20,233 nucleotides of DNA from Thermoproteota archaeon (GCA_027492035.1 JAOZFT010000005.1:1-20233); one strand, 5' to 3'; shown: positions 1 through 20,233, numbered from the stretch's first letter. The notes: generated by a model from the sequence alone, not told the origin. Made by a program: numbers and translations.

Positions 1-2
1 AA

Positions 3-1067
3 TGGGCTTATAAACATTTACTTGGTTTTGAAAAGGGGGCTTATAAACCTTCCTTCCTAGAGGCTCCTTTAATTCTTTCAGGTAAAGAATTAACTGATAC
101 AGTGAATGTGTATCCACATTTTTCAGCCGAATTTCTCATTCTTTCATCTATACTTTCAGATAAAAGGGCAAATGAAACAGTTGAATGGTTACTTTCTATG
201 CAAGCCCCAACTGGTGGATTCTTCTACTTTAAAAAGCCAACAGGAGAAATAGAGAACGAAACATATATTTGGGATACTTTCTGGGTTGTACAAGGCTTAA
301 GTATATACCTAAATGAAAAATGTAGGAGGGAAGCATATGTAAAGTTGAAAGAAGCTGAAGAAATGGTTAAAGAAGCTGAAAAAGGAACAAATGTTTCTCA
401 AGCAGAAAAATACTTAATTAAGGCGCTTAACGCCTTCAAAAAAATGAATTACGAATTATCGCTGAACTACTCTGAAGCAGCAATAAAGGAAATTGAGAAA
501 TCTGAAGAAGCATATTTCCTCATCAAAAAGGCCATGCTGTATCTTGAAAACACCTCAGCTGCAGGAATAAATACAACTACATTTAGAGAAGAAATAAAGA
601 AGGAAAAAATTAAATACGATTTAGGATTATTTGATGAAACAATTAAGGAAACAAATGAAATAATTAATCAAATAAGGGAGGCTCTTGACCTAAAAAGAAA
701 CAGAACATTGAAGCATTTAACAGAAATAAAAAACCTTATTTGTAACTCAACAAATCAAGCAAGAAACTTCACAGCAGCTAAGAAATACTTAGAAGAAGCA
801 TACAAATTTTTCAAAAAAGGAAACTATAGCGAAGCAGAGAAATACGCTACAAAAGCTGAAAAATCAGCTTTACAGGAGTTAAAAATGAAAAGAAACATAT
901 TAAACATAACTATTTTAATACCTCTCATAGTTATACCTCTCACAGTTATTGCATTAACTCGGCGAAAAAGAGGCGGAAAAAAGAAGATAACGTTAATTGA
1001 AACTAAACCGGAATATAGAGAAATCCTTCAAAAATACATATTTTTGAGGGAGGAAGAAGAAAAATAA
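3..1067 (+). CDS. 5'-truncated membrane-anchored surface protein: prenyltransferase/squalene-cyclase-like repeat, then three ~60-aa helical repeats and a C-terminal TM anchor
   Basis: The frame is open from base 3 (WAYKHLLGFEKG...), so the true start lies upstream of the window. ETVEWLLSMQAPTGGF...DTFWVVQGL matches the prenyltransferase (QW-type) repeat. Hydrophobic ILNITILIPLIVIPLTVIALT is followed by basic RRKRGGKKK, and there are many N-x-S/T sequons. Confidence 0.75.
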   Translation, partial: WAYKHLLGFEKGAYKPSFLEAPLILSGKELTDTVNVYPHFSAEFLILSSILSDKRANETVEWLLSMQAPTGGFFYFKKPTGEIENETYIWDTFWVVQGLSIYLNEKCRREAYVKLKEAEEMVKEAEKGTNVSQAEKYLIKALNAFKKMNYELSLNYSEAAIKEIEKSEEAYFLIKKAMLYLENTSAAGINTTTFREEIKKEKIKYDLGLFDETIKETNEIINQIREALDLKRNRTLKHLTEIKNLICNSTNQARNFTAAKKYLEEAYKFFKKGNYSEAEKYATKAEKSALQELKMKRNILNITILIPLIVIPLTVIALTRRKRGGKKKITLIETKPEYREILQKYIFLREEEEK

Positions 1068-1233
1068 ATTTTTCATTAAGAACTTGAGTAATTTTTCCTA
1101 AGTTATTGAATTCAATTATGGGAAAACATTAAAAAGATTGCCAGATTTTCCACCCTACCCTGTAATGACGCAAAACTTTACTTCTAATTCAGAGCTCCTT
1201 TCATTAAAAAGGGGAAATCTTTTAAGCAGCTTT

Positions 1234-1446
1234 TCAGTCTTTAAAGTAGTTGTGTGCTATATAAATCCTTACAAATGAAACTCCAGCTGAAAACACTACT
1301 CCACCGATGACAGTGGTTAATATAGAGCCTACTAAGAAGCCTTTCTCCAAAAAGGAAACAGTTTGATAAAAAAAGTAAGTGCCTGCAGCTAAAAGCACAA
1401 TTCCTAATGCTAAAACCCAGTTCATTCCCTTTTTCGCTTTAGCCAA
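1234..1446 (-). CDS. Small two-TM hypothetical membrane protein, last gene of the MoxR operon
   Basis: Two hydrophobic helices; overlaps the stop of the upstream gene. Start placed at TTG 1446, 5 nt after AGGTGG (ORF track gives 1455). Confidence 0.7.
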   Translation of the reverse strand: MAKAKKGMNWVLALGIVLLAAGTYFFYQTVSFLEKGFLVGSILTTVIGGVVFSAGVSFVRIYIAHNYFKD

Positions 1447-2059
1447 CTGAACCACCTAAAAAGAAATTAAACCTCTTAACTATTTCATTCACAGTAAAAA
1501 GAAGCCAATTATCAGCTTTTTCCCCAGTTTTTGAAAGTAATTCATCAAGAAAAGTCTTTGTTAATGGTTTCCCTGTTAACACAGCAATTGAAGTATTTAT
1601 TAAGTTATTAAATCCTTGGAAATATAGAAATAAGAGAAGAAAAGAAAGGATTATGAATGGTGTTAAAAGCTCCAAACTTATTAACTTCCTTGTTTTTGCA
1701 GTGAAATCCCAAATTAGATTCTTAATTTTCCAAAATTCAACAATTGCAGAGTTCCTTGTAACTATTGAATAAATATTTTCCATTAATTTGTCCTTAATTT
1801 CTAAATAACAATTTATAAATTTATTTTCAACATATTTTGAAATAAGTACAGAAAATATAAGCGAAATCAAAGCTAAAGGTGGAGAAACAACCAAGATCAG
1901 TGTAAAAAAATTTATTTTAGAAGAAAGTTCAGTTTCAGTAATTAAGGGGTGATGAACCCATTTGAAAACTATGAAAAGAGAAAAAGAATAAATAAAAGTA
2001 AATAAGAGTAAAAGAAACAATTTCCAGGAACTAATTCTTCCATACATAAAGGAATACAC
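1439..2059 (-). CDS. Hypothetical multi-TM membrane protein
   Basis: 206-aa ORF with about 3 hydrophobic segments, 19 bp downstream of the DUF58 gene in the same orientation. Start could be GTG 2059 or ATG 2047. Confidence 0.7.
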   Translation of the reverse strand: MYSFMYGRISSWKLFLLLLFTFIYSFSLFIVFKWVHHPLITETELSSKINFFTLILVVSPPLALISLIFSVLISKYVENKFINCYLEIKDKLMENIYSIVTRNSAIVEFWKIKNLIWDFTAKTRKLISLELLTPFIILSFLLLFLYFQGFNNLINTSIAVLTGKPLTKTFLDELLSKTGEKADNWLLFTVNEIVKRFNFFLGGSVG

Positions 2060-2078
2060 CTTAAATAAAAAGAAGAAA

Positions 2079-3407
2079 TTACTTTACCTTCATTACATGA
2101 TACGCCTTAAACATCATTGGAAGGAAGTCACCCGGCCCTACTTCATAAACATCAACCCCTAAACTCTTCAATTTTGAAATGTTCCTTTTTCTTCTCTCCC
2201 TTTCTTCTTCTATTACATGTAAAGTTGACACGACGCAGAAATTATCCACGTCAGGAAAAACTTGGCCTGGTTTTTTAAAAAGGTAAGTGGAGGGTGACAC
2301 CACAACCGGGTTGTAACCCATTGAAACAGCTTTCTTTAAAGCTTCATAAACCTTTTTTTCAGCGAAATCTTCTAAGTCGGAAATTAATAAAACCTTTGCA
2401 GGGGTTTTAATTTTTTTACCCAGAAACTCAATAGCTTTCAAGAAATCAGGTTTACCGAAGCATTGAAGCAAAAAGGAAGTCTTCAAAATCGCGTAGAAAT
2501 GATTTAGAGTTGAACCAGGTTTAATATATGTTGATGTTTCCCTTGGCAAAAGAACACCGGAAACCGTAGGTATAATTATTCCTATTAAGTCACCGTTCCG
2601 AATGGCCTGACTCGCCAGAAACAAAACAGCCTTTTTCAAATAGTTTAGCTTTTCTCCAGCCATACTTTCACCTGTATCAATTATAATTACTAGCACTCTC
2701 CCAGTTCTCGCCTCGAATTCTTTTATGATAGGTTTGCCTAACCTTGCAGTCGCTTTCCAGTCAATGAACCTCAAGTCATCCCCAGGCTGGAACTCCCTAC
2801 TTGAGTAATAATCTGTACTTAAACCCTTCGATTTCAATGTGTAAGGCCCAATCCAAAAGTAACGTTTTTCTCTTTCTCCAACAAATACTTTTTTCAATTC
2901 AGAAACCCTTGGAAGCACAGTCACAAAACTAAAATTCTTTATTTCCCTCGAAAATCTAAAAAAACCAAGTTTATCTTGGAAAGAGAAATAAATAGGACCT
3001 ATAGTGAATGTCCCCTCCCTTCTCCCTTTCAAAACATATTCAGCCTTCACTTCACCTAAATCATTAGTTTCAACCTTAACTGGCAGTTTACCTTCCACAA
3101 GTGTTAAGGAATCACTTGGGAATTCATCGTTCAAAAAAAACTTTTTTAATAATTTATTTTTGCAATTAGACACTTCCAGTTTTACTGTCAGGAAGCCCCC
3201 CTCCACAATAAATCTCTCACTTAAAACCCTTTCAACTTTAATATTGCTTGAAAACATTATTTGTTCCAAAGAGAAAAGTAAGGAGAGAAAAGAAATAAAG
3301 AGAGGAACCGTAGACACAAGTATTAATAGAGGAAGCTGAAAAACAGCACCTAAAACCATTAATGAGAAACTGCCTACGTAAACAGAAATTACCCTTTTAG
3401 TGAACAA
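2079..3407 (-). CDS. DUF58 / vWA-domain membrane protein (MoxR partner)
   Basis: N-terminal TM pair, Ig-like segment, hallmark REFQPGDDLRFIDWKATAR, MIDAS-like IIIDTGESM and LISDLED. Start placed at TTG 3407 after GAGGTG, just past the MoxR stop (ORF track gives 3422). Confidence 0.92.
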   Translation of the reverse strand: MFTKRVISVYVGSFSLMVLGAVFQLPLLILVSTVPLFISFLSLLFSLEQIMFSSNIKVERVLSERFIVEGGFLTVKLEVSNCKNKLLKKFFLNDEFPSDSLTLVEGKLPVKVETNDLGEVKAEYVLKGRREGTFTIGPIYFSFQDKLGFFRFSREIKNFSFVTVLPRVSELKKVFVGEREKRYFWIGPYTLKSKGLSTDYYSSREFQPGDDLRFIDWKATARLGKPIIKEFEARTGRVLVIIIDTGESMAGEKLNYLKKAVLFLASQAIRNGDLIGIIIPTVSGVLLPRETSTYIKPGSTLNHFYAILKTSFLLQCFGKPDFLKAIEFLGKKIKTPAKVLLISDLEDFAEKKVYEALKKAVSMGYNPVVVSPSTYLFKKPGQVFPDVDNFCVVSTLHVIEEERERRKRNISKLKSLGVDVYEVGPGDFLPMMFKAYHVMKVK

Positions 3408-3408
3408 G

Positions 3409-4881
3409 TTAAGGCACCTCAACTTCCCTTAAAACAGAGGAAATGATACTTTCAACAGTTACCCCTTCAAGTTCAGCTTCTGGTTTAAGCATGATCCTAT
3501 GTCTCAAAACAGGATTTGCAAGATACTTTACGTCGTCAGGTACCACGTAACTTCTACCGTTAAGCAGAGCTCTGCATTTACTCCCTTTAACAAAGGAAAT
3601 AGATGCTCTTGGACTTGGGCCGAGAAGCACTAATTCATGCCTCCTTGTTTCATGCACAATATCACTTATGTAATTAATCACTTTGTCATCAACAAAAATG
3701 TTTTCTTTCACCGTGTCCTGAAGAATTTTTAGAATTCTAGGTGACCCGATTGAATACATGTTTTTTATTGCTTCAAATCCCTTACCCTTCATTATATCTC
3801 TCTCCTCTTTTTTAGAGGGGTAATTAACTTTTATTTTAAACATAAACCTATCTATTTGGGCTTCAGGTAAATTATAAACGCCTTCCATTTCTAACGGGTT
3901 CTGAGTTGCAACCACAAAGAAAGGGTTTGGGAGAGGGAAAGTTTTTCCTTCAACAGTCACTTGTTTCTCTTGCATGGCTTCAAGTAAGGCGGATTGAGTG
4001 TTGTGAGTCAAGACGCCTCCATTCCATCCACAAACATAGCTTTCAGCACCATCCTCCATTGATAAATCAAAAAGCGCTTTCAGCTTCCCTTCCCCCTTAA
4101 CTTTAATTTTCTCGACATGCACTAGGTTTAAAGGGTGATTTTTGCTTTTTAAGGGCTGCATTACTGCTGAAACAATGTCTCCAACCCTTAAAGAGAATGC
4201 TTCTTTCCATTTAAACCTTCCCAGTTCATAAACGTGAAAAAAGTGACGAGGTGAACATTTAACCACTTGACCTGCACTCAGTTCAACTTCATAAACAGGT
4301 TTAAGGGTTAACTGCCTATAAAGATACTTAATTTTCCTTTTCACAACAAAGCCTCTTTGGTTAAGGGAATAGCTTTTAAGGTTTCTGCACACTTTAACAA
4401 ACTCTCCAGCCCCTACTCTTTTTTCAGTTGCTTTACAATTTTCATAAATTTTCCTTATTTCAACCTGCCCAGTGGATAAGTGTATAGGTGTTTCACCATC
4501 TAAACATTTAGGTGGGGCTCTGTTTATTTCATCCGCCAATATTATGTTAGAAAAAATAGGTCCCTGCATGAATTTGAATTCACCTTCCTTACTTGAATAA
4601 ATAAATGACCCTATTATGTCTGAAGGAAGCATGTCGCTTGTGAACTGAATCCTTTTGAAGCTACAGCCTAAAACTTTACTGAACCCTCTAGCTATAAGTG
4701 TTTTACCTAGACCAGGAACTCCTTCCAGTAATATGTGCCCCTCAGCTAAAATAGCTATCAATATTTTTTCAAGAAGCTCCCTCTTACCTACAACAACTTT
4801 TTTAAGTTCAAACAAAATTTCCTCTTTCAATTTCGGCGCTAAATCAAAAACAAATTTTTCTTTGGTTTTGTAATCTGCCAT
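3409..4881 (-). CDS. moxR: MoxR-family AAA+ ATPase, intein-containing (490-aa precursor, 321 aa after splicing)
   Basis: GHILLEGVPGLGKT (Walker A), RIQFTSDMLPSDIIG, ILADEINRAPPK | TQSALLEAMQE, ATQNPLEMEGVYNLPEAQIDRF, GPSPRAS, VLRHRI. A 169-aa insertion splits the conserved PPK-TQS motif. Confidence 0.97.
   Translation of the reverse strand: MADYKTKEKFVFDLAPKLKEEILFELKKVVVGKRELLEKILIAILAEGHILLEGVPGLGKTLIARGFSKVLGCSFKRIQFTSDMLPSDIIGSFIYSSKEGEFKFMQGPIFSNIILADEINRAPPKCLDGETPIHLSTGQVEIRKIYENCKATEKRVGAGEFVKVCRNLKSYSLNQRGFVVKRKIKYLYRQLTLKPVYEVELSAGQVVKCSPRHFFHVYELGRFKWKEAFSLRVGDIVSAVMQPLKSKNHPLNLVHVEKIKVKGEGKLKALFDLSMEDGAESYVCGWNGGVLTHNTQSALLEAMQEKQVTVEGKTFPLPNPFFVVATQNPLEMEGVYNLPEAQIDRFMFKIKVNYPSKKEERDIMKGKGFEAIKNMYSIGSPRILKILQDTVKENIFVDDKVINYISDIVHETRRHELVLLGPSPRASISFVKGSKCRALLNGRSYVVPDDVKYLANPVLRHRIMLKPEAELEGVTVESIISSVLREVEVP
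4000..4506 (-). mobile_element. Mini-intein (169 aa, no homing endonuclease) in MoxR
   Basis: Begins CLDGETPI (block A; Cys1 = TGT 4506-4504). Block B VKCSPRHFF, WKEAFSLRVGDIV, block F LFDLSME, ends GGVLTHN (His-Asn; AAC 4002-4000) followed by Thr+1. Removal restores DEINRAPPKTQSALLEAM exactly. Confidence 0.96.
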
Positions 4882-4883
4882 TT

Positions 4884-6203
4884 TTAAGCCCCTATCTTTT
4901 CTAAAACCTCCATTAAACTGTCACACATATTTATGAAATCTTTAAAGCCCACAACCTTCTTACTCCCCTTCTTAACCATTAAACATGACTCTAACAGTTT
5001 TTTTAATTCCTCACTTTTAACGCTTGGATACTTTTCCACAATCTCTTCATAAATTAATTTAGGAACAGAAATTTTTGGGTTAACTCCTACCCTTTCAAGA
5101 AACCACTCAAAAAAGGATGTTAAATACTTGTTGTAATCATTTTCAGAAGATTTAAATTCCGAAACTAATTCAGAACCCTTCCCTTCTCCACCTCCTCCTT
5201 TCACGCTTAAAAAGTTTAGTGGAGATTTTGAAAGATGGGAACCTACTGATTTAACAGTTAAGAGAATAAGAAATGAAAAAAAAACAATTGAAAAAAGAAA
5301 TGAAACTGAAAACCTGAAAATTAAAGGTTGTTGCGACCATTCAATCAGAAAAGTTAGGAAATAAATTGAAAGAGGCTTAAACAACCAAACCTTGGATTCA
5401 CAAACGTAAACAGTTACTTCCTTTTCAGGAGCTAAGTAGTTTAACATGTAATTAGCTGCTGCTAAGTTACTTCCTTTAAATAACATATCGTTAATGAAAA
5501 TATCGGGGTCGCTTACAATCACTGCTTTCCCTTCACCGTAAGACGTAAAAACTACTACTGGAAAGGGACCCCGGGGTTCATCTTCATCTCTTTCTAGGTT
5601 ATAGTTTACATCAAGCCAACTTGACCCTGAACTCTCAGCTTGAATTGACAAATTAACTTTTAACCACGTCCCATTTAACTTCACATAATATTTCCCGTTT
5701 TTAAGTTTGCCTTCAAAAACAAGTGCACTTGGGTGATTCAAAACCAAAGTGAAAACCTTTTTAAACCCTTTTTTAACTGTTAGGTTCACCAATGGAAAAA
5801 CAGGTTGTTTAGAGTAAAGAGAAGGTTCAAGAAGTAAATTTCTCCTAAACTCAACCCCAAAAACCCTTGAAAGGGAGTTCCCTTCCCTGAAATCATCAGC
5901 TAAAAGTAAACCGCCTCCATTATAAACAAATTCTTGAACAGCATCAACTTCCAAGTCACTTAATTTTTCAGCTGGACTTAAAAAAATTAATAATTTACCG
6001 TGTGGATTCGTTAAGTTAAGGGTTAAGGGAGAGTAGATAGTTTCTAACCTCCACCCCTTACCTTTAATGAATTCAGCAAAATCTGAACAACCGTCCCATT
6101 TCTTATTGAAAACTGAAAAAGCTGGTAAAGGATTGTAAAATAACAGGACTAGGAAAGAGAAAAAAAGGAGATAGAGTGCAGTATAAGAAAAAAGTTTGTT
6201 CAA
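4884..6203 (-). CDS. DUF4350-like (GATase-like fold) membrane-anchored protein
   Basis: N-terminal TM, FSVFNKKWDGCSDF, FVYNGGGLLLADDF, YGEGKAVIVSDPDIFINDML...N, second TM region and a cytoplasmic tail. Ends 2 bp before moxR, the usual position for this family. Confidence 0.85.
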   Translation of the reverse strand: MNKLFSYTALYLLFFSFLVLLFYNPLPAFSVFNKKWDGCSDFAEFIKGKGWRLETIYSPLTLNLTNPHGKLLIFLSPAEKLSDLEVDAVQEFVYNGGGLLLADDFREGNSLSRVFGVEFRRNLLLEPSLYSKQPVFPLVNLTVKKGFKKVFTLVLNHPSALVFEGKLKNGKYYVKLNGTWLKVNLSIQAESSGSSWLDVNYNLERDEDEPRGPFPVVVFTSYGEGKAVIVSDPDIFINDMLFKGSNLAAANYMLNYLAPEKEVTVYVCESKVWLFKPLSIYFLTFLIEWSQQPLIFRFSVSFLFSIVFFSFLILLTVKSVGSHLSKSPLNFLSVKGGGGEGKGSELVSEFKSSENDYNKYLTSFFEWFLERVGVNPKISVPKLIYEEIVEKYPSVKSEELKKLLESCLMVKKGSKKVVGFKDFINMCDSLMEVLEKIGA

Positions 6204-6215
6204 ATCCTTAACACC

Positions 6216-8039
6216 TTATCCTAAACTTTTAAATTCCATTCCCTTTTCATTCCCCCTTCCCAACTTGTTTATGAAAAAGTCAATAATCAATGAAAAAACA
6301 AATATTGTTTTTAGATATTCAGCTGAAGTGATTTCTTCCCTTCCATACTTCGCCTTCTCTACAACTCTTGTGAAAAACTGAATATCGCTTTCATTCTTTT
6401 TATACTTATTAAAAACTTTTAGGAAAAATTCCCTAACTGTTTCTCCACGCTTCTTTTCCACCCCGTTTAATTTTGAAGCCATTTCAACTAAAAGGTCTCC
6501 AAGGAAGAGAACTCCTTCCCTGAAATTACTTGAATCATAAAAAGCAGCTACTCTTTCGACAATTTTCTCAAGGTCACTAATCAGTTTATCTTCCTCTTTT
6601 TCTTTACTTTCCACAGCTCCACCAACATTAAGTTTTTCTTCCTCTTCTTCCCTTTTTCTGCGTAAAGAGAAAGACACAGCTAAAACTGCAATTAAAACAG
6701 CTGAAAATGGAAATACTAAGAAGTATATGTTTCCTGCCAAACTTTGAATACTTGAAGTAAACCTTGTTTTGTTTTGAAATACGCTTGCGTTTACGCTAAC
6801 ATTAAATTTGTTAAATTTAATTTTTTCAGGATTAGTTTTGTTCAGAGACGCATTCTCATTACCAACTAATCTGTTCTCTTTCTCAGCTGACAAGTTAACA
6901 GCTGACAAGTTAACATTTGAAGCTGTTTTGTTACTAATCACAGATTTCCAACTTTTCTTTATTTGTTTTTTATGTACTACTTTAATTTTGTTCAGGGGTA
7001 AAACATCAATTGTTTCCAATTTAGATGGTGAAGGATCGACTGGGCACCAACCGACTCCTGGGAAGAAAACCTCTGCCCAACAATACTCATCGCCACTATG
7101 AACCCAGTATCCGTTGCCTGAAATATTAACCGGTTTAAAGCCAACAACCAGCCTGGCAGGTATGCCTATTTCCCTTGAAAGAAGCGTAAAAACTGTTGAG
7201 AAAAGAAAACTGTCACCTTTACCTTTCTTGAAGAAAAGAGAAATTGCTTCGTAAGTGGAAACGTTCCCAAAATCCACTTCAGAAACATACTTAAAACCTT
7301 TAAGGAAATCAATTAAAACCTTAACCTGTCCAGCCATGGTTAAGCTGCTGTTTTTAACTTTCTCAGCCGCCTCAACTAATTCAGGAGGTAACTTTGAAGG
7401 AAGAGAAGTAAACCTAGATTTCACTTCACTAGGTACATCTGAAACATCAGCTAAGGAAATTTTTGAGAGGTTATAGATTCTTTCTTGATAAGAAATGTTA
7501 TAGAGGAGGTAAGTTCCTGAAACATTTCCAGAAACCAAGACAGAACCAGTGTCTGTTAAGTAACTTTTCACTTCCACATTTGACACAGTTAACCCTTTAA
7601 CCGTTTCAATCATTGAAGGAACAGGAAGGATTCCTACGTACTTCCGTAAGCTTCCTTTATTAATTATAACTGTGAAAGAAGTAAGACTTGAAACATTAAC
7701 CTTGAGAGGGTATTCTTTACATTTATAACTGAACTGAGCCCATCCTTTACCGTCGAAAAAATCAAAAGAATCAACACGCCAAAGAACTTCTTTACTTAGG
7801 CCTGAAACATAAAACAGAGGCAAATTAGGTTTTATTTTCGATAAAGGGGTAAGTGGAAAGTAACCCCATTTAAAAGATAAGTTCCCAGTCACCCAAGAGA
7901 TTAAAAGTTCTTTACCCGGTGGAAGAGAAATTGCAGGGGCTAATTCATAATTTATGTGTTGAGGAGGCTGACCATAAGCAACTGACCATGTAGGGAAGAC
8001 AAAAAAAAGCATTAAAACTAAAATAAATTTTTTATCCAT
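6216..8039 (-). CDS. Secreted, membrane-anchored transglutaminase-like protein (catalytic Cys/His substituted) with C-terminal DUF4129-like domain
   Basis: Signal peptide; LWRVDSFDFFDGKGW (TgpA N-domain motif); core GKGDSFLFS...LSREIGIPARLVVGF...YCWAEVFFPGVGWCPVDPS; TM followed by RRKR; tail GETVREF...FTRVVEKAKYG typical of DUF4129. Confidence 0.88.
   Translation of the reverse strand: MDKKFILVLMLFFVFPTWSVAYGQPPQHINYELAPAISLPPGKELLISWVTGNLSFKWGYFPLTPLSKIKPNLPLFYVSGLSKEVLWRVDSFDFFDGKGWAQFSYKCKEYPLKVNVSSLTSFTVIINKGSLRKYVGILPVPSMIETVKGLTVSNVEVKSYLTDTGSVLVSGNVSGTYLLYNISYQERIYNLSKISLADVSDVPSEVKSRFTSLPSKLPPELVEAAEKVKNSSLTMAGQVKVLIDFLKGFKYVSEVDFGNVSTYEAISLFFKKGKGDSFLFSTVFTLLSREIGIPARLVVGFKPVNISGNGYWVHSGDEYCWAEVFFPGVGWCPVDPSPSKLETIDVLPLNKIKVVHKKQIKKSWKSVISNKTASNVNLSAVNLSAEKENRLVGNENASLNKTNPEKIKFNKFNVSVNASVFQNKTRFTSSIQSLAGNIYFLVFPFSAVLIAVLAVSFSLRRKREEEEEKLNVGGAVESKEKEEDKLISDLEKIVERVAAFYDSSNFREGVLFLGDLLVEMASKLNGVEKKRGETVREFFLKVFNKYKKNESDIQFFTRVVEKAKYGREEITSAEYLKTIFVFSLIIDFFINKLGRGNEKGMEFKSLG
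6884..6915. repeat. 15-bp tandem duplication (CAGCTGACAAGTTAA x2) encoding VNLSA-VNLSA
   Basis: Exact period-15 repeat read directly in the sequence; in frame, and duplicates an N-L-S sequon. Confidence 0.9.
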
Positions 8040-8046
8040 TTAATTC

Positions 8047-8820
8047 TCACCTTAAGAATCTGTAAACAGTTTCCACATATTCACCCTCAGGTGAAACAAT
8101 CGTTGACTCTATAAACACAGAGTCACCTGTTGATTCACAAAGTACACAAGCAACTAAACTACAGAATGGACACCCTATTTGTTCACATAAACCAGGATAT
8201 TTTCCTTTAATGCTTCTGCAAAGTTTTCCTGTAAGTAAACCTGTAAACCTGACTTTCACCCTATCCTCTTCAAAAACATAATCCAGAGTTTTCAAAACTT
8301 CAAGTTTATTTAAGCCTTCTGAAACCTTATTAATGGCTTCATGAACCTCTAACTTTTTAAATTTTACATTCAAAAACTTTTCAATTAATTTTTCCAGGGT
8401 ATAACCAGGAGGATCTAAAACAAACCCGCTTGGTGCATAAATTCTCAAACTCCTCTTATCAATGACGCCTTCTAGAGGGACATAGGTTTCTGCTTCACTT
8501 AAAGGAACAAAAACTTTTATTAAGGACTCAGACCCTTTAAGAGAAAGATAAACCCCTCTTCCCTTGCATCCTTCAACCAAAAAAAGTGTTCGGTAATAAT
8601 TAAAGGAGTTTTCAATGAAGGGGTGAAGCAAATCTGCTTTAATGAAACCTCGGTAGCCAATGAGGTAAACAATTGCTCCGTAAAAAATGCATCCCGCACC
8701 TATTAACCCTAAAATTAAAGATTCATATCGAAAAGAAAAAAACAGAAAAATGAAACCAAGAGAGAAGAGGATTAAGACAGGTAACCGGGAAATTTTCCTC
8801 ACATACAAAACATTCTCCAT
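8047..8820 (-). CDS. Two-TM membrane protein with C-terminal Cys cluster (V4R-like, tentative)
   Basis: N-terminal hydrophobic pair; C-terminal LCRS...LCEQIGCPFCSLVACVLCESTG. ATG 8820 preceded by GGAG (ORF track starts at TTG 8826). Confidence 0.75.
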   Translation of the reverse strand: MENVLYVRKISRLPVLILFSLGFIFLFFSFRYESLILGLIGAGCIFYGAIVYLIGYRGFIKADLLHPFIENSFNYYRTLFLVEGCKGRGVYLSLKGSESLIKVFVPLSEAETYVPLEGVIDKRSLRIYAPSGFVLDPPGYTLEKLIEKFLNVKFKKLEVHEAINKVSEGLNKLEVLKTLDYVFEEDRVKVRFTGLLTGKLCRSIKGKYPGLCEQIGCPFCSLVACVLCESTGDSVFIESTIVSPEGEYVETVYRFLR

Positions 8821-8835
8821 CTTCAACTCCTCTTC

Positions 8836-9039
8836 TCAACCAAAAACTTTGAGGAAACCATAAAGAAGAAGCAAAGCAGTCGAAATTAAACCAAGATAAA
8901 TAGATAAAGATTCAAGAACCTTTCTTTTAACATGTGCCCCAGTTAGATCAGAGATAAGCTCAGAAATTATTAAGATAAAGATAGTTGAAACCGAAAACCA
9001 AAGCGTAAAATTACCCAGAACAGAAAACAAAGGAAACAT
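8836..9039 (-). CDS. Small two-TM hypothetical membrane protein, first gene of the minus-strand operon
   Basis: 67 aa with two hydrophobic helices; GAGGGTGG SD before the ATG; short gap to the next gene. Confidence 0.72.
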   Translation of the reverse strand: MFPLFSVLGNFTLWFSVSTIFILIISELISDLTGAHVKRKVLESLSIYLGLISTALLLLYGFLKVFG

Positions 9040-9094
9040 GAGCCACCCTCAACAAAACTTAAACACTTAAGAAGTTGAAATTGGAAAGAGGCAG

Positions 9095-9133
9095 TATTTA
9101 AAATTTATTTAAAATCTAAAGGAACTTATATAT
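9095..9133. promoter_or_regulatory. Divergent archaeal promoter region
   Basis: Minus strand has TTTAAATA twice (direct repeat TATTTAAAAT at 9095-9104 and 9106-9115). Plus strand has AAAGGAAC-TTATATAT (TATA 9126-9133) upstream of ATG 9178. Confidence 0.5.
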
Positions 9134-9177
9134 TTTTTAAAAACTTACATTAGATTTTGAAAGAAGGGGGCTTAACA

Positions 9178-9471
9178 ATGGAGCAAGAACAGGAAATAAA
9201 TAAGTTAGTAATAGAGACAGTGAAAAAATTAAACAGTGAAAAAGGAAAAGTGAAAGTAAGCGATGTAGCAGTTTATTTAGAGGACAAGTACGGTTTAGAA
9301 AAAACCGAAATAGTTAACAGAATAATAAAAATGGAGAAAAGCGGCGTCATTAAACTTTCCGATTTACCCATAAACTTGGAGAAATACCCTACAGAAATAA
9401 CTCAATTGAACAATAAAGTAAAAAAGTTAATTCAAATTATAAAACAAAAAAGAAAAATAACTGAAACTTAA
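9178..9471 (+). CDS. Small winged-helix-like protein with C-terminal coiled coil
   Basis: VKVSDVAVYLEDKYGLEKTEIVNRIIKMEKSGVIKL has a wHTH pattern. ATG 9178 follows GGGGG (ORF track starts at TTG 9157). Confidence 0.7.
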   Translation: MEQEQEINKLVIETVKKLNSEKGKVKVSDVAVYLEDKYGLEKTEIVNRIIKMEKSGVIKLSDLPINLEKYPTEITQLNNKVKKLIQIIKQKRKITET

Positions 9472-9490
9472 AATACTTAAACCAGCTGTT

Positions 9491-10939
9491 TTATTTCATA
9501 AAACCAATTTCCCCCTGTTTCTTAAGTTCATTAAGAACCAATAAATAACTGTTTAATGTACCTAACGAAACAGTAAGAGAAAGGACTGCACCTTCAATCC
9601 ATGGAGTAATTGAAAAAGTTAAAGCATGTGAAAAAACAAGTAAGTTTCGGAAAAAGAAAAAAGTTATGAATGTCCCAAGTAAACACCCTCCAAATCCACT
9701 TAGAAGAGAAACAATAACCAGTTCAGACAAGAGCTTCTTTAAAACATATTTTTTTGACGCCCCAAGAGCCCTTAAAACATGTATTGTTTGTACAATGTTT
9801 TTTATAAGGGAAGACGAAGCCTGATTAACTGTTAACATTGAAAAAAGGAAAGTTAAAGAAGCCAAAAGCCAAAGAAAAGCATCCGTAAATCCGATTTTCT
9901 CTTCAAGAAACCCTTTAATATCCCCACTTTTAAGAGTCACGGAAGAAACTTGCCACTTAACCCCTCGAAAAACAGAACTGTATGCTTTAATCTCTTCTGG
10001 TTTCCCTGCACTAGGTTCTATCCTCTTCTTTGGAGGTTTACCTGTTAAATTAGAAGGCAAAATAAACGTTAACTCTTCATTCCTTGACACATTAAACTTG
10101 AAAGGTTCAGTTGTGGTTCTATTATGTAAAACAACATATAAAGAGTAAGTTCCAATAGGTAGCTTAAAAGAAGTTTTTCCTTCTGCACCTGTCACTTTTT
10201 TGGAGTAGAAATTACCTAGAGGATCAAATATTAAAACAGTAGCACCTTGAACAAGTGAAGAATTGTTTTTCATTCTTAAAGAAACTTTAACACTATAGGT
10301 TTCAGTAACTTCCCGAAGAAGAAACTCCTTATTAATAACCTTTTCTTCAATCTTAACCCTTAACAAAGAAACAAAACCGTAATTAGTGCCTCTAAGCCAC
10401 TGCCCAATGTTTAAAGGAACCAATATTTCGTCCTTGAAGGGAGAACGTGAACTAAAAAATCCTTTAATTTTCAACTCAACAAATTTATCATTTAAACCAC
10501 TAAACACAAGCAGTTCCTCCCCGGTTCTAACCCTTAATCTTTCAGCTAAATCTAAGCCTAAAACAGCTGAAAAAACATCACTTTGGTTTAGTTTAACTCC
10601 CTTAACTGTAACTACTCTGTAGAAAATTTTAGGGTTTACACCTCTAACTATTACAGGTTCCCCTTTCACGTAACAAAGAGCAACTGCTTCAGGGCTTACT
10701 TCCTTAACTCCCTTAACCATTTTTAAGACATGTGTAAAATAAAGTGGGATAAGGCTTGTGGCAGAGGATACAGCCCCTTTTTCACGGAGAACAAAAACAC
10801 CTCTTTCTTCCTGATTAGATATGTCAAAGGAGTAAACATTATTGAAAAGAGTAACTGTGATTAAAAAGAAGGAAGAAGCTAACGAAAGAGTTAGGATGTA
10901 GATGAAACATTCTTTAAAGGTTAAAATTTTCATTTTCAA
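9491..10939 (-). CDS. ABC transporter permease, FtsX/MacB/LolC-E family, with inserted beta-sandwich domain
   Basis: N-terminal TM, extracellular MacB-PCD-like motifs (VRGVNP, AVLGLDLAERL, EILVPL), C-terminal IHVLRALGAS followed by TMs. Start overlaps the stop of the upstream permease. Confidence 0.88.
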   Translation of the reverse strand: MKMKILTFKECFIYILTLSLASSFFLITVTLFNNVYSFDISNQEERGVFVLREKGAVSSATSLIPLYFTHVLKMVKGVKEVSPEAVALCYVKGEPVIVRGVNPKIFYRVVTVKGVKLNQSDVFSAVLGLDLAERLRVRTGEELLVFSGLNDKFVELKIKGFFSSRSPFKDEILVPLNIGQWLRGTNYGFVSLLRVKIEEKVINKEFLLREVTETYSVKVSLRMKNNSSLVQGATVLIFDPLGNFYSKKVTGAEGKTSFKLPIGTYSLYVVLHNRTTTEPFKFNVSRNEELTFILPSNLTGKPPKKRIEPSAGKPEEIKAYSSVFRGVKWQVSSVTLKSGDIKGFLEEKIGFTDAFLWLLASLTFLFSMLTVNQASSSLIKNIVQTIHVLRALGASKKYVLKKLLSELVIVSLLSGFGGCLLGTFITFFFFRNLLVFSHALTFSITPWIEGAVLSLTVSLGTLNSYLLVLNELKKQGEIGFMK

Positions 10940-12126
10940 AATCTCCCGGGTATATTGGCAACCTCTTTAATTTTCACTTTCAAAGTTTTATAAGTTGAAA
11001 ACAAAGAAGCTGCAGAAGATATTAAGAGAACCGCAATCAAAGACTGAAAAACTTGCCAAGGTTCAATAAAAGGGTTAACCTGCATACCTTTCATGAAATA
11101 AATGATTCTTGAAACTACCTGAGCACCAACTAAACCAATGGATAAACCTAACATGTAACCTGTAACTGAAACAATTAAAACTTTGTAGAATAGTGTTTTA
11201 ATAACTTCTCTCCTCTTCATGCCAAGAACCTTGAAAACTGAAACATCTCTTTCGGTTTCAGCCACTATATTAGATGAAACAGCATAAATTGATATTGAAA
11301 CCATTAAGTAAACAATGTAAATCCAAATTGTTACAACTTCCTCAAATTGTTTAAGAAGCAAAGAAGTAACTAAATTCGTTTTACGTATAGGTTGCGCTTT
11401 TAAGCAAGGATTCCTTCCCTCAATTTCCTTAACAGTTTCTTTTTCAAACCTTGCGTTAGAAAGAGAAACCTCGAAAAAAGAAACTTTTTCCTTAAGGTTA
11501 GGTTTCAAAAACCACAATGTTTTTAGAGGAAGAATTATTTCCCAGTCACAAGGGCCATTAGTGTAAATAATGCCTGCAACAGTTAAGTTAACTACTTCAT
11601 TGTTTAAAAGGAAGCTAAGGTTTTCACCTACTACAACCCCTACTTCTTCACTAAGCAAAGACCCTACGTTACATTTTAATCCATCCTCCACAAGCACCCC
11701 CTTAACTTTTATAGGTTTAAAACTAGCAAAAACATAAGGATCAACACCTTCAACCCTGACTTCCCTCACTCCATTTCTAAATTTAACCTTCAGGTTCGTA
11801 AGTAGTACAGGTAAAACAAACCTTACTTTCGTAACATGTAAATCTTTAACAGCCGAGTAATTAATTAAGCCACTAAATAACTCGTTAACCCCTCTTTTAG
11901 TTACTAAAAGTTCTGGAGTTAAACTGTATGGCTGAAGCATTTCCTGAACTTGTTCCCTGTACCCGTTAAAAGAGGAAACAGTGGAGAAAATTAAAGCCAC
12001 TAATGCAGCGACAGTTAAAATTTCAGCAAATGTTTTTCTAGAGTAAAGAACCCCTTTTAAAGCTAGCAGCAACATACAGAAAACCAGCAGTGTAAAAAAA
12101 TAAACTAAAAATTCATTAAACAGCAA
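10936..12126 (-). CDS. ABC transporter permease, FtsX/MacB/LolC-E family
   Basis: VEGVDP, VGSLLSEEVGVVVGE, VAGII, EIILPL, ERDVSVFKVLGM followed by TMs. True start may be ATG 12075. Confidence 0.9.
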   Translation of the reverse strand: MLFNEFLVYFFTLLVFCMLLLALKGVLYSRKTFAEILTVAALVALIFSTVSSFNGYREQVQEMLQPYSLTPELLVTKRGVNELFSGLINYSAVKDLHVTKVRFVLPVLLTNLKVKFRNGVREVRVEGVDPYVFASFKPIKVKGVLVEDGLKCNVGSLLSEEVGVVVGENLSFLLNNEVVNLTVAGIIYTNGPCDWEIILPLKTLWFLKPNLKEKVSFFEVSLSNARFEKETVKEIEGRNPCLKAQPIRKTNLVTSLLLKQFEEVVTIWIYIVYLMVSISIYAVSSNIVAETERDVSVFKVLGMKRREVIKTLFYKVLIVSVTGYMLGLSIGLVGAQVVSRIIYFMKGMQVNPFIEPWQVFQSLIAVLLISSAASLFSTYKTLKVKIKEVANIPGRF

Positions 12127-12182
12127 AAATATAAATTTTATGCGGAGAACATAGTTCCCTACGCAGCATATGTACCACCTCT

Positions 12183-12204
12183 ATACTTTAAATATTTAAA
12201 GTAT
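12183..12204. promoter_or_regulatory. Perfect 22-bp palindrome ATACTTTAAATATTTAAAGTAT: bidirectional TATA element or operator
   Basis: Self-complementary by inspection; contains TTTAAATA on both strands; lies between the divergent permease and ATPase genes. Confidence 0.65.
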
Positions 12205-12284
12205 TGATTTCCACCACTTACAATTACCAACTGAACCAGTGCGCTAAAAAACTTATGAACCAACGGACAGAGGTGGAAAAGAAA

Positions 12285-12980
12285 ATGAAAAATTGTGAAT
12301 CCAGTAACTCTAGAACTTGCCCTGTGGAACTTGTTAATGTATGGAAAAGTTATGACGGAACATATTTTGTCCTCAAGGGAGTGAATCTAAAAATTAAGGA
12401 AGGAGATTTTATCTCGGTAAAAGGTAAATCAGGAATCGGTAAAACAACTCTCCTTAAACTAATAGGATTAATTGACACCCCCACAAAGGGAAAAGTTTTA
12501 TTCTATGGAAGAAACGTTACAGTGTTAAAAGACGAAGAGTTGTCAGAGTTTAGACTGAAAAAGATAGGTTTCGTTTTTCAATTCTTCAACTTAATCCCTT
12601 CACTAAGTGTCCTAGAAAACATAGAGTTACCCATGGCAATTGCTGGGTTAAAAAAAAGTGAAAGAAGGAAGAAGGCTTTCACTCTCCTAAAGAAATTTAA
12701 ACTTGAAAAACTTGCTTACAGAATGCCTGATGAAATAAGTGGGGGAGAAAAGCAAAGAATAGCTATTATAAGGGCTTTAGTTAATGAACCTCGTGTAATA
12801 GTGGCTGATGAACCAACAGCAAACCTTGACGAAGAAAATACATTTAAAGTACTTACCCTACTTAAAAAAATAAATGCAGAGAGAAGGGTGACAATAATTT
12901 TAGCTACAACAAGTTTCCAAGAAGAAATTCCTTCAAATAGAAACTACACACTTAAAAACGGGAAATTGGTTGAAATTTAA
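12285..12980 (+). CDS. ABC transporter ATP-binding protein, LolD/MacB/SalX family, atypical H-loop
   Basis: GKSGIGKTT, IGFVFQFFNL, ISGGEKQR, VIVADEPTANLD; H-loop reads LATTS. ATG 12285 follows GAGGTGG (ORF track starts at 12204). Confidence 0.93.
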   Translation: MKNCESSNSRTCPVELVNVWKSYDGTYFVLKGVNLKIKEGDFISVKGKSGIGKTTLLKLIGLIDTPTKGKVLFYGRNVTVLKDEELSEFRLKKIGFVFQFFNLIPSLSVLENIELPMAIAGLKKSERRKKAFTLLKKFKLEKLAYRMPDEISGGEKQRIAIIRALVNEPRVIVADEPTANLDEENTFKVLTLLKKINAERRVTIILATTSFQEEIPSNRNYTLKNGKLVEI

Positions 12981-13004
12981 CTTTATAGCAGTTGAGTTTC
13001 AGAA

Positions 13005-14618
13005 ATGAGAAAAACTGAAATATTTTGTCTGTTAATTTTATTCATTTCTGCAGCTTCTTTGAGAATGTATCCCTATATTTTAAGATTCACCCCCTACATG
13101 ACAGATTCATGGCCCATAATCCATTTAGCAGAAGAAATATCCAAGAATACGCCAACTCCTTTTAAAGGAGGCGATTTGTTTGGTGAATACAATATTTACT
13201 GGCCAATGGTGGCAGTGTTAATCGTTGAAACAGCTCATTTAACAAATTTAAAAATAATTGAAACAGCACCCCTTATTATTCCTTTAACAGCAGCCCTTTC
13301 AATATTCATTTTTTATCTTTTAACTTTAAAATTAACTGGAAAAAAAGAAATAGCTTTTGCTTCAACCATGCTTTTCGCAGCTTGCGGCTTCCATTCAATA
13401 CTTACAGCTGGGGCTAAAAAGGAAACACTCGCAAATCCGCTTTACTTCACAATACTCTACCTTTACATTTTTTCAAAAGGTAAAAAGAAAGCCTTCCTAT
13501 ACCTGCTTTGCTTCACAACACTGGTTGCTACCCATCACTTAACCACACTTGTAACAGTTGTGATTCTGTTAAACATAGCCCTTGCCTCAACAATTTCCTC
13601 AATAAAGAAAAGCAGAGAAATAAATAAAGAAAAATTATTTTTAATAATTGCTTCCTTATTTATAACACTTACCTACTACCTGTTTTATGCTTATAAAGGG
13701 TTTAAATATGTTTTTGGTTTCACGGACTTTATTTCAATTTTCAGCTTTCAAGCAATAACATGGATCCCTGTTCTCCGCACGATTTTAACCCCAGATAAAA
13801 TGGGAAACAAAAAAAGTTTAACTCCCTTCATTGTAGCAACTGCCGCTATTTTCCTTCTTACACTTATATCATTTAAACCATTAATACCAGGTGCACCTGT
13901 CATCCCTTTAAAAAACCAAGTAACAATTATACCTTATGAATTGGTTGCCTTAATAGCTGCATACGGATATGTTTATTTGAAGGAAGACAATGCAAAGGAG
14001 AAAGTTACAGTTTGCCTTGTGTGGTTTACATCAATTCTTGGATTGGAAGGCTACGCCTTTTTTAGCAGCCAGTATGGTTTAGTAGTTGCATATAGACTGT
14101 TAAATTTCCTGTATCCGCCACTAGCCGTTTTTGCAGGTGCAGGGGTTGCAGCCTTCCTTAAAAAGAAAAAACCCCTTCAAATGTTCCTTTACTTTGTCCT
14201 CCTCATAGCTTTATCTACAGGTACAGCTTATCAATCGTACACAGTTGTAGTTGAAAAGAATAATTACTTCGGTGGCCAGGGAGTGTACACTCAACAAGAC
14301 CTGAAACTTATTCAATGGATTAAGAAGCAAGATGTTGGGAAGAGAGGAATAGCTTCAGATCAAAAAATAAACTATCTTTTAATGTATATTGGAAGGAAGG
14401 CAGATGTACTTGACGGTTTCCTTTACTTAAAAGAAGTAAAGAAACAACTTAAAAACTCTTTCTTAATTACATATAAAGATATGGAGGAAAGAGGCTACTA
14501 CCTAACTTATTACGGTTTAAAACTCCCAAAAGGGTACATTAAAAAACTAAACAAAAAAGGAGAAATGAACATTATATACGTAAATAACCAAGACAAAATG
14601 TACATGAAATTAAAATAA
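13005..14618 (+). CDS. Polytopic membrane protein, probable GT-C-fold (lipid-linked-sugar) glycosyltransferase-like
   Basis: About 12-13 TM segments; acidic residue in the first external loop (YMTDSW); YNIYWP, KETLA, THHLTT; C-terminal soluble domain (DLKLIQWIK...IASD...NIIYVN). This is the architecture of archaeal PMT/GT-C-like proteins. Confidence 0.65.
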   Translation: MRKTEIFCLLILFISAASLRMYPYILRFTPYMTDSWPIIHLAEEISKNTPTPFKGGDLFGEYNIYWPMVAVLIVETAHLTNLKIIETAPLIIPLTAALSIFIFYLLTLKLTGKKEIAFASTMLFAACGFHSILTAGAKKETLANPLYFTILYLYIFSKGKKKAFLYLLCFTTLVATHHLTTLVTVVILLNIALASTISSIKKSREINKEKLFLIIASLFITLTYYLFYAYKGFKYVFGFTDFISIFSFQAITWIPVLRTILTPDKMGNKKSLTPFIVATAAIFLLTLISFKPLIPGAPVIPLKNQVTIIPYELVALIAAYGYVYLKEDNAKEKVTVCLVWFTSILGLEGYAFFSSQYGLVVAYRLLNFLYPPLAVFAGAGVAAFLKKKKPLQMFLYFVLLIALSTGTAYQSYTVVVEKNNYFGGQGVYTQQDLKLIQWIKKQDVGKRGIASDQKINYLLMYIGRKADVLDGFLYLKEVKKQLKNSFLITYKDMEERGYYLTYYGLKLPKGYIKKLNKKGEMNIIYVNNQDKMYMKLK

Positions 14619-14746
14619 AAAATTACTTGCCTAAGAAATAATTGAAAAATTTTGTTCCTTATAACCAAATAAATTATTTCCATTCCTTACTGTGTCATGT
14701 TCAAGTGCAGGAGGAAAAGTGAAATTATAAAGGTAGAGAAATTAAA

Positions 14747-15055
14747 ATGTCAGATAGAAAAAAAATTAATAAACATAAATTCGTAATTAAAACCTTAATT
14801 GCAACTTTAACTTTAACAATTTGTTTCTTTACATTTATTCAGCCTCTTCAGAACAGAAGGATTCCAAATATAGAGATAAAAGTAGAAACAGGAAACGTTA
14901 AAGTAGAGGTACCTATAGGTGCAATAACGGAAGAAATAGTAGGACCCTTCATAACACCTGTAACCTTAATTTTAACCCTTTTTATAACTATTAAAACTGT
15001 TGATTTAGCCGATAAATTAATGAAAGGTTTTTTTGGAGAAGATAAGGAAAAATAA
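14747..15055 (+). CDS. Small two-TM hypothetical membrane protein
   Basis: 102 aa, ATG start, basic N-terminus, two hydrophobic segments, codon style as in neighbouring genes. Confidence 0.7.
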   Translation: MSDRKKINKHKFVIKTLIATLTLTICFFTFIQPLQNRRIPNIEIKVETGNVKVEVPIGAITEEIVGPFITPVTLILTLFITIKTVDLADKLMKGFFGEDKEK

Positions 15056-15208
15056 GTTAAGCCTACCATATTTTGTTAAAAAAACTCTTCTAATCACAGA
15101 TTCATTTTCTTCTATTTAAGAAACAAATAAAACTAACTTTGATGAATAACTTAATTGAAAGGAGATGCCTCCTTGTTTACAGTGCCACCTAAAGTAACTG
15201 TAAGGAAA

Positions 15209-15552
15209 TTAGGTAATACATTCACATTTGGTTGAAAACCTTTTTTGGGAATAAAAAGGATCCACAGGGGAAGTTTTTAGTGGATACAGACCAAAAAGAA
15301 ACCAGAAATGCACTTTACTCTGAAAAGGAAGATTTTTAGGAGAAACATAAATTAAGGAATTCACCGAACAGTCAAAGGTAAGGAACACCTGAAAAACAGG
15401 GTTGATCTTGAATTGAGAAGGAAAGTTTTAGGCGTGAAGAACAAGTATTTTAACAAAATGCAACCTCCTTCAATTTATAAATTATGTTAACGGCCTCATG
15501 CTTTTCAAGCCAAGCTTCTTCTACAGGTTCTTTTAGGTGTGTTCTGCAAGTT
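15209..15552 (-). pseudogene. Probable decayed gene for a wHTH + DUF1616-N-type membrane protein
   Basis: Fragments in shifting frames directly after the DUF1616 stop: ELAEH / LKEPVEEAWLEKHEAVNIIYKLKE / LKYLFFTPKTF / LIYVSPKNLPF / VKCISGFFLV / SPVDPFYSQKRFSTKCECIT. Their order fits the architecture I recall for this family. Boundaries approximate. Confidence 0.45.
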
Positions 15553-16035
15553 CTACTCCCCTGTTACGTTTAACCATAACTGAAGCCATCTTCCATTATA
15601 CTTGAACCCCTTAATTTCTTCATTGTAAACCCACATTTCAAAAATAAGTCTAGCATCTCTGACTTTTCGGTTTACAAGTATGTTAATAGGTAAAGTTAAG
15701 TTTTGGTTATGGGCAAGCACTGCTTCAAAAACATCAATCACTTCAGCGTTAGCGCTTACGTTTTCATTTATAACCGTTGATTTATTCCCTAGTTTCACAT
15801 ACACCCGATAATACATTATTTTTCCTTCATGGTTCCCAATGTAAAGGTAAAGCTTTAAGGGTTCATTTACATGAACAATCTTAGGATAATCCCCTATTTT
15901 CTTTTTGGGACCAAGTACACCAAGTTCAGAAAAAGGCTCAACTACCCTTTTAGAAAATAAAAATTGAGAAAAAGCAAAAACACCTGCAACCACAATTATT
16001 GCTAGAACTACAGCGGAAACTTCTTCATCAATCAT
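15553..16035 (-). CDS. DUF1616-domain protein (TM plus Ig-like extracellular domain)
   Basis: EPFSELGVLGPKKKIGDYP, LYLYIGNHEGKIMYYRVYVK, RLIFEMW, WLQLWLNVT. Confidence 0.85.
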   Translation of the reverse strand: MIDEEVSAVVLAIIVVAGVFAFSQFLFSKRVVEPFSELGVLGPKKKIGDYPKIVHVNEPLKLYLYIGNHEGKIMYYRVYVKLGNKSTVINENVSANAEVIDVFEAVLAHNQNLTLPINILVNRKVRDARLIFEMWVYNEEIKGFKYNGRWLQLWLNVTGE

Positions 16036-16050
16036 TTATTAAACCCTTTT

Positions 16051-16497
16051 TCAATTTCTTCTAATTTTCCATTTCCTTCTAGATTTAAGCCAGAGACTCC
16101 AAAAAAACTTAGGCCCGTAAAAGTAAAATATGAAACCTATAAATAATAAAAGAGCCAAACTTGAAAAAGTAGTTATTAAGTACATTTTTCTTTCACGCTG
16201 GCCCTTTTCAATGATTTCTGGAATAGATAACTCAACCTCTTTTATTAATGAATCAGCTTCCCCTAGAAGTTTAGATTTTTCAGATTCATTTCTTGTTTTT
16301 TCAGCTTTATCAATAAGTTGAAGAGCTTCATTAAGTTTTGAAGCTGCTGCAGTTACATTTCCACCTTCCTTTTCAGCCTTCACCAACAAAACATAAACAT
16401 TTTTAATTTTACTTCTTAAATCAGGTTGCCCATTACATAAACTCACAGATAAAAACAGAAACATGAAAAACAAAACAAAACCAAAGTGAACCCTCAT
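16051..16497 (-). CDS. Secreted helical protein with C-terminal TM, upstream of the DUF1616 gene
   Basis: Signal peptide, AEKEGGNVTAAASKLNEAL helical hairpin, TM and basic Trp-rich tail. ATG 16497 follows GGAGG (ORF track starts at GTG 16503). Confidence 0.8.
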   Translation of the reverse strand: MRVHFGFVLFFMFLFLSVSLCNGQPDLRSKIKNVYVLLVKAEKEGGNVTAAASKLNEALQLIDKAEKTRNESEKSKLLGEADSLIKEVELSIPEIIEKGQRERKMYLITTFSSLALLLFIGFIFYFYGPKFFWSLWLKSRRKWKIRRN

Positions 16498-16543
16498 AAT
16501 CACTCCTCCCCTAAAAAAGCAACTTTAGAAACTTCTCCTCCCA

Positions 16544-16551
16544 TTTATAAA
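16544..16551 (-). promoter_or_regulatory. Candidate TATA box for the 150-aa/DUF1616 operon
   Basis: TTTATAAA about 47 nt upstream of ATG 16497. Confidence 0.45.
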
Positions 16552-16719
16552 TCTGTTTATGTAGGAAACTAAAACTTTTCTTTGCAACCTATAAAAAGCT
16601 TAATTAACAAATTAATAAACCTTATACCTGCAAAAAGTTTTTCAAGTTTGTTAACATCTTTTTTTCGGAAGCTCCAGGCAAAGGTTTTTGTTTTTACTTT
16701 ACAAAGCTGTTTTTGAACG

Positions 16720-16735
16720 AAAGAAGGTTATATAT
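16720..16735 (+). promoter_or_regulatory. Orphan BRE-TATA element facing the 3' end of the MFS gene
   Basis: Purine-rich AAAGAAGG followed by TTATATAT (16728-16735), with an ATG 30 nt after the TATA start. Confidence 0.4.
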
Positions 16736-16767
16736 GTAAACGTGTTGGTAGGGGTTAATGAAGCTAC

Positions 16768-18084
16768 TTAAGATATTTCCTCTAAGGTTTTCCCCTTTGT
16801 TTCTATTCCAAGTGTAGCTGTGTCAAGTGCCCCAATGAGGAAAACAGCTGCTGTCACTATGAGGGCTGTGTAGAGACCGTAGCTGTCAAGTATGAAACCC
16901 ACTATTGCGGGACCAATTATGCCTGCTAACCTGCCGAATCCTGAAGCTGCACCGTAACCTGTTCCTCTGATCCTTGTTGGGTAGATTTCAGCTGTGTAGG
17001 TCATAACTACCCCCCATGCTCCTAGGCAGAAGAAACTGATTGCCGAGATCCAAGTTACAACTTCGAAACTTACTTTAGAATATGCGAAACCTATTGTTGA
17101 AACAGCTGTTAAAACAAGGAAAAAAGTTAAAACAGGTTTCCTCCCTATTTTATCTATAAGCCAAGCTGAAAGGAAGTAACCTGGTATTTGGGCGAATGAA
17201 GTTATTAATGCATACAGCATTGCAGTTGGTACAGGGTATCCCATTTTAGCCATGAATTTTATGAGCCAGAGGAAAAGGGAGTAGTAGCCGTAAACCATAC
17301 AGAACCAAAGTATCCAGGAGAAAACAGTTCTTTTTCTGTAGTTTTGGGACCAAAGCTCCCAGACAGGGACCTTAAATGCTTCCTTTCCCTCCTCTAATTC
17401 TCCTTTTAGGGTTTCAGGTAAGCTATAACCTGTTTTCCTCCCTATTTCCCTAAGGGTTTCATGAGCTTCAACAAATCTTTTCCTTTCTTCAAGGAACCTT
17501 ACAGATTCCGGGAGATAAACCTGTAAAATCACCAGCGTTAAAATTGGCAATGCCCCACTTATGAAGTAGCACCTCCAACCTAGCCTTGGAATTATTAGGT
17601 AACCAAGTAAAGCGGCCATTATCCATCCATAGGCCCAGAAACTGTCAAGTAGTACCAGGAACCTCCCCCTGTATTTTGCAGGTATAAACTCTGAAAGGTA
17701 AATGAAGCATAGGGGAATAGTTCCCCCGATGCCTATACCAGTTATAACTCTAAAAATCAACATTGAAACCCAGTCCCATGAAAAAGCAGATAAACCAGTG
17801 AACAAAGTGTAAATAGTGACAGTTAACTGCAAAGCCTTTTTCCTTCCTAGAACATCTGAAAGGAAACCCCAGCTTGCTGCCCCGATAAACATTCCTATAA
17901 AGGTTGAACCAGCTATAAATCCAGTTAAACCTTCAGACAAGTTAAAAACTTTGCTGATGTAAGGCAGGGCAAGAGATATAAACAACAAATCCATAGCGAC
18001 GAAGAGGTAAGGGATACCAACTATGAAAAGTAGAAAGTAATGAAATTTCGAAAGAGGCATTTTCTCCAAGTGTGCAGCCAGCAT
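16768..18084 (-). CDS. MFS transporter (SV2/NiaP/aromatic-acid symporter-like)
   Basis: 12 TMs; motif A GFLSDVLGRK and repeat LIDKIGRK; FRVITGIGIGG; YLSEFIPAKYRG; PESVRFL; YTAEIYPTRIRGTG; ETKGKTLEEI; GAGGT SD. Confidence 0.95.
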   Translation of the reverse strand: MLAAHLEKMPLSKFHYFLLFIVGIPYLFVAMDLLFISLALPYISKVFNLSEGLTGFIAGSTFIGMFIGAASWGFLSDVLGRKKALQLTVTIYTLFTGLSAFSWDWVSMLIFRVITGIGIGGTIPLCFIYLSEFIPAKYRGRFLVLLDSFWAYGWIMAALLGYLIIPRLGWRCYFISGALPILTLVILQVYLPESVRFLEERKRFVEAHETLREIGRKTGYSLPETLKGELEEGKEAFKVPVWELWSQNYRKRTVFSWILWFCMVYGYYSLFLWLIKFMAKMGYPVPTAMLYALITSFAQIPGYFLSAWLIDKIGRKPVLTFFLVLTAVSTIGFAYSKVSFEVVTWISAISFFCLGAWGVVMTYTAEIYPTRIRGTGYGAASGFGRLAGIIGPAIVGFILDSYGLYTALIVTAAVFLIGALDTATLGIETKGKTLEEIS

Positions 18085-18379
18085 AAAGGCAACCTCAACA
18101 AACCATTGTAACTACCTGAAAATTCTAGAATTCCTTATTTTAAACTTTTTTAAAACAAAACCTGGAAAATGTAAAGTAACTTTTGTTTAATTGCTTTTAC
18201 TAATACTTCCCGGGTTATTATATTCAGAGAAGACCTTATGCAGTTTACCTATGTTTATCTTTTATTACCTGTTCCTTTAACAAGGACTGAAGTTTATTTG
18301 GTTTGGCCGTGTATCTGCGGCTCAAATTTATGCGGTCAGTTAAGCCTTGACAGCATAACTGAGCTTGATGAACTCCAAG

Positions 18380-18411
18380 GCTTACATAGACCTACCGAAA
18401 CCTATGTAAGC
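18380..18411. repeat. Inverted repeat, 10-bp stem and 12-nt loop
   Basis: GCTTACATAG (18380-18389) pairs with CTATGTAAGC (18402-18411). Confidence 0.8.
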
Positions 18412-18711
18412 TGAACCCTTCGGTCCTCATTCTATATTTTTTCAGTTGATCCATTCAACGGCTTCTCAGAGCCTATGTTATGCCTTGTATAAGTAGTTGC
18501 TGCCTTTTCCAACAAGTCTATTACCTTAGATCATTTATAGTGGCACTGAAACCAATGCTTCTTTAAGAGGCATCATTTCTTTGCTTTGATTAATTTTGTT
18601 TTTTGAGGAAAAACATTGGTTTTAATTCCCCATTTGAGTTGTGAATAAAAGATCTTAATAACATTTTTTATTTGTTGGTTCATTTAGTTTTCCCCTTTGT
18701 GGTGAGGGTGA

Positions 18712-19740
18712 TTGATTGGAGTGGTTCTTTGCGGTGGATATGCTAGAAGGCTTTGGCCTTTAACGCTTGAGAGGTCTAAGCCTTTGCTTCCGATTGGTGA
18801 TAAATGTATACTTGACCTTGTCCTTGAAAAGCTGTTTTCAATTGGGGAATTAAATGAAATTGTTATTTCAACCAATAAGAGGTTTAAAAGTGACTACGCT
18901 GAATATGTTTCCTTTCTAGGTAGAGGAGATGTCAGTTTATTTGTGGAGGAAACAATGAGTGAAGAGGAGAAATTGGGGGCTGTAGCTGGACTTGACTATT
19001 TAATAAGAGAGAAAGGGTTTAAAGATGACTTGTTAGTGGTTGCAGGGGACAATGTTTTCTCCTTTAACCTAAGGGAACTTATATCTCTCTTCAATGAGAA
19101 AGGTGGAACCGTGGTTGCACTATACAACGTTAAAGACTTGAAGCTTGCAGAGAAATATGGAGTAGCTGAACTTAACCAAAACAAAAAACTGGTTTCCCTA
19201 GTTGAAAAACCACGTAACCCATTAACAACAACGATTTCAACCGGTTGCTACATTTTTCCAAGGGATAAACTTTCATTAATCCATGAATACCTGGACATTG
19301 GTGGTAAAAGGGATGCTCCAGGTTACCTCTTAGAATGGCTGCACCAGAAAACCGATGTTTATGGGTATATTTATGAGGGGTACTGGTTTGACATTGGTGA
19401 TTTTTCATCTTACCTTGAAGCAAACAGGTTTGTCACTAGTCATAGAACCATTGTCTCCGATGAGTCGAAGGTGGAGGTAGGGTCTAAACTGTTTCCACCA
19501 GTTGTTTTAAGGGGACCTGTTTCAATTTCAAATAGTAAAGTTGGACCAAATGTCTTATTAGTTGGAGAAGTGGAGGTTAAGGGTTCAACCCTCAACAACA
19601 CAATAGCTTTCGGGGGAACTGAAATTGTTGATTCAAAAATTAGGAACTGTGTAATCGACGAAGGTTGTATTGTTAAATCAGTTAAACTTGAAAAAGTGGT
19701 TCTGGGTAAATACTCAAAGGTGAATACAGGGTTCCTATGA
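18712..19740 (+). CDS. NDP-sugar pyrophosphorylase (sugar-1-phosphate nucleotidyltransferase) with C-terminal left-handed beta-helix
   Basis: GVVLCGGYARRLWPLTLERSKPLLPIG, LVVAGDN, YGVAE, LVEKP, STGCYIF, GYWFDIG and a hexapeptide-like tail. TTG start after GGTGA. Confidence 0.95.
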   Translation: MIGVVLCGGYARRLWPLTLERSKPLLPIGDKCILDLVLEKLFSIGELNEIVISTNKRFKSDYAEYVSFLGRGDVSLFVEETMSEEEKLGAVAGLDYLIREKGFKDDLLVVAGDNVFSFNLRELISLFNEKGGTVVALYNVKDLKLAEKYGVAELNQNKKLVSLVEKPRNPLTTTISTGCYIFPRDKLSLIHEYLDIGGKRDAPGYLLEWLHQKTDVYGYIYEGYWFDIGDFSSYLEANRFVTSHRTIVSDESKVEVGSKLFPPVVLRGPVSISNSKVGPNVLLVGEVEVKGSTLNNTIAFGGTEIVDSKIRNCVIDEGCIVKSVKLEKVVLGKYSKVNTGFL

Positions 19741-19827
19741 AAAATTTCACCGGGTTTCCAAGTTTATCTGTTTACATTGAACTATGTGAATATAGAGGAT
19801 ATATAATTAAAAAGTGTTTTGTTTAGA

Positions 19828-19845
19828 GTGTTACAAGGTGTTACA
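19828..19845. repeat. Direct repeat GTGTTACA x2 (10-bp period) upstream of pgiA
   Basis: Copies at 19828-19835 and 19838-19845; a related TGTTACA lies just inside the gene start. Confidence 0.6.
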
Positions 19846-19868
19846 TTTTTTCAGAGGTGTTTAAAAGG

Positions 19869-20233
19869 TTGAAGTTTCTGTTACAACCTTTTGAAAATAT
19901 TTGTTCTGAAAAAGTTTTAGATGAACTGAGGAAATCCTTTAAGAAGGGCTTTTACGTGAAGGTACCTATCAAGGTAAAGTTAACCTGTGGAAAGTTGGCT
20001 GGGAGAATGGAAAGATCCCTAAGATTATTATCGGACATGGAAGTACTCTTCAAAGACAAAGAAGCATTTAAATCCATTAATGGAAATAGAATTGTCTACG
20101 AGGTTTACAGAGGAACTGTTAATGGGTTAGGTGCCGGTTTAACAGTTATTTACCCGGGGAAAGTTGGAGAAGAGTTTCACATGACAAAGGGACATGTACA
20201 TGTTGAGAAAAGCCACTCTGAGATTTACCTTGG
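19869..20233 (+). CDS. pgiA: Cupin-type (archaeal) glucose-6-phosphate isomerase, 3'-truncated by the window
   Basis: Not in the ORF track (no stop in the window). My translation from TTG 19869 (after GAGGTG) gives ...RLLSDMEVLFKDKEAF...IVYEVY...LTVIYPGKVGEEFHMTKGHVHVEKSHSEIYL, matching the Thermococcales PgiA motif PGKVGxEFxxTKGHxH...E. Confidence 0.92.
   Translation, partial: MKFLLQPFENICSEKVLDELRKSFKKGFYVKVPIKVKLTCGKLAGRMERSLRLLSDMEVLFKDKEAFKSINGNRIVYEVYRGTVNGLGAGLTVIYPGKVGEEFHMTKGHVHVEKSHSEIYL

Follow-up and report, generated by a model that had tools for sequence, protein, structure and literature searches.

The MoxR-type AAA+ ATPase gene of an uncultured Thermoproteota archaeon, at positions 3409..4881 (minus strand) of the window, by which we mean the whole 20,233-nucleotide stretch of DNA analyzed here, is interrupted after its Walker B motif by 169 residues, and this raises the question of what the insert is, how it came to occupy this position and why it is still there. 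A preliminary description, made from the DNA alone, had interpreted it as a mini-intein that lost its endonuclease and became an old resident of the gene, possibly kept as a conditional switch. The comparisons reported here lead to the conclusion that it is an ordinary, well-preserved mini-intein; its host and site are not described in the literature that was searched, and the allele family to which it belongs is present in public sequences, unremarked.

The interrupted MoxR gene

The open reading frame comprises 490 codons plus a stop, and its translation divides into two exteins flanking the insert. The N-extein (4507..4881, minus strand; precursor residues 1-125, ending in INRAPPK) carries the motifs GVPGLGKT (residues 54-61; 4699-4722, minus strand) and IILADE (residues 113-118; 4528-4545, minus strand), which we take to be Walker A and Walker B, respectively, and the C-extein (3409..3999, minus strand; residues 295-490 plus stop) opens with TQSALLEAMQE and supplies the remainder of the AAA+ core together with the lid. 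Residues G57, K60, T61, D117, E118, N120, and R121 are invariant columns in the two alignments that were built (A1 and A3). In Pfam, the precursor matches AAA_3 (1.5e-58) and AAA_lid_2 (2.6e-21), the former in two stretches, the first of which stops at residue 126, at position 78 of the 131 in the profile. The AAA_3 core and AAA_lid_2 domain, together with an adjacent DUF58 gene, place the protein in the MoxR subfamily. Subtraction of the insert leaves 490 - 169 = 321 aa, which falls within the 299-366 aa of intein-free homologues and bears out the earlier statement that a normal MoxR results; these intein-free proteins also align gaplessly across K125|T295. The exteins are 55-62% identical to 19 of 20 intein-free archaeal MoxRs and 52% identical to the remaining one (P0110), and in a structural model of the precursor they match the folds of the MoxR structure 2r44 (E 2.4e-29, TM 0.88 on the target) and RavA 3nbx (Foldseek). 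The window's genome, that of a 93%-complete uncultured archaeon, yielded one MoxR match at E<=1e-20, the intein-bearing gene itself. Four 490-aa sequences of the precursor's cluster come from separate contigs, and the reading frame is open in each.

The gene lies in a cluster on the minus strand that consists of a transglutaminase-like gene, a DUF4350 gene, MoxR, and a DUF58 gene. The first recognizable gene of the cluster encodes the transglutaminase-like protein (6216..8039; Pfam Transglut_core 3.4e-17), and the DUF4350 gene (4884..6203; Pfam DUF4350 6.6e-18) is directly upstream of MoxR in the same orientation. The DUF58 gene (2079..3422; Pfam DUF58 1.7e-17), which encodes the usual partner of MoxR, shares 14 bases with the end of the MoxR gene. 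Going by these neighbors only, MoxR may belong to a "cell-envelope chaperone system", as the preliminary description had it.

Nature of the insert

The insert (4000..4506, minus strand) comprises 169 residues, precursor residues 126-294 (CLDGETP...GGVLTHN), and sits between Lys125 (...ILADEINRAPPK; ...IILADEINRAPPK) and Thr295 (TQSALLEAMQE...). Translation of 4000-4506 on the minus strand gives the same coordinates, residue calls, and arithmetic as had been described. The N-terminal Cys1 is Cys126 of the precursor (4504-4506, minus strand, by translation), block B is represented by S85-P-R-H88 (4243-4254, minus strand, by translation and alignment), and block F by Asp147 (within 4000..4506, minus strand), which pairs with the block F Asp of the solved intein 4o1s. 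The insert ends in His168-Asn169 (4000-4005, minus strand, by translation) and is followed by the nucleophile Thr+1, which is Thr295 (3997-3999, minus strand) and the first residue of the C-extein.

The preliminary description had suggested a scan with Hint or intein profiles, and of the two profiles concerned, TIGR01445 (intein_Nterm) scored 41.3 bits and passed its cut-off of 24.5, with PF14890 (Intein_splicing) at 34.2 bits falling narrowly under its cut-off of 35.8. By sequence, the closest solved structure is the TvoVMA intein 4o1s (phmmer, 4.9e-6, residues 2-158), followed by the Pho CDC21-1, Pho RadA, and PolII inteins; in the phmmer alignment with 4o1s, S85 and H88 stand opposite the block B T/H and D147 opposite the block F Asp. 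The precursor was also folded with AlphaFold2 from a 49-row alignment (mean pLDDT 82.2, pTM 0.73), and the modelled insert superimposes on 4o1s with a TM of 0.84 and an rmsd of 2.3 (Foldseek) and matches the mini-inteins 6rpp, 7oec, 4e2t, 5o9i, and others (E 1e-13 to 1e-9, TM 0.76-0.84 on the targets). The residues C1, S85, H88, D147, H168, N169, and T+1 are kept in 29/29 intein-bearing rows of alignment A3, a set that includes three near-copies of the window's intein and two near-copies of each other. Of the 20 intein-free rows of the same alignment, 17 have Thr at the +1 position and the other 3 have Ser. In the AlphaFold2 model of the precursor, the extein halves are packed as in native MoxR, a feature from which the model cannot decide precursor activity; the unspliced precursor would presumably be inactive.

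No nuclease domain, LAGLIDADG or other, was found in the insert with Pfam at E<=1. We conclude, from the sequence together with the predicted structure, that the insert is a class-1 mini-intein with the HINT fold and without an endonuclease domain, the match being far beyond chance; its 169 aa also lie in the range of about 130-200 aa typical of mini-inteins. The passing of TIGR01445, the solved-intein matches, and the 29/29 conservation all agree with the earlier identification of a canonical mini-intein with these catalytic residues. Two other classifications were considered. A bacterial-intein-like (BIL) domain was rejected because the HN|T junction is canonical, the host site is conserved, and allelic relatives carry an endonuclease, and an out-of-frame endonuclease, as in dnaX, was rejected in that no other frame across 4000-4506 holds an open reading frame of 80 aa or more.

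Alleles at this and a second MoxR site

A search with the intein alone against 1.84 billion cluster representatives gave 25 matches at E<=1e-3. Nine of these were fetched, four of them being MoxRs with an intein right after DE[IV]NR[AS][PT]PK and five being inteins in other hosts. One same-site allele, P0123, is a 173-aa mini-intein that is 39% identical to that of the window and scores 52.8 bits with PF14890; it comes from a metagenome-assembled genome labelled Bathyarchaeota (locus L035). Another, P0125, is a protein of 920 aa that holds a 538-aa endonuclease-bearing intein (PF14890 70.2 bits, PF14528 52.2 bits), and P0128 and P0135 are likewise endonuclease-bearing at this site, both cut off by contig ends. 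When the junction region of P0125 was used as the query, 24 clusters of 839-1010 aa were recovered, and AAA_3, LAGLIDADG_3, and Intein_splicing occur together in 24/24; taxon labels are known for two of the 24, namely Pacearchaeota and Nanoarchaeota. The full-size same-site inteins span 503-556 aa (nine complete ones measured) and have about 335-390 extra residues with PF14528 where the mini-intein has none. The endonuclease domain is absent from the insert and present in allelic inteins at the same MoxR site, as expected from the loss that had been proposed. Few of the same-site alleles bear a name, and for these the annotation goes no further than "AAA family ATPase" or "MoxR-like ATPase".

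Nucleotide patterns of the junction were also used. A degenerate pattern, applied to one genome per species, found nine loci, and an intein is present at three: in the sister genus, in the Bathyarchaeota-labelled genome of P0123, and, with an endonuclease, on a contig labelled Dojkabacteria. At the remaining six loci, MoxR lacks an intein and the residue that follows PPK is a native Cys. A tighter pattern, applied to metagenome contigs, found five loci, two true and three chance matches outside MoxR. Both patterns undercount because they demand particular codons for Ala/Ser and Pro, but even so it is clear that the same-site MoxR intein allele is rare. Across 43 genomes of the window's phylum, a strong intein match was found only in the window's genome and in a sister genus (G001), with two weak matches lying within much longer open reading frames. 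Empty, endonuclease-bearing, and mini alleles of this one MoxR site thus all exist in public data.

A second MoxR site, NPIE[LM]EG|S...HN|T[YF]xLPEAQ, is also occupied by inteins, both in P0082 and P0087, which bear the labels Odinarchaeota or Asgardarchaeia, and in P0204, P0272, and P0286 (three acidic proteins); a LAGLIDADG_3 match was confirmed for the intein of P0204. Among the best 120 of 640 long MoxR matches, PF14890 was found in six, five at the second site and one at the window's site. Since this second site is occupied as well, MoxR is a repeated target of inteins.

Inheritance of the intein

In the sister genus, the gene is divided between contigs, one of them ending with the N-extein and the initial 12 residues of the intein and another with intein residues about 170-294 (precursor numbering) and the C-extein, so that about 32 codons are missing; C1, CSPRH, FDLS, and THN|T are intact. 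Between the window's genome (G000) and G001, amino acid identity is 69% for the intein (dN/dS 0.135, dS 1.48), 87% for the N-extein (dN/dS 0.068, dS 1.41), and 82% for the C-extein (dN/dS 0.089, dS 1.22), the dN/dS values being rough because dS is near saturation. These figures fit an intein and a host gene that have diverged together while purifying selection acted on them. The intein has a GC3 of 0.320 and the exteins one of 0.321. At the orthologous DUF4350-MoxR-DUF58 locus (L006), which belongs to a different family of the same phylum, the site is empty and reads APPK|SQAAF.

The window's exteins are only 51% identical to those of P0123, and the P0123 exteins are 71% identical to intein-free P0110, values that, with the empty L006 site, point to a patchy distribution of the intein; in the intein tree, the two mini-inteins, the window's and that of P0123, group together (100/99) on long branches. 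Because the sister genus keeps the intein, its dN/dS is 0.135, and its GC3 is matched to the host gene, the intein is most probably an old, vertically inherited resident. The preliminary description had likewise seen an old resident, to which can now be added that the intein is common to the sister genus at a dS of about 1.3-1.5 and that its GC3 equals that of the exteins.

The window's genome contains four further inteins, in an SMC-like P-loop, a Hel308-like helicase, a HerA-like ATPase, and NrdD. The G001 orthologues of SMC, Hel308, and HerA are without those mini-inteins, and G001 has four other TIGR01445 matches of its own; among the four mini-inteins of the window's genome, only that of MoxR was found to be shared with G001. 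Its presence in both genera, where the SMC, Hel308, and HerA mini-inteins are confined to one, could be read as special retention, a point against the reading as a mere remnant that is favored below.

Discussion

We regard it as probable, from sequence evidence, that the insert is a canonical mini-intein left over from a selfish element, now fixed, endonuclease-free, and vertically inherited, and that it likely splices constitutively to give a 321-residue MoxR. A homing intein with a LAGLIDADG endonuclease would have invaded the conserved MoxR site; the allele occupies the single site DEINR[AS]PPK|TQSA in MoxR genes of distantly related archaea, and outside the window's lineage it still has its endonuclease in some of them. 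In the window's lineage, the endonuclease would then have been lost, with the splicing domain remaining and passing down vertically from no later than the divergence of the two genera. Judging from the class-1 residue set, splicing would begin with an N-S acyl shift at Cys1, after which the N-extein would move onto the side chain of Thr+1, Asn169 would cyclize with the aid of His168 and release the intein, and an O-N shift would produce the Lys125-Thr295 peptide bond. That this occurs constitutively is likely, and the intein would stay intact because any failure to splice would cost the genome the only MoxR copy that was found in it. The history of the intein is better supported than its splicing chemistry.

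It is very improbable that each genus gained the intein recently and independently by homing and then lost the endonuclease, a scenario that the sequences already disfavor. Although the allele is mobile elsewhere and the intein repertoires of the two genomes differ, the dS of the inteins (1.3-1.5) equals that of the exteins (1.2-1.4) between the genera, the two inteins are 69% identical to each other versus 27-34% to other alleles (first 125 residues), the intein and its host gene agree fully in GC3, and two parallel endonuclease deletions would be required. We assign a similarly slight chance to a dead intein, one that either does not splice or undergoes N- or C-terminal cleavage only, leaving MoxR interrupted and probably inactive. 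The PF14890 score slightly under its cut-off could be taken in this sense, as could the identity of the nucleophile at +1, where Thr is weaker than Cys. However, the catalytic residues are conserved without exception in the window, G001, and 29/29 allelic rows, the frame is open in the four 490-aa sequences from separate contigs, and the exteins are under strong purifying selection (dN/dS 0.07-0.09), which would be unexpected for a dead product.

A domesticated conditional switch, in which splicing depends on redox state, temperature, or substrate and gates the single detected MoxR post-translationally, is an improbable explanation, and the hints in its favor are weak. The MoxR intein is common to the sister genus, and the SMC, Hel308, and HerA mini-inteins are missing from the G001 orthologues; the dN/dS of the intein is 0.135; and two cysteines, C84 beside block B and C159 in block G, are present in 5/5 mini-intein rows and 0/24 endonuclease-bearing rows, and both are found in G001. 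Conditional splicing is also documented for other inteins, with reports of a RadA intein whose splicing responds to ssDNA (PMC5238726) and a DnaB intein whose splicing responds to oxidative stress (PMC6195587). A shade less probable again is the specific version in which co-option has turned the endonuclease-free MoxR intein into a post-translational switch sensitive to redox state or heat, with the clade-specific C84 and C159 near the active site trapping or releasing Cys1 and the only detected MoxR ATPase kept as an inactive precursor until conditions permit splicing. The dN/dS of the intein is no argument for a switch, because any intein in a needed gene shows purifying selection on its splicing residues, and a mini-intein needs no benefit to persist, because its removal requires a rare precise deletion or conversion. 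The allele is, moreover, plainly selfish in origin, given that its same-site relatives carry an endonuclease, and the cysteine pair may merely mark one clade, as the five rows represent two related lineages and near-copies.

The MoxR mini-intein leaves the understanding of how inteins work unchanged; what it adds concerns hosts and sites. The intein hosts are joined by MoxR, an AAA+ ATPase of the chaperone type that does not act in replication or repair, and it now has at least two insertion sites, one after Walker B and the other after the ATQNP strand. The natural series at a single site, consisting of empty sites, full-size inteins with an endonuclease, and two mini-inteins, lends itself to studies of the homing cycle and of how mini-inteins persist. 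A small Thr+1 mini-intein that is presumably thermostable could also interest protein engineers.

The preliminary description did not count MoxR among the classical intein hosts, and in one respect this holds, since no paper describing a MoxR intein was found in the literature searched, although an entry in InBase is possible. The name MoxR is absent from the text and supplementary file 2 of Novikova et al. (2015), and Soucy (2014) contains no ATPase or chaperone host. In another respect the claim is limited, in that the same allele is already in public sequence collections: the searches that had been suggested, with the intein alone and with the junction, placed same-site alleles in one other mini-intein lineage and in protein clusters numbering at least 24 besides, with the second MoxR site occupied as well. 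The position after Walker B had also been thought unusual, and this was not supported. In Novikova et al. (2015), such AAA+ positions are already covered, and MCM intein sites e and d are placed "around the Walker B motif". Because sites directly after Walker B are described for both DnaX and MCM, the post-Walker-B position is a known class for AAA+ hosts.

The comparison with DnaX is one of description rather than sequence. Mini and full-size alleles of the DnaX intein coexist, according to a preprint (bioRxiv 10.64898/2026.09.14.751524), much as at the MoxR site, but the cyanobacterial DnaX (PolIII gamma/tau) intein resides in a bacterial clamp loader and not in MoxR. Archaeal MCM (CDC21) hosts are AAA+ proteins that, like MoxR, have the pre-sensor-1 hairpin, and in both sequence and fold the structures of the CDC21-1 inteins of Pho and Pab rank with the best matches to the window's intein. 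MCM is nevertheless another host family, the CDC21-1 intein is in the P-loop, and sites d and e are likened to the window's site by description. The TvoVMA mini-intein (4o1s) is the best solved sequence match and a top fold match and, at 170 aa, is near the size of the window's intein; its host, however, is the A subunit of a V-type ATPase, and the two inteins are only 23% identical.

Within MoxR itself, the second-site inteins share the host family of the window's intein but are located after the ATQNP strand, begin with Ser rather than Cys, and are larger. The endonuclease-bearing same-site inteins (P0125, P0147, P0157, and others) have the identical insertion point, DEINR[AS]PPK|C...SHN|TQSA, and splicing blocks homologous to those of the window's intein (27-33% identity over the first 125 residues), and they differ from it in being 503-556 aa long with LAGLIDADG_3, whereas the window's intein has 169 aa and lacks that domain, and in having hosts whose exteins are only 47-52% identical to those of the window. 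Another counterpart is the mini-intein of P0123, which is found at the same site, has 173 aa and no endonuclease, and shares C84 and C159 with the window's intein, although its host MoxR resembles MoxRs without an intein (71% identity to P0110) more than that of the window (51%).

Residues shared among the MoxR mini-inteins

The mini-intein in the window shares two cysteines with the mini-inteins at the same MoxR site in the sister-genus genome (G001) and in the protein P0123. These are C84, which adjoins block B (C84-S85, window 4252-4257), and C159, which lies within block G (window 4030-4032). All 24 of the 24 endonuclease-bearing rows in the alignment have Thr, Val, or Ala instead of C84 and Ala or Gly instead of C159. 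In G001, the MoxR intein is interrupted by contig breaks at G001:C111 end (L032) and G001:C123 end (L005), with ~32 codons of it unassembled between the two contig ends; these breaks could be a chance outcome or a sign that the population sampled was heterogeneous for the allele.

Variation at the MoxR insertion sites

At the +1 position, the first C-extein residue, MoxR has a potential nucleophile (Thr, Ser, or Cys) in every case. Cys, rather than Thr or Ser, stands at the residue corresponding to +1 of the intein alleles in six MoxR genes that lack an intein (PPKCQSALLEAMQE; L031, L034, L036, L037, L038, and L039), labelled Methanosarcinales (two), Nanoarchaeota (two), unclassified archaeon (one), and Rhodovulum (one). 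At locus L033, on a contig labelled Dojkabacteria, the MoxR intein is of the DPANN type and carries an endonuclease, and the first 11 C-extein residues are duplicated in tandem after the intein (TQSALIEGMQE x2). Because the L033 exteins resemble Nanoarchaeota-labelled ones, the Dojkabacteria label may be a binning error.

MoxR also has a second intein site, NPIE[LM]EG|S...GI[NS]HN|T[YF]xLPEAQ, at which the inteins start with Ser. It is occupied in P0082 and P0087, labelled Odinarchaeota or Asgardarchaeia, and in P0204, P0272, and P0286, which are very acidic proteins; for the P0204 intein, a LAGLIDADG_3 match was confirmed.

Other inteins in the sister genomes

The genome containing the window (G000) encodes four inteins besides that of MoxR (loci L016-L018 and L020; C9:65247-65738, C9:168114-168449, C21:100666-101142, and C19:29757-30053). 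One is inserted in an SMC-like P-loop, at GPNGSGK|C; the other three hosts are a Hel308-like helicase, a HerA-like ATPase, and NrdD, whose intein is the larger one among the four. The G001 orthologues of SMC, Hel308, and HerA have empty sites, and G001 itself contains four different intein matches.

Other genes in the window

Five window ORFs of 150-537 aa matched no Pfam family at E<=1e-3: 13005-14618 (+), 3-1067 (+), 8047-8826 (-), 1439-2059 (-), and 16051-16503 (-). The third, of 259 aa, has the MoxR cluster's transglutaminase gene immediately downstream of it. Also next to this cluster, two FtsX/MacB-type permease genes (-), divergent from an ABC ATPase gene (+), occupy window 9491-12980 and constitute an ordinary ABC export system.
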